The notes beneath the pieces are model-generated. The model ran no database searches. It had not been told where the DNA came from and saw only the letters and a program-made list of their open reading frames with translations. This document shows, one piece after another, positions 1 to 64,000 of a stretch of DNA of 64,000 bases. The DNA is taken from contig CAWJQI010000004.1 of NCBI GenBank assembly GCA_963845085.1, positions 128,001-192,000 on the forward strand. The letters are read 5' to 3'. Position 1 is the stretch's first letter, and every line of letters starts with the position of its first letter. This DNA is from Candidatus Fermentibacterota bacterium. Lineage in GTDB: Bacteria > Fermentibacterota > Fermentibacteria > Fermentibacterales > JCC-6. The position numbers and the translations under genes were made by a program.

Positions 1-294
1 TCCGTGGAACGGGCACCTTCCAGTCCAGCCCGACCTCCCCGACAGCGACGGCGTGTCCCAGGGCTTCTTCGAGAAGGGACTCGACCACGCCCTCCTAGCC
101 TTCCACGGGTGGATGCCGAAGGAGGTGAACACGCCGGGAAGACCGTCAAGCGTTTTCATGGCAGTCCAGTCGGCCATGGTGACCGATGGAACGATCAGGG
201 CCGTCACACCGGACAGAAGCGCCCTGCTTCGGACCCCGTCGAGGTCTGCGAAGAGGGGCTCGTCGCAAAGGTGGCAGTGGGTGTCAATCAGCAT
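1..294 (-). pseudogene. tatD: TatD-family hydrolase, N-terminal part (runs off window), with an apparent 1-nt frameshift near 95-97
   Basis: Manual translation from ATG 294 gives MLIDTHCHL...FGIHPWKA (TatD DxHxH and GIHP motifs). The next motif AVGEVGLDW lies in a different frame after ~96. Could be a sequencing error rather than a true pseudogene. Confidence 0.75.
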
Positions 295-1246
295 CGGAGT
301 AGTCTATGGTTCTCTTCCTGAACCCGTAACCCATGACGTCATAGGCATCGTGCAGGACCATGAATGCCTCGGGGTCGATGTCTTTGACCAGTTTCTGCAG
401 GACCATGACCTGCCTTCGATGCACGCAGACGTAGATCACGTCCCTGTCGCGCCGCTCGTATCCGCCCTGTCCCTTCAGAAATGTGACCCCTCGGTCGAGG
501 TGTTCGAAGATGGCGTCACGGATCGCCTCGGACTGGTCGCTGATGATGAAGACCGCCTTGACGAAGGGCATTCCCTCGGCGGCGAGGTCGGTCATCCTTG
601 TGGTCAGGAAGAGGTTGAGGTATGCCCAGATAACGAGCCGGGCATCGCCGAAGACCATGCCCACGATAAGGATGATGATGCTCTCAACCATCCAGTAGCC
701 GGTCGATATGGTCACCCCGGCGTACTTCTTCAGCATTGCAACCGGAATGTCGGTGCCCCCTGTAGACCCCCTGAACCGGAAGATGAGGCCCAGTGCGATC
801 CCGAGAAGGGAGGAACCGGCCACCGACGCAAGCAGGATGTCCATCTCGCTGCCGCCGGTGAGAAGCACTGCAAGCCTCGGAAGCTCCCCTGCCGGGGCTA
901 TGTCGTGAACGAACCGGTCGAAACCCGGTATGAACGAGAGCCTCGCGGGGGCCAGGAGCCAGCACATCCCGTTCGAGATCATCATCCCGACAAAGCTCCG
1001 TACGCCGAACTGCTTTCCCACCATGTAATAGCCCAGAAAGAACAGCGGGATGTTGAAGCCGAACATCCACAGGCTTTCCTGTATGCCGGTGAAGTGGTAA
1101 AGGATCTGGGCGAGCCCCGCCACTCCTCCCGGCGAGATGCGGAAAGGCATGAGAAACCAGGAATAGGCTATCCCGAAAAGTATCGCTCCAAAAAGGATGC
1201 CGATGTAGTCACGATCCGGGAGAAACCGTTTCGCCCCTCGCATCAT
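284..1246 (-). CDS. YitT family (UPF0750) membrane protein with DUF2179 C-terminus
   Basis: PGGVAG, NIPLF, GSTGGTDI, RGVTFLKGQGGY and DPEAFM...DVMGYGF motifs; multiple hydrophobic segments. Confidence 0.9.
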   Translation of the reverse strand: MMRGAKRFLPDRDYIGILFGAILFGIAYSWFLMPFRISPGGVAGLAQILYHFTGIQESLWMFGFNIPLFFLGYYMVGKQFGVRSFVGMMISNGMCWLLAPARLSFIPGFDRFVHDIAPAGELPRLAVLLTGGSEMDILLASVAGSSLLGIALGLIFRFRGSTGGTDIPVAMLKKYAGVTISTGYWMVESIIILIVGMVFGDARLVIWAYLNLFLTTRMTDLAAEGMPFVKAVFIISDQSEAIRDAIFEHLDRGVTFLKGQGGYERRDRDVIYVCVHRRQVMVLQKLVKDIDPEAFMVLHDAYDVMGYGFRKRTIDYSDAD

Positions 1247-1265
1247 GAGTCCGGATCGAACGATG

Positions 1266-1922
1266 TCACTCGGGCAGCTCGAAGGAGGTGAGTCTGGAGG
1301 TGACGCTGGTGTTGTACTGCCCCGCGCCCTGCGTGTAGATGTTCCTCACCATTCCGACGTTGGGCGCGTAGTCCGTGGTGTTCACCACATTGCCGCCCTC
1401 GATCCAGGTGGTGCGCATTTCCGCACAGTCCTCGTAGCTTCCGGCGGGAACGGTCACGTCCTCGGTCATTGAAAGAATCTCCCCCGTCATGCTCGGCTCG
1501 GTGCTGAACGGCCAGATCATCCCCGCGACAAGCGGGAAGGGGACGGTCCAGCTGGAGTCGGTCGAATCGAGCTCGGGATAGCCGAAAAAGCCGTCGTCCG
1601 TGACCCTGATGTAGCTGGTGTCTGTGTTCGTGATCACCATGAGGCCCTGGATCGTATCGGCGACCATGGTTTCCTCGACGAATACCTGAAATCCGCCGCT
1701 GTGCTCTGCCGTTCCGGTGATCCTTACCGTGGAGGCGCCGGTGACGGTATAGCTCAGGGAATCAACGTTGTACGTTCCGATGCGGGAGTAGTTCCAGATG
1801 TTTCCCACTGCGAGCGGGTAGAAACGGGAATCATCACCCTGGGCGGGATCGAAGGGGTCATCGCCGCATGCAGCAACGAGAATGAGAAGTAATGCAACAA
1901 AAACACTTACAGCTACCTTCAT
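1266..1922 (-). CDS. Hypothetical lipoprotein
   Basis: Lipobox LVAAC; YPLAVGNIWNY, VTVPAGSYEDC and YAPNVGMV motifs of a beta-rich lipoprotein family; GGAGG SD upstream. Confidence 0.75.
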   Translation of the reverse strand: MKVAVSVFVALLLILVAACGDDPFDPAQGDDSRFYPLAVGNIWNYSRIGTYNVDSLSYTVTGASTVRITGTAEHSGGFQVFVEETMVADTIQGLMVITNTDTSYIRVTDDGFFGYPELDSTDSSWTVPFPLVAGMIWPFSTEPSMTGEILSMTEDVTVPAGSYEDCAEMRTTWIEGGNVVNTTDYAPNVGMVRNIYTQGAGQYNTSVTSRLTSFELPE

Positions 1923-1976
1923 GGAAAACCTCCGGGATGGATGAGATCCAAAATGCCGAAGACAAGTATTCAGGGT

Positions 1977-2678
1977 TCAGAGAGCGGCGGCAAGTGCGGA
2001 CAGTGCTGGAGCGAACAGTAGCCCGGGAAGGAGGTTCGCCGCCCTCACATGCTTAAGGTCGAGGAGAAGCAGGCCCAGTCCGAGAAGAATGACCCCTCCC
2101 GTGGCAGTCATGTCCGCAGTCATCGATTCGTTCAGAAAGCCCGAGAGTGCCGAGGCGCCGAGGGTAAGCCCCCCCTGTACAACAAGCACGATGAGGGCGG
2201 CGAAAGTCACCCCCATGCCCATCCCGGCGGCGAACGCCATGCCCGCGAAGAAATCGAGAACGCTCTTGATGACAAGGAGAGAGGGGTCACCCCGAAGGCC
2301 GTCCTGCATCGAGCCCACCACCGTCATCGGTCCAACGCAGAAAACAAGCCCGGCAGTGACGAAACCCCTCGTGAACTCACCCCTGGCGAGGAACGGAATT
2401 CGGCCGCAACAGGCCTTGAGCCTCTCGCCGATGCTTTCGAGGCGGTCCTCGAGGCGCATGAGCTCACCGGTTATCCCGCCGATGATGAGGGCGCCCAGAA
2501 CGACAAGAACGTTGCCCGCCCCGAGGAACATCTTCACCCCCATGGCCAGGGTGAAGACCCCGATAACCTGCATCACCGTTTTCTGGATTCCCGCGGGAAA
2601 CCTGGCGCCCATGAGGCTGCCCAGAGTGCCGCCGAGAAGCACTGCGCCAGTGTTTACGAGGGTTCCTGTCATTCCCAC
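1977..2678 (-). CDS. DUF554 family membrane protein (YdfK/YqgA-like)
   Basis: GTLVN, GFVTAGLVFCVGPMTVVGS.QDG and KSVLD motifs; hydrophobic. Confidence 0.9.
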   Translation of the reverse strand: MGMTGTLVNTGAVLLGGTLGSLMGARFPAGIQKTVMQVIGVFTLAMGVKMFLGAGNVLVVLGALIIGGITGELMRLEDRLESIGERLKACCGRIPFLARGEFTRGFVTAGLVFCVGPMTVVGSMQDGLRGDPSLLVIKSVLDFFAGMAFAAGMGMGVTFAALIVLVVQGGLTLGASALSGFLNESMTADMTATGGVILLGLGLLLLDLKHVRAANLLPGLLFAPALSALAAAL

Positions 2679-4206
2679 TCTATGGTGGCAGGCGGCTTCG
2701 AAGAAATGTCGTACACCACTCTGCTGACGCCGGGAACACGGTTTACGATCTCGCTCGCAAGCCTGGCCATGTGTTCGGGATCCATCCTGTACCAGTCCGC
2801 CGTCATGCCGTCGGTGCTTGTTACGGCGCGGAGGGCAGCCACCCTGTGGTAGGTGCGCTCGTCACCCATCACCCCAACCGTCCGTATCGGAAGCAGGACA
2901 GAAAACGCCTGCCAGATCTCGTGATAGAGGTTGTTGGCCCTCAGATACCCTATGAAGACCGAGTCGACCCTGCGAAGCAGGTCAAGGTCTTCCCTGTCAA
3001 CCGGTCCGAGGATCCGGACCGCAAGCCCCGGGCCGGGAAAGGGGTGGCGGTCGACCATCTCGTCGGGCAGCCCCAGCTCCCTTCCGAGTTCCCTCACTTC
3101 GTCCTTGAAGAGCTCGCGGAGCGGTTCCAGAAGGGAGAGGTGCATCCTTTCAGGAAGCCCCCCGACATTATGATGGCTTTTGATCGTTGCGGAAGGGCCC
3201 CTGAAGCTTACGCTCTCGATTACATCGGGGTAGAGTGTGCCCTGTGCAAGATGTGTTGCGCCGGGGATGCCCGCAGCGGCCTTCTCGAACAGCTCGATGA
3301 ACACCCTGCCGATGATCTTCCTTTTGCGCTCCGGGTCGAACACCCCGGCGAGTTCGTCGAGGAATGCGTCGGCACCGTCTATTACGACAAGAGGCATTTT
3401 GAAATGATCACGGAAGGTGGCTTCGACCTGTTCCCTCTCGCCGGCCCTGAGCAGCCCGTTGTCAATGAAAATGGGCGTGAACCTTCCCGGCACCGCGCGG
3501 TGGAGAAGGGCTGCAACTACAGAGCTGTCCACTCCCCCGGAAAGACCGAGGATCACCCTGCCCTCCGCGCCAAGCTCCCTGCGGATGGCCTCGGAGGCTT
3601 CAACGGCGTAGGCCTTCATGTTCCATTTCGGCTCGAGCCGAGCTATCCCGAAAAGAAACCTTCGCAGAAAGTCCGTTCCGAAGACGGTGTGGTTCACCTC
3701 GGGGTGGAACTGCACACCGAACCTCTTCGCTCCGGGATTCTCCATGGCGGCTATCGGAAGGAGCGAAGTTGAAGCGGCAACCGTATAGCCCGGCGGAAGG
3801 CCTGTCACCCTGTCGCCGTGGCTCATCCATGCCTGAAGGCCAGGCTCCTGCCCCTTCAGCAGAACGCTGCCCTCACTCGGGTACAAAGCAGCCGGACCAA
3901 ACTCGCGGTGATGCCCTCCCTCAACCTTTCCACCGGTATGATGGGCGAGGAGCTGCATCCCGTAGCAGATCCCGAGAACCGGAAGGTCGGAAGTGAAAAC
4001 TTCAGGGGCCGGGTGCGGCGAGCCTTCCCTGTAGACGCTGAACGGGCTTCCGGAGAGGATCACAGCCCCGGGTTCCATGCGAAGCACACGGCTCCATGGG
4101 GCATCGCCGGGGAGAAGCTCGCAGTATACGCCTGCTTCCCTCACTCTCCTGGCTATCAGCTGGGAGTACTGGCTGCCAAAATCAAGGATGGCCACGCCCC
4201 CGGGAA

Positions 4207-4210
<4 letters not shown>
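2669..4210 (-). CDS. guaA: GMP synthase (glutamine-hydrolysing)
   Basis: LDFGSQY, GICYGMQ, QFHPEV, SGGVDS, IKSHHNVGGLP, C-terminal KPPATIEWE. Confidence 0.98.
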
Positions 4211-7328
<3,118 letters not shown>

Positions 7329-7397
7329 TCACCCGAGGGCACACTATATTACGATGTCAATTTACATGTTCCGTCAACCCTGAAGGGGAACAAAAAC

Positions 7398-10064
7398 ATG
7401 AAACAAGCGTTTACCGCAGTGTTGCTCATTTCAGCCTCGGCCCTCGCGGTCCCCGAGGTGAGTGTTCTGGATAACGGGCTTACCGTGATCACAGAAGATA
7501 TGGATTATACCAGGTCGGTCGCGGTGGTGATCCAGTACAATGTCGGAAGCAGGAACGAGACCGATGACATCGCCGGCATAAGCCACTTCACTGAACACAT
7601 GCTGTTCAACGGCACACCCGGCATGCCCGACACCCGCCTGTGGCAAATCGTAGAGAAGAACGGTGGTTATGCCAACGGCGGCACGAATGAGGATTGCACG
7701 ACCTATTTTCTGCAGTTCCCGGCAGCGCGGCTTTCAGAGGCTCTTGCCATCGAGAGCGACAGGATGAGGAACTGCGGGATGGATTCGGCTGCAGTTGCGG
7801 AGGAGATCGGCGTCGTCCTCGACGAGTGGCGCCTTGGTGAGGACAACCCGGAGTGGGCGCTTTGGCGCAGGGTTGGCGAACTGATGCACCCGGTTCACCC
7901 CTACCGAAGGTCTGTTCTCGGCAGTGGGGAAACCATCACGGCATTCACCCGCGAATCCGTCAGGGACTACTACGACACATGGTATCAGCCCTCAAACGCT
8001 GTTCTGGTGATAGCGGGCGACATCGATACCGGCGAGACGCTCGCGCTTGTCGAGGAATACTTCGGAGCGATACCCGGGGCTTTCGTACCCGGACTCGAGT
8101 TGCCGGCGGACCCTCCCCTGAACGGACCGATCCTTGATTCCTTCCTCTTTCCCGTGGAGGGCGAGAGGCTCATGATTGCCTTTCAGGGTTGCGACCAGCT
8201 GCACCCCGATGCAGTGGCGCTATCGTTTCTTTCCACATACCTCTCCTCAGGGCGCACATCCTGGTTCGAGAACAACCTTGTCCTGCCCGGGCTGGCTTCC
8301 GAAGCCTACGCCTATTCCCCCGGCAGCATTGATCCCGAGGCATTCACGGTCTACGCAGCCCTCCAGGACGGGGCAGACCCCGACTCGGTTTCGCAGCTCA
8401 TCCTCGGGGAGATGCACCGTCTCGCAACGGACCTTCTCGATCAGGACACTCTTGACCGCATCAAGCAGAGGTATGCCGCGAGGGATGTATTTTCATCCGA
8501 CAGCCCCCTCGACATTGCCATGCGCAGGGCCTACAGCTGGGGCGCTTCAGGTGATCCCCTCCACAGGGAGAAGCTCCTCGAGGCGATCAGCGCCCTGACT
8601 GCCGAGGAGATCAGGGATGCCGCCCAGCGTTACTTCACCCCGGAACGCATGGTCCTTGTGGTCATGAGCCCTGGCGGCGAGGCACCCGCTTCGTCGGCGG
8701 ACAGTGACCCTCACAGGGAGCTCGTCCCGCCGGATGACATGAACTGGGACGGGCTTGTGATAACCGAGGCCGACCTTTCCGTTCCCGATAGGTCAGTATC
8801 CTTCGGCGTAACGCGTTTCACTCTCGAAAACGGTCTCACGCTGCTCGTGAAGGATGACCATTCATTCCCCATAGTTGAGATCATGTTCAGCTTCCCCATG
8901 GGCGACGGAAGAACAACGCCGGACATGGCGGGGCTCTCCGCCCTTGCCGCCGAGACCATGCTCGGGGGCACTGAAACGCTGGACAGGCTCGCCTTTCACA
9001 GCAGGCTCGAGGAACTCGGCGCAGGAACATGGCTGAACCCAAACCCTTCGTACACACTGGGAAACACATACGGACTGAGCGGTGATGCCGGGGTGCTCTT
9101 CGCGTCGACGGCCGATCTGCTCCGAAGGCCTGCAATGCGTGAGGAAGACTTCCTGTCCGCACGGGACAGGATGGTCGGCATGCTGCGCGCGTCTCTTGAA
9201 CAGCCCATGGGCCGCCTGTTCTGCGAGTCCGACCTGGTCATCGCGTCAGAGGGAACGGCATCGATCGTCACCGAGACTACCCTCGCATCGATATCCATCG
9301 ACGACGTTAAAAACTTCCACGCCCTTTGCGCCAGACCTTCTGAAACGGTCATTGCGGTCGTGGGTGACATCACCCCCGAACAGGCCCTTTTCGAGGTTGA
9401 AAGGCACTTCGCGGACTGGACAGAACCCGATGGGCAGCTGCCCGCCCTCTCCGAGTACCAGTTCAGACCGGTTCCGGGGGATACAATGGTCGCATCGATA
9501 CCGGGACGGATCCAGGCGGCCACAACCGTGATGTGCCCCGCACCGGGGCTCGATTCCCCGGACGAACCGGCTTTCAACATGGCTGTGCGCATCCTGGGTG
9601 CCGGAATTTCCAGCCGTCTCGGTCGTTACATCCGGGAGCAGCAGGGGCTTGCCTATTCAGTATGGGCCTACTCCGACGCAGGTTCAACCGGTTTCAGGAA
9701 TACGGCCATGTTCAGAGCCGTGTATTCGACAGGCGCATCGATGAACACAAGAGCTCTGCGGTCAACGGTCAACGAGTGTGAGCGCATCGCCTCGGAAGGC
9801 GTCGAACCGATGGAGCTTCTCATCGAGCAGTCAAGGGCGGTGGGCTCCCAGGCGCTCGGCTTCGACACTTACGGCGACCTTGCGCAATACCTTGTCGAGA
9901 TGGAGGCTTCGGGGCTTCCTCTGGACAGGGACATACGGCGGCTTGAACAGATAACCGCCCTGACGGCCGATCAGGTAAGGGATGCGGCGGCGAGGTACTT
10001 CACCGGCGACTGGTTCGTCTATTCGGCGGGGGGAGTGGGAGAGGAACTGGAACCGCTCGAGTAG
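7398..10064 (+). CDS. Secreted M16 (pitrilysin-like) zinc peptidase, two-module
   Basis: Signal peptide, LDNGLTV, inverted zinc motif HFTEH; second LENGLTL module lacks the motif; IREQQGLAYSV. Confidence 0.92.
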   Translation: MKQAFTAVLLISASALAVPEVSVLDNGLTVITEDMDYTRSVAVVIQYNVGSRNETDDIAGISHFTEHMLFNGTPGMPDTRLWQIVEKNGGYANGGTNEDCTTYFLQFPAARLSEALAIESDRMRNCGMDSAAVAEEIGVVLDEWRLGEDNPEWALWRRVGELMHPVHPYRRSVLGSGETITAFTRESVRDYYDTWYQPSNAVLVIAGDIDTGETLALVEEYFGAIPGAFVPGLELPADPPLNGPILDSFLFPVEGERLMIAFQGCDQLHPDAVALSFLSTYLSSGRTSWFENNLVLPGLASEAYAYSPGSIDPEAFTVYAALQDGADPDSVSQLILGEMHRLATDLLDQDTLDRIKQRYAARDVFSSDSPLDIAMRRAYSWGASGDPLHREKLLEAISALTAEEIRDAAQRYFTPERMVLVVMSPGGEAPASSADSDPHRELVPPDDMNWDGLVITEADLSVPDRSVSFGVTRFTLENGLTLLVKDDHSFPIVEIMFSFPMGDGRTTPDMAGLSALAAETMLGGTETLDRLAFHSRLEELGAGTWLNPNPSYTLGNTYGLSGDAGVLFASTADLLRRPAMREEDFLSARDRMVGMLRASLEQPMGRLFCESDLVIASEGTASIVTETTLASISIDDVKNFHALCARPSETVIAVVGDITPEQALFEVERHFADWTEPDGQLPALSEYQFRPVPGDTMVASIPGRIQAATTVMCPAPGLDSPDEPAFNMAVRILGAGISSRLGRYIREQQGLAYSVWAYSDAGSTGFRNTAMFRAVYSTGASMNTRALRSTVNECERIASEGVEPMELLIEQSRAVGSQALGFDTYGDLAQYLVEMEASGLPLDRDIRRLEQITALTADQVRDAAARYFTGDWFVYSAGGVGEELEPLE

Positions 10065-10074
10065 GCAGAGCGGA

Positions 10075-10869
10075 TCAGTGGTTTTTCGGCCTGCCGAGCG
10101 TGATGCTGATGCAGCTATCGGGATCGACGCCCCTGTAGGCGGAAAGAAGCCCGCGCAGGGCTCCCTCGAGCGCCCTTGCCGGAAAACCCGTGAGGGGAAC
10201 ACCGATCCCGTCGCTGCGAAGTTCAACCTCCCCCGAGCACTTGTCGGGACAGGATTCACAGCGCGATACCGCTCCGGTGAGTATCCTTACCGCTTCGAGG
10301 GCCATCATTGAAGCAACAAGGCATACCCTTGCGGAAAGCGTTCCCAGGCTGAGCTGGGATGCCCCGTCACCGATCATCACGAGGTTCCTGCGTCTGTCGA
10401 TCGTGACAGATGAGGGGTCACCCATGCCTGCAAGGCCGCTGCACGCGACAACAGGCGTGTCCGGCAGCGCGGAAAGCCAGGCGTTGAGCAGCATCTCCTT
10501 CGATTCATCGAGGTCAAGGGCTTCGACAAGAAGGTCACACCCCGTGAACAGGGAGACCGCGTTGGCCGAATCGATGAGATCCTCCCGGGTTTCAACAACG
10601 GTCCCGGCCTCGATGCCGAGGATCTCCCGCCTGAGGGCTTCGACCTTGCGCATGCCGATATGCTCTGCGAAATAGCACTGACGGTTCAGGTTCCTCTCCT
10701 CGACCCTGTCGAAATCGATGAGAACGAGCCTTCCAACTCCGGCCCTCGCAAGCATGAGGGCGACATTGCTTCCAATCCCGCCGCATCCGGCGATGCCCAC
10801 ACTGGAGCCCGCAAGTTTTTCTCTGAGACCGGCAGGATTGTCCCTGAAAACCTCTTCACCCCTGTTCAA
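10075..10869 (-). CDS. thiF: ThiF-family sulfur-carrier adenylyltransferase with extra C-terminal domain
   Basis: GIAGCGGIGS, LARAGVG, DFDRVE..NLNRQ, EALD motifs. Confidence 0.85.
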   Translation of the reverse strand: MNRGEEVFRDNPAGLREKLAGSSVGIAGCGGIGSNVALMLARAGVGRLVLIDFDRVEERNLNRQCYFAEHIGMRKVEALRREILGIEAGTVVETREDLIDSANAVSLFTGCDLLVEALDLDESKEMLLNAWLSALPDTPVVACSGLAGMGDPSSVTIDRRRNLVMIGDGASQLSLGTLSARVCLVASMMALEAVRILTGAVSRCESCPDKCSGEVELRSDGIGVPLTGFPARALEGALRGLLSAYRGVDPDSCISITLGRPKNH

Positions 10870-10883
10870 GGCGTCCCTCCCAT

Positions 10884-12257
10884 TTACAGCAGAACGAGCC
10901 TCCGAGTGGCAGCCGTTCCGTCGGATCCCCTGTATAGAACGATGTAGGCGCCTCCCGGAAGCTCCCCCATCGGAATGACACTGCTTCCATCCCCGTCTGC
11001 CTGAATACGGGCAACCCTTCTGCCGGCGAGATCGTAGACTTCTATGGTACCCGGGCCTGATGGATGTGACACGGTGACTTCCTGAAAAGCGGGAACCGGA
11101 GACACATGGAGAATTATTGTTGATCCCGCTTCAGGATCCATGCCGGTGTACTGCGGATGCGGCCCGTAGTGGAACCCCATGTCCGCCTGGCCGGCATCGG
11201 TGACCTGGTCGGTCCTGGTCCAGTAAAGGCCCAGGCCCGATCCCGCCGAGGGCTCTGAACCCGCGTCGACACAGGGGCTGTCCTGGGGCTGCCCTGAGGC
11301 AGTCTGGGACAAATAGTACCCGTTGAGGAAGACAGGATTCTCGGAAATGTTGCCGTTCTGACCCGTTCCGTCCGGCAGGTTGCCCCAGTCACCGTCAGGG
11401 TTGCCCCAGATGCAGTTGTGGTTGAACTGCGGATCCCCCCCGCCGTCGATCCACAGTGCGGGTGTGATGTTTCCCGACACGATGCAGTCGTGAACAACCG
11501 CGCTTGAACCGACACGGAAGTAAATGGCGCTTCCCTCGTACAGGGTGGAGTTGCCTGAGAAGGTGCACCAGCCGACGTCAGGATCGGAATAGGCGTAGCA
11601 GTAAAGGCCGGCCCCGTTGTCCCATGCGTAGTTGTCGGCAAAAAGGCAGTTCCAGACGACCGGCGAACTGTGGAACAGGTAAACCCCGCCTCCGTCGTCA
11701 TTCGAGTTGTTGTCCTCGAAAACGCAGGACTGCAGCACGGCGGCGTCGGTGGAGTAGAAGTAGATTCCCGCACCTGACGTGTTGCAGGAGTTCATGTTGA
11801 ACGAGCAGGACACGAAGATTGGCGCCCCCCTCCAAAGGTATGCTGCACCACCGCTGCCCGCATGACAGCCGTTGAACTCGACAGCCGTGATGCTCGGACT
11901 TGCGTAATAGCAGAACAGGCCTCCCCCGAGCTCCGGTGCTGTTCCGCCTGTAACGGTGAATCCCGCGAGCACCGTGCTTCTGTCCAGCGTGTCCGAGGTG
12001 AAGCCGTCGAGATGGATCACCGAGGCTGAAAGCCCATCACCGTTCAGGACCACCGTTTCAGGGTCGGACATGCTGCCGAGAAGCGTAATGCCGTTGTGTG
12101 AGCCGTTCATAAACACCAGGTTTTCCCCGGAGCCCTCATGAACACCGGGCAGGAGAAGAACGGTATCACCCGCTGCGGATGCGTCCAGGGCGTCCTGAAT
12201 GCTTTCCCCCGGGGATACCTGCACAAGACCTGCAAAAACCGCCAGCAGCATGATCAT
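10884..12257 (-). CDS. Secreted right-handed parallel beta-helix (Pmp-like repeat) protein with T9SS-like C-terminal domain
   Basis: SIQDALDA..AGDTVLLLPG, repeated F..N...GGG/GAG units, SPCVDAG, C-terminal VYDLAGRRV...LPGGAY; ATG 12257 overlaps upstream stop (ATGA). Confidence 0.85.
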   Translation of the reverse strand: MIMLLAVFAGLVQVSPGESIQDALDASAAGDTVLLLPGVHEGSGENLVFMNGSHNGITLLGSMSDPETVVLNGDGLSASVIHLDGFTSDTLDRSTVLAGFTVTGGTAPELGGGLFCYYASPSITAVEFNGCHAGSGGAAYLWRGAPIFVSCSFNMNSCNTSGAGIYFYSTDAAVLQSCVFEDNNSNDDGGGVYLFHSSPVVWNCLFADNYAWDNGAGLYCYAYSDPDVGWCTFSGNSTLYEGSAIYFRVGSSAVVHDCIVSGNITPALWIDGGGDPQFNHNCIWGNPDGDWGNLPDGTGQNGNISENPVFLNGYYLSQTASGQPQDSPCVDAGSEPSAGSGLGLYWTRTDQVTDAGQADMGFHYGPHPQYTGMDPEAGSTIILHVSPVPAFQEVTVSHPSGPGTIEVYDLAGRRVARIQADGDGSSVIPMGELPGGAYIVLYRGSDGTAATRRLVLL

Positions 12258-13669
12258 CTCAGCACGACCGTTCCGGCCACGGCCACACCATTCGCCCCGG
12301 TGCAGCGGATGAACAGGATCCCCGCCGGGATCCCGCCCGGTACCGTCCAGGCGGTCTCGACCTCCCCACTGCACGTTACATCACCAATATCGGCGAGCAG
12401 CCTGCCGTAGAGGTCGAAGGCGGCGAGGTGAACGGCTATGGAATCGATGGAACTGATCCGTATCGTCAGCGAGCCTGTGCTCGGGCAGGGATAAAGCCCG
12501 AGTTGAAAGGGTTCCGGCTGCGGGTCCGGTGACCACAGCAAGGCAAATGGGTTGAAGTGGTACCCCATGTCGGCGGTGTTCTGGTCCGGAATGCTGTCGG
12601 TACGGGTGGAGAACCAATCGACCGGGCTTCCCGCAGCCGGAACATGACCGGCATCGAAGCAGGGGCTGTCAAGCGGCTGGCCGGAGGACAACTGTGACAG
12701 CCTGAGCAGGCTGTCGGCGTAAAGGGGGTCTTCCGAGATGTTCCCGAACGAGCCCGTGGGATCTTCCATGTTGACGTAGTTCGCATACTCGTTGTCCCAG
12801 ACGCAGCAGTGACTTACAAAAACCGATTCGTCGCTGTTCTTGCGCTGCACACCGCCCTTGCCCTGGCTGTGGGTCACCAGGCACGATTCAAGGGCAAGGC
12901 TGTCAGCCGACGATACAAGGATCCCTCCTCCGTCGTCGTTGCAGGAGTTGTCATGCAGGGTGCAGAACTGCATGAAAAGCCTTCCCCGGAGATGCATCAC
13001 GCCCCCTCCGTCATCACCGGCCTGATTGCCGTGCAGAAGGACGTTCCTTGCCGTTGTGTCACCGAGGTAGGCGTAGATCCCTCCTCCATCGTCCTCGCTT
13101 GTGTTCCAGCATACCGATGAGTGCTCGAGGAGTGCGTCACTTCCATAGAAGCACACACCTCCGCCCGACACCAGGGCGAGGTTGTTCTGCACGACCATGC
13201 CCGTCAGGGAGGGAGCACCCCCCTCCGCGAAGATACCGCCCCCCATGAGGGCGCTGTTGTCTTCGACAGTGCAGTACGAAACGGTGCAGGATGCATTGGC
13301 CATGCACAGCCCGCCTCCGCCGAACCACTGGCCCGAGACGGGGTTCCCACCGGTGAGGGTAAGGTGCCTCAGCACGGTGTCATCTCCGAGAGGGCCCTGC
13401 AGTACGATAACGGGACGATTGTACCCGGCGCCGTCAAGGATCGCGGGGCTGATTGAGTCCGACATTATCACGACGCCGTCGTTTTCTGGAAGGACGTGCA
13501 GCAGCGGGAGGTCATCGGCCCTCGTGTAGGTTCCGGTATTGAAGTACAACGTGTCACCCGCGCCAAGGGCCTGAAGGCTGTCCTGGAAGGCATCGCCGGG
13601 CCACACTTCAACCCTCGAGGCGACCGCGAGGGCACTCGGAATGATAACCAGCAGGAACAGCCACCTCAT
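12254..13669 (-). CDS. Secreted right-handed parallel beta-helix protein with T9SS-like C-terminal domain
   Basis: Signal peptide; repeated N.A..GGG units; SPCFDAG...TRTD..PD...ADMGYH; C-terminal FDLYGRL...IPAGILF. Confidence 0.85.
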   Translation of the reverse strand: MRWLFLLVIIPSALAVASRVEVWPGDAFQDSLQALGAGDTLYFNTGTYTRADDLPLLHVLPENDGVVIMSDSISPAILDGAGYNRPVIVLQGPLGDDTVLRHLTLTGGNPVSGQWFGGGGLCMANASCTVSYCTVEDNSALMGGGIFAEGGAPSLTGMVVQNNLALVSGGGVCFYGSDALLEHSSVCWNTSEDDGGGIYAYLGDTTARNVLLHGNQAGDDGGGVMHLRGRLFMQFCTLHDNSCNDDGGGILVSSADSLALESCLVTHSQGKGGVQRKNSDESVFVSHCCVWDNEYANYVNMEDPTGSFGNISEDPLYADSLLRLSQLSSGQPLDSPCFDAGHVPAAGSPVDWFSTRTDSIPDQNTADMGYHFNPFALLWSPDPQPEPFQLGLYPCPSTGSLTIRISSIDSIAVHLAAFDLYGRLLADIGDVTCSGEVETAWTVPGGIPAGILFIRCTGANGVAVAGTVVLR

Positions 13670-15837
13670 GGAGCACCACCTGTCTTGATGAATCGGAGAG
13701 CCCTCTGCATGCCTGCATATGAAATCTGGAGGAAGTACACGCCTGAAGGAAGGGCTTCCACTTCGACAGCAACCGAATGAGTGCCTGCATTCAGGTCCAG
13801 TTCAAGGGGGGGCATCGCTTCCCTCCCGGCCAGGTCGAACACCCTCAGAACACATGCCCCCCCGGGATATACAAGAACCGATGCCGATGCGAAACTTGTG
13901 GCAGGGTTCGGATGGAGGGAAAAGAGATCAAGGGTGTAATCCGGTGTCCAGGGCGGATCGGAGCTGTTGGACAGCCCCGGAGTGCCTCCGTCCGGGATCG
14001 CCGTCCAGGAGGCGGGATCCGAGTTATCCCTTTCCGGGCTCGAAAGGGCGAGACTCCACCCGCCGTCCGCCGGTTCCGACGGCCAGGGATGGAAAGGAAG
14101 ATAGGGAACGTAGTCGACCTGATTGCCAAGGTGGTCGTAGAGCCTGAGTATCTCGCCTTCGGCAGAGAGCCCGAACTGAAAGGGATCAGGGTCGGCATTG
14201 CAATCACGATATGTGTTGATGAACGCTTCGGGGTTCTGCCGCAGCACAAGGTATGCGCCGGGGTCAAGCACGATGTCGCTTATCACGTGGAGGTTCCTGT
14301 CCTGCGTGTCCCGAAATGCCCAGCCACCAAGATCAACGGCTTCGGCCCCGGCATTGTAAAGCTCCACCCAGTCATCGGGGGCGATCAGGTCGCCGTTCCT
14401 GTAAAACACCTCGTTTATTACGATGCTGCCGGTTCTTGCGACAACAGGTGATGGTGCGAGGCGAACCGATCTGTTGAGGGCCCTCTCCTCCCTGAACGTG
14501 TTGTACGCCCTCACCTGAAGGTAGGTTATCGAGCCGGGGCCGGCGCCGGGGTCATGGATCAGGATCGAGGTGTCGCCAGTCTCGGTCTCCCAGAATACCG
14601 CGGACTCGTCAAGGAATGTCGAATCCGTGGACAGGCTTACCCTGTACCGGGAGGATCGCTCAGCATCCGACCATGTTGCGAGGATCTCATCCGGATCGTA
14701 CTGCTCGGTCGGGTGGAGGAGGAATGGAAGCGGCCAGGAAGCGAGCATCTCCTCAAGCGCTGAAAGCCTTGCTGCCGGCCAGTTCCTGATCACGTCAACA
14801 GAAGCCTCGAACTGGGCCATGGAGTAGTCCCGAAAGGGATCGACCTGTACAAGAGGTTGCGCCAGGGCTGCCAGCGAATCGATCACACCGCCTGCGGACC
14901 AGGCGAGAAACTCCGAAGACCGCTCTTCGAGCCTTTCCAGAATGAGCTCCCTCAGGTGCGGAATCGCCCACAGACGGTACAGAAGGACATTGGGTTCGCA
15001 GGAATCGTTCGTCACCCAGTAGTAGGGCAGGTCCGTTCCGTACGCCGACCCCCATGTCTTGTCCATGTCCCAGGGGACCATCCTCCATCTGCCGAAGGTT
15101 CCCGGTGCGTCCAGCACCATGTGGTAGTTGTGGTAGTACGTGCTGCCATGACCGAGGAGCGTATTCGCTGCAATGCAGTCCAGAAGGGCGTCGAAGTGCG
15201 TCCTGCCCGCCAGGTCACCGACGAACACGCTGTCGGGGCAGGTGAGCAGCCAGCGTATGAGCCATTCCAGATCATCGGTTGGAAGGTCCTCGAATGTTTT
15301 CTTGAGGTAACGGTTCAGGACGTGAGGGGAGTTGAGGGAGGATCCGTATTCCCTGCATTTGTAGATGACCGCATCGTCAGGCAGCCATGTTCTGAGCGCG
15401 AAGTCGCCGTCCACGTCCTCGACGAACAGGTAGGGGCCCTGGGTGGCGCCGTTGTACACAACCTCGGTCATGGCGACAAAAGGAACGATCTGTCCGCAGT
15501 ATTCGTGAAAAAGGTAGGACAGGTTCTCCCTGATCCTGCTTCTATCAGTGTACTCGGTGTTGAGGTTCAGCTCGTCGAAGCCGTGCAGGAGAAAACCCGG
15601 TGCAAGTCTCACCTTGATCGACTTTTTGGGATAGTAACTGCTGCTCTGTCCCCTGATCTGCATCGTGCACCCGCATGACAGGGAACCGGACGAGAGGGCT
15701 GCATCGACGAGTATCTCCTGGTCAGGATGGGCGCAGGCAAATGCCCACTCCTCGGGATCGAACTCCAGGGAAATCGTCACCACGGTATCCGGCCATGCGG
15801 ATACCGCTGACAGAAGAACGAGCATCATCGCAGCCAT
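13666..15837 (-). CDS. CotH-family kinase with lamin-tail domain and T9SS-like CTD (paralogue 3)
   Basis: IRGQSS.YYPKKS, EDVD..F, HNY, PWDMD; lamin-tail INEVFY...DWVELYN; HPNP...VFDLAGRE...LPSGVYF. Confidence 0.88.
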   Translation of the reverse strand: MAAMMLVLLSAVSAWPDTVVTISLEFDPEEWAFACAHPDQEILVDAALSSGSLSCGCTMQIRGQSSSYYPKKSIKVRLAPGFLLHGFDELNLNTEYTDRSRIRENLSYLFHEYCGQIVPFVAMTEVVYNGATQGPYLFVEDVDGDFALRTWLPDDAVIYKCREYGSSLNSPHVLNRYLKKTFEDLPTDDLEWLIRWLLTCPDSVFVGDLAGRTHFDALLDCIAANTLLGHGSTYYHNYHMVLDAPGTFGRWRMVPWDMDKTWGSAYGTDLPYYWVTNDSCEPNVLLYRLWAIPHLRELILERLEERSSEFLAWSAGGVIDSLAALAQPLVQVDPFRDYSMAQFEASVDVIRNWPAARLSALEEMLASWPLPFLLHPTEQYDPDEILATWSDAERSSRYRVSLSTDSTFLDESAVFWETETGDTSILIHDPGAGPGSITYLQVRAYNTFREERALNRSVRLAPSPVVARTGSIVINEVFYRNGDLIAPDDWVELYNAGAEAVDLGGWAFRDTQDRNLHVISDIVLDPGAYLVLRQNPEAFINTYRDCNADPDPFQFGLSAEGEILRLYDHLGNQVDYVPYLPFHPWPSEPADGGWSLALSSPERDNSDPASWTAIPDGGTPGLSNSSDPPWTPDYTLDLFSLHPNPATSFASASVLVYPGGACVLRVFDLAGREAMPPLELDLNAGTHSVAVEVEALPSGVYFLQISYAGMQRALRFIKTGGAP

Positions 15838-15871
15838 ATCATTCTTCCCGCGCTTGTGTCACCTGCTGAAC
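15821..15871. repeat. 51-bp direct repeat, copy 1 (CotH gene junction)
   Basis: agcatcatcgcagccatatcattcttcccgcgcttgtgtcacctgctgaac, identical to 18346-18396. Confidence 0.9.
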
Positions 15872-18362
15872 TCACAACAAGAAAATACACTCCCGAGGGC
15901 AGTCCGGGGGGCGGCTCGAGGGAGTACTCTTCCACACCCGGCTCAAGCATGCCAATATCGTGCACCACCCTTCCCGCCAGGTCGACAAGAAGCGCTGATA
16001 CAGGGCTGTCGACGGCTGATACCGAGAAGTAGACCCGGTCATGCCCGGCTGGAACAGGATGGATGCAGCGCAATTCCAGCGGCTCGGAGACATGCAGGTC
16101 CCAGGAGGCGTTCGGTGAACCCGGAGTGCCGGGATACATGACAACCTCCCATGATTCTGCATTCTTCGGGTCCTTGTCCGGACCAATAAGGGAGAGTACC
16201 GCATCTGATGCGTCCGCCCATGGGAGTTCCGACCCGAAGGTCAACAGGTTGGAGGTAGAACCTGTACGGCTGATGAAACGAAGTGTTTCACCTTCCGCTG
16301 AAAGGTCGAAGCCAAGTGCGGTCACACCACACTGAAGCCTCGGGTGAGCGAGGAGGAACGACTGCGGGCTGGATGCAAGGATGAGGTATCCGCCGGGAGG
16401 AATCCCGGTCCCTGCGGGAAGCACCGTGAACCCTTCTCCGGAGTCGGATATCCCGGTGAGGGACAGGTCCAGCCATCTCCCGTCAGGGTTGTGGAGCTCA
16501 ATCCAATCGCCCGAGCCCGCGCACTGCGGCTGTGAGTAGCACAGTTCGGTCAGAAGCGGGATGCAGTTGCCGATTCGGAGAAGTCTTTCCCCTGGCGGAA
16601 CCAAGTGAGTGGTGGCCGGGGTCCATGAAGGATCGCAGATCATGACAACCGATGAAGAAACGGAAGGAGCGGCGCAGTCACCTGCTGCTTTCCTCCCTGA
16701 AAGCGTAAGCGAAAAGGCATCGAGATCGTTGGTTACGAACAGTGTTTCTCCAGGCGCGAGCAGCAGGCTGTCCGGGAAGAAAACGCTGTAAGGCGGATCG
16801 CCCAGCACAGCCTGACAGAGAGAAAGATCCATCGTTGTGCAACTCTCGTTCACCATGGGAAGAGCCCAGAGGGAAGGTCCCAGGCGTATCTGGGTTCCAG
16901 GAAGGAGCATTTCCACTTCAGGTTCCGCGTCAACACGAACAACCGAGGGAAGCGCTTCGTTTCCATAGGTATTCCCGTATATCCCGTATGAAGGATAATA
17001 AATTGTAGGGGTCGGTTCAGGCAGATTGGCCTGACGATAGTAAACAAGGAAACGCATTGACTCTTCGAATGCTGCCAGAGCTGCAATCCCGGCAGTCCAC
17101 TCCCTGCCTCCTGACCCTTGAACCTGATGCATTTCAAGTTCTTCGGGATCATCATTATCAGGAACAACATAAAGCGTGCACCACGCAAGAGAATCTGAAG
17201 AAGAGAAGTTCACCGCGAGAATCCGGTCATCCGGAGTAACCCATCCCGGTTCGATGGACAGGGAAGTGAACTCGGGAGGGTTGTGATGCACCGACAGTTC
17301 GCGCACGACGGCGGAACGCTCCGTGATGAACAGCCTGAGGGAGTCGCAGGCCGATTCGAAATCCGCCGGAGTTCCCTGTCTGAGAGGATCCTGATACACA
17401 TCAGCCCTGATGCTGTTTCTGATCGAATCCAGACTCATCGGCAGTTCGTTCTCAAGAATATCTGCCGCCCTTTCCAGGTCCTGACCGAATTGTTCTCTAT
17501 GGCTGCACTCCGCGAGCGCTCTTGGGAATAGCGAGTTCATGTACATGGGCTGGTAGTAAACTGCTTCGACCCTTGCGAAGTCGAACAACCCCCTCCAGTC
17601 ATTCCCGAAGGATGCGTCGTGGTCCCATGGATAGTACCTCCACACCCCGTCCACACCGAGAATCAGAAAGTAGTTTTTCACGCAGCAGTCCATGTCAAAG
17701 ATTGCAAGGTTCGCTGCCATATTCCCAACGAAGGATTCCACTTCGAAACGGCCTTCATATTCGCCGCCACGGCATACATCCCCGATGAGCCGTACAAGCT
17801 CCGGAATACCGTACTCGTCACCGCTCCTGCATTCAAAACCATCATCGGGCGGGTGCCCGGAGAGGAACGGAACCAATCTTGCCTGACTTCCCACAGCCTT
17901 GAACACCGCACCATCGGGCAGGCCGTTCCTTGCAAGGAAGTCATCATCCACGCGTTCAGTCTCAAGGTACACACCCATGTTGGAGCCGTTGATGGAGAGC
18001 GTGACATGTCTGGTCATCGGAGCCGGGTACCCCATCCGCCTGACCAGTTCCATTGCCAGGTGGTTCCGCATCATGCTCAAATCCCTGTAATGAGCGTCGA
18101 GGAGCAGTTCGCAGCGTCCGATCATGCCTTCATCGAACAACTCCATTCGCCAGGATTTCTTCGGCAGCTCAAGCGATGTGCTCCCGCGAAAGCCCACCAT
18201 GCAGTCGCACTCCCCGGAAGGACAGGATATGTGTGCCGGGTAGGTCGTTTCCGTCTCCGGATACCCGTAAAGCGCTTCAAGATCCTCGGGAGCCATCGTC
18301 ACCTCGTAATGCCAGAGGTCCCCGGTCAGAATGACGGCAATCAGCAGCATCATCGCAGCCAT
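15825..18362 (-). CDS. CotH-family kinase with lamin-tail domain and T9SS-like CTD (paralogue 2)
   Basis: FRGSTS..LPKKSW, GVYLETERVD, D...KNYF, PWDHD; TELCY...DWIELHN; LPSGVYF. Confidence 0.88.
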   Translation of the reverse strand: MAAMMLLIAVILTGDLWHYEVTMAPEDLEALYGYPETETTYPAHISCPSGECDCMVGFRGSTSLELPKKSWRMELFDEGMIGRCELLLDAHYRDLSMMRNHLAMELVRRMGYPAPMTRHVTLSINGSNMGVYLETERVDDDFLARNGLPDGAVFKAVGSQARLVPFLSGHPPDDGFECRSGDEYGIPELVRLIGDVCRGGEYEGRFEVESFVGNMAANLAIFDMDCCVKNYFLILGVDGVWRYYPWDHDASFGNDWRGLFDFARVEAVYYQPMYMNSLFPRALAECSHREQFGQDLERAADILENELPMSLDSIRNSIRADVYQDPLRQGTPADFESACDSLRLFITERSAVVRELSVHHNPPEFTSLSIEPGWVTPDDRILAVNFSSSDSLAWCTLYVVPDNDDPEELEMHQVQGSGGREWTAGIAALAAFEESMRFLVYYRQANLPEPTPTIYYPSYGIYGNTYGNEALPSVVRVDAEPEVEMLLPGTQIRLGPSLWALPMVNESCTTMDLSLCQAVLGDPPYSVFFPDSLLLAPGETLFVTNDLDAFSLTLSGRKAAGDCAAPSVSSSVVMICDPSWTPATTHLVPPGERLLRIGNCIPLLTELCYSQPQCAGSGDWIELHNPDGRWLDLSLTGISDSGEGFTVLPAGTGIPPGGYLILASSPQSFLLAHPRLQCGVTALGFDLSAEGETLRFISRTGSTSNLLTFGSELPWADASDAVLSLIGPDKDPKNAESWEVVMYPGTPGSPNASWDLHVSEPLELRCIHPVPAGHDRVYFSVSAVDSPVSALLVDLAGRVVHDIGMLEPGVEEYSLEPPPGLPSGVYFLVVSSAGDTSAGRMIWLR

Positions 18363-18396
18363 ATCATTCTTCCCGCGCTTGTGTCACCTGCTGAAC
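18346..18396. repeat. 51-bp direct repeat, copy 2 (CotH gene junction)
   Basis: Identical to 15821-15871. Confidence 0.9.
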
Positions 18397-20896
18397 GAAC
18401 AACAAGATAGTACACCCCCGAGGGCAACCCCGGGGGAAGCCCGAGCGAACGCTCCTGCAGGCCGGGTTCAAGGATCACGGGGTCAAGCACCATCCTTCCG
18501 GCCAGATCGAAAACAAGCAATGAAACAGGGCCGATGCCTCCGGAAACAAAGAAGTGCACCTCACCGGCCGTGACCGGATTCGGTCGTATCGACCGGATCA
18601 GGACGTCACCGCCTTCGCACTGGAACCATGATGGATTTGCCGTGCCGGGAGTTCCCGGCTGCTCCGCCGCTTCCCAGGATGCCGGCTGAGAGAGGTCGGC
18701 TGATGGATCAATCGCGGCGATGATGCCGGATTCTGCTTCCGGCCAGGGTGGGTCTTGGGAATAGCTGACGAGATCGGTCGGGTGCCCTGCCCTGTTGATG
18801 AAACGAAGGGTTTCTCCATCGGATGAAAGGCTGAAACCCATGTCCAGCACCGGGCAGCCCGGATCGGGGAATTGTTCGAGGAAAAGATCCGTGTTGGACG
18901 CGAGTACGAGAAAGCCGAACGGAGGCATCAGTGTGCCTTCCGGGAACACCATGCGTCCGGGATCCGAACCGGCAATTCCGGCATTGGACAGATCAAGCCA
19001 GTCCCCTCCCGGGTTGTAGCACTCGATCCAGTCGCCCGGGTTGGCGTTCACCGGCTGCGCGTACGAGATCTCCGTGACAAGCGGGTGATCGTTCGTGGGA
19101 CGGATTGTCCGCTCGGACAGCGGGACCATGTGACTGATGCCGAAACACCAGCCGGGATCGAAAAGCGTTGCCCAGGAGCCGGTGGCGGAGATGGCGCTGC
19201 AATCCCCCACAACCGTCCTTCCCGGGAGCTCGGTTGAGAACGCCTCGGAATTGCTGGCGACGAACAAGGTCTCACCCGGGGCCAGTATCAGGTTCTCCGG
19301 GAAAAAGACCCTGTACGGAGGATCGCCCACGGCAAGATAGCACAGCGAGAGGTCCATCGCTGAACCGCTTTCGTTGACCATTGGAAGCGCCCATAATGAA
19401 GGACCGAGCCTGATCGGTTGTGCAGGAAGAAGCAGGGAGGGGTTCGGAGCTGCCTCAACCCTTACTGCGGAGGGAAGAGCCTCCTCGTTGTAGACCCCGC
19501 TGAAAACTGAATATGGAGGAAAGAACAGGGGTGGCTCCGGCCAGGAAAGGTCGATCTGGCACATCTTGACGAAGAAATGAAGGTCATCGCCGAGCCATTC
19601 GTCGGCGCTGATCATCACGCTCCATTCCTTTCTGCCGGTCCAGGCCACGGGCTGCATTTCCTTTTCGAAAATGAGCCCCGAATCGGAATAGGCGAAGAGG
19701 CGGCACCAGAACAGGGAATCCGAGGAGTACGCAGTGATGGCAATGCTGTCGGTTCCGGGGGTTATCCAGGAAGGTGCTGCAAAAAGGGAGAGCGAGTCGG
19801 GTCTGCTGTGGTGGGAGGCGAAGCCGGGAAGCATCTCGGCGCGCTCTGTTATAAACCACCTGAGGCTGTCGCACGCTGCTTCGAAATCGTCAATGGTCCC
19901 CTGTCTCAGAGGATCGAGCATTACATCGGCGCGTATCGCACTCCTTACGGAATCAAGGCACGCTGTCAATTCCGTCGCCATGATCGACGCAGCATCATCC
20001 AGCATCTCGTGGAATGCCTGCCTGTGAACGGGATCCCTCATGATGCCTTGAAACAGCGGGGAGACAAGCATCTGATCCGTGTACGGCCATCCCGCCAGTT
20101 CCCGATGAAATTCACCCTGCCAGTCGTTTCCGAACGATGAATCATGATCCCATGGAAAGTAGCGCCATACGCCGTCTGCTCCAAGGCTCAAGTAGTAGTT
20201 CTTGCACGGACCATCCTGCTCCATCATTGCCAAATTCGCAACCATATTGCCGATAAGCGGTTCCATGTCGATCGAGTTCTCGAACCCACCGTGGCCGCAC
20301 ACGGATTCAATCAGTCGGAGCAGTTCCGGAAGCATCCATTCGTCACCGGTCCGCCACTCGAATCCATCCCCCCTGGGATGGCCGGAGAGGAAGGGTGAGA
20401 ACCTGCCTGCACCGCTGACGGCTTTGAAAAACGCCCCGTCGGAAAGACCGTTCCTTGTCAGAAACCCCTCGTCGATCCGCTCGGTCTCAAGGTAGACGCC
20501 CATGTTCTCGCCATTTATGGACAGGGTAACATGCCTCGTGAGGGGTGCGGGGTATCCCATCCTCCTCACCAGCTCCATCGCAAGGTGGTTTCTCATCATC
20601 GAGAGATCCCTGTAGTGGGCGTCGAGATTGACCCTGGAGCGGCCTGTAAGCCCTTCATCGAACACATCGATCCGCCATGACTTCTTGGGGAGATGAACCG
20701 ATGTGGTGCCACGGAAGCCAACCAGGCAGTCACTCTCCCCCGCGGGGCAAGAGATGTGTGCCGGGTACATGGCTTCCGATTCGGGATAGCTGTAAAGCTC
20801 TTCGAGATGCTGCGGATCCATGACCATCTCGTAATGCCACAGACCCTGTGCCTGAATTGCAGATACGAGCAGGAACAGGAAGGTCACAGCGTGCAC
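18350..20896 (-). CDS. CotH-family kinase with lamin-tail domain and T9SS-like CTD (paralogue 1)
   Basis: FRGTTS..LPKKSW, GVYLETERID, QDGPCKNYY, PWDHD; TEISY...DWIECYN; RPNP...VFDLAGRM...LPSGVYY. Confidence 0.88.
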   Translation of the reverse strand: MHAVTFLFLLVSAIQAQGLWHYEMVMDPQHLEELYSYPESEAMYPAHISCPAGESDCLVGFRGTTSVHLPKKSWRIDVFDEGLTGRSRVNLDAHYRDLSMMRNHLAMELVRRMGYPAPLTRHVTLSINGENMGVYLETERIDEGFLTRNGLSDGAFFKAVSGAGRFSPFLSGHPRGDGFEWRTGDEWMLPELLRLIESVCGHGGFENSIDMEPLIGNMVANLAMMEQDGPCKNYYLSLGADGVWRYFPWDHDSSFGNDWQGEFHRELAGWPYTDQMLVSPLFQGIMRDPVHRQAFHEMLDDAASIMATELTACLDSVRSAIRADVMLDPLRQGTIDDFEAACDSLRWFITERAEMLPGFASHHSRPDSLSLFAAPSWITPGTDSIAITAYSSDSLFWCRLFAYSDSGLIFEKEMQPVAWTGRKEWSVMISADEWLGDDLHFFVKMCQIDLSWPEPPLFFPPYSVFSGVYNEEALPSAVRVEAAPNPSLLLPAQPIRLGPSLWALPMVNESGSAMDLSLCYLAVGDPPYRVFFPENLILAPGETLFVASNSEAFSTELPGRTVVGDCSAISATGSWATLFDPGWCFGISHMVPLSERTIRPTNDHPLVTEISYAQPVNANPGDWIECYNPGGDWLDLSNAGIAGSDPGRMVFPEGTLMPPFGFLVLASNTDLFLEQFPDPGCPVLDMGFSLSSDGETLRFINRAGHPTDLVSYSQDPPWPEAESGIIAAIDPSADLSQPASWEAAEQPGTPGTANPSWFQCEGGDVLIRSIRPNPVTAGEVHFFVSGGIGPVSLLVFDLAGRMVLDPVILEPGLQERSLGLPPGLPSGVYYLVVRSAGDTSAGRMIWLR

Positions 20897-20928
20897 CCCT
20901 CCAATTCCATGCCTCCTTTCGCGGCTTC

Positions 20929-21621
20929 TCAGTACTCCACGTCGTTGCAGGATGAAACCATGTTCACATTGTCCACGCCGACGAGTGCGTTAAGGCTCGT
21001 GGCAATGGCGGCGGGAGTGGTCCCGGGGGAAAGCCTGATGTCGTAGGTGAGGATCAGGTACTTGCCGCCGCCGGAGGGCTCAACATGGATCAGGGTGCTG
21101 TTTCTGGAGAGCCTGCGGATGATCTCGACGTGTTGTTCCTCGCCGCCGGCCTCGCGGTCGTACCGGAACCTCAGGATGAACTCGCTCTGCATCATGCTGC
21201 CGTAGTTGGTTTTGGCGAGCAGCCAGGCCACGATGCAGATGAACACCGTGGAGAGCACGGCAAGCCTGATGTTTGCCGTGCCGCATGCTATGCCTTCAGT
21301 GAGGGCAAAGAAGATGAACGCCGTGTCACGGGTGTCTTTGACCACTGTCCTGAATCGCACTATGGTGAGGGCGCCCACCAGCGCGAAGGCTCTGGCCAGG
21401 TTGCTTCCGATCACCATCATCACGGAACAGACGATAAGGCTCATCAGGACAAGCGTGATTACGAGTGATTGGGAGTATGAGAGCCCCCTGTGGGTCCTGC
21501 GGTACACGTACCCGATGAAGAGGCCGATCAGAAGCGATGCGAGAAGGTTCTCGAAAACATATAGAAGACTGTACCCCATGGTCTGGTCAACCTCGGTGAA
21601 CCAGGAGATCAAAGCGGCCAA
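20929..21621 (-). CDS. DUF4956 membrane protein
   Basis: IGSNLARAFALVGALTIVRFRT..KDTRD..FIF....GIACG signature; TM helices plus a C-terminal ACT-like region. Confidence 0.92.
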   Translation of the reverse strand: MAALISWFTEVDQTMGYSLLYVFENLLASLLIGLFIGYVYRRTHRGLSYSQSLVITLVLMSLIVCSVMMVIGSNLARAFALVGALTIVRFRTVVKDTRDTAFIFFALTEGIACGTANIRLAVLSTVFICIVAWLLAKTNYGSMMQSEFILRFRYDREAGGEEQHVEIIRRLSRNSTLIHVEPSGGGKYLILTYDIRLSPGTTPAAIATSLNALVGVDNVNMVSSCNDVEY

Positions 21622-22391
21622 CTGCGCCCCCTCTCAACCATCCTGTCAAGCATGGAACGGGAGTTGAGCATCCATAAACGCTCTCCTGCCGTGTGAAACT
21701 TGGAGAACGAGATGCGTGTAAGCTCAAGGCCCTGCGTCAGCCTGTGAAACCAGGCGGGGAGATGGTAACGGAACTTTATCTCAAGCACTGAGAAATCCGA
21801 TGAAAGGTCTTCTTCGTTCCCTGTGGGAAGGCCGTCCCTTCCCGCCTTCCATGCGGTAACCCCCCTGTCGATGGTAGCCCGGAAATCCGGGTTGGCTGCG
21901 TTCTCAAAAGCGGTTCTTCTGTAGTCAACCACAAGGCTCGGGGAAAGCCTGTTCCTGAAACAGTCCGCCACGAAATGGCGCCCCACGCCGTTGCAGCCCT
22001 CGCTGTCCATGACAAAACCGCAGAGCTTCGAGGTACCTCCCGCCAGAGCTTCCCGGAGCCCCTCGGCCGGCATGATGTGCCTGTGCTTGTAAACAAGGCA
22101 GTCCTGCTTGCCTTTCAGCTCGAGGAACACAGGATCGGCCGAGCCCGGGTTATACGACCTGATCCGGAACTTGTACCTCGAGTGAAGACCGTCGGTTTTC
22201 TGCTGGTGATATGCGAAATTGGATGTGTCGAAATATAGGCTCCTGACGCTGTACGACCCGTCTGCTGCGGAATGAGAGTCACGCTCCATCCGGTTTTCGA
22301 TGGCGCCAAGAACGGAGGTCTCCGTCTGACCGGAGACAAGGTATTTGAACTCGTACCTGTGAAAATGCAGCTTGCGCATGGATGAATCCAT
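21609..22391 (-). CDS. VTC-domain polyphosphate polymerase
   Basis: RYEFKY, YSVRSLYFDT, RYKFRIRSY, FLELK.K, YRRTAF, RATID, VLEIKF, SFSKF; start placed at ATG 22391 overlapping the porin stop (TGATG). Confidence 0.93.
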   Translation of the reverse strand: MDSSMRKLHFHRYEFKYLVSGQTETSVLGAIENRMERDSHSAADGSYSVRSLYFDTSNFAYHQQKTDGLHSRYKFRIRSYNPGSADPVFLELKGKQDCLVYKHRHIMPAEGLREALAGGTSKLCGFVMDSEGCNGVGRHFVADCFRNRLSPSLVVDYRRTAFENAANPDFRATIDRGVTAWKAGRDGLPTGNEEDLSSDFSVLEIKFRYHLPAWFHRLTQGLELTRISFSKFHTAGERLWMLNSRSMLDRMVERGRSWPL

Positions 22392-23425
22392 CAGAACCTG
22401 ACCCCCAGCTCCGTGATGTAGTCGGTGCAATCATCCCGGGAATCATCCTGAAAGCTCCTGTTGATCATCGTGAACCTGAGCCTTGTTCTGGAGGTCATCC
22501 AGACCCCTATCAAAGGCGCGACGAAACTCTCCTCATCCGAGCCGTCCACCTCCGGCGCAAGCACAGACCAAGAGACTCCGGCTTCGATGGATCTTATCCC
22601 GGGAACGCTCCCGAGCCTTTGTTCCAGGACCCCTGAAGCCCAGTAGCCCCTGAAACCGGGCGGGGTTTCACCGTAGATCACATCGGCTTCATCCCAGTTG
22701 TCTCCCGCAACGTACTCGGCATCAAGCTCTAGCCTTGTGCTGAAAGTGACGGGCTGATCCAGCCTGAGGAATGCAGAGAACGCCTGCATGCTCCCGGAGG
22801 AGGCATATCCCGAGGGCAGCATCGGGTCGTATTCCCCGAGGCGCAGGCTTGACAGAGCGCCCCCCATGGTCAGGGCGGCCACGGGCTCGAACTCGATGGA
22901 AGCGGTGTACATCTTTTCCCTCTCATTCCCGGGGCCGTTAAAAACTCCGAGAGAGAGCGTAGACTGAAGCGGAACAGGCGATGAAAGCTCGACCATTGCT
23001 CCCGTTGAGCGGTCGGAGTATCCCAGGTCGCCGGCAAGATCGTGTATCAGCGGACGCTCCACTGAAAGAAGGTTCCAGTTGGACGTGGATGTTGCCATGC
23101 AGAAGGGCTTTTTAAACAGCCCCGCTGTCAGTTCCAGATAGTCGAGTGGCGACCAGGAGATGATGCAGTCCTTGAGATAGACCTCGTCGGGTCGCGTTTC
23201 CACCTCAATTTCGACGGCGAGGTTCCCCCCGAGGTCTGAGCCGGCGGTCAGGCTTGCCCGCTTGATGAGGAATTCACCGATCGGGCCGCATGTGATCTCG
23301 CCGAGCATCTCATGCCGGGCGTACACCTGCCCGGAAAGCTCTACGGCTGCAGCCGGCGCGACCAGGGCCGAGGCCATGAACAGAGCATGCAGATGGCTGA
23401 ACGAAAAAAAACGCATTTTCCACAC
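22391..23425 (-). CDS. Outer-membrane porin-like beta-barrel (phosphate-selective porin O/P-like)
   Basis: Signal peptide, ELSGQV, LKD..I, AGLFKKPF, ERP, LGVFNG, amphipathic strands, terminal Phe (ELGVRF). Confidence 0.72.
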   Translation of the reverse strand: MWKMRFFSFSHLHALFMASALVAPAAAVELSGQVYARHEMLGEITCGPIGEFLIKRASLTAGSDLGGNLAVEIEVETRPDEVYLKDCIISWSPLDYLELTAGLFKKPFCMATSTSNWNLLSVERPLIHDLAGDLGYSDRSTGAMVELSSPVPLQSTLSLGVFNGPGNEREKMYTASIEFEPVAALTMGGALSSLRLGEYDPMLPSGYASSGSMQAFSAFLRLDQPVTFSTRLELDAEYVAGDNWDEADVIYGETPPGFRGYWASGVLEQRLGSVPGIRSIEAGVSWSVLAPEVDGSDEESFVAPLIGVWMTSRTRLRFTMINRSFQDDSRDDCTDYITELGVRF

Positions 23426-23473
23426 TCCGTTACTGGATTGGAAAGCTGAATATAGCGGTATGTCCGTGTTCCG

Positions 23474-24541
23474 TCAGAGCCAACCCTTTCTGCGGAACCA
23501 GAGCAGCATTCCGATGGCGATCAGCGCACAGAGCAGCAGAACCGCCGGATAGGCCCATGGATATGAAAGTTCCGGCATGCGTCTGAAGTTCATTCCGTAG
23601 ATGCCGGCAATGAATGTGAGCGGTATGAAGATGGTCGAGATTATCGTCAGGACCTTCATTACGCTGTTCGTACGGTTGCTCACGCTGGACAGGTACACGT
23701 CGAGGAGCCCCGAGGCCATGTCCCGGAAGGACTCAACCGTGTCCATGATCTGTATGGTATGGTCGTGAAGGTCCCTGATAAAGGGCTGAGTCCCCGGTTT
23801 TACCAGTGCCAGTGCATCGCGCATCAGGATGGCAAGGCCGTCGCGCAGCGGCCATACCGCCCTTCTCAGAAGGATCAGCTCACGCTTGAGCCTGTGGATC
23901 ATGTTTGCGACTTCCTGGCCCGCGTGATCCGTGACCTGATCCTCTATGGCGTCGACGTCCTCCCCCATCTTCTCCAGTGCAAGGAAGTAATTGTCGATGA
24001 CCGCGTCCATCAGGGCATAGGCGAGGTAATCGGCGCCCTGTTTCCTGATCAGACCCTTGCCGGAGCGTATCCTTTCCCTCACCGGATCGAACACGTCCCC
24101 CTCTTTCTCCTGGAAGGTGATCACCACGCTGTCCGCAAGGATGATGCTGACCTGTTCGATGTCCAGTTCCCCGATTTTCTCATCATATCTTATCATTTTG
24201 ACCACCATATAGATGTGGTCATCGTAAACTTCCACCTTGGGACGCTGGCTGGTATGGAGAATGTCCTCCTGGACCAGGGGATGCACCCCGTAACCACTGC
24301 ACAGCTTCGCCACGAGATCGGTGTCGGACAACCCCGTGACATTCAGCCATTTCACCCTGGGTGATTCTTTGCGGAGCATGGCTGTTTCGACTGAAACCGA
24401 GCCTGTCTCGGTGACTCCGGTTCCGTCGAATTCGATCAGTTCGAGGCTGACTGCCGATGCGTGTTTCTCTCCGACATGTATGAGCGTTCCCGGTGCCTTG
24501 CCCGATTTAAGGCTGTGCCCCCTGGCGTAAAGACGGCTCAT
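23474..24541 (-). CDS. corA: Magnesium/cobalt transporter CorA
   Basis: HPLVQEDI...QRPKVE, YGMNF, MPEL, two C-terminal TM helices; start placed at ATG 24541. Confidence 0.97.
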   Translation of the reverse strand: MSRLYARGHSLKSGKAPGTLIHVGEKHASAVSLELIEFDGTGVTETGSVSVETAMLRKESPRVKWLNVTGLSDTDLVAKLCSGYGVHPLVQEDILHTSQRPKVEVYDDHIYMVVKMIRYDEKIGELDIEQVSIILADSVVITFQEKEGDVFDPVRERIRSGKGLIRKQGADYLAYALMDAVIDNYFLALEKMGEDVDAIEDQVTDHAGQEVANMIHRLKRELILLRRAVWPLRDGLAILMRDALALVKPGTQPFIRDLHDHTIQIMDTVESFRDMASGLLDVYLSSVSNRTNSVMKVLTIISTIFIPLTFIAGIYGMNFRRMPELSYPWAYPAVLLLCALIAIGMLLWFRRKGWL

Positions 24542-24545
24542 GCGA

Positions 24546-24645
24546 TCCCCTTTCCGCAATCTTCCATATTCGCGGAAGATGGGGAAGAATCGACCCGCAC
24601 GCCAGTGCGACACCCGCTTCTTGCGTGAAGCGGGCGGTTGCGGGT
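24546..24645 (-). promoter_or_regulatory. Structured corA leader: two stem-loops, one pairing the SD
   Basis: Inverted repeats 24546-50/24581-85, 24559-65/24574-80, 24593-99/24639-45 and 24613-20/24627-34. Confidence 0.4.
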
Positions 24646-24661
24646 TCAGGGGGGGATTCAG

Positions 24662-25771
24662 CTACTCGGCGGGATGGGGATAATCAATGATGTACAGCTT
24701 CTGCCACTCCACGGGATTCAACGGGTATGCCACGACGGCATCGGGTCCGAAACAATAGTCCCACACGGTGCCGTCCATCGCGGGCATGTTCACTGTGAAC
24801 AGCTGGTTTCCATCGTAGTCATACACGTCGAACACGGGTTCGGCCACTGTCCCCCGGCGAATCCAGAGACGCTCCATGCCGTCGGTTTCGACCTCTGCGA
24901 TCGCATCACGGCATGGGTCGGGCGTGAAGCTGATAACGACTCCCGACGCTCCAACGCTTGAGAGATACCCTTCGATCCACTCCTTCTCCTCCTGGATCTC
25001 TTCGGGTGTCTTGTTCACCGGGGGGCATTCCCTCTCGATGGTGAGAAACCTCTCACCCCCGGCTCTGAAACCCTCCACAATGTAGTCGGGGGAAAGGTGC
25101 GCGAGAAAAACGTTCCCCTGCCTGTCCGCTGTGAACACAAACCCGTAGAGGCTGTTTCTGAGCATGTGGGTTATGTCCGTCGGATCAAACGGGAAAGAGT
25201 TTTCCCAGTAGATGACGGAAGGCTCTTCGTCCCCCTCTTCGTACCTGCCGATCAGAACGCGGCATTCCAATTCGTCGCCAACCTCCTGCACCGAGAATCG
25301 AATCGCAATGAAAGCGCTTCCGTCAGCGCCACGCAGCTGCATCGGGGGGTTGTTCAGAAATGGGGTCACGAGGCCCAGCCACTCACCATCCATTGAGAAG
25401 GCATGCAAACCGCCGCTCCATGGAGAGCAGACCATAACCCTGCCGTCCTCGGTCACATACATGTCCAGCGGGTTCATGAGCTCACCAGGACCGCTCCCCC
25501 TTCGACCGAATGATCCGACAAATCCGCCGTCAGCCGAGTAGCGGCTGACCCGGCATGCCGCCCTGTCCAGCACCAGGATGTCACCCTCCATGTCAAAACA
25601 GGCTGACTGGATCCAGCCGAACACATAGCAGCTGTCTCCGATCTCGATCCCGATCGAATCCCTGAGAGTGGATTCGAGAATCGTTGGGGCGTTGTTCGAC
25701 GCATCCGTTCCAGGGTTGCCTGAACCGCAGGCGAGAAGCAACATGCAGGAAAGCAGCGCCATCTTTTTCAA
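24662..25771 (-). CDS. 6-bladed beta-propeller (NHL-like) lipoprotein
   Basis: Lipobox LLAC; FGRRGSGPGELMNP, DG.ERLWIRRG, FDVYDYDG motifs. Confidence 0.82.
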   Translation of the reverse strand: MKKMALLSCMLLLACGSGNPGTDASNNAPTILESTLRDSIGIEIGDSCYVFGWIQSACFDMEGDILVLDRAACRVSRYSADGGFVGSFGRRGSGPGELMNPLDMYVTEDGRVMVCSPWSGGLHAFSMDGEWLGLVTPFLNNPPMQLRGADGSAFIAIRFSVQEVGDELECRVLIGRYEEGDEEPSVIYWENSFPFDPTDITHMLRNSLYGFVFTADRQGNVFLAHLSPDYIVEGFRAGGERFLTIERECPPVNKTPEEIQEEKEWIEGYLSSVGASGVVISFTPDPCRDAIAEVETDGMERLWIRRGTVAEPVFDVYDYDGNQLFTVNMPAMDGTVWDYCFGPDAVVAYPLNPVEWQKLYIIDYPHPAE

Positions 25772-25842
25772 ACAGGGCCTCCTTCTCCGGTGTTCGGAAA
25801 ACGGACGGCCCTGTTCTGCCGAATGTTACACCGGCCCAGGCT

Positions 25843-26058
25843 TCAGCCCTTCCTCCGGGAAAGGTAGTTCGCCTTCACCCATGGCCAGTTGAGGGAGAGG
25901 TGCAAAAGCCCCAGCAGCAGCAGCAACATCCCTGCGATCGGATGCATGAGTTTGAAGTGCTCGTAAAAACTGAACCGGAGAAACCCGGTCGCACCCTGGT
26001 ACAGAAGGACGACGAACATGACGGGGTTCAGTGTCTTCAGCGCTTTCTGCCTGTTCAT
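25843..26058 (-). CDS. Small DUF4405-like membrane protein (two TM segments, two His)
   Basis: TG...HPIAG.......HLSLNW.W pattern; GGAGG SD upstream. Confidence 0.72.
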   Translation of the reverse strand: MNRQKALKTLNPVMFVVLLYQGATGFLRFSFYEHFKLMHPIAGMLLLLLGLLHLSLNWPWVKANYLSRRKG

Positions 26059-26142
26059 GGCATTCCCTCCGCTGGTTTTCCTTTACGGGCCGTTCTCATT
26101 ATATGTTGTACCGGCCAGAAGTATAAACGAAAAGGAGAAGAC

Positions 26143-26691
26143 ATGATAAGGAGACTCGTGGGCTTTCAGGCACTGCTTCTAATGGTGCTCCTTCCCTCAT
26201 GCACCAACGGTTCCCAGGGGCAGGCCGAGTCAGCCGGAGGCCCCGGCGAACCGGTCGTTTACACTGCCGACGGTGTAACTCTCACCATGCACCTGTACAC
26301 CGACTCGATCCATGTCATCCTTTCAGCCCCCACGACCGGATGGGTCTCAGTCGGTTTCGAGCCGTCCCAGGTCATGAAGGACGCCGATATCTACATCGGT
26401 TATGTTGAAAACGGGACCGTTCTTCTCCGCGATGACTTCGGCACTGGAAACACCTCCCACGCTCCCGACACGAGCCTCGGCGGAGCAAGCAGTTACACAG
26501 GGCTTTCCGGAACGGAGAGCGGGGGGGTCACCGAGATATCCTTCATGATCGCCCGCAACCCGGGTGATCCGTATGACAAGGTTCTGACGGCGGGCGGCAC
26601 CTACAAGGTGCTTGTCGGGTACGGACCCGACGACGCCGACGATTTTACAACATACCACAGCTGGGTCAAATCGGTCGATCTCACTCTCTGA
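26143..26691 (+). CDS. DOMON-domain lipoprotein
   Basis: AAAGGAG SD before ATG 26143; lipobox LPSC; GWVSVGF, MKDADIYIGYV, C-terminal YH. Confidence 0.85.
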   Translation: MIRRLVGFQALLLMVLLPSCTNGSQGQAESAGGPGEPVVYTADGVTLTMHLYTDSIHVILSAPTTGWVSVGFEPSQVMKDADIYIGYVENGTVLLRDDFGTGNTSHAPDTSLGGASSYTGLSGTESGGVTEISFMIARNPGDPYDKVLTAGGTYKVLVGYGPDDADDFTTYHSWVKSVDLTL

Positions 26692-26710
26692 ATAGCGACG
26701 GGAGGCGGTC

Positions 26711-28492
26711 TTGCACAGCAACCCGGGGCTTTTGGAAGAGCTTGAAGCAGGGCTTTCGGATACGTTCGGAGCCGACCGCATTGATCTGCTGAACAGACTT
26801 GCGGCCATGGTCACGGAGATGGACCCGGGACGAGGGGAGATATTCGCTCAGGAAGCGATGGAGCTCTCCCGAGCCTGTGGAAACAACAGCGGAGAGGCTG
26901 CAGCCAATTTCAGCCTGGGCGATGCGGCAAGGGTCCGGGGAGACTACCGCCGGGCGCTTGAGCATTACTCCATAGCGCTCGACATGTTCGGCGCCCTGGG
27001 GAACATGGTTCAGAAGGGGCGCTGCCTCAGGCGCCTGGGAGACATCCACTACTTCGTCACCAACCTTGATCTTTCCATCCGCTATTACCTCAAGGCCCTG
27101 CGAGTCTTCGAGAATCTCGTCGAAAGGAACGGCCCCCCCGAGGCGCTCCTTCAGACCGGACACCTCCTCTCAACGATAGGAAATGTTCTGAAGGAGTCCG
27201 GCGATCTCAACAGCGCGCTCGAGTACTATCACAGGTCGCACGCTGTGTACCTGAAGGAAGGCTTTTCCACTGGAGTTTCCGGCGTTCTTCACAACATCGG
27301 TGACGTACTGCAGGAAAAGGGGCATCTCAGGGAGGCCGACGAGGTCTACAGGAAGGTTCTCGCAGATGCACTTGCCTCTGATGACAACTACCTGGCTTCA
27401 CTTGCCCTTTGCAGCCTCGGGTCGGTGTGTGTCGCCACTTCCGAATACGAGGAGGCAGGAGCCTGCTTTCAGCAGTCGATGGCCCTTTCGGAAGCGCTGG
27501 GGCGCAAACGGGGCATTCTTACCTGCCTGGTCAAACAGGCCGAACTGAAACGTCTGCAGGGGCTCCATTCCGATGCTCTTGAAATCGCGCTTAGAGCTGA
27601 AGACCTTGCCCGGGACCTTAACGACCGTGCAGCCCAGGCCCGGATCCTTCAGGAGAAGGCGATGCTCCAGAGCCTGACCGGCGATCCTGGAGGCGCCTTC
27701 GCATCCCTCTGCTGCCAGCAGAAGCTGACCGATGAGGTGCTTGCCGAGAAAAGGGTCCGGCAGATCGATGTTCTCAGGCTGCGATATGAGACTGAGTCGA
27801 AGGAGCGGGAGATAGAGCGCCTGCGGAGAGACCGCTCCATCCAGAGACTGATGATCGCAGGAGCCGCAGCCGGACTTGTACTGGCAGGCATTTCACTTTC
27901 CTCCGTGTACCGCAGCGTCCGCCTGCGATCCAGGGTCAACCGCGAACTCAGCGCCAAGAACTGCGAGCTGGCAACTGCTTACTCAAAGGTCGAGGAGCTT
28001 TCGAGAACCGATGACCTGACAGGGCTTGCCAACCGGCGGGCCATGCTGGAGCGCCTCAGGAACGAGCAGGCAAGATTTGCCAGGACCGGACGGAGCTTCG
28101 GCCTCATTCTCGGTGACATCGATGACTTCAAATCATGGAACGACAAGTGCGGCCATGCCTGTGGAGACTATCTTCTCGCCGAGCTCTCGAGCAGGATGAA
28201 GAGCGCCGTCAGAGAGCAGGACCTGGTTGCCAGGTGGGGCGGAGAGGAATTCCTCTTCCTACTTCCGGACACCGACAGGGAAAGTGCGGTGAAGGTCGCC
28301 GAAAAGCTTCGTGCTATGCTGCTCGACAAACCGTTCTTATGGAAGGGGCACCGAATTGACATGACCATGACCTTCGGAGTCTGCGAAGGCGGCCGTGTAC
28401 CGATCGATGAGGCCCTTCGAATGGCCGACACAGCGCTTTACAAGGGAAAGCGACTCGGCAGGAACAAGGTGGAGACAGTAAAGTCAGGGTAG
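26711..28492 (+). CDS. TPR-repeat membrane diguanylate cyclase (GGDEF)
   Basis: TPR repeats, one TM, DDLTGLANRR, DIDDFK..ND..GH..GD, RxxD I-site (REQD) before RWGGEEF. Confidence 0.93.
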   Translation: MHSNPGLLEELEAGLSDTFGADRIDLLNRLAAMVTEMDPGRGEIFAQEAMELSRACGNNSGEAAANFSLGDAARVRGDYRRALEHYSIALDMFGALGNMVQKGRCLRRLGDIHYFVTNLDLSIRYYLKALRVFENLVERNGPPEALLQTGHLLSTIGNVLKESGDLNSALEYYHRSHAVYLKEGFSTGVSGVLHNIGDVLQEKGHLREADEVYRKVLADALASDDNYLASLALCSLGSVCVATSEYEEAGACFQQSMALSEALGRKRGILTCLVKQAELKRLQGLHSDALEIALRAEDLARDLNDRAAQARILQEKAMLQSLTGDPGGAFASLCCQQKLTDEVLAEKRVRQIDVLRLRYETESKEREIERLRRDRSIQRLMIAGAAAGLVLAGISLSSVYRSVRLRSRVNRELSAKNCELATAYSKVEELSRTDDLTGLANRRAMLERLRNEQARFARTGRSFGLILGDIDDFKSWNDKCGHACGDYLLAELSSRMKSAVREQDLVARWGGEEFLFLLPDTDRESAVKVAEKLRAMLLDKPFLWKGHRIDMTMTFGVCEGGRVPIDEALRMADTALYKGKRLGRNKVETVKSG

Positions 28493-28579
28493 CGCCGGAA
28501 GCGTTCGCTCGGCATATTACCAACAGGGTTGTGCATTTGCGCATGATCCAACTCCATCCGTTCAATCGGCCAGACGCCA

Positions 28580-29458
28580 GTGAAAGTGTGCACAATGTCA
28601 GTCGAATCAACCCTGAGCACCCCGAGGGTGTCATGGCGGTGCCGGTGTTCAACCCCTGTTTTCAGTGCTGTCTACAAGCTTCTGATGAAGGCCAGGGCAC
28701 CCGTGATCAGGCGCTGGTACGACCAGATGTCACGGATCGACCGGGATGCCGACATGACGCTGATGAACTACGGCTGGGCAGCCACCGACGATTCACATGT
28801 TCCGGTTACCCTCGATACGCGGGACGAGGTTAACCGTTACAGCATACAGCTCTACAACGAGGTCGCCGGTGCGGTCGACCTTGCGGGGAGAAGTGTTCTG
28901 GAAATCGGCAGTGGAAGGGGCGGTGGTGCCTCTTTCATAGCTCGGTACCTCAGTCCTCTGTCCATGACCGGTCTCGATTTCTCCCCGAAAGCGGTCGCGT
29001 TCTGCCGCAACCATTACAACGTGCCCGGCCTCAGTTTCCAGCAGGGAGACGCTGAGAATCTGCATTTCTCCCCCGAAACTTTCGATGCGGTCGTAAATAT
29101 CGAATCATCGCATTGCTACGGTTCCATTCCCGGCTTTCTGCGCGGGGTCCACCGGGTACTCAAGACGGGCGGGCATTTCCTGTACTCCGACTACTGCCCG
29201 GAAAGCCAGCTCGACATATTGAGGCACCAGATGAGTGAGACGGGCTTTTCCATTCTTGAGGAAACCGACATCAGTGAAAACGTGCTCAGGTCGCTGGAAC
29301 TCGATGACAGCAGAAAGCGCGCCCTGATACGCAAAAAGGTTCCGGGGGTTCTTCGGGGCTTCTTCAACGAGTTCGCAGGGCTTCAGGGAACCCGCTCATA
29401 CAACAGCGCCCTTCGCAAGGGCGAGAAGATCTACTTCAGGTTCGTGCTGGAGAAGTAG
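28580..29458 (+). CDS. Class I SAM-dependent methyltransferase (mycobacterial lipid O-methyltransferase-like); start uncertain
   Basis: MNYGW, RYSIQLY, VLEIGSGRGGG, GDAE.L.F...FDAVVNIESSHCY, RVLKTGG. Confidence 0.85.
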   Translation: MKVCTMSVESTLSTPRVSWRCRCSTPVFSAVYKLLMKARAPVIRRWYDQMSRIDRDADMTLMNYGWAATDDSHVPVTLDTRDEVNRYSIQLYNEVAGAVDLAGRSVLEIGSGRGGGASFIARYLSPLSMTGLDFSPKAVAFCRNHYNVPGLSFQQGDAENLHFSPETFDAVVNIESSHCYGSIPGFLRGVHRVLKTGGHFLYSDYCPESQLDILRHQMSETGFSILEETDISENVLRSLELDDSRKRALIRKKVPGVLRGFFNEFAGLQGTRSYNSALRKGEKIYFRFVLEK

Positions 29459-29529
29459 CTCGGCAAAAGTCCTTCCCGTCCCCTCATGTCCGGGATATAG
29501 TAAGCCTTGTTTTCCGGGGGGGGATTTAT

Positions 29530-30225
29530 TTGGCCGGTTCCATTTACACGTGCGGCAGGTGTGGAAGGGTTCTTCCCGGACCATCCTCGGGTTGTCCGTT
29601 CTGCGGAGTGTCGTTCAGTGGCATACACTGCTGCAACTGCGGATACAACGGCTCGAAGTCGGATTTTGCCGGAGATGTCTGCCCCAAGTGCCGCAGGAAT
29701 CCCTACACGGGGGCAGTCACACGGCGGCCGGGGCAGGGAGTTCACGGCAAGCCCGGCGAACCCCGCAACGACAAGAATGCAATCGGTTGCTCAATGGCCA
29801 CAGGCGTTGCTTTTCTTGCAGTCGGGATCCTCACGAACGCTTCAGCAGGCTGTCGTTCAGTGTCAATACTTGCAGGCATTTTTCTGTTGTTCGTGCCCCT
29901 GGGCATGAAGTTTCTCGGGGGCACACGGAAAGAATCAGTGCCCGCAGGTTCTCAGTCCCGCAAGCCTGACGCCATGCCGGTTCCCTGTCCCGAACCGGTC
30001 GACCCCTGCCCGTACCCGGCCTTCCCAAGAAGCGGATGGCTGGACCCGGCAGCAGGGGGATTCTTCGTCCCCCACGGCTGGAGCTACGATGAAGGGCTAA
30101 AGAGGGCCAACTCCGGTGTGACGAAATTCATAATATCCGGCGACATGAACGGCACCATGACCTACGCGCATTTCGAGAAGTCCGGCGGCAACTGGACGAC
30201 CCGCATCGATGACTATCTTCCCTGA
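29530..30225 (+). CDS. Hypothetical double zinc-ribbon membrane protein
   Basis: Four CxxC pairs at the N-terminus, two hydrophobic segments; TTG start. Confidence 0.6.
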   Translation: MAGSIYTCGRCGRVLPGPSSGCPFCGVSFSGIHCCNCGYNGSKSDFAGDVCPKCRRNPYTGAVTRRPGQGVHGKPGEPRNDKNAIGCSMATGVAFLAVGILTNASAGCRSVSILAGIFLLFVPLGMKFLGGTRKESVPAGSQSRKPDAMPVPCPEPVDPCPYPAFPRSGWLDPAAGGFFVPHGWSYDEGLKRANSGVTKFIISGDMNGTMTYAHFEKSGGNWTTRIDDYLP

Positions 30226-30277
30226 CTCAGTATTTGCAATGGGATTCAAATGCTGAATGCCCGAAAGGTTGCAGCGG

Positions 30278-30306
30278 TTGACAAGCTACGTATACATTTG
30301 TATACA
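30278..30306 (+). promoter_or_regulatory. Sigma70-like promoter with overlapping palindromic operator
   Basis: TTGACA-17 bp-TATACA; GTATACA-tt-TGTATAC at 30290-30305. Confidence 0.6.
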
Positions 30307-30332
30307 TCTCCCACTCCAACAGAAAGGCATCA

Positions 30333-30671
30333 ATGAGCAAAATCGCTTACTGCGGTCTGGATTGCGAAGGCTGCCCGGCCTTCGTGGCCCATCTCACGAA
30401 CGACCAGGCCCTGCGGGAGAGAACCGCTGCGGAATGGTCCAAAGCCTACGATGCAAACATTCTGCCTGACGGAATCGACTGCACGGGATGCATCAGCACG
30501 GGGGTCCAGTTCTCCTGGTGCAGCTCCGGCTGCCCTATCAGAAAATGTGTGACGGGCAGAGAGCTTTCCTCCTGCGGTGCGTGCGCCGACTACCCCTGCG
30601 ACAGCCTGGGCTTCATCATCAACCACTGCCCGGAAGCCAGGGAACGGCTGGATGCCGTCGGTAAAAACTAA
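30333..30671 (+). CDS. DUF3795 cysteine-rich protein
   Basis: AYCGLDC..CPAF, C.GC, CPIRKC, CG.C.DYPC. Confidence 0.88.
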   Translation: MSKIAYCGLDCEGCPAFVAHLTNDQALRERTAAEWSKAYDANILPDGIDCTGCISTGVQFSWCSSGCPIRKCVTGRELSSCGACADYPCDSLGFIINHCPEARERLDAVGKN

Positions 30672-31672
30672 AGCAACCTTATCCGCAGTACCTCGCCCGA
30701 CCCAATCAAAGCCCTGCGGGAGTACAATGTAACGCCGCCGTCCTGCTCTCTGCAGCCCGCGCAGAACAGGTACTCCCCGGGGCCGAGTTCAAGGCTGTCG
30801 AGTTTCATCGGATCGAACCCAAGCCAGTCCAGGGGAATGAAACCGCCTGTCACCGGGATGCTGACAGTTCCCATCCAGTCCCCAACCAGCGGCTCATCAG
30901 GGGGTTCGATGAATACCATCCCCGTTTCCACGATGCTTCCAGTGGTGAGCTCTCCCGTGGCCTCGCACACAGCGAGTGCAAGATCGGCGAATCCTTCCGG
31001 AACCGGCTCCCATGGAAGCGGCAAGGGTTCCCATCCTGCTCCCGCCAGCCAGACCTCAAGCCACCTTCGTCTAGCGCCGGACTCGCCCGAGAACCAGCCG
31101 TCGATCTGCCGCGATGCAATGCCAAGGGCCTTGAGGCTTGAACAAAGGATAACGGTGCATTCTGTGGGGGTGGCGATCCGCGCTCCCAGTGAGATGAGCG
31201 GCGGTTCAACGCCGCCCAGGTAACCCTGCTCCCGGATCTCGATGTTTTCCTCGAGCGAGTTTATTATGAACTGCGCTGCTTCAAGGGGATCAGTCCCTCC
31301 CCCGGGCAGCTGCGGGAGCCAGTACGAGCGCAGAGCGCTTCTGTAGGCCGTAACAGGTTCCTGGTCGATCCTGTAGGAAAGGATGCACGAGCGGAACAGG
31401 CTGTCCGGAAGCCCGCCCGCTTCGTAGAAGCTCTCCCGGGCGTCCAGCGCACCCTGAATGTGGTCAATCAGGGCTTCCTGCGTCATCTCAAGTCTGTCCA
31501 GCCTTGGAATGCTCTCGAAAAGGTATTCTGCGCACAGGAGCTGCTCGCCGGTGAACTCGCCCAGAGCCGTGTTCCACACTTCCCTGTTGCCGGGTGTATC
31601 AGCAAGCAGGCTGTCTCTCAACGCAGGCGTCAGACCCCCGGAAAGACCCATCAACAGAAGAAGAGCGCTCAT
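30668..31672 (-). CDS. Transglutaminase-like domain protein, catalytic residues degenerate
   Basis: LSYRIDQEP...YR, LKALGIASR, WLEVW; start placed at ATG 31672 overlapping the upstream stop. Confidence 0.72.
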   Translation of the reverse strand: MSALLLLMGLSGGLTPALRDSLLADTPGNREVWNTALGEFTGEQLLCAEYLFESIPRLDRLEMTQEALIDHIQGALDARESFYEAGGLPDSLFRSCILSYRIDQEPVTAYRSALRSYWLPQLPGGGTDPLEAAQFIINSLEENIEIREQGYLGGVEPPLISLGARIATPTECTVILCSSLKALGIASRQIDGWFSGESGARRRWLEVWLAGAGWEPLPLPWEPVPEGFADLALAVCEATGELTTGSIVETGMVFIEPPDEPLVGDWMGTVSIPVTGGFIPLDWLGFDPMKLDSLELGPGEYLFCAGCREQDGGVTLYSRRALIGSGEVLRIRLL

Positions 31673-32661
31673 CTCGCCGTCCTTGTGTTCATGTGCATCA
31701 CAGCGGGAAACCCTTCCGTTGTGCATGGAGTGAACCGGGTTGTCTCGCCGGGCACCACGTCGACCAGCGATGTGTTGACCGGCCAGCCCCATGTCAGAAG
31801 GTATGTCCCCTCACCGAGATCTACGGATCTGAGGGGGGCGGCAAGGCGAACGATACGCCTCGGAGCACCGTAGTTCGCCAGACAGACCCATACCTCGGTC
31901 GAATCGTCAGCGATTTCGAGCCTGCCGACAGCGGCATACGATTGTGTCACTGGAATGAAGGAAACCCCGGGCATATATTGAAGGGCGCCGGCGACCGAGT
32001 CGGGGGCGATGGCAACGATGAGAGCCGAGCTGCGGGCTCTCTCGGTGAACCAGTTCTCCTCGGGCAGCCGGCTTTCTGTACTCACCCTCTCAAGACATTT
32101 CCAGCCCTCATCGGTCCAGACTTCCGGCCATGCATGGTTGCCGTCAACTGTCAGCCACCACGGCGTATACGCCTGTCTGCAGGGAATACCGACGCTGCGG
32201 AGGGCGCACATGAAGAAGACCGTAAGCTCCTCGCACCGGCCTATCCCCGAACTCCATGTAACAAGCGGCGACTGGTCGCGCAGCTGTGTGTGCCTGTAAT
32301 CGGTGATCGAGTCGCTCCATGCGCTTACAAGGATGACCGCCTCCTCGATGTCGGTCACCCCCCTTACTACGGGCAGAACATGCTCCATGAACACCGGTCG
32401 CCACGCAGTGAGGGGTTCCTGGCTTACCCTCGCGGGAAGCACATACCGGAGGAAAACACTGTCGGGAATCTCGTCACCCCAGGGCAGCGAGTCCCGCGTC
32501 CAGAGAGCCAGCTCCGTGTTCTCGACAATCACGGACAGGTTGGGTTCCACTCCGTCTGCGGCCGGGGATCTCGACAGCAGGAACTCAACACATCCATCCG
32601 TTGAAAGCGCGGCGACAGCTGACAGCATCACAACGGAAACAGGCGGCAAGTTAAGCTCCAT
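31669..32661 (-). CDS. Transglutaminase-like (Cys-His) secreted protein
   Basis: FLRYVLPARV..EP, GRCEE, ALRSVGIPCR, GNHAWPEVW. Confidence 0.88.
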   Translation of the reverse strand: MELNLPPVSVVMLSAVAALSTDGCVEFLLSRSPAADGVEPNLSVIVENTELALWTRDSLPWGDEIPDSVFLRYVLPARVSQEPLTAWRPVFMEHVLPVVRGVTDIEEAVILVSAWSDSITDYRHTQLRDQSPLVTWSSGIGRCEELTVFFMCALRSVGIPCRQAYTPWWLTVDGNHAWPEVWTDEGWKCLERVSTESRLPEENWFTERARSSALIVAIAPDSVAGALQYMPGVSFIPVTQSYAAVGRLEIADDSTEVWVCLANYGAPRRIVRLAAPLRSVDLGEGTYLLTWGWPVNTSLVDVVPGETTRFTPCTTEGFPAVMHMNTRTAR

Positions 32662-32686
32662 TCAGTTGTTCCACGCACATAGAGAA

Positions 32687-32708
32687 GGGGGAGGCCGAAG
32701 CCTCCCCC
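32687..32708 (-). terminator. Intrinsic terminator with cUUCGg tetraloop
   Basis: Minus strand GGGGGAGGC-TTCG-GCCTCCCCC followed by TTCTCT, 23 nt after the stop of 32732-33397. Confidence 0.8.
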
Positions 32709-32731
32709 GGGAATCCACATGAATCAGCGGT

Positions 32732-33397
32732 CTAGAAAAGGGTCTTGATGGCGCCCCAGCTGTCGCGGGTGAGGGCGGTGCTGCCGCTGAGGATCATGAA
32801 CTGCTCGTAGGGCGCGCCCCACTCGGTCTGGCTGCTGGACCAGGAGGAACCGTTGTTGGCGCTGAAGTAGGTCATGTCGGCCCAGGTCTGGTTGGTGGCA
32901 AGCCAGTAGTGAGCGCCGGCGCCGCCGGTGGTCTGCATGGCCAACCAGTACTTTGTTCCACCGGTGAAGGTGATGTTGCCAACGGTGATGTCGGAGTACC
33001 AGAGGGCGTATCCCCAGGAGCTGAACCCGGTGCTGATGTGGTTCACGGCGCTGGAGGTGTGGCTGCTGACGATGCTGCCCGGTCCGGGGGCACCCTCGGC
33101 GCGAAGCTGGATGTTGTAGCCGGTGGCGTTGCCGCTGGCGTAGATGGCCCAGATTTCGATTCTGTCAATGTAGCCACCGTAGGCGTAGGTGAAGTCGTCG
33201 GCGATCATCCAGCTGTTGGGGGAGCTGAAACCGACGCCGTTCACGAGGCCGGCGAACACGAAGGGCTGCGAGCAGATGATGTCATCACCGGCGATTTCCG
33301 GGATGATGGTTACTGCATCGCTGAGATGACCAAGGCTGGTGTCAGCTGCAAGGGCAAACCCTGCGAGCACAATGGTAAGCAGAGCAAAAATTCTCAT
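32732..33397 (-). CDS. Secreted beta-rich protein with C-terminal RDSWGAIKTLF tail
   Basis: Signal peptide, ADDF and YWL motifs, strongly C/G-ending codons, own promoter and terminator. Confidence 0.85.
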   Translation of the reverse strand: MRIFALLTIVLAGFALAADTSLGHLSDAVTIIPEIAGDDIICSQPFVFAGLVNGVGFSSPNSWMIADDFTYAYGGYIDRIEIWAIYASGNATGYNIQLRAEGAPGPGSIVSSHTSSAVNHISTGFSSWGYALWYSDITVGNITFTGGTKYWLAMQTTGGAGAHYWLATNQTWADMTYFSANNGSSWSSSQTEWGAPYEQFMILSGSTALTRDSWGAIKTLF

Positions 33398-33440
33398 GAG
33401 CCTCTCCTAGGTTGGGGTTACGCAAAAAAGGAACGTGGGG

Positions 33441-33469
33441 TAAATAGCAGACCCGGTGCATGGTGTCAA
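33441..33469 (-). promoter_or_regulatory. Sigma70-like promoter
   Basis: TTGACA-17 bp-TATTTA with extended TGn; AGGAG SD downstream. Confidence 0.6.
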
Positions 33470-33485
33470 GCCCAGTCCTGTCGGT

Positions 33486-35003
33486 TCATTCCTCTCTCAT
33501 CCACTGGCCGGGATCTGCCGGAAGATCGTCCAGAACGGATCTGTTTACGGTGACCCCGAATCGCTCCCGAATCTCCGAAAGGAATTCTTCCATTGCGGCG
33601 GCTTCAAGTCTCAGCCTCGCGGATTCCTCGAGCCTGGGCCCTATCTCCTCGATGGTCGCGGGACGGGGTGCAATGACTTCGAGAAGGCGGAAGGCGGCGA
33701 AGTAGCCGGGTTCCACCTCGAAGGGACCCTGCCATGTGACGGTATCTTCCGGGGCGATCCCGAAAAGGGCTTCCGCGATACCGCCCGGTATCTCGGCCCG
33801 CATGAGGGGGCGGGTGATTCCCGGATCGCCTCCGGGAACGGCCAGTTCCGACAGCGGGGGGAAGGCACCGGGGTCGGAACCATCCATCATCGAGCGCCTC
33901 AGGTCCGGAAGATCTTCAAGATGGGCTGATGCCGTGGCAAAGACCCGCAGTTCAGCCGTCATTACGGGTTCAGGCAGCCGGGAGTACTCCTCCTCGAGGT
34001 CCGCACTGGAAACAACCACAACACTGTCCATCCGATTTCGAACGAGCCTTTCGATCGCAAGCCCCCGTCTGAAACTCTCTGACGCCGTCTGAAGGGAATC
34101 CGCGAGCTCCGGATAGTTTTCACGGAGAACATTCGTATAGTGGCTCTGCATGATCAGGTTTTCCGCAATCATGTCCATCCAGTAGGCTGAAGCCTCGACA
34201 GGTGCAAACCTGGTCCGGATGAAGGCAACCTCCCGTTCAAGTTCCCGGCGCGTCCAGTTCCCGACGGGCGAGGAGACAACTACGGAATCTCCGGGAAGCA
34301 TGTCCAGCGAAGTGAAGTCCCTGTCTATTCGTGTCGCTCCATCCCCGAGCAGGGCTGCGTAATCCCGCAGGTAGCCGAAACGCTCCCTGCCGAATCCGAT
34401 CAGTTGCACAATGATGCTGTCAGGCTCACTCGAGTGCGGCTGGCCTGGATCGATTCGGGAAACAAGGTTCACCGTTCCGAAGTCCTCGACCTCCACGCTG
34501 TCACCCTGGGAAATTCCCGCAAGGGCTGTTGCCAGTTCCCGCGGAAGTTCGCCCAGAGGCAGGGGAATGGCCGGACACACGACTTCTGCGGTGAAGAGCA
34601 CCTGGATTCCCTCGTTCTCCCTCCAGAATGCGATGTCGGATTCATCAACCGCCGCCATCTCGACTTCGGCTGTCAGGCGTCTCGCGAGTGTTGCACACTC
34701 CACCCGAAACCAGGAAGCTGCATCGAGGGCAAGAGAGGTGTCCTGCAGGAGCCCGGATGAGTCAGCCAGGATCTCAAGAGCCATCTTCCCGGCAAGGGCA
34801 TCAACGAACTCAGCGGCAGGGTTCTCAGCTTCCAGGAATACAGCCCGCTCCTCAACCGTGAGCGACTCCCACATCTCTGCGGCAGTCCGCACCGAGACAG
34901 TATCCGTGGCCGATGTGACAAGCGGCTTGTCACCATCGTCGCCCGGGGATGAGCAACCCGACAGCAGAATGGCGGCAAAGGCCACCGATGCAAGACTCCT
35001 CAT
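33486..35003 (-). CDS. Lipoprotein with C-terminal PpiC/SurA-like (rotamase-like) chaperone domain
   Basis: Lipobox LSGC; VSSADLEEEY, WQGPFEV, PATIEEI..RL...ARL patterns; parvulin catalytic residues not evident. Confidence 0.6.
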   Translation of the reverse strand: MRSLASVAFAAILLSGCSSPGDDGDKPLVTSATDTVSVRTAAEMWESLTVEERAVFLEAENPAAEFVDALAGKMALEILADSSGLLQDTSLALDAASWFRVECATLARRLTAEVEMAAVDESDIAFWRENEGIQVLFTAEVVCPAIPLPLGELPRELATALAGISQGDSVEVEDFGTVNLVSRIDPGQPHSSEPDSIIVQLIGFGRERFGYLRDYAALLGDGATRIDRDFTSLDMLPGDSVVVSSPVGNWTRRELEREVAFIRTRFAPVEASAYWMDMIAENLIMQSHYTNVLRENYPELADSLQTASESFRRGLAIERLVRNRMDSVVVVSSADLEEEYSRLPEPVMTAELRVFATASAHLEDLPDLRRSMMDGSDPGAFPPLSELAVPGGDPGITRPLMRAEIPGGIAEALFGIAPEDTVTWQGPFEVEPGYFAAFRLLEVIAPRPATIEEIGPRLEESARLRLEAAAMEEFLSEIRERFGVTVNRSVLDDLPADPGQWMREE

Positions 35004-35130
35004 GGTACTCTCCTGTTTTGCGTGGCCGGCGGCGAAACCGGGGCATGTGCACAGCGCGACGCCGGAACCGAGTTTGATGTGTCAAACATAGTGGTCCCGG
35101 GTCGGAAAAGAACACCGGGTCGAAATGCAG

Positions 35131-35158
35131 CGGGAGGGGCAGGTTGCTGCCCCTCCCG
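35131..35158 (-). terminator. 12-bp stem-loop, probable terminator after the VIT/VWA gene
   Basis: cgggaggggcag-gttg-ctgcccctcccg perfect inverted repeat. Confidence 0.65.
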
Positions 35159-35173
35159 TATTACTGGGTGATT

Positions 35174-37462
35174 TCAGTTGACCTGGAACACCACGGTCAT
35201 GGTTCCCGGACCGCCGCCCGCGACGGATCTGCCGGCAAGCCATTGCACCGCTCTCTGCCCAAGCGTGCGCAATCCAGTCGTGTTCTCAGCCACTTCCACG
35301 GCAGTGACTCTGCCTTCCGGATCAAGGGTGATTTCAAGGGTCAGGGTTCCTGTGATCCCTTCCTCCGCGTCGAGCAGCGGCTGGAGCTCGCCGACGAGTT
35401 CGATCATGAGGCCTCTGACCACCGAAGGCCTGGCGCCGAGGTTGTCACCAACGGAGAACAGGCTGATGACCGGTCTAGGAGCGGCGTACACGGCCGAGTA
35501 GTCGTAGGCGTCCTCTCCTGCTTCACATTCAGTGGCGACCCGGCTCATCGATGCTCCGCTTGAACCACCGTTCATGGCGTATCCGCCGACGGGGCTGGGC
35601 GATGACGCAACCTGTCCAAACACGCCCTGGTAGCTCACCCCCACAGGCATGTTCACAGGCACATCGACTCGCAGCGGCTCCCCTCCAGCACCGATCCTTG
35701 TTTCCGAGTCGACGGCCACAAATGCGGTGTACTCACAAAGGACCCTGTAATCGAGGCTTACGCCGATCATGCTCTCGGTGATCTCCTGCCTCGCGTCTGC
35801 GTCAAGTTCGGGTGAGTAGCCCTGCCTGCGGAGGGCAGCAAGCCTTCGTGAAGCCCAGAGCCGGTCAGCCGCCTCAGTGCCTTCGCCGGGCTGCGGAAGT
35901 GTGATGCTGATGTTTCTTGTCCAAGGGCGGCCGCCCAGTGTTCCGGTCACGCGGAGTGTCCCGGTGCCCGGCCTTGTGAAGCGGCCCGAGATCACCAGGG
36001 GTTCGCCGTCGAACAGGTCCCTGGTTCCACCGAACTGGCAATCGGTCACCGAAAGGTCGCCCCAGTCCAGCTCGATGCCAACCAGATAAGGGTTGTTGAT
36101 CTTCCTGTAAATCTCCCCCACGGCTTCGGCCGGCTCATCGTTGTAACCGACATAGACAGCGCTTCCCATACCCTCTTCGGCGAGACCCTCGATGAGATAC
36201 CTGTTGACGCTCGACCCGACACCAATGCTGAACAGCCTGGTGTTGTCGCGCACGGTAGTCTGAAGCTCTCCCAGGATTTCAGATTCGTTGCCGATATAGC
36301 CGTCGGTCAAAAAGATGATGTAGCGTATCCTCTCGGGGTCCTCGGGGTAACCGATTGCCGCTCTGATGCCCTCTATCATCATTGTTCCGCCCATGCCGCT
36401 GAGCGAGTTTATGTACTCAACCCCTGTTCTGATGTTTTCGGGAGTGTTCGGGAGCGGGTGGCTGCTCATTGCGCTTGCCGTTTCACTGAAGCGCATGATC
36501 TGGAATGAATCCCCGGGGTTCATCCCCTGAACGAAGCGCCGCACCGTTTCCTTGGCGACCTCCATTGGCTGGCCGCTCATCGAACCCGAGCAGTCGATTA
36601 CGAAGAACATCTCCTTCGGTGCAATGAGATCCCTCTCAACTGAAGCGTCCGGCTCGAGCATCAGCATGAAGTGACCGCCGAGGGCTCCGTTGTGGGCGAC
36701 GAACCCCGAACCGATGCCGTCAGTGGCCGTCCTGTACCTGAGAACGAAATCCCGGTTGGGGATCGTTTCGCCCTGTGCAAGGGTGAGAAGGGGAAGTTCA
36801 TCCTGTTTTTCTGCGTCGATCTCGTGGTTGACCGATTCAAGCCATCGGACAGGCATCCCCGGATCAAGCAACACGGAAAGCTCGATGTCGTATCCTGCCC
36901 TCGTGCCCTCCGGAACAACCGGTGGAGCGATTCTGGCCGCATCGGCGACATTTTCCGGTATGAACCTCGGGCCAACGACCATGGGGAATGACAGCTCCCA
37001 CGTTCCCGATTCGTACTTCACCGGTGCCGTGTACTCGATTTCGATCACGATGCTGTCGCCGGGAAGGATGTTCCCGACGGTCTGGGTGAAGATGTTTGGC
37101 CTCTCCTGTTCGAGCAGGGCAGCGGTCTGTCCGCTCTGGATCGCCTCGTCATAGATCCTCTGCGCCTGGCTGCGCTCGTGTATGTCTCCGATGATGTGCC
37201 TGTCGCCAATGAACATGTCCATTCTGGAGACAGCTCCATCTTCCGGAAGAGGAAAGACGTAGACCGCTTCGATGGGCGTGTCGTACGGGTTGCCGTAGAC
37301 CTGCCTGACAATGCCGATCTGGTAGATGCCGCTGACCGTGATCTCCGCGGAAGTGTGTTCGAGGGGAAGATCCGCGACTATCTCACCGTCATGCACCACA
37401 CCCATCCTTGAGTACTCCGGCGTGGCTGCCGCCAACGCAAGGGCCAGAAGAACCTCTGTCAT
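35174..37462 (-). CDS. VIT and von Willebrand A domain secreted protein with TonB-C-like tail
   Basis: EAVYVFPLP, ALLEQERPNIFTQ.VGNI, PNRDFVLRY, MIDAS DCSGSM, FLTDG. Confidence 0.92.
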   Translation of the reverse strand: MTEVLLALALAAATPEYSRMGVVHDGEIVADLPLEHTSAEITVSGIYQIGIVRQVYGNPYDTPIEAVYVFPLPEDGAVSRMDMFIGDRHIIGDIHERSQAQRIYDEAIQSGQTAALLEQERPNIFTQTVGNILPGDSIVIEIEYTAPVKYESGTWELSFPMVVGPRFIPENVADAARIAPPVVPEGTRAGYDIELSVLLDPGMPVRWLESVNHEIDAEKQDELPLLTLAQGETIPNRDFVLRYRTATDGIGSGFVAHNGALGGHFMLMLEPDASVERDLIAPKEMFFVIDCSGSMSGQPMEVAKETVRRFVQGMNPGDSFQIMRFSETASAMSSHPLPNTPENIRTGVEYINSLSGMGGTMMIEGIRAAIGYPEDPERIRYIIFLTDGYIGNESEILGELQTTVRDNTRLFSIGVGSSVNRYLIEGLAEEGMGSAVYVGYNDEPAEAVGEIYRKINNPYLVGIELDWGDLSVTDCQFGGTRDLFDGEPLVISGRFTRPGTGTLRVTGTLGGRPWTRNISITLPQPGEGTEAADRLWASRRLAALRRQGYSPELDADARQEITESMIGVSLDYRVLCEYTAFVAVDSETRIGAGGEPLRVDVPVNMPVGVSYQGVFGQVASSPSPVGGYAMNGGSSGASMSRVATECEAGEDAYDYSAVYAAPRPVISLFSVGDNLGARPSVVRGLMIELVGELQPLLDAEEGITGTLTLEITLDPEGRVTAVEVAENTTGLRTLGQRAVQWLAGRSVAGGGPGTMTVVFQVN

Positions 37463-37556
37463 GCCAATCTCCTTTCGTGTTCATTCAGTCCACGAAAGGT
37501 CTACAGCAGGAACGGGTCGTCTATTCCAGGGCTATATTAGCGGCATGGAGGAACGC

Positions 37557-37754
37557 ATGATAGCGGTGAACGGTGAACCCCTTCAGTGGCATGAGGGCAT
37601 GACAATCAGGGACGTTCTGACCTTGAAGGGGTACGTCTTCAGAATGCTGGTAGTCAGAATCAACGGCAGGGTGATACAAAAGGGCGATTTTGACACCACC
37701 TGCATCCCCGATGGCGCCACCGTTGATGTCATCCACCTGATCTCCGGCGGCTAA
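37557..37754 (+). CDS. thiS: ThiS/MoaD-family sulfur carrier protein
   Basis: I.VNG, VVRING, C-terminal ISGG; GGAGG SD before ATG 37557. Confidence 0.88.
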   Translation: MIAVNGEPLQWHEGMTIRDVLTLKGYVFRMLVVRINGRVIQKGDFDTTCIPDGATVDVIHLISGG

Positions 37755-37758
37755 AACC

Positions 37759-38035
37759 AGGGGACGGACTAAGATAAGTTAGATTACAGGTTTATCTAAT
37801 TGTTCTGTAACTACTTATGAGACTGGATCAAAAAACACGAGTCCATACAATTGACCAGTGGTCCGATATCAGCCTCCAGCTTCTGTGTTAGGATTTCAAT
37901 CCTGGTCGAACCTTCATTCAACCGGATTCGTCCTGTAATGGAATAAGCACTGATCGTACAATGAGAAGGGCAACCATACCCGGTTGCCCTCTTTCTCTTT
38001 TCGTTGGTAATCTAATCTACCTTAGTCCGTCCCCT
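37759..38035. mobile_element. Putative MITE-like element with 29-bp terminal inverted repeats
   Basis: aggggacggactaagataagttagattac (37759-37787) matches the reverse complement of 38007-38035 at 26/29; AT-rich interior; no transposase. Confidence 0.55.
37967..38001 (+). terminator. Stem-loop with pyrimidine/U tail inside the inverted-repeat element
   Basis: agggcaacc-ataccc-ggttgccct followed by ctttctctttt. Confidence 0.55.
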
Positions 38036-38040
38036 AAGTG

Positions 38041-39756
38041 TCAGCGGATGACGGTCATCCTTGTGGCGGCAGAACCCGAGGGGGTTTCCGCACGAATGAA
38101 ATACATGCCGCTTCCAATGCCTTCGGGCAGGCTCCAGAGAAAACTGTGGCTGCCTCCGGAAAGCTGTCCCGAGTGCACCCGCGCCACGACTCTTCCCGTC
38201 ACGTCGAAGACATCGAGCGACACTGAGCCTTCCGTGGGAACAAAGAGCGAGAAGGTGGCTGAAGATGTCACCGGGTTGGGATGTACCCCGGACAGGACAG
38301 GTTCCGCGGACGGCAGCCCGGCGCTGCTTTCGCCCCCGGTTCCAACCAGCTCAAGGGCAGCCAGTGCGGCCTGGTAGGCATCGACTCGTCCAGCGCCGAA
38401 TACGTTGTCCTTTCCGGCCGCTCCCAGGTCAAGCGATGTCAATTCGATGATCGAATCAAGCTGGGCCACGCTCAGCTCAGGATTTATGCTGAGAAGAAGC
38501 GCTGCAACGCCTGCAAGATGCGGAGTGGCCATGGATGTGCCGCTCATCGTGGTATACCCGCCGCCGAGCTGTGTGCTGAGAACATCGACTCCCGGGCCGC
38601 TTATGTCGGGGCTGATCAGAGGCGTTGAGCTGCCGTAGTCGTTCCACGGCGCCACGGTAAGCCACCAGGTGACAGGCCCCCTGCTCGAAAAGCCGGCGAT
38701 GTTGTCACCGGAATCGGTTGCGCCAACCGTCACGACCGCGGTCTGCCCTCCATGGAAAATCTGGTCTGGATGGAACCACGGGGGAGGGCAGTCACCGCTT
38801 GCCCGGATCGTTCCGGCACCGGGCCCACTGTTGCCAGCTGCCACACTGTGGTAGATGCCGGCAAGAAGAACATTCTCCTCGGCCGCCCGCAGTGTGGCAT
38901 TGCCGACGGGAGTTGTTCCCATCGACATGGAGAGAACCGATGCGCCGTGCTCGGCAGCGAATTCCATGGCCTGGATCCAGGTAGGGAACCCGCCAGTGTA
39001 GTAGTAGATGCGAAGGGCCATGATGGTGGCGGAGGGCGCCACTCCGGTCTCGGTGCCGGAAGCACCGTCACCTGCCACGGTTCCTGCACAATGGGTGCCA
39101 TGCCCGTAATCATCCATGGGGTCATACGGGTCGCCCGACCCGTAGAAGCTGTACCCGTAATGGTAACCAGCAGCGGTGTCATGCCACATGTTGTTGCCGA
39201 GATCGGGATGGGTGTAGTCAACACCTGTGTCGATGACTCCGACAATCACGCCCTGACCCTCGTAGCCGAGCGCCCACACCGAAGGGGCATTGATCGTGGA
39301 AACTCCCCACGCCACGGCGCGACTCACTTCCTCGCGCGATGGATCCCTGACCTCGACCGGCTCAATCAGCCCCGCCTCAGGGTATCCGTTGTCAATGAAG
39401 CGCACGTCGGATCTGGCTGCCAGAAGCCTTATCGTTTCAGGATCGGTCTCACAATAGAACCCGTTGAGCAGCCAGAAGGGGGTCAGGCCGGAAACCGGGC
39501 GATCCTCAAGAAAGGCGAGAACGGAGGCCTGGGAGAGGGCTGCGTCGGATTTCAGCGCCTCCACAACGAACTGCCGTCTTTCGGACCGGTTCATACTTTC
39601 AGCTACGGTTTCGATCCAATCCACATCAAGCGATCCCTCGACATGCACGACAATCGGAATCGACCCCCCCGGAGGCGACAGGTTCATGCTGCAGACAAGG
39701 TCCGGATGGATTACCCCCGAACTTCCAATGATCAGGGACAACAGCAGAGTGCTCAT
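38041..39756 (-). CDS. S8 subtilisin-like serine protease with T9SS-like CTD (paralogue 2)
   Basis: Triad VIDTG / HGTHCAG / GTSMATP, AAGN; HPNP...VFDVTGRV...GMYFIR. Confidence 0.95.
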   Translation of the reverse strand: MSTLLLSLIIGSSGVIHPDLVCSMNLSPPGGSIPIVVHVEGSLDVDWIETVAESMNRSERRQFVVEALKSDAALSQASVLAFLEDRPVSGLTPFWLLNGFYCETDPETIRLLAARSDVRFIDNGYPEAGLIEPVEVRDPSREEVSRAVAWGVSTINAPSVWALGYEGQGVIVGVIDTGVDYTHPDLGNNMWHDTAAGYHYGYSFYGSGDPYDPMDDYGHGTHCAGTVAGDGASGTETGVAPSATIMALRIYYYTGGFPTWIQAMEFAAEHGASVLSMSMGTTPVGNATLRAAEENVLLAGIYHSVAAGNSGPGAGTIRASGDCPPPWFHPDQIFHGGQTAVVTVGATDSGDNIAGFSSRGPVTWWLTVAPWNDYGSSTPLISPDISGPGVDVLSTQLGGGYTTMSGTSMATPHLAGVAALLLSINPELSVAQLDSIIELTSLDLGAAGKDNVFGAGRVDAYQAALAALELVGTGGESSAGLPSAEPVLSGVHPNPVTSSATFSLFVPTEGSVSLDVFDVTGRVVARVHSGQLSGGSHSFLWSLPEGIGSGMYFIRAETPSGSAATRMTVIR

Positions 39757-39799
39757 ATCTCAACCCTTCAGACCCGGCTCGCGGCCGGAAACAAGAAAA

Positions 39800-39831
39800 G
39801 GCGGCCCGCCCTTCATGAGAGCGGGCCGCCC
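39800..39831 (-). terminator. Intrinsic terminator between the S8 paralogues
   Basis: ggcggcccgc...gcgggccgcc stem, followed on the minus strand by TTTTCTTGTTT. Confidence 0.7.
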
Positions 39832-39844
39832 TGCAGAAACTCTA

Positions 39845-41551
39845 TCAGCGGACTACGGTCATCCTGCTGACGGACGAGCCACCGGAGGCGGCGGCCCTCA
39901 CGAAATAAACACCGTTTTCAAGGTTTTCCGGAAGGCTCCAGAGGTAGCTGTGGGTGCCCGAGGACAGCTGACCGGAGTGGACCTGTGCGACGGCGCGTCC
40001 AGCCACGTCGAAAACGCTGATCGATACATCACCGCTGGAAGGAAGGTAGAGCGAGAAGGCAGCCGCACCATCGACCGGGTTGGGGCTGACGGACGAGAGT
40101 ACAACTGCGTCGGCAGGAATACCGGCGCTTTCACCCTCGCTTGTTCCGACAAGCTCAAGGGCTGCAAGGACTGCGGCATATGCGTCGATTCTGCCGGCTC
40201 CGAAGTTGTTGTCCTTGCCGGTGGCGCCGAGATCGATCGAGGTTTCCTCGAGGATCTGATCCATCTCCGCAACGGTGAGTTCAGGATTGGCGCTCAGCAG
40301 AAGAGCCATGACACCAGCCACATGCGGTGTTGCCATCGAGGTGCCGTCCATGGTGGTGTATCCGCCACCCATCATGGTGCTGAGTACGGAAACGCCAGGA
40401 CCGCTCACGTCGGGATCGATGAGGGGATGGGAATCGCTGTAGTCGTTCCAGGGGGCGACTCCGCCCCACCAGGTCACGGGACCACGGCTGGAAAAACCTG
40501 CGATGTTGTCGTTCGAATCGGTGGCGCCGACTGTTACCACTGCCGACTGTCCGCCGTGGTAGGTCTGGTTGGGGTGGAACCAGGGGGGCGGGCAGTCTCC
40601 GCTTCCAAGAATTGTGCCACCGCCGGGCCCGCTGTTGCCGGCTGCAACGCTGTGGATAACGCCCGCCGTGAGCAGGGCTTCTTCGGCTTCCCGGAGAAAT
40701 GCCACACCGGTATAGGAACCGAGTGACATCGTGAGAACGGAAGCCCCGTGCTCCGTACCGAATTCCATGGCCTGGACCCAGGTGGCTTCTCCGCCGTAGT
40801 AGTAGTTGATGCGAAGGGCCATGATGGTGGCCGAGGGGGCGACACCGGTCTCGGTTCCACCCGTGCCGTCTCCGGCAACGGTGCCGGCGCAGTGGGTGCC
40901 ATGGCCGTAGATGTCCATCGGATCGTTGTCATTGTCATAGAAGTCCCAGCCGTAGTGATATCCGGCCGGAGTGTCGTGCCACATGTTGTTGCCGAGGTCG
41001 GAGTGCGTGTAGTAAACACCGGTATCGATGACGCCGACAATGACGCCGTCACCTTCGTAACCGAGCGCCCACACCTGCGGAGCGTTGATCTTGGAAACGC
41101 CCCAGGCGATCGCCTTCTGGCCGGGCTCGGGGTCGCGCTGACCCACGGGCTCGATAAGGCCTCCGCCGATGCTTCCCCGTTCGATGTAACGAACATCACT
41201 GCGGGTGGAGAGGTTTCTGATGACCGCGGGTGTGGTGTGGCAATAGAAACCGTTCACGAGCCAGAAGGGAACGAGTTGTTCAACCTGTTCGCCTGCAATA
41301 AACTCGAGTACTGCGTGCTGGGACGCCTGTGCATTGCTCTTGAGCGCCTCGACCACGAACTGCTGCCTTTCGACGCGGCTCATGCCAGCAGTGGCCGTCT
41401 GAAGCCAGTTCTGGTCAAGACCTCCCTCCATCAACACCACGACTGGAATCAACTCGCCAGGCGTGGAATTTGCCATATCCAGCAAAAGCTCTGGTTGAAT
41501 TGATCCGGCGAGGGCAAGCCCTGCGACAAGGAACAATAAAAGGTACTTCAT
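39845..41551 (-). CDS. S8 subtilisin-like serine protease with T9SS-like CTD (paralogue 1)
   Basis: Signal peptide, propeptide, VIDTG / HGTHCAG / GTSMATP; SPNP...VFDVAGR...GVYFVR. Confidence 0.95.
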   Translation of the reverse strand: MKYLLLFLVAGLALAGSIQPELLLDMANSTPGELIPVVVLMEGGLDQNWLQTATAGMSRVERQQFVVEALKSNAQASQHAVLEFIAGEQVEQLVPFWLVNGFYCHTTPAVIRNLSTRSDVRYIERGSIGGGLIEPVGQRDPEPGQKAIAWGVSKINAPQVWALGYEGDGVIVGVIDTGVYYTHSDLGNNMWHDTPAGYHYGWDFYDNDNDPMDIYGHGTHCAGTVAGDGTGGTETGVAPSATIMALRINYYYGGEATWVQAMEFGTEHGASVLTMSLGSYTGVAFLREAEEALLTAGVIHSVAAGNSGPGGGTILGSGDCPPPWFHPNQTYHGGQSAVVTVGATDSNDNIAGFSSRGPVTWWGGVAPWNDYSDSHPLIDPDVSGPGVSVLSTMMGGGYTTMDGTSMATPHVAGVMALLLSANPELTVAEMDQILEETSIDLGATGKDNNFGAGRIDAYAAVLAALELVGTSEGESAGIPADAVVLSSVSPNPVDGAAAFSLYLPSSGDVSISVFDVAGRAVAQVHSGQLSSGTHSYLWSLPENLENGVYFVRAAASGGSSVSRMTVVR

Positions 41552-41591
41552 CTTTTCCTTTCTGGTTGTGACCCCATAACTTCGTCAAATA

Positions 41592-42272
41592 TCAGGTCTG
41601 CTCCCCCTCGGGGCAAGCTCCGTATTTCACCACAAAACTTTCGTTTGCACGTTTCAAGGCAAGCTCGGGTTCAATACCGATGGCGCACGCATACCCGGCG
41701 AGGGCCATGAGCAGGACCCCGAGGTTTTCCGCGGACGTGTTCCTTACGAAAATCTGCACCGCTTTTTCAATACCGGACTTGTCCGGCAAAGGTTCCAGCC
41801 CGGCATCCGATGCCCGCTGGGCGATCCTCCATGCGGTCTGCAGGGCAGGCATCCCCTTGGGAAGCGAGGAGAAAAAGCCCTGGCTGGCTTCCGATTTTTC
41901 ACTCCGCTTGATGGACTCCCACTGTTTCTCGACATCTCCTGGTGACGGCGACGCCTTGTCCCCGAAGACGTGAGGATGCCTTCTGACAAGCTTGCCGGTG
42001 ATGCCCTCGGCCACATCCCTCAGGCTGAAGAGCTTCTGCTCGCCTGCTATTTCCGACCACATGAGCACGTGCAGAAGAAGATCACCGAGCTCGTCTGAAA
42101 CGGCTTCCCATTCCTTCCGCTCGGTTGCTTCAGCCACCTCGTGCGCCTCTTCGAGCAGATAGGGGCGCAGGCTTTCAAGGGTTTGCTCCCTGTCCCAGCT
42201 GCAACCCCCGGGCCCCCTCAGAACTCTAACCACATCAAGAAGCCGGTTAAGGGCGGCGACCCCCTCATCCAT
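41592..42272 (-). CDS. mazG: MazG-family nucleotide pyrophosphohydrolase
   Basis: GCSWDREQT..SL...LLEEAHE, DELGDLL, KLVRRHPHVFG; second MazG domain short and degenerate. Confidence 0.92.
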   Translation of the reverse strand: MDEGVAALNRLLDVVRVLRGPGGCSWDREQTLESLRPYLLEEAHEVAEATERKEWEAVSDELGDLLLHVLMWSEIAGEQKLFSLRDVAEGITGKLVRRHPHVFGDKASPSPGDVEKQWESIKRSEKSEASQGFFSSLPKGMPALQTAWRIAQRASDAGLEPLPDKSGIEKAVQIFVRNTSAENLGVLLMALAGYACAIGIEPELALKRANESFVVKYGACPEGEQT

Positions 42273-43626
42273 GGAGTGCCCCGATCCCGAGCGACTCGGC
42301 TCCCTCCATCAACACTTCGGTAAGGGTCGGATGGGGGTGTATGAACCTTGCCCAGTCCCGCGCCTTGACCCCCGTGTTCACAGCCATCACTGCGCCGGAG
42401 ACCAGGCTTGATGCGTCAGCTCCCACGATCTGCACACCCACAACAGTGTCGTCATCCTCCCTCGCGATGATCTTCACGAAACCTTCGGTCCGGTTCATCC
42501 CGACTGCCTTCCCGTTGGCGATGAACCCCGCGGTTCCGATCCTGACGGGAACACCCCTCTCACGCCACTGGTCTTCTCCCGGACCGACGGTGGCCACTTC
42601 GGGGTCGGTGAAGATGCATCCGGGCATGCAGTCCGGATCAACCGGCCTTTCAGGAGCGCCAAATGCATGGTGCACCGCCGCAAGTCCCTGAGCGCTGCCC
42701 GCGTGCGCAAGCCACCAAATCCCCGTTGCATCACCGGCGGCATAGACATTGGGAAGGCTTGTAAGGCCGAAACGGTCGACCTTGATGCATCCCCTGCCGT
42801 CCAGGGCAACGCCGGCCTCGGCAAGACCCATGTCGGCCGTGCGGGGCCGTCTGCCGATGGCTGCGAGGATTCGCTCCGCCTCCACCACAGTCCCGTCCGA
42901 GAGGAACACCCTGGCTTCATCCGATGTGACTTCCACCCTCTTTGATCCGTTCCCTGCAAGGACCCTCACACCGGACCTGGAAAGCGAACGGGCGACAACA
43001 GCGGAAACATCCCCGTCCACCCCGGGAAGGAGGTTGGGCAGCATTTCAACGATGGTAACCTTCACTCCGAACGCTGAAAGTATGGAGGCGAACTCGCACC
43101 CGATCACTCCGCCGCCGACAATTACGAGTGACCCCGGAAGCGACTGCCAGTTGAGCACATCCGTGCTGGTGAGCACGCCGGGCACATCAAGAAAGGATGG
43201 GACCAGCGGTAATGACCCCGGTGCCAGAAGCACTTTCGAACCCTCGATCGAAAGCCCGCCGGCATCCACCACACCCGGTCCGGAAAGCACACCCCTGCTC
43301 CGAACCACTTCAATGCCAAGATGCGCAAGATGGGTTTCGATTCCCTTTCGCAGCCTGGTGACGGCAAGGTTCTTCCTCTTCAGGATCGAGTCCCAGTTCA
43401 TCTCCAGGCTACCGGAGAGGCCGAATTTCCCGCATTCGCCGGACTGCCTCAGGAGATGGGCGGTCGCGGCCAAAGCCTTGGTCGGGATACAACCCTGATT
43501 GAGGCAGGTGCCACCAAGCTCCTCACCCTCCACGACAACGACTTTTTTACCGAGCTGGGCCGCCCTTATTGCAGGCACATATCCTGCGGGGCCCCCTCCC
43601 ACGACAACCAGGTCCGCCTTCTGCAT
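42265..43626 (-). CDS. lpdA: Dihydrolipoamide dehydrogenase
   Basis: GGGPAGY, GGTCLNQGCIPTK, GGGVIGCE, HPHPTLTE. Confidence 0.93.
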   Translation of the reverse strand: MQKADLVVVGGGPAGYVPAIRAAQLGKKVVVVEGEELGGTCLNQGCIPTKALAATAHLLRQSGECGKFGLSGSLEMNWDSILKRKNLAVTRLRKGIETHLAHLGIEVVRSRGVLSGPGVVDAGGLSIEGSKVLLAPGSLPLVPSFLDVPGVLTSTDVLNWQSLPGSLVIVGGGVIGCEFASILSAFGVKVTIVEMLPNLLPGVDGDVSAVVARSLSRSGVRVLAGNGSKRVEVTSDEARVFLSDGTVVEAERILAAIGRRPRTADMGLAEAGVALDGRGCIKVDRFGLTSLPNVYAAGDATGIWWLAHAGSAQGLAAVHHAFGAPERPVDPDCMPGCIFTDPEVATVGPGEDQWRERGVPVRIGTAGFIANGKAVGMNRTEGFVKIIAREDDDTVVGVQIVGADASSLVSGAVMAVNTGVKARDWARFIHPHPTLTEVLMEGAESLGIGALHG

Positions 43627-43710
43627 TCCTCGATCTCCCTGTGTTCTGAAACGGTGACGCCGAATGGTTACCGGGCTATGATAATCAAGCTTTATACCTC
43701 GGAGGGAACC

Positions 43711-44448
43711 ATGCTTGCCTTGTTTCTCAGCGCCCTGGTGATGTTGTCCGAACCCGAGAGGCTCTCGGCGCGCCTTCAGGCCGAGGCCGGTTCCGCGCTC
43801 ATGGGCCAGGGGCTTCTGACCCAGGCCCGGGAGGCGTTCTCCCGTGCGCTGGATATCAACCCCCTTGAAGATTATGCAATGCTTGGTCTGGCAAGGGTCT
43901 CGGCGCTCGAGGGAAGCATTCCCCTGGCTTCGGGTTGGTACAGGGCGTTCATGTCCAGATGTCCGACCGATTACAGGGCGCCGCTCGAACTGGGCAACCT
44001 TCTGCTGGCCGACCCGGACAGCTTCGAAACCGCGGGCACGCTCATCAGAATGGCACTCGGGCTGGAACCGGGAGCTGCCGATGCCCAGTTCTCCCTGGCT
44101 AAGCTGCTGGTTGCCGAGGGCGATACGACCGGAGCTTTAGAGGTTCTTCGGCCGCTTTTTTCACGGGACGGCCCCCACAGGCTGGAGACCGGCATGCTCC
44201 TTGCCTCGCTGCTTTTCAGGATGGGTGACAACCGCGGAGCAAGGGAGATCCTGCGGGAGGACCCCTTGACCGGTCACCCCGGAGCACTGTGGCTGACAGC
44301 CAGAACACATCTCTCCGAGGGCGATTATCTCAGAGCGGCAGATCTTATCGATCGATGCCTTGCCCTTTCACCGTCTCGGGAAGTGGCGGACTCCGCCTCA
44401 AGTGCGCTTGATTCCCTGGCACGGGAAGGGCTTTTCATCTCCCAGTAA
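43711..44448 (+). CDS. Tetratricopeptide-repeat protein
   Basis: GGAGG SD before ATG 43711; short hydrophobic N-terminus; repeated TPR helices (ALDINP, ALGLEP). Confidence 0.8.
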   Translation: MLALFLSALVMLSEPERLSARLQAEAGSALMGQGLLTQAREAFSRALDINPLEDYAMLGLARVSALEGSIPLASGWYRAFMSRCPTDYRAPLELGNLLLADPDSFETAGTLIRMALGLEPGAADAQFSLAKLLVAEGDTTGALEVLRPLFSRDGPHRLETGMLLASLLFRMGDNRGAREILREDPLTGHPGALWLTARTHLSEGDYLRAADLIDRCLALSPSREVADSASSALDSLAREGLFISQ

Positions 44449-44453
44449 CCCTT

Positions 44454-45821
44454 TTGGAGGGCGCTTTGCAGGAAACCAGAGACAGGGCGGAAAGAGCGGT
44501 TCAAGCTTCGGAGGCCGATTTCGTCGAGATCAGGCTTGAAAGGATATCCTCACTTGAACTGGCCCAGATCGGCAGACGCGGGTTCAGCGTGGGGCCGGTG
44601 ATGCGGGAGGGTTGCACCGTGCGGGCGATGGTGTCAGGAAAATGGGGGTATTCATGGGGCTCGGGTTTCAGCGGGATCGAAGCGCTTGTGGACAGGGCGG
44701 CCGGTGCAGCAGTATCGGCTGAAGGCGGCTCCGTTCACCTTGCTCTCCCCGCTCCGGAGCGTGACAGCTTCATCCCTGGAAGCACCGAACCCTTCAGCCA
44801 GGCCCCTCTGAAAGACAAGGCATTTCTCTGCCGTCATTACTGCGAGCTTCTTGGAATGACCAATCCGGGTGCCTCCGCGAAAGTCGATTACAGCGAAGTC
44901 ATACGTGACAGGGTGATCGTCAACTCGGCCGGAACCAGCATACGGGAGGTCGAAGAGCTTTGCGGGCTGCGCATGCAGGCGGCCCTTCCCGGCAACGTAA
45001 CATCCTCGAAAAGCATAGCCTGCAGGGGCGGACTCGAGCACCTCCGCCACAGGGAAGACCTTGCGAGGGAAATCACGGAAGACCTCTCGCAGAGAACCAG
45101 CCCGTCGGGTCCCACCCCGGGTGTAATTCCAGCCGTTCTCGGGCCGGAGCTGACTGGCATGCTCGTTCACGAGGCTTTCGGGCACCTCGCCGAATCGGAT
45201 CTTCTCGGCCAGTGCCCCGCCATGGCGGCTCTTGTCAGCCCCGGCAGGATGGTCGGGGGTGAGTGCGTTAACATCACGGACGACCCCACGCACTTTAACC
45301 TTCCCGGAAGCTGCAGCTGGGATGACGAGGGTACACGCGGCACAAGCTCGATCCTTGTTTCCGCTGGTGTTGTGAAGAGCAGGCTGCACACGTTGACAAC
45401 AGCCGCCGCAAGCGGAGTGAAGCCTTCGGGAAACGCAAGGGCATGGGGCACCGGAAGCATCCCCATGGCGAGAATGAGATGCACCATTCTCGAGCCTGGT
45501 GCGGGTGGCCGGGACGATCTTCTTGCCGCCCTCGGAAGCGGGATATACCTGAAGGGGTGCCTTGGCGGTGCAACCGACATGGAACGGTTCAGCCTCATTG
45601 CGGAAAGCGGCTGGACCGTAAAACGCGGGCTGCCTGACCGGCCGCTGGGACCGGTCGTGATAACCGGGAATGTTTTCGACACCCTCAGGGCGATAGAAAA
45701 GGTCGGGGATGACATGGAGCTCTTCGGAAACATCGGCGGCTGCGGCAGGGCGTTCGAAACCGCCATTCCGGTCAGCTACGGCGGACCCCACATCCTCGTC
45801 TCCGGAATAAGGATAAGCTGA
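44454..45821 (+). CDS. tldD: TldD-family metalloprotease
   Basis: HEAFGHLAE (HExxGH), DDP, DDEG, GNARA, RMRCT; start may be TTG 44466. Confidence 0.9.
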   Translation: MEGALQETRDRAERAVQASEADFVEIRLERISSLELAQIGRRGFSVGPVMREGCTVRAMVSGKWGYSWGSGFSGIEALVDRAAGAAVSAEGGSVHLALPAPERDSFIPGSTEPFSQAPLKDKAFLCRHYCELLGMTNPGASAKVDYSEVIRDRVIVNSAGTSIREVEELCGLRMQAALPGNVTSSKSIACRGGLEHLRHREDLAREITEDLSQRTSPSGPTPGVIPAVLGPELTGMLVHEAFGHLAESDLLGQCPAMAALVSPGRMVGGECVNITDDPTHFNLPGSCSWDDEGTRGTSSILVSAGVVKSRLHTLTTAAASGVKPSGNARAWGTGSIPMARMRCTILEPGAGGRDDLLAALGSGIYLKGCLGGATDMERFSLIAESGWTVKRGLPDRPLGPVVITGNVFDTLRAIEKVGDDMELFGNIGGCGRAFETAIPVSYGGPHILVSGIRIS

Positions 45822-45823
45822 CA

Positions 45824-47122
45824 ATGAAGGCAATAGATCGCGCAGGAAAAATTCTCGACACGCTTCGACAGGTTTCCACCGACGCCGAGGTCAACTGGCT
45901 CTTCCGAAGACGGAACACACTGCTCGCCGGAAACGGCACTCCTGTTTCGGGGACAGGTGCCGTCACTTCCTACAGCGTGCGCATAAAGAGGAATGGCAAG
46001 GCCGGAACCGCAGGTTCGGAAGGCGGGTTCCACCCGGCACTTCTTGCGGAGAGTGCTATCTCCTCGGCAAGATCGGGGCCTGAATTCACCTGGGAACTGC
46101 CATCGGAATCCCCTTCAACCGATGACTTCAGGAACCTCGGTGATCTTCCCGAGGCAGTTGATGTTCTTCGGTTCGTCAACGGGCTTTCCTCGGAAGCAGA
46201 TGCCGCATTTCCCGGAACCCTTCTGACCACCCGGGTCTCATGGGGACGGGACGCGGTCGGCATCCTCAACACGAACGGGTGCACGGGCGAGTACGTTCGC
46301 TACAGGATAAGGGTCGATGCCACCGTGAGTTCCGCTACCGCAGACGGGCTGTACAGGCGTGCATCACATTTCGAGTGCACCAGCCTTCCCGAGCCCTCCA
46401 CTGCGATCTCCTGGCTCTTCCCCGGCCTTGCCCATGCAGGAGCCGGGCTCGAGACCGCTGTTGGCAGGAAGACTGTTGTCTTTGCTCCCCCCGCCCTCGG
46501 GGTGCTTTTGCAGGCGGTGAGGACGGGAGTCAGCGGAAGGGTGCTGCTTGACGGCGCATCGTGCCTCGCGGGCAAACTCGGTGAGACAGTTCTTTCGCCC
46601 CTTCTGACCATCAGGGAGATGCCGCTGCTCGAAAGCGGGGCCAGCTCCGCCCCCTTCGATTCAGAAGGGATTCCAACATGCAACAAGGCGCTGTTCAGGA
46701 ACGGGGTGTTCAAGGGCTTCGTGTTCGACCTTGCAAGCGGCTCGGAGGCCGGCATCCCTTCAACCGGGAACGCGGGAAAGAACCTGGGGGGACACCCCAT
46801 GCCGATCTGCACCAACATCACCGTGGACACCGGGGATGGAGGCTCACTGGATGAGATGATCTCCCGCGTTGACAGCGGCGTACTCGTTTCGGGAATCCTC
46901 AGCGCCGAGGGCAGCAACGCAGCCGGCGGAGGGATGATACTCGACTGTGGTACCGCCTGGACGATAACCGGCGGTGAGGTCACGGGCCGGCTCGCGAACT
47001 GTCTCATTTCGGGCAGCGCCTACGAGATACTCGCCGGCGCGATCGAGGTTGGGGGATCACAGCACAGAACCGGAACTGACCTGCTTCCGCCCGTGACCGC
47101 AGAAGGGGTCAGGATCAGGTAG
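45824..47122 (+). CDS. pmbA: TldE/PmbA-family protein
   Basis: PFDSEG, STGNA, no HExxH; directly follows tldD. Confidence 0.85.
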   Translation: MKAIDRAGKILDTLRQVSTDAEVNWLFRRRNTLLAGNGTPVSGTGAVTSYSVRIKRNGKAGTAGSEGGFHPALLAESAISSARSGPEFTWELPSESPSTDDFRNLGDLPEAVDVLRFVNGLSSEADAAFPGTLLTTRVSWGRDAVGILNTNGCTGEYVRYRIRVDATVSSATADGLYRRASHFECTSLPEPSTAISWLFPGLAHAGAGLETAVGRKTVVFAPPALGVLLQAVRTGVSGRVLLDGASCLAGKLGETVLSPLLTIREMPLLESGASSAPFDSEGIPTCNKALFRNGVFKGFVFDLASGSEAGIPSTGNAGKNLGGHPMPICTNITVDTGDGGSLDEMISRVDSGVLVSGILSAEGSNAAGGGMILDCGTAWTITGGEVTGRLANCLISGSAYEILAGAIEVGGSQHRTGTDLLPPVTAEGVRIR

Positions 47123-48104
47123 CGCCCGTCCGGGAAAAAAGCTTGACAAGTTTTCCGGTCGTGGTGCCATAGAGGGCGAGCGACAAACCGAATGCGACCG
47201 CTTCCCCGAGTGTGATCCAGATGCGCGCCGCAATGGCGGCAAGCTCTGCCAGACCGGGTTCCGCATCCGGTGCCGCCATCCTGATCAGCCATACAAGAAC
47301 GAGTTCCCTGATGCCGAGCCCACCAGGGGCGAAAACCATCAGGTATCCGATCCCGAACGCCGTGGGGTACAGGAATATTCCCGGGAAGAAGGGGATTGAG
47401 AGCCCGAAGCTGCGGGCGAGAAGCCAGAATCCAAGCCCCACGAAGAGGAAAATGCCCACATAGACCGGAATGATCCTGAGAATGTCGGCGAACGGCGCCC
47501 TGCGCGTATCGTACTGCTTGCCGGTGACCCTTGAGACGGTTTTCATGAGAAATCCGAATACGGCGGGATGCGCTGCGGAAAGGGTCAGCAGCCCCATCGC
47601 CACGGAAAGCCATACAGCTTCTGCTCCGCCCATGCCGACAGCCCTCGCGGCATCCGCGACCAGCGGCATGGCCGTAAGAAGGCAGCCGAAGACGATGAAG
47701 ACGGTTTCCAGCACGAGCGCGTGGCCCGCCTGAATCCGGGTCAGGCCCGAATCGCAGGAAAGGGCGAACTTGCCGATCGCGCTCCAAACCATGCCGGGAA
47801 CGTACTTGCCGACCTGCGCCAGAAAGTGGATTGAATAAGCCTTCCAGAAACCGAGCCTGCCGCCGGTCAGGCCGGCGACCTTCTTCCAGGCAAGCCCGCA
47901 CGCAACAAGATGAAGCTGGAGCAAAGCGAATGAGAGGGCGAACATCAAAGGGTTGAACCTTAGCAGGTTGTCGATTCCGCCGCTCTCACGAATACCCTTG
48001 GACAGGGAACTGCCGAGGAAGTACAGGGCGAGCACCACAAAGACAAGACCGATGAGCTTTAACAGCTTTTTGCCGGCACTTTGTGTCTGCGAAGACACTG
48101 TCAA
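47115..48104 (-). CDS. Lysylphosphatidylglycerol-synthase TM-domain (flippase-like) membrane protein
   Basis: GKYVPG.VW, APGGLGIRE, ARIW; many TM segments. Confidence 0.85.
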   Translation of the reverse strand: MTVSSQTQSAGKKLLKLIGLVFVVLALYFLGSSLSKGIRESGGIDNLLRFNPLMFALSFALLQLHLVACGLAWKKVAGLTGGRLGFWKAYSIHFLAQVGKYVPGMVWSAIGKFALSCDSGLTRIQAGHALVLETVFIVFGCLLTAMPLVADAARAVGMGGAEAVWLSVAMGLLTLSAAHPAVFGFLMKTVSRVTGKQYDTRRAPFADILRIIPVYVGIFLFVGLGFWLLARSFGLSIPFFPGIFLYPTAFGIGYLMVFAPGGLGIRELVLVWLIRMAAPDAEPGLAELAAIAARIWITLGEAVAFGLSLALYGTTTGKLVKLFSRTGAT

Positions 48105-48538
48105 TCCAGAACGCTTACGCGGCTTGAAGGTTTGTTGATCTTTTCGCCGGGAACGCTCTTCGGGGTGATGAACCCCTTGAAGAACGGCATGCAGGCCAGT
48201 GAATTCATCTCCCTCAGTTTCTCCTCGGACGAGATGCCGGATGCCATGACGCCCTCCAGATCCCGCATGAATTCGGAAAGCCTGTCTTCGCGGCTCAGCC
48301 CCGATTTCCTGCGCCAGCCCGAGGGGTTGATCAGGCGGTAAAGTATGCGGATCGCCCTCGAATCAGGCTCGATGACCGCCTTGGCGTGCTCCCTGGCCTC
48401 GTCGGATGTCAACAGCTTGATCAGCTGCCTTCCAAGAAGCTCGCCTGTGACTATTCCCCTTGAATGAAGGTCGGCCAGTGATGAAATCCTTCGGGCAAGA
48501 CTGCTCTCGAGATCCTTTATCTGGGTGCTGTCCTTCAT
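48101..48538 (-). CDS. Hypothetical protein
   Basis: Coupled by 4-nt overlaps to hflX upstream and the flippase gene downstream. Confidence 0.65.
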   Translation of the reverse strand: MKDSTQIKDLESSLARRISSLADLHSRGIVTGELLGRQLIKLLTSDEAREHAKAVIEPDSRAIRILYRLINPSGWRRKSGLSREDRLSEFMRDLEGVMASGISSEEKLREMNSLACMPFFKGFITPKSVPGEKINKPSSRVSVLD

Positions 48539-49806
48539 GCCTTGTCCTCCGGAGCAGAGAGCCTTCCCATTGCGGCCTTCACCCTGCTGTGAAGTTCAGT
48601 GTCTCCCCTCAGCGGCGCGCAGTGAATCTCGATCCCCCCTGCATCGTTTCTGACCGTGCTTTCCACAAGGCAGTTCCTTCGAATCCAGTTTTCAAGCCCG
48701 CCGTTGGAAATATCCAGGGAGACCGTGTACCAGTCCAGTGTTTTTTTCCAGAATGAAGCGATCGCGTCAAGCAGATCGTTCAGGCCATCGCCGGTGAGGG
48801 CCGACACCGAAAGCCCCTGAGAGGGGGGAATTTCGGAAAGGTCGGATTTGTTCCAGACCAGAATTCTGGGTGTGTTCCCGGCGCCGATCCTCTCGAGAGT
48901 GGAGGTGACGACATAGAGACGCTCCTCCCTGTCCTGGCAGCTGCTGTCGGCAACAAGCAGAAGCAGGTCGGCTTCCCTGACAACGTCAAGCGTGCTTCTG
49001 AAGCTCGCCACAAGTGTCTCCGGGAGCCTTTCTATGAAACCCACGGTGTCGGACAGGAGAACGGTTCCGGAACCGGGCAGGGAAAGCCTTCGAGATGTCG
49101 TGTCGAGCGTAGCGAAGAGCTTGTCCTCCACCAGGGCCGAAGAGTTGCACAGGGCGTTCAGGAGCGAGCTTTTCCCTGCGTTCGTGTAGCCCACGAGGGA
49201 TACCTTGAACATGCCTTCCCTGGACGATCTGCGAAGCTTTGTTCCGGTTTCCAGCGCGGCGAGCCGTGATTCGATGACGGCAATGCGCGACCGCGACCGG
49301 CGGCGATCAACCTCAAGCTGTGTCTCACCGGGGCCACGCGTGCCGATGCCTGCACCAAGCCGTGAGAAATGGTGCCACATCCCCGAAAGCCTGGGCAGTG
49401 TGTACTTGAGCTGGGCGAGCTCTATCTGCAACCTGGCCTGCACGGTACGGGCATTGAGGGCAAAGATTGCGAGAATGAGCTCGGTTCTGTCAATCACCTT
49501 GCATTCGGTGATCCGCTCGAGCCTGGCGACCTGCCCTGCGGTGAGATTGTGATCGAACACGATGGTGTTGACACCGAGCTCAACAGCTTTGGCTGCTATT
49601 TCGGCGGCCTTGCCGCTCCCGACGAACGATCCTGCATCGGGTTTCACAAGGTTCTGATGGAGCGAAGCCGCTACTGATCCGCCTGCGGTTTTAACAAGCT
49701 GGATCATCTCGACGTCACGTCCGGCGTGGTTGCCCCTGCCTATCCCGACAGTGACAAGAATGACGCTTTCCGAGGGACTTCCTGTGATTCTATCGGTGGA
49801 GATCAA
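48535..49806 (-). CDS. hflX: GTPase HflX
   Basis: GSGK, DRTELILAIF, RGPGETQLEVDRR, GYTNAGKS, LFATLD, DTVGFI, NKSD. Confidence 0.97.
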   Translation of the reverse strand: MISTDRITGSPSESVILVTVGIGRGNHAGRDVEMIQLVKTAGGSVAASLHQNLVKPDAGSFVGSGKAAEIAAKAVELGVNTIVFDHNLTAGQVARLERITECKVIDRTELILAIFALNARTVQARLQIELAQLKYTLPRLSGMWHHFSRLGAGIGTRGPGETQLEVDRRRSRSRIAVIESRLAALETGTKLRRSSREGMFKVSLVGYTNAGKSSLLNALCNSSALVEDKLFATLDTTSRRLSLPGSGTVLLSDTVGFIERLPETLVASFRSTLDVVREADLLLLVADSSCQDREERLYVVTSTLERIGAGNTPRILVWNKSDLSEIPPSQGLSVSALTGDGLNDLLDAIASFWKKTLDWYTVSLDISNGGLENWIRRNCLVESTVRNDAGGIEIHCAPLRGDTELHSRVKAAMGRLSAPEDKA

Positions 49807-49812
49807 GGAGGA

Positions 49813-50319
49813 TCAGGCCTGCTTCTTCTTTTTTCGAACGCCCGTGACCCTTTTTTCGATCATAAGCCTGGCGCCCTGGAACTCGATGTTGTTCACAAGC
49901 GACAGCTCACCGGCAAGAACACCAATGGCTTCGGTGAATACCCTTTTCTCGGAGGGGTTCATCTTGCTTATCGATGATCTTGCAAGCACATCGCGTACCG
50001 CCGTGGCAATCATGCTGGGGTCGCCGGAATGAACTCTCTCGCGCAGCACCTCGATGCGCCTGCGCCAGTCGCGGGGAAGATCCTCCGCCGTATTGCCAAG
50101 AACAGTGAGGGCTTCATCCATGTCTTCGTTTGAGCAGACCCGTCTTAGACCGGATTCCTGTATGCTGTCGAAGGGAAGGAGTATGCCGGCCCTGCCCGCC
50201 ACAAGACGGATCACAATGCAATCAACCATGTCGCCGGAAATGTCCTTCCGGCATATCTCGGTAACAACCCCTGCGCCGTGAAGAGGGTGAACCACTTTGT
50301 CATGCAGATCAAAATTCAT
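49813..50319 (-). CDS. carD: CarD-family transcriptional regulator
   Basis: F...DKVVHPLHGAGVV, GLRRV, DWRRR; start placed at ATG 50319. Confidence 0.92.
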   Translation of the reverse strand: MNFDLHDKVVHPLHGAGVVTEICRKDISGDMVDCIVIRLVAGRAGILLPFDSIQESGLRRVCSNEDMDEALTVLGNTAEDLPRDWRRRIEVLRERVHSGDPSMIATAVRDVLARSSISKMNPSEKRVFTEAIGVLAGELSLVNNIEFQGARLMIEKRVTGVRKKKKQA

Positions 50320-50359
50320 AAGCAACGGATGCCTCCAAAGCTTCTGACTTGTAGCGGCA

Positions 50360-50388
50360 AGCATAACATGTAGATACGGGTTTGTCAA
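50360..50388 (-). promoter_or_regulatory. Sigma70 promoter of carD-hflX
   Basis: TTGACA-17 bp-TATGCT with extended TGn. Confidence 0.7.
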
Positions 50389-50394
50389 CCGGCT

Positions 50395-52056
50395 TCAGGG
50401 GGATCCCAGAAGAACGTGGATATCCGGCACGGGAACCCCTGATGCAGGGCCCTGAACAGCTGCAGGAAGCGCCTGGAAAACACCCCTCAGGGCTTCCTCG
50501 AGTTGCGGCCCGCAGGTCGATCCCGGCCTGTAGATGAACATGGTGTTCTCAAGGTTCGCCGGTATGCCGATCTCATCGCTCTGCCTGTCCCCGTCGCGGA
50601 TGTCGCTGACGCTCAGCACCCACTGCACGCCGTCAATGGTGATCGCCTTTCCGGACAGCTTTGAAGCCATCCAGGATGCCGCTCCCATTCCCTCGAGAGT
50701 GTACTGGATGCCATGATTGGCAATGTCGATGAAAAGAGTGTCGAGCGGGCCGGTCGGGGTGCTGAGACGGGATTGGTTCAAACCGGGATGATACAGGTCG
50801 GTCCCGAGCAGAATGGTCACATCGGTCGGCCTTACGGTCATGGAGGAATCGAGGGAGGCGAACCGCTGCGCAGCCGGATAGAAGACGGACCCGGTCAGGC
50901 TTGTTTCGGGGCTTTCCCTTCTCACAAGCACAAGGCTTGTCCTGCGACGCGTAACCCCTCTCGCCGGATAGACGAAAGAGTAGGCCGATGCCGGACCGGC
51001 ACGGAATTCCGTCTCCCTGCCATCCGTGTCGGTCCCGTTGCTCACCCAGATGACTGCATTGTCGTCGGGTGAGGTTTCGGTGGAATCAACAGCGGGAGGA
51101 AGGGAGTCGGGCGCCGCGGAAATGGAGCTGTCGGGCGGAACGGTCTGGAATTCGGTACCGGTGTCTTCGGTTTCGGCCCGGTCCCTCCCGCTCCAGGGAT
51201 GGAGGATCATCAGAAGAACAACAAGAAGGACAAGTATACAGCCGGGGATGATGAGTTTGAAGAGAGCGGGCTTCTGTCTTTTCCTTCCCTTCCGGGCAGC
51301 TCCGGCGGAATTCTCCCTCTTGAACGCAGGCTGTCTGATCACGGCCCCTGCAGCAGCCGGCTGATCCGGCACCTGAAGGGGTGCAAGAAGCTTCGCTGCC
51401 TGAATGACGCCCGACGGCCTCTGCATAGGATCCTGCTCGAGCAGGCTTGACAGGTTGCGGATCGCAGCCGAGTCGAGATGGTTCCACGCCTCGACAAGGG
51501 TTTCGCGGTCGTCATTCCCGGCAATCAGCCGCAGGTACAGGGTTCCGAGCGAGAACACATCGCTTCTGGGGTCGGATGGCCTTCTTCCGACGGTTTCCGG
51601 CGGGGTGAACGGGTTGGACGGCAACCCCCTCCGACCTGCAAGCACTATCACTCTGCCGTCGGATTCACGCAGCATGTTCTCCGGACCGACGTAACCTGCG
51701 ATCAGGCCGGATGCCTGCAGCCCCGCAAGCGCGTCGGCAGCCCTTGCTATGATTTCCGAGGCTTCACCCGGGTTGAAGGGCCTGTCATGAAGGTCTTCGC
51801 ACAAAAACCTTGCGGTGCCTGTCTCGAAGACAAGCAGGCGGAGTTCACCGGGAAGATTTCTGGCTTCCATGGGTGGAACGAGATGCGGAGAGGATGGCCA
51901 GGAGTGTATGTAACCAGCCCCGGCCGGGGTGATCTCGACGACTATGCGCCTCTCGCCCCTCTTTGCACGGGCGAGGAAGTAGTTCCTTTCCTCATGAAGC
52001 ACCGATTCGACAACGATGCCGCAAGCCCTGAGGGTTTCAGAATGCATGGCTTTCAA
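50395..52056 (-). CDS. Membrane protein with degenerate Ser/Thr kinase-like N-terminal domain and LytR-C-like extracellular repeats
   Basis: PENML, PPE, SDVFSLG, DP.QRP kinase-fold motifs; one TM; WVSNGTDTDG and DVTILLGTD. Confidence 0.7.
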   Translation of the reverse strand: MKAMHSETLRACGIVVESVLHEERNYFLARAKRGERRIVVEITPAGAGYIHSWPSSPHLVPPMEARNLPGELRLLVFETGTARFLCEDLHDRPFNPGEASEIIARAADALAGLQASGLIAGYVGPENMLRESDGRVIVLAGRRGLPSNPFTPPETVGRRPSDPRSDVFSLGTLYLRLIAGNDDRETLVEAWNHLDSAAIRNLSSLLEQDPMQRPSGVIQAAKLLAPLQVPDQPAAAGAVIRQPAFKRENSAGAARKGRKRQKPALFKLIIPGCILVLLVVLLMILHPWSGRDRAETEDTGTEFQTVPPDSSISAAPDSLPPAVDSTETSPDDNAVIWVSNGTDTDGRETEFRAGPASAYSFVYPARGVTRRRTSLVLVRRESPETSLTGSVFYPAAQRFASLDSSMTVRPTDVTILLGTDLYHPGLNQSRLSTPTGPLDTLFIDIANHGIQYTLEGMGAASWMASKLSGKAITIDGVQWVLSVSDIRDGDRQSDEIGIPANLENTMFIYRPGSTCGPQLEEALRGVFQALPAAVQGPASGVPVPDIHVLLGSP

Positions 52057-53506
52057 GGGTGTAGTTGGGGGCTTCCTTCGTGATCATTACATCGTGGGCG
52101 TGACTTTCCTTGAGGCCTGCGCTGGTGATTCTGACGAACCTGCCCTTTGTCCGCAGCTCTGAGACCTCGGCGGCGCCAACATAGCCCATTCCGGCGCGGA
52201 GCCCGCCCATGAGCTGAAAAAGAAAGTCGCTGAGGGGGCCCTTGAAGGGGACCATACCCTCGATTCCCTCGGGAACGAGCTTTTTGTCTTCCTTCTGGAA
52301 GTAGCGGTCCGCGCTGCCAAGCTTCATGGCCCCGAGCGAACCCATGCCCCTGTAGGACTTGAACCGTCTTCCCTTGTAGGTGATCGCTTCGCCCGGGCTT
52401 TCAGCCACGCCGGCGAAGAGGCTGCCGATCATAACTGCACTGGCGCCAGCGGCCAGCGCTTTGACAATATCACCAGAGTACTTGATGCCGCCGTCGGCGA
52501 TGACCATCGCATTTCGCTCGTACGCGGCCCTGGCACACTGGTGCACGGCGGTGATCTGGGGGCAGCCGACACCGGCCACAACCCTTGTCGTGCAGATGGA
52601 TCCGGGGCCGACACCGATCTTGACTATGTCAGCACCGGCATCGATCAGTGCTATGGTGCCCTCGGCGGTGACCACGTTGCCGGCGCAAAGCGGTAATCCC
52701 GGGTACGCGGCCCTTATTCGCCGGGTGGTCTCGATCACGCTGAAACTGTGTCCGTGGGAGGTGTCGATGAAAAGACAGTCAACCCCGGCTTCGACGAGGG
52801 CGGCCGCCCTTTCGAGCGCAGGGTCGCCCACGCTGACAGCGGCTGCCACTCTGAGGCTTCCGCGGGCGTCTTTGTTGGCATCGGGATGGCTCTGGGCCTT
52901 GATGATATCTTTCACCGTGATGAGCCCGACCACCCTTCCCTCGCCGTCAACAAGGGGAAGCTTCTCAAGCCTGTGCTTGCGGAGGAGGAGGAGCGCCTTC
53001 TCCACTCCCGTCTTCTCGGGGGCCGTGATAAGTGATTCAAGGGGCGTCATCAGCTGGCTGACCGGCTTCGAACCGTCCTCCTCGAACTGATAGTCACGGT
53101 GTGTAAGCATTCCTGCGAGCCGCCCCTCGGACAGCACCGGAAAGCCCGACACCCCGGTTTTCTCTGCAAGGCTGACGGCGTCGGCCACCGTTGAAACGAT
53201 GTCAAGCGTTATCGGATCAACGATCACACCGCTTTCGGCGCGTTTCACCTGCCGCACCTTCATGGCCTGCTCGTCAATGGAAAGGTTTTTGTGAATAACG
53301 CCCATCCCGCCCAACTGGGCGAGGGCGATCGCCATTGTGCTCTCTGTTACGGTGTCCATGGCGGCACTGAGCACGGGTATGTTCAGTGTTATCCCACGGC
53401 AGAGGCAGGTCTTCAGGCTTGTCTGCGATGGCAGGACAGAGGAGGGACCGGGGAGAAGGAGGACATCATCGAATGTCAGCGCCGTTTCCGCATCAATCGG
53501 GTTCAT
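52037..53506 (-). CDS. guaB: IMP dehydrogenase
   Basis: LTFDDVLL, SAAMDTVTE, CBS pair, GPGSICTTR, ADGGI, YRGMGS, EGIEG; start placed at ATG 53506. Confidence 0.98.
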   Translation of the reverse strand: MNPIDAETALTFDDVLLLPGPSSVLPSQTSLKTCLCRGITLNIPVLSAAMDTVTESTMAIALAQLGGMGVIHKNLSIDEQAMKVRQVKRAESGVIVDPITLDIVSTVADAVSLAEKTGVSGFPVLSEGRLAGMLTHRDYQFEEDGSKPVSQLMTPLESLITAPEKTGVEKALLLLRKHRLEKLPLVDGEGRVVGLITVKDIIKAQSHPDANKDARGSLRVAAAVSVGDPALERAAALVEAGVDCLFIDTSHGHSFSVIETTRRIRAAYPGLPLCAGNVVTAEGTIALIDAGADIVKIGVGPGSICTTRVVAGVGCPQITAVHQCARAAYERNAMVIADGGIKYSGDIVKALAAGASAVMIGSLFAGVAESPGEAITYKGRRFKSYRGMGSLGAMKLGSADRYFQKEDKKLVPEGIEGMVPFKGPLSDFLFQLMGGLRAGMGYVGAAEVSELRTKGRFVRITSAGLKESHAHDVMITKEAPNYTLESHAF

Positions 53507-53528
53507 ATCGACTCCAGGGGGGTTTCGC

Positions 53529-53882
53529 CTATTCCGCCCAGTACATGATTCTGCTGCATGTGGGGCATGTATTGATCCTGTCGTTTCTTTCGGGATCGGA
53601 ACACATGGCGGTCGGAAGTCGGGTAAGGCATCCCGTACACCTGCACGATACCGCGGGCACAACTGCATTCCCGTAGTGCTTCGTAAGCTGGCTGTATAGC
53701 CCCAGCCATTTCTTGTTGATGTTCCTGACGTAATCCACCCTGAGGGAGAGAAGTTCCTCCCTTGCCTTGTCAGGGCTCAGACCCATCATTTTCTCCCTGT
53801 CAAGAATATCCTTTCTATCAAGGTCAGCGATCATCACGTCAAGATCGTGAAGACCGATGAGTCTTTCCAGATCAAGGTTCAT
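53529..53882 (-). CDS. C4-type zinc-ribbon (DUF164-like) protein
   Basis: CTGC...LP and CPTCSRIMY; GGAGG SD. Confidence 0.85.
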   Translation of the reverse strand: MNLDLERLIGLHDLDVMIADLDRKDILDREKMMGLSPDKAREELLSLRVDYVRNINKKWLGLYSQLTKHYGNAVVPAVSCRCTGCLTRLPTAMCSDPERNDRINTCPTCSRIMYWAE

Positions 53883-54333
53883 CAACACCTCCAAGTATGG
53901 GTTCCATGCCCAGCAAGTCCAGCAGGGATTCGGTGCTGGAAGCGTTCATGACTGCGTCAGTGGATTTTCTGATTCGGGAGGCAACATGGCTGATGAAAGC
54001 CAGATGTTCATGGGGGCCATCGGGTTTGACCGGTGAAATGAACATTATCATTATCCTGACCCGGTCTTCGGGCCATGGAATACCGGAAGCACTTCTGCCG
54101 ACAACCACGGTCAGATCATCCACAAGGATACTTCGACAATGCGGGATCGAAATACCTGGAACGATCGCCGTGGGACCGGCTTGTTCCCTCATTTCGAGGG
54201 CGCCGTGAATCAGCTTGCGGGAATTCCTGTTGATGGGAATGATATCGAGAAGCTCCTCGAGAGCATCACTGCGTGAGACGGCCTTCAGATCAAAAATGCA
54301 GTAAGCTGAATACTTCAATTTTGAACCTTCCAT
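53872..54333 (-). CDS. PTS EIIA component (fructose/Ntr-type)
   Basis: RE...PTAI..GISIPHCR (phospho-acceptor His), GI.W, HL. Confidence 0.88.
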   Translation of the reverse strand: MEGSKLKYSAYCIFDLKAVSRSDALEELLDIIPINRNSRKLIHGALEMREQAGPTAIVPGISIPHCRSILVDDLTVVVGRSASGIPWPEDRVRIMIMFISPVKPDGPHEHLAFISHVASRIRKSTDAVMNASSTESLLDLLGMEPILGGVDEP

Positions 54334-54403
54334 TTTCTCTCCCGAATCTAATAGAATTACCCATGTTAGACAGTGTACTCCCGCACCATGTTTGGATTAA
54401 GAT

Positions 54404-56920
54404 ATGAAAGGACTCCCATCTTCTGCAACTCCTTTTCTTCTCCCGGAATCTACGGCATGGTCCGTTGTTTCCAAAACAAACCAACCGATTTCCTTTTCCG
54501 TTGAATGGCAGCGACTTGCATCCCACTGCGGCGTCGACCCCGACGAGTTCTGCGCCCTTTTCAGCGCGACCGCATTTGGAAGATGGCCCTGTTCGGTCGG
54601 TGGCAGACTCCTGGAAGTCACGGTGGCTTCCCTCGATACTGAAATAAATCTCATCACCGCCCTCGAGCTGACGCCAAATGACGTCACCGCCCTTCTCTCC
54701 ACGACAAGGGGCGAACGAAAGACCCTTCTCTGCTCCTCATCCGGAAGGCTTATCGCCCTCTCTGCAAACGTGTCGCTTGAAACCGGATCATCAGTTAAAA
54801 CCCTTCAGTCGCTCTTCGAGCCGGGGTCACGGCCCGCCATCCAGGCGGGGCTTTCAAAGTGCGCCGCGGAGGGCAGGGTTGATGAGTTTCTGGTGAGCAG
54901 CATCGCCGATCACGGCATGAGGGAAAACTGGATACTCTCGCTGGAAAATGTTCCCGCCCCTGGAAGGCTTGTTTTCGGAAGCCTTTCCTCGCCTTCCCTT
55001 GCCATGGTGAACACCGGGGGAACCGCCGATTCGCTGTTTGACACAATCATCGAAGAGAATCCTTCCCCCACGCTGGTCCTGGACAAGACGGGAGTGATAA
55101 CCAAGCTCAACGAGGCTGCCCGGAAGCTGGCACTTGGGCTCTACGGAAAGGCCGAGATCCAGGGAACCTTCTTCTGGAAGTGGGTCTCCGAGGAGTACAG
55201 GGAAGAGGCGAAGGCGAATCACGACAAGCGGGTGAGGGGATACTACGCTCCAAGCAGGTATACGCTGAGCCTCAAGCCGGACTCGCTTGACAAATCGCCT
55301 TTGATCGAGATCTGCGTCTTCCCCCTCGCCGAGGGAGGGGATTCGGTGGTCTTCCTCTCGAAAAGGCTTGACTCCCCCTCCGTATGCGTGTTCCCCGAAG
55401 CCGATGCGGCGCTGTTCGAGGGTTCAACAACCGACACAGACCGGCTGATCCGCATACTGAGGACGGGCACGGGAGCTGACTCCGTTGCGCTCCTGCTGCC
55501 TGGACAGACCATAACCTCGGGCGAGGCGGACCAACTGCTCGACAACATGCCGCTTGATCCAGAGGCAAGGGTCTGGGTCGAGCTCAAGGGGACATGGTGC
55601 CTTTTCCAGCCCGTCTCAGGCGGCGGCTGGCATGGAACGGTCGCCCTCGGCGGACTGCAGAGCAACGAGCTTCGCCCCTGCGGCGAGCTCGCACTGAGAA
55701 TCGTTGCTGGGCTTTCCTGCCTCAACGCGCCCCAGGGGGACCAGGGCCGCACAAGAACCATTCTCGAAAAAATTTCACGAGTCGTCGGGCACGCTAAAAA
55801 GGCCAGGGAGGAGGGGTTCGACAGAACCCTCCGTGAACTCGCTTCCATCTGCAATGCGGACAGGGCTGTGAAGGCCGAGGTCAGCTCGGACGGCACCATG
55901 CTCATGCCCGTCGTGACAGCGGGCATCCAGGGAACCCTTCCGGGTATTTCACTCGGTTCGGACAGCATCATGGCCTGGGTGTGCGTTCACGGCAAGAGCG
56001 CGTTCCTCGCCGACCCGATCCAGGACGTGAGAATGTCCGCTGCATTCCCCGACTCCGGCAGCGAGATCGCGGTACCCATCATCACGGACGACATCGTAAC
56101 GGGTGTAGTCCTCCTGGCCACATCAACACCGGAGGGGTTCGACGGGGAAGCCATGGCACTTCTCGAGACCGGTGCAGAGATTATCTCCGCCCTCGAGGCG
56201 ACACCCCGCGCAGACGCTCGGGAAACCGGCCCGTTCAGGGGTCTCGACAAGCTTCCGGAAGCGCTGGTCCAGGAGATGGAGAACGAACTCACCGCCTCAT
56301 CGGCCGTTGTTCTTTCGGCATCCCGTCAACTCTCCGTGCTGAAGAATGGTGACGGGGCCGACCCGAAGCTCCTTGGTTTTCTCGATGAAGCGGCCGGAAG
56401 GATCGCCTCTTCAACACCGGTCATCGTGGGGTGGCTCAAGGCCGCTGCCTTCGGAGGCAAACCGGACATGCAATGGTCGGATCCCTACGAGATCGCACTC
56501 GACCTGGTCACAGGATGGAGGACGCATTCCAAAAACCCCCTCGTCCCGTACAATCTAATGGAACCGTCCCCCAGGTTCGTTGCATGTTTTGATCCATCAT
56601 GGCTTTACGTAACCATCAACAGCCTGGTGCGCGTCGCCACGGAGCATACCGGGGCGGGCGATTCGGTTGATATCTCCTTCTCCACCGGAAGCGGCTTCTG
56701 GTCGGTCCAGGTGGAGAACAGCGGCAAGGGCATTCCGGCAGCCGACCTGCCCTCACTCTTCAAAAACAGCGCCGAATCGGGAGGCACATCCGGCCACACC
56801 GGCACCGGGCTTGACCTTCCGCTCGCGAAGAAATTCACCGAAGCGATGGGTGGGACAATAACCGTCTTCTCTTCAAGGGACCGGGGAACCCGGTTCACCC
56901 TTAAATTCAGGACGACATGA
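54404..56920 (+). CDS. PAS/GAF/HATPase sensor kinase-like protein with degenerate H-box
   Basis: PAS (LDKTG.I..LNEAA), GAF (SEIAVPI...VTGV), VENSGKGIP, GTGLDL, MGGTITV..GTRFTL. Confidence 0.8.
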   Translation: MKGLPSSATPFLLPESTAWSVVSKTNQPISFSVEWQRLASHCGVDPDEFCALFSATAFGRWPCSVGGRLLEVTVASLDTEINLITALELTPNDVTALLSTTRGERKTLLCSSSGRLIALSANVSLETGSSVKTLQSLFEPGSRPAIQAGLSKCAAEGRVDEFLVSSIADHGMRENWILSLENVPAPGRLVFGSLSSPSLAMVNTGGTADSLFDTIIEENPSPTLVLDKTGVITKLNEAARKLALGLYGKAEIQGTFFWKWVSEEYREEAKANHDKRVRGYYAPSRYTLSLKPDSLDKSPLIEICVFPLAEGGDSVVFLSKRLDSPSVCVFPEADAALFEGSTTDTDRLIRILRTGTGADSVALLLPGQTITSGEADQLLDNMPLDPEARVWVELKGTWCLFQPVSGGGWHGTVALGGLQSNELRPCGELALRIVAGLSCLNAPQGDQGRTRTILEKISRVVGHAKKAREEGFDRTLRELASICNADRAVKAEVSSDGTMLMPVVTAGIQGTLPGISLGSDSIMAWVCVHGKSAFLADPIQDVRMSAAFPDSGSEIAVPIITDDIVTGVVLLATSTPEGFDGEAMALLETGAEIISALEATPRADARETGPFRGLDKLPEALVQEMENELTASSAVVLSASRQLSVLKNGDGADPKLLGFLDEAAGRIASSTPVIVGWLKAAAFGGKPDMQWSDPYEIALDLVTGWRTHSKNPLVPYNLMEPSPRFVACFDPSWLYVTINSLVRVATEHTGAGDSVDISFSTGSGFWSVQVENSGKGIPAADLPSLFKNSAESGGTSGHTGTGLDLPLAKKFTEAMGGTITVFSSRDRGTRFTLKFRTT

Positions 56921-56936
56921 AAACCGGAGGCGGGAT

Positions 56937-57965
56937 CTGGAACTGACAAGGGACCACCTCCGCTATCACCTTCCGGAAGAGCTGATAGCGCAGGTTCCGA
57001 CCCCGATCAGGGGAGCATCGCGCCTGATGGTGCTTGACCGCCTGTCGGGAACATCGGGGGACAGGGTTTTCAATGATCTCCCGGGATTTCTTCACCCCGG
57101 GGATTGTCTTGTGCTCAATGACACAAGGGTATTCCCGGCGCGTATCAGCGCTTCGAGAAACGACACGGGAGGCAGGGCTGAGCTGTTCCTGCTGAGACAG
57201 CTCTCCGATACCGACTGGAAGGTGCTTCTAAGACCGGGCAAATACTGCAGGCCCGGTATCGGGTTCAACCTCGACAAGGGATTCACTGCGAGGGTCGAAT
57301 CTGGGCTGGGCAACGGACGCGCCATAGTCAGCTTCGGCCCCCGGAACAACGCTGGCGCCCTGGTCAGGGAGATCGGCAATGTGCCCCTCCCGCCATACAT
57401 AAAGAGGGCGCCGGACCGGATCGATACCGAACGCTACCAGACCGTGTATGCGCGAAGCGAAGGGGCTGTGGCAGCCCCGACGGCAGGGCTGCATTTTACG
57501 ATGGAAATGCTTTCAGCACTTCTGAATGCTGGTGTAGCGAGCTGCACCGTGACCCTCAACGTTGGTCCGGGCACATTCGAACCTCTCCGCGAGGAGCGCC
57601 TCCGCGACAACACGCTTGATTCGGAGGATTACGCTGTGCCCGCAGAAACGCTGGAGCGGCTGAAAAAGACAAGGGAAGGCGGCGGCAGGATCGTCGCCGT
57701 GGGCACAACGGCGGCAAGGGTCCTCGAAAGCATCGACATCGCAGGGCCGGGTCCGCTGTCGGGAGAGACTTCTCTCTTCATATTCCCCCCGTATCGGTTC
57801 AGGAACGTCGATGCTCTGATAACGAATTTCCACCTTCCCGGAAGCTCGCTCATCGCACTGGTGGCGGCCTTCGCAGGGCTTGAACAGGTGATGGCCGCAT
57901 ACCGGCGGGCAGTCGGGCTCGGCTACCGGTTCTACAGCTATGGCGATGCGATGCTGGTTACCTGA
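56937..57965 (+). CDS. queA: S-adenosylmethionine:tRNA ribosyltransferase-isomerase
   Basis: YHLPEELIAQ (upstream of the tracked ATG 57027), NDTRVFPAR, PLPPYIKR, RYQTVYA, AAPTAGLHF, TNFHLP, YRFYSYGDAM. Confidence 0.96.
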   Translation: MELTRDHLRYHLPEELIAQVPTPIRGASRLMVLDRLSGTSGDRVFNDLPGFLHPGDCLVLNDTRVFPARISASRNDTGGRAELFLLRQLSDTDWKVLLRPGKYCRPGIGFNLDKGFTARVESGLGNGRAIVSFGPRNNAGALVREIGNVPLPPYIKRAPDRIDTERYQTVYARSEGAVAAPTAGLHFTMEMLSALLNAGVASCTVTLNVGPGTFEPLREERLRDNTLDSEDYAVPAETLERLKKTREGGGRIVAVGTTAARVLESIDIAGPGPLSGETSLFIFPPYRFRNVDALITNFHLPGSSLIALVAAFAGLEQVMAAYRRAVGLGYRFYSYGDAMLVT

Positions 57966-58013
57966 GAGGAATGCACCATCAAAAGCGGAAGAAACAGGCC
58001 AAAAGCTGAACGG

Positions 58014-58973
58014 GTGCTGGCGCTCGCAGGTCTTGAGACGCTGCTCGTACTCTCATGGACGATCCTCGGAGCCTCACTGCTCGCACTTCTCTGGTCCGGA
58101 TGGTACCTGGCGCTTCCCGTGTTCTATTTCGTGGCTCTCAGCCTCACGGCGGCCGTGGAGTACAACTCCCGGCAGAGCCCGGCAACCGCCCTGGGCGTAA
58201 CAATACATGGCGAGCGGACATACGGGGTCAAACTGCTCCGGATAGGTCTGACGCCTCCTCTTCTCCTTCTGGGAATGGTGGGGTATCTCCGGTGTTTCAA
58301 GGGGGGGCTCTCGCTTCCCGAGGCGATCTCAGGTGCGGACTTCCGCGAACTCGACCTGCAGCTCGACCCGCGTCCCAGGGCAATAGTCATGGCCGGAAGA
58401 AAGGTCGCCAAGCGATGGGTCACGGCCTACACGGCAAGTGCGATACTGGGATCGGCAGTGGTGTTCTTTCTGGCCAATCCGCTTGTGATCGACGTCAATA
58501 CGGCTGACAACCCAAGTCAGTTCTCCAGAATGAGTGAATCGGACCGTGAACTGCTTGTCACCTACCTAGAACTGACTGCGCTTCACCCCGACGAGCTCGA
58601 GTACCACGTCAGGCTTGCCAGCCTCTACCACCGCAACAACATGAATTCCGACCTGCAGGTCCAGCTCGATGAGATAAGGCGCCTGAACCCCGAGCATGCG
58701 CTGCTTGTTCTCGGCGACACCTCGAGCGTAACCCTCGACAGCCTTCTTGTTGCACGGGAGGACAGCCTGCTTCCCGACACACTGATGCTCCCTGTCGATC
58801 CAGATTCATCCCAGGCTCTGCAGGATTCGACAGCTGGGCAGAGCCCCGGCGCTGCCGGGCAGACAGGCGCCGTCCAGATGCCTGCCGGTAGTGTTGAACC
58901 CGCGCCCGGACACGCTGAACCAGCCTCACCCATTGATGATGAACCACAATCCGTTCAGCCTGACAGCCTCTGA
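58014..58973 (+). CDS. Hypothetical membrane protein (TM/RDD-like N-terminus, TPR-like C-terminus)
   Basis: Several TM segments; HVRLASLY helix pair; low-complexity tail. Confidence 0.6.
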   Translation: MLALAGLETLLVLSWTILGASLLALLWSGWYLALPVFYFVALSLTAAVEYNSRQSPATALGVTIHGERTYGVKLLRIGLTPPLLLLGMVGYLRCFKGGLSLPEAISGADFRELDLQLDPRPRAIVMAGRKVAKRWVTAYTASAILGSAVVFFLANPLVIDVNTADNPSQFSRMSESDRELLVTYLELTALHPDELEYHVRLASLYHRNNMNSDLQVQLDEIRRLNPEHALLVLGDTSSVTLDSLLVAREDSLLPDTLMLPVDPDSSQALQDSTAGQSPGAAGQTGAVQMPAGSVEPAPGHAEPASPIDDEPQSVQPDSL

Positions 58974-60063
58974 CGGCAGGGCGAGGGCCGGGATCCTCGA
59001 GCTCCCGCACGGGTCGGTTGAGACCCCTGCATTCATGCCCGTGGGCACCCAGGCAACGGTCAAGACCGCCAGGAACAGCGACCTGTTGCTCATGGACTAC
59101 GGAATGATCCTGTGCAACACCTATCACCTCTACCTCAGGCCTGGCAGGGACGTGATTGAGAAGGCGGGCGGTCTGCATCGCTTCATGGACTGGAATCGCT
59201 GCATCCTCACCGACTCGGGGGGGTTCCAGCTTTTCAGCCTCTCCTCCCTCCGCAAGGTGAGCGAGGAGGGGTACAGCTTTCAGTCGCACATCGACGGATC
59301 GAGCCACACGCTTACCCCCGAAGGCGTTCTGGACCTTCAGCGTGCTTTCGGAAGCGATGTGATGATGGTGCTGGATGAGTGTCTCGAGCAGCCGAGCGGC
59401 AGGGAGCGTACCGAGGAATCCATGAAGCTGACTCTCCGGTGGGCTGAGAGGGCGGCACGGCTTCACACCGGGGGGGGTGGAGCCCTTTTCGGCATAGTGC
59501 AGGGCGGCTCTTTTCCCGACCTTCGCGAGCGTTGCGCACGGGAACTCGTGGCGATGGGCTTCGACGGGTATGCCATAGGCGGGGTTGCGGTGGGCGAGGA
59601 CCGGGCCAACATGGAAATCGCCGTGGAAAGCTGTGTCGACATTCTGCCGGTTCAAAGGCCAAGATACCTGATGGGAGTGGGAAAGCCCGAGGATCTTGTA
59701 GACTTCACCGCCATGGGAGTGGACATGTTCGACTGCGTCGTGCCCACAAGGAACGCAAGGGGCGCATGTTTCTTCGTTCCAGGCGGAAGGCTCAATCTTA
59801 GAAACGCCAGGTTCAGAACCGACTTCCGCCCCGTTCAGCCCGATTGTGACTGCTTTGTCTGTGCGAATCACACCAGGGCGTACCTCAGGCACCTCTTCAC
59901 ATCCAGGGAATGGCTTGCGCCGATCATGGCAACGATCCACAACCTCCACCATTTCGCCGTTCTCATGAGGGAAATGCGGGGAAGGATAATCGACGGATCC
60001 TTCCAGCAGTGGCGGGCCGACTGGCACAGGAAACGCGGGGTGTTCAGGGCGGATGCCTACTGA
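58936..60063 (+). CDS. tgt: tRNA-guanine transglycosylase
   Basis: TPAFMPVGT, NTYHL.LRPG, TDSGGFQ, GIVQGG, YLMGVG, DMFDCV.PTRNAR, CDC..C...H zinc site. Confidence 0.97.
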   Translation: MMNHNPFSLTASDGRARAGILELPHGSVETPAFMPVGTQATVKTARNSDLLLMDYGMILCNTYHLYLRPGRDVIEKAGGLHRFMDWNRCILTDSGGFQLFSLSSLRKVSEEGYSFQSHIDGSSHTLTPEGVLDLQRAFGSDVMMVLDECLEQPSGRERTEESMKLTLRWAERAARLHTGGGGALFGIVQGGSFPDLRERCARELVAMGFDGYAIGGVAVGEDRANMEIAVESCVDILPVQRPRYLMGVGKPEDLVDFTAMGVDMFDCVVPTRNARGACFFVPGGRLNLRNARFRTDFRPVQPDCDCFVCANHTRAYLRHLFTSREWLAPIMATIHNLHHFAVLMREMRGRIIDGSFQQWRADWHRKRGVFRADAY

Positions 60064-61264
60064 CCTCCCCCTCACGCTGAACGTTGTTTCCCTTGGAAAC
60101 AGGGTTGGCGGTATAGCGAGGCCCGACGACGGCCCCGCGGTCTTCATTCCCGGGGCGCTGCCCGGCGAGACGGTGAAAGCCCGCATTGTCACGCGCAGAA
60201 AAAACCACTGTGAGGCAATACTGCTCGAAGTGATCGAGCCCAGTCCGGAAAGGGTCTCTCCTTTCTGTCCGCTGCATGGAAAGTGCGGGGGGTGCTCGCT
60301 TCAGCATCTTGAGTACGGGAGCCAGCTCTTCTGGAAGCGCAGATGGATACAAAAAGCGCTCAATTCTTTCCCGGAATGCACAATCGACGGGGTCACCCCC
60401 TCGCCGGAAACCAGGGGGTTTCGGAACAGGGTCACTTTCGACGTCATCGAAGGCATGCCCTGCCTTCACGCCTATCGGGGCGATCCGTTTCCAGTGCAGG
60501 ACTGTCCGGCCCTCGACTCGTCGGGAAGGGTGGTGCTGGGTGAGATACTCCGCACCGGGGTTCCAGCCGGTGTGAACACGATCTCGATCAGGTGCTCGAA
60601 CCACACTGGTGGCACGCTTGTCGAGGTCGATGGCAAGGCTGACGGGCTGCCGGATGCCTGGGGACCGGCCCGTTCGGAGAAGTCCGCTCCCGGAACGAAC
60701 CAACTCATTGAGCGGCTTCTGAAATGGACCTTTCCCATCCCTCCGGGGGGCTTCTTCCAGGTCAACACCCCCGCGGCCGAACTGCTTCTCGGAGCTGTGC
60801 TCGAACATGCGACAGGCGGAAAAACACTCGACCTGTACGGCGGGGCAGGCACCTTCGGCATCCCACTTGCCTGCCGGGGCGCCCCGGTGGAAAGCGTCGA
60901 GACGAACATGAACGCGGCAAACGCCGCCAGGGCGGCCGCGGCCATGAACGGCGCAACCGGGTTCAAGTCCTTCTGTGAGAGCGATGCCTCGTTTCTGTCA
61001 AGGGCATGCAGGGCCGGAAGGTCATTCGACACCGTCATACTCGATCCCCCGCGAGCCGGTGCGGGCGCGGCGATCATGGAGATGCTTGCACGGGTTTCGA
61101 GGGGGATGATCATCTACATCAGCTGCAACCCGTTCACCGCTGCAAGGGATCTGGCGGTTCTCGCAGCGGTGGGTTTCGGCTTGAAAAAAGCAATGCCGGT
61201 GGACATGTTCCCCCACACCGACCATGTTGAAACAGTTCTTCTTCTCGAAAGGACAGGGGTTTGA
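60053..61264 (+). CDS. rlmD: TRAM-domain RNA (uracil-5)-methyltransferase (RlmD/TrmA family)
   Basis: GALPGE, C....CGGC..QH Fe-S motif, FFQVN, DLYGGAG, DPPRAG, YISCNP, DMFPHT.HVE. Confidence 0.88.
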   Translation: MPTDLPLTLNVVSLGNRVGGIARPDDGPAVFIPGALPGETVKARIVTRRKNHCEAILLEVIEPSPERVSPFCPLHGKCGGCSLQHLEYGSQLFWKRRWIQKALNSFPECTIDGVTPSPETRGFRNRVTFDVIEGMPCLHAYRGDPFPVQDCPALDSSGRVVLGEILRTGVPAGVNTISIRCSNHTGGTLVEVDGKADGLPDAWGPARSEKSAPGTNQLIERLLKWTFPIPPGGFFQVNTPAAELLLGAVLEHATGGKTLDLYGGAGTFGIPLACRGAPVESVETNMNAANAARAAAAMNGATGFKSFCESDASFLSRACRAGRSFDTVILDPPRAGAGAAIMEMLARVSRGMIIYISCNPFTAARDLAVLAAVGFGLKKAMPVDMFPHTDHVETVLLLERTGV

Positions 61265-62664
61265 AATATCTGCTCGCCTTGATCATCACGATTGGCACAA
61301 ACCTTGAAGCCGGGGCGCTTCCGCTCGAATCGCCCTATGAAATCTGGCTCCGGCACCTCGAGGCAGCAGGCGATTCCCTGTTCCCCGGCACGCTACCCTC
61401 TCCCCTCGATGTCACAGCTGAAGGTCCATTCCGAGACCTGTGGAATGGCCTGTCCCGGCTTTCTTCAAGGCCCTCCAGGCGTTTCTTCAGCGAAAGCATT
61501 TTCTGGGGGCTCGAGGCGGCACTGCAGGGGGGGCACGATGATGAGGCCTTCACGAACGCGGCAGGCATCAAGTTCAGAACTGCGGGCACGATTGCCGGAG
61601 GGCTTACGTTCGATCACCAGGCGTCGGTCTGGACAGGCAGCGACGACCTCCCCCCGGGTGGGTTCAGCGAATACCACATCCATCCAAATCAGGAGCCGGG
61701 CAGGCACCTCTATTCGGACTGGGGCTGGCTCGACTACACATCGCGCCGCATTTCGGCAAGGCTTGGCCGCTTCGCCCAGCAATGGGGCCCCGGCAGGTTC
61801 ACCCAGCTCCTCGTCAGCGACAACTCCCCTCCGCTGGATCAGCTCCAGGCTTCATTCCGTTTCTCTGACAGGGTGAGCTTCACGGGCTTCACATCCACGA
61901 TCGAGCCTGACTCCGGCAGCTGGTTCTGCGCTCACAGGCTTGACATCCTTCCGACCGACAATCTGCGGATCGGGCTGTACGAAGGCGCGTTCTACACAAC
62001 AACAACCCTTGACCTTGCCTACACGAATCCCATTCTCTTCTGGTACGCCGTACAATGGAACGAACAGAACGACGACAACCTGTTCATGGGCCTCGACGCA
62101 ACATGGAAACCGCACCGTCACCTTGCCGTCTACATGGAATGGCTCATCGACGACATACAGTATCAAACGACATACAACCGTCCGAACAAGATGGGCGGAA
62201 CGCTCGGCGTTGACTGGGTGCACCCCTCAACGGGGCTGGCGGTTGCAGCGGAGTACACCGCCATCCAGAAATACGTCTACAGCCAGAAGCTCCTGAGCAA
62301 CATCTTCCTGCACAACGGGCGGATCATCGGGAGCGAACTGGGTCCCGACGCCGACAGGGCGACCCTCTCTCTGGGATACGCCGGCATGTGGCCCATGACG
62401 GCCGAGCTCCGGGGAAGCTTCTCCCGGCACGGCGTCGGAACTGTCTACGACGGATTCGGCGACACCGTAACGGCGGGCGAACCCTGGCCTTCGGGGATCA
62501 TCGAATACACCAGGGATGTTGAACTGAACATGAGCTACCGGCTTTCCGGGGATTTCACGCTCCATGGTTCGGCGGGCTACAGCGACACTGACAATGCGGG
62601 CAACGTTCAGGACTCGACTGCGAGCGATGCAAGGGCATCGCTGAGGCTGGTTTACGCCATCTAG
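61261..62664 (+). CDS. Capsule assembly Wzi-family outer-membrane protein
   Basis: GR..QQWGPG..QLLVSDN, AHRL, Y.NP, DDN...G.D, IG..LGPDAD. Confidence 0.8.
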   Translation: MKYLLALIITIGTNLEAGALPLESPYEIWLRHLEAAGDSLFPGTLPSPLDVTAEGPFRDLWNGLSRLSSRPSRRFFSESIFWGLEAALQGGHDDEAFTNAAGIKFRTAGTIAGGLTFDHQASVWTGSDDLPPGGFSEYHIHPNQEPGRHLYSDWGWLDYTSRRISARLGRFAQQWGPGRFTQLLVSDNSPPLDQLQASFRFSDRVSFTGFTSTIEPDSGSWFCAHRLDILPTDNLRIGLYEGAFYTTTTLDLAYTNPILFWYAVQWNEQNDDNLFMGLDATWKPHRHLAVYMEWLIDDIQYQTTYNRPNKMGGTLGVDWVHPSTGLAVAAEYTAIQKYVYSQKLLSNIFLHNGRIIGSELGPDADRATLSLGYAGMWPMTAELRGSFSRHGVGTVYDGFGDTVTAGEPWPSGIIEYTRDVELNMSYRLSGDFTLHGSAGYSDTDNAGNVQDSTASDARASLRLVYAI

Positions 62665-64000
62665 TACCTGATCGTGTAATGGAGTTCGAAGGTGGGTTCC
62701 TGGTTTCCGCTCAGGGTCGTCTTGGTGCTTCCCTGCAGGTAGATATCACGGTTGAAGTAATACTGGGCGCTCATCGTTCCGGGTTTTGCACTGAAAACGT
62801 CGTCGGTGTAGCTCACATACAGGTTGGGCAGCACGTATTTGCCGACCTCCACGGTGAGGCCGGTTGTATCCGAGAGCAGGTCCGGGCTGATCGAAAGGGC
62901 ATCGAGCCCCATTCCTTCCCTGACGCTTCTTGCCAGCATGTTCCCGAGAACTCCCTGGGTTACGCTTTCCAGCTCTGTCTCAAGCGCGCCGGAATCCATC
63001 TGCTGCATCTCTCCGTAGGTCATCCCCAGTGTGAGAAGTGTCACGATGTCCTCGTTCGTGAGGTCCCCTGCATCCCCGCTTCCCGAGAGGGCTATCTCGG
63101 GTTTTTCCGGGTCTCCCGTGACATTGACCTCGATGGTGTAGACCTCGCGGCTCATCGAACTGCGTACCCTTGCCTCGGCTGTGATGTTCAGCATGAAGCT
63201 GGGCGGGGTTCCCTGAATGATCTCCACCGTGCCGCTCGTGATGCGGAAGTCCTTGTTCAACACACTCACTGTTCCCCTGACGACGCTGATGTTGCCGGTG
63301 AAGACGGGCCGGCCTTCCTGTGTGAGAATGGTGATGTCGGCTGCAAGCTCGATGTTCATGTAGCTGTTTCTCAGCCAGAGGCCACGCTCCGCCAGAACAT
63401 CGATGTAAAGGTCCATCGGCAGCTCCGCAGCCTGGGCTTCACCGCCTGAGCCCGCCGTGCCCTGCTCGCTCTGAAGGGCGATCACTCCCTCGTCAAGCCT
63501 GATCTTTCCCCGGATGATGGGCCTCTGGCTCATGTCGCTGCTCGAGGTGGAAAGGCTTCCACTCAGCGAAACCCAGCCCATGCCGTTCAGTATCGTCTCC
63601 CATCCGTTGAGTTCGGCCCGGAAAGAGTACTCCTCAAGTTCAACGGGGGGCTCGCCGGTGCGAAGCGGGATGTTCTCGCTCAGTCTCGCCCTGAGTTCGG
63701 CTGAAAGGGCGGGATGGTTGCCCTGTCCGCTGGTGATCCGGAATGAGGCGTTGTAATCATCGCCGGCGCGCGGGTCAGGATATGAGATGTACAGCGACGA
63801 CATGGGAAACTCCAGTCCGGCGCCCGCGATGTAGAACCTCTGGAAATGGCCTGCAAGGCCCGCGGACAGGTAGGGATCATCCCTGCTGTACTCGATCCTT
63901 GAACTGATGCTCGCCCCGCTGGTCATGATGGGAAACGGCAGAATGTAGAGAAGCCAGTCTCCCACTCCTGTCAGCTCTGCTTCGAGTGCCACAAGCCTTT
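62661..64000 (-). CDS. tamB: Translocation/assembly module TamB, C-terminal part (5' end outside window)
   Basis: G.I....G, F.ITSG, VEVGKYV..NLYVSY, terminal aromatic residue; ORF open to the window edge. Confidence 0.8.
   Translation of the reverse strand, partial: RLVALEAELTGVGDWLLYILPFPIMTSGASISSRIEYSRDDPYLSAGLAGHFQRFYIAGAGLEFPMSSLYISYPDPRAGDDYNASFRITSGQGNHPALSAELRARLSENIPLRTGEPPVELEEYSFRAELNGWETILNGMGWVSLSGSLSTSSSDMSQRPIIRGKIRLDEGVIALQSEQGTAGSGGEAQAAELPMDLYIDVLAERGLWLRNSYMNIELAADITILTQEGRPVFTGNISVVRGTVSVLNKDFRITSGTVEIIQGTPPSFMLNITAEARVRSSMSREVYTIEVNVTGDPEKPEIALSGSGDAGDLTNEDIVTLLTLGMTYGEMQQMDSGALETELESVTQGVLGNMLARSVREGMGLDALSISPDLLSDTTGLTVEVGKYVLPNLYVSYTDDVFSAKPGTMSAQYYFNRDIYLQGSTKTTLSGNQEPTFELHYTIRY

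Follow-up and report, generated by a model that had tools for sequence, protein, structure and literature searches.

The core trio of CotH, VTC and DUF4956 families is not new, having already been published: cotH, a 'poly-phosphate polymerase' gene (PPP) and a DUF4956 gene are accessory genes of the pel loci of Gram-positive bacteria (bioRxiv 10.1101/768473). According to a 2024 study (bioRxiv 10.1101/2024.04.20.589940), the S. intermedius trio is SIR_1592-1594, single knockouts of its genes barely alter Pel or aggregation, and no trio is reported as found outside pel. The authors of that study take the trio to make polyphosphate that is perhaps kept in the cytoplasm, which counts against export. 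The same trio is listed in NELoc-2 of C. perfringens (PMC2879425), and it also lies beside polysaccharide genes on a Planococcus plasmid. Literature searches, which reached few subscription journals, turned up no publication that gives the trio a function.

In a Fermentibacteraceae genome the three families of this trio are likewise adjacent, within an operon of eight genes on the minus strand (all positions are those of the window, the whole stretch of 64,000 nt that was analysed). The genes encode, in order, a porin, a VTC domain, a DUF4956 protein, three CotH proteins (CotH1 to CotH3) and two beta-helix proteins (BH1 and BH2). The porin and VTC genes overlap by 1 nt, VTC and DUF4956 by 13 nt, CotH1 with CotH2 and CotH2 with CotH3 by 1–13 nt depending on the choice of start, and CotH3 with BH1 and BH1 with BH2 by 4 nt each, while a 32 nt gap separates DUF4956 from CotH1. 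The original prediction of eight co-oriented genes from 23425 to 10884, nearly all overlapping, with one 32 nt gap and corA upstream, is thus borne out. Promoter-like sites in the locus are at chance level (5 found, 5.8 expected), and no RNA holder is listed for the stretch.

As in the pel loci, the families adjoin each other, and an exported CotH, a cytoplasmic VTC protein and a putatively MgtC-like membrane protein with an ACT-like domain are predicted. The host here is, in contrast, diderm, there is no glycosyltransferase in the operon, none of the 14 proteins scanned with Pfam belongs to a pel family, and the trio is not contiguous with pelDEA(DA)FG, being flanked by corA and a ThiF-family gene, the latter 14 nt downstream of BH2. 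Further differences from the pel loci are the OprO/P-like porin, the T9SS-type C-terminal domains, the several CotH copies of two types and the pair of beta-helix proteins. The corA gene for a Mg2+/Co2+ transporter (23474..24541, minus strand; TIGR00383 over cut-off, CorA 250 bits) lies 48–57 nt upstream of the porin in the same orientation, and had been given a place in the system. It adjoins the operon in 7/7 loci of the same genus, in 0/13 other loci of the family and in 0/80 distant loci; as this adjacency is at the genus level only, corA was rejected as a member and is probably not part of the system.

The VTC gene (21609..22391) is a single copy in the genome and encodes a stand-alone, Vtc4-type tunnel domain of 260 aa with one Pfam family (PF09359, 126 bits). 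In the yeast VTC complex (Vtc4/Vtc3/Vtc1; 3g3q, 7ytj, 8i6v) the homologous domain, with the same catalytic residues, is joined to SPX and fused helices, whereas here the catalytic domain is alone, with no fused SPX or three membrane helices. The family profile has Vtc4 (3g3q) as its top PDB match (E 4e-23), followed by Vtc2/3 (E 1e-13 to 1e-10), and no hydrolase-type or CYTH-type tunnel enzyme chain is among its matches at E<=10. Residues K16, R76, R78, K93, E204 and K231, conserved in 93–95 of the 95 alignment rows, align with Vtc4 K200, R264, R266, K281, E426 and K458, among which K200 and K281 also have catalytic roles. R264, R266 and E426 are catalytic in Vtc4 (PMC9911596), as is K458 (PMC4641920). 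In the region that corresponds to the acidic patch of the tunnel hydrolases, by a mapping to AtTTM3 based on motifs, R12, K93 and K206 provide basic side chains like those of Vtc4, but E14 is acidic. The earlier suggestion that this is a polyphosphate polymerase is supported as a prediction from these residues, and neither PPK1 (0/60) nor PPK2 (0/60) was found in Fermentibacteraceae genomes. Against delivery of polyphosphate stand E14, a hydrolase-type residue absent from Vtc4 and acidic in 93/95 rows, and the fact that no bacterial VTC protein with measured activity was found in the literature searched.

The DUF4956 gene (20929..21621; PF16316, 58 bits) encodes a predicted inner-membrane exporter or membrane partner of VTC. 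The linkage that had been noted for the two recurs: they adjoin in 20/20 family loci, and a VTC gene is present in 75/80 distant DUF4956 loci. The layout appears MgtC-like, with a helical membrane domain and an ACT-like domain (model pLDDT 75), although the match to MgtC (PF02308) is 20.7 bits, under the cut-off of 31.4, and the resemblance of the C-terminal domain to that of MgtC (2lqj; Z 8.0, rmsd 3.1, 87 aligned) is tied with unrelated ACT folds. In common with the yeast complex, the VTC domain is accompanied by a membrane protein, here encoded by the adjoining gene and carrying the invariant basic residues R89, R91 and K95, but yeast Vtc1 has three helices in a five-subunit pore, and the yeast complex includes no CotH or porin. 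The monomer model of the membrane domain (pLDDT 79) resembles helical bundles only moderately (Z at most 8.6), fold searches with the whole protein and with this domain alone returned no Vtc1, Vtc3 or Vtc4 membrane chain and no clear match, and the profile has only chance matches among PDB sequences. The fold and profile searches neither show nor exclude a Vtc1-like pore.

Pseudomonas OprO and OprP are 16-strand trimers with an arginine ladder and phosphate selectivity, and porins of this type are known for uptake, which counts against an outward direction here. The porin of the operon (22391..23416, alternative GTG start at 23425) has 341 aa, as against 411–429 aa in OprO/OprP, and ends in Phe. 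It belongs to the same Pfam family (PF07396), barely above threshold (22.3 vs 20.9 bits), and its family profile has OprO (4rjw, E 4.6e-4) and OprP (2o4v, E 3e-3) as best PDB matches, over about 110 positions only. A paralogue (25% over 179 aa) sits between PhoB/PhoR-like genes and pstSCAB-phoU, which agrees with the OprO/P-like assignment made previously and would suggest that ordinary phosphate uptake does not depend on the operon porin.

Porin, VTC and DUF4956 are adjacent in 19 of the 20 family loci fetched, and therefore the arrangement is not due to chance. A general linkage of the porin in diderms, as had been supposed, is not supported, the porin being present in just 5/80 distant loci, where it accompanies an exported Asp-type CotH. 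In a wide scan of 57 loci with a whole CotH domain, the Asp-type loci have the porin in 4/4 cases and the other 53 lack it, an association whose weight is limited by the four porin-bearing loci being from three lineages. Such confinement would be expected if the porin were needed only when the enzyme is beyond an inner-membrane anchor. A search for hidden porins near the distant cores identified 36 ORFs ending in F or W, of which 30 were scanned, with 3 added, while six were dropped because they lay antisense to core genes or had been named before; the sole Porin_O_P match was the positive control, in a scan that could miss divergent barrels.

All three CotH genes of the genome are in the operon. 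CotH1 (18350..20896), CotH2 (15825..18353, alternative start 18362) and CotH3 (13666..15828, alternative start 15837) score 165, 157 and 143 bits, respectively, over the Pfam cut-off like the VTC, DUF4956, beta-helix and CorA matches, and each also has a lamin-tail domain, unlisted previously, as were the T9SS-type C-terminal domains and the Ser at the catalytic position of CotH3. The CotH domain is that of the Bacillus spore-coat CotH (5jd9/5jda, matched by CotH1 at E 4e-23 and by the CotH3 profile at 1.5e-50), which acts on CotB and CotG, but here surface secretion from a non-sporulating cell is predicted and there is no Ser/Lys/Arg-repeat substrate in the operon. T9SS-type C-terminal domains (TIGR04183) are over cut-off in three of five proteins, CotH1, CotH3 and BH2, and under it in CotH2; the genome has matches to SprA (SprA_N) and PorV, and the N-termini of the putative T9SS cargo are hydrophobic as judged by eye.

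Of the three CotH kinases that had been proposed, two retain the aspartates essential in B. subtilis (D228, D251), namely D228/D250 in CotH1 and, in CotH2, D222 together with the WD motif. In CotH3 the WD motif is kept, but Ser229 aligns without gaps to Asp224 of 5jd9 in the profile alignment, in place of the catalytic Asp; the D228Q form of B. subtilis CotH is inactive. The Ser-type proteins, 29 of 73 rows, form one clade with support 0.94. CotH1 and CotH2 are 54% identical (blastp), encoded by direct repeats of 2525 nt period that are 69–77% identical, and only 1/6 complete loci of the genus has a third CotH copy at this site; judged by this similarity, CotH2 is a tandem duplicate of CotH1. 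A Lys aligns with the adenine-stacking Tyr142 of Bacillus CotH in all three proteins (numbering offset inferred), preceded by an aromatic residue. Trp245 of the same adenine site is kept in all three and the sole characterised CotH uses ATP, both of which count against polyphosphate as the donor.

BH1 (12254..13669; PF13229, 40 bits) is a right-handed beta-helix protein with Pmp-like GG repeats and a C-terminal domain, and is encoded after the 720 aa Ser-type CotH in 18/19 rows. BH2 (10884..12257; Beta_helix, 53 bits), 31% identical to BH1, follows it wherever the contig reaches, and CotH3, BH1 and BH2 are a conserved unit of their own. It had been suggested that the beta-helix proteins are kinase substrates, but their Ser/Thr content (14–15%, against 13–16% in neighbours) is not enriched and in sister proteins a CotH of the same Asp-less type is fused to a beta-helix, such that BH1 and BH2 look like partners of CotH3 rather than its substrates. 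Origin as split-off parts of the fused beta-helices of the 1100 aa and 930 aa CotH types was rejected (hhalign <=81% over <=64 columns), those two matching each other at 99.6% over 254 columns. The weak PDB matches of the family (PL6 lyases, Rhombotarget A) indicate no function, and its cluster matches are only to unnamed beta-helix, DUF1565 and Pmp clusters.

Among 46 genomes at least 90% complete and at most 5% contaminated, VTC, DUF4956 and CotH are all present in 33 and all below cut-off in 13, which extends the association noted previously to joint presence or absence in 46/46. Eight of the 13 negative genomes are in another family and so count as one event. The four negative genomes within the family are at separate places on the pyrG tree and run unbroken across the cassette site that is occupied in G019, which suggests that the trio was lost in about four separate events; in two of the four losses, one deletion could have removed all of the linked genes. 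The negative genomes include G069, the sister genus of which keeps its CotH genes away from VTC. Genome G026 was rejected as a true loss or as having BH1 and BH2 without CotH, since its contig stops 115 nt beyond BH1, at the point where the cassette starts in G028. Two family loci (L012 and L013) have VTC and DUF4956 without a nearby CotH, L012 also lacking the porin, which counts against delivery of polyphosphate to CotH.

The operon is likely to supply phosphate chemistry at the ATP-free cell surface. From sequence we infer both transport and catalysis in the reading preferred here, to which we give slightly less than an even chance: that CotH enzymes at the surface use polyphosphate which the cell itself makes and exports. 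VTC, on the cytoplasmic side of the inner membrane, would polymerise it from ATP, DUF4956 would pass the chain through that membrane, and the porin would give it passage through the outer one. The CotH proteins, for which secretion by a type IX-like route is predicted, would then take polyphosphate in place of ATP as phosphoryl donor. CotH1 and CotH2 would be conventional phosphotransferases. CotH3 may act as one unit with BH1 and BH2, in which it would either bind polyphosphate without being catalytic or work by an altered chemistry, while the beta-helices would hold a polymer as acceptor, a surface glycan or protein. A more speculative, and doubtful, version is that VTC, DUF4956 and the porin power the surface kinases with polyphosphate secreted across both membranes instead of with ATP, while the Ser-type CotH and beta-helices are a new kind of transferase, adding phosphate or whole chains to surface polymers by non-canonical chemistry.

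The closest solved relatives of the porin being uptake porins, with a paralogue in the pst operon, the flow might instead be inward, with surface CotH-fold and beta-helix proteins binding or releasing outside phosphate or polyphosphate, the porin and DUF4956 importing it, and VTC storing or degrading it. The lack of PPK1 and PPK2 in the family means that VTC may be the storage enzyme, and metallophosphoesterase-family genes lie near 11/80 distant loci and inorganic pyrophosphatase genes near 5/80 (clusters, two members of each named). This scavenging is unlikely: elsewhere the genome encodes a full Pst system that has a porin to itself, the kinase fold, in which the RG, KKS and WD motifs are intact, is no known hydrolase scaffold, and the known mode of Vtc4 is one in which synthesis is coupled to outward passage (PMC9911596).

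It is also improbable that polyphosphate stays inside, with DUF4956 as an MgtC-like, ACT-sensing regulator, a separate CotH donor (ATP or another) and a linkage of shared regulation only. A purely cytoplasmic role does not explain the porin directly before VTC in 19/20 family loci, CotH is missing from all 13 good genomes without VTC, and there is no evident source of ATP at the surface. The MgtC-like layout does favour it, as do the view of the S. intermedius authors (bioRxiv 10.1101/2024.04.20.589940), the location of CotH genes at sites separate from VTC in other genera, and the 3/4 plasmid records in which DUF4956 has no VTC or CotH within 7 kb, the last counting against delivery. The departure from Vtc4 at E14 could mean that VTC makes a different product, either polyphosphate of short length or a phosphoryl carrier linked to a lipid or sugar, and passes it to DUF4956, while CotH-fold enzymes decorate an envelope glycan with it. 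The trio does lie beside polysaccharide genes in pel loci, NELoc-2 and the Planococcus plasmid, and the Asp-less CotH types are associated with beta-helices for which PL6 alginate lyases are among the weak PDB matches, but the operon has no glycosyltransferase and the chain-guiding basic tunnel residues of Vtc4 are kept at R12, K93 and K206, making this a quite improbable explanation.

Many microbes that do not sporulate export CotH-family proteins to compartments free of ATP, and the routes of polyphosphate release by bacteria are unknown. In B. cereus, PPK-independent extracellular polyphosphate is reported, with no VTC4 homologue found (PMC13484657). The trio families also have matches in B. 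thetaiotaomicron, C. glutamicum and M. acetivorans, which offers culturable models. The Fermentibacteraceae locus sharpens the test, having no PPK background, a dedicated porin, and Asp-type and Ser-type CotH side by side. If polyphosphate is indeed made, exported and used at the surface, the widespread trio would be a third bacterial route to polyphosphate, a bacterial equivalent of synthesis that is coupled to passage through a membrane, and the donor supply of surface kinases.

The operon is on the minus strand, where a porin gene (23425/23416-22391) is followed by genes for VTC (22391-21609), DUF4956 (21621-20929), CotH1 (20896-18350), CotH2 (18362/18353-15825), CotH3 (15837/15828-13666), and two beta-helix proteins, BH1 (13669-12254) and BH2 (12257-10884). 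The positions and tight junctions of these eight genes are as first noted, and Pfam and NCBIfam uphold the families assigned to them, including CorA upstream (24541-23474) and Porin_O_P, a Pfam match that is barely above cut-off. The nearest named homologues are from Fermentibacteraceae. In the genome, which is 88% complete, VTC occurs as a single gene and CotH as three, every one of them inside the operon. Each CotH carries a lamin-tail domain (Pfam/NCBIfam), and a T9SS type A sorting domain is above cut-off in CotH1, CotH3, and BH2 (NCBIfam). Because there are SprA and PorV matches in the genome, and 102 of its proteins end in a match to a custom C-terminal-domain profile, surface secretion is likely.

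The inclusion of corA in the system is not borne out. It adjoins the operon in 7/7 same-genus loci and in 0/13 other loci of the family, and none was found in a wider survey of the 80 top-ranking loci out of 284 with a confirmed DUF4956, a non-random sample, as the query came from the nearest clade. The gene 14 nt past BH2 (window 10075-10869) encodes a ThiF-family protein extended by an additional C-terminal segment; it has the same place in several same-genus genomes and is probably a co-transcribed neighbour.

With a VTC profile built from 68 homologues, the top match is yeast Vtc4 (E 4e-23), with Vtc2/3 next and no hydrolase-type tunnel enzymes at E<=10. K16 and K93 of the VTC protein align with Vtc4 K200 and K281, which are further catalytic residues. 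R76, R78, E204, and K231, invariant in 95/95 rows, are the counterparts of Vtc4 R264, R266, and E426 (PMC9911596) and K458 (PMC4641920). The latter paper describes an acidic patch in tunnel hydrolases at the site where Vtc4 is basic; the VTC protein is basic at R12, K93, and K206, yet E14 is acidic in 93/95 rows, which is one departure from Vtc4. Since neither PPK1 nor PPK2 was found in 60 family genomes, VTC is the sole recognisable polyphosphate polymerase predicted across them.

In 20 family loci, chosen for long contigs out of 53 VTC-bearing genomes, DUF4956 is directly after VTC in all 20 and the porin directly before it in 19, with CotH in 18 and the BH pair in 6. Of 46 genomes with completeness of at least 90% and contamination of at most 5%, 33 have VTC, DUF4956, and CotH, and 13 have none above cut-off, eight of these being from another family and five within Fermentibacteraceae. 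Genome G026 was rejected as a true loss, being probably a contig break. The trio-negative genomes G013, G018, G037, and G069 occupy four separate positions on a pyrG tree (one gene, 29 rows). The VTC-linked porin and the 1100-aa CotH are missing from all four, in which the sequence is unbroken between the flanking TPR gene and the gene bordering the cassette in genome G019. In G013 and in G018 a single deletion each could account for most of the loss. G069 is the stronger case of joint loss, because its sister genus keeps CotH genes apart from VTC.

In the predicted model of DUF4956, five long helices are accompanied by an ACT-like domain similar to the C-terminal domain of MgtC (2lqj; Z 8.0, rmsd 3.1, 87 aligned), a match with which other ACT folds tie. 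The invariant residues R89, R91, and K95 are candidate polyanion contacts. On two Bacteroidota plasmids (L165:6923-9006, L166:6944-9884), DUF4956 is without a nearby VTC and the next gene is of the TolC or HlyD family, neighbours hinting that DUF4956 may itself act in export. In five proteobacterial loci (L025:10668-12344, L026, L027, L099, L103) the gene after DUF4956 encodes a protein of ~560 aa whose C-terminus has a dockerin/EF-hand-like match. In genera g2, g7, and g8 a stand-alone lamin-tail-domain protein of ~196 aa is tail-to-tail with DUF4956 (L015:12922-13521 and relatives); its counterpart in the window's genome sits elsewhere (G000:C1:124543-125133).

Among the best 80 of the 284 loci, VTC is present at 75 and CotH at 59. 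The porin is at 5, which does not support a linkage general in diderms; in the 37 of these loci with long flanks, the counts are VTC 36, CotH 33, and porin 2. Against a strict trio, 3/4 plasmid DUF4956 genes examined have no VTC or CotH inside 7 kb. Most CotH in these 80 loci are ~930 aa long and carry a hydrophobic anchor at the N-terminus, with His at the catalytic position in 49/59 rows and a C-terminal beta-helix in 13/15 scanned. In 46 of the 80, the gene before or after the His-type CotH encodes a protein of 330-510 aa (L028:5264-6397 and relatives) that has a hydrophobic helix at its N-terminus, matches no Pfam family, and is absent from the window's operon. Of the 57 loci from this set with a whole CotH domain, four have an Asp-type CotH, and the porin is present in 4/4 of these and in 0/53 of the remainder. 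The four represent three lineages, one being Fermentibacteraceae.

The original prediction of three CotH kinases stands for CotH1 and CotH2, which keep the catalytic Asp, and is not supported for CotH3, which has Ser229. This residue aligns ungapped with 5jd9 Asp224, corresponding to D228 of B. subtilis, a change of which inactivates the kinase (bioRxiv 469122). CotH1 and CotH2 are tandem duplicates, and in 5/6 complete loci of the same genus there are just two CotH genes. The CotH1/CotH2 and CotH2/CotH3 junctions have ~50 identical bases in common (window 18330-18400, 15805-15875), despite only 54% protein identity between CotH1 and CotH2.

In a tree of 73 CotH rows, for which one in four of the distant rows was kept, the 29 Ser-type rows all group in a single clade (support 0.94). 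Ten are ~1100 aa with a fused beta-helix, to which that of the ~930-aa CotH is homologous (99.6%). The other 19 are ~720 aa, and BH1 is immediately next in 18 of them; L006 has a remnant only. Because CotH3-BH1-BH2 stands apart from VTC in 9/9 fetched g8 loci and also in genus g7, the window's operon is a merger of two modules, with the beta-helix genes on the side of the Asp-less CotH. In genome G043 (L113:6724-11652) this unit is split into several frames, through either decay or assembly error. The beta-helix proteins had been proposed as kinase substrates. Since they are not Ser/Thr-rich and have no detailed homology to the fused beta-helix, a putative role as CotH3 partners fits better.

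The description of the porin as OprO/P-like is supported in that OprO and OprP are the top PDB matches of its family profile, across only ~110 positions. A paralogue in the same genome (25% over 179 aa) is flanked by pstS, pstC, pstA, pstB, and phoU, all above cut-off, and by PhoB/PhoR-like genes, best matches below cut-off (G000:C4:467001-477000, L169). As this copy adjoins pst genes, the porin family is predicted to be tied to phosphate and the VTC-linked porin to be a second, dedicated copy. A third copy (G000:C4:294695-296952) is seemingly split across two frames.

Our literature search found no published function for the trio. Published accounts place cotH, the polyphosphate polymerase, and DUF4956 next to Gram-positive pel loci (bioRxiv 768473), and the same three families in the gene list of C. 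perfringens NELoc-2 (PMC2879425), and the S. intermedius authors, whose single knockouts of the trio genes left Pel and aggregation almost unaltered, suggest that polyphosphate may remain cytoplasmic and found no trio outside pel (bioRxiv 2024.04.20.589940). The analysis also drew on bioRxiv 2023.01.27.525886, PMC13484657, PMC10434189, PMC13454231, PMC8250860, and PMC10657179. The favoured reading, at somewhat less than an even chance, is that VTC would synthesise polyphosphate, which would pass through both membranes and be taken as phosphoryl donor by the surface CotH enzymes. Inward scavenging, for which the same porin would serve, is unlikely. So, to the same degree, is a cytoplasmic or regulatory role. 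A different product, used in glycan decoration, is slightly less probable again.

The system may work like a split VTC, and it does not belong to the eukaryotic VTC complex. The gene set is already known but unexplained, and the window's operon is a new variation on it. Its novelty lies in the PPK-free background, the joint losses, the Ser-type CotH accompanied by two beta-helix proteins, and the tie of the porin to the type of CotH.
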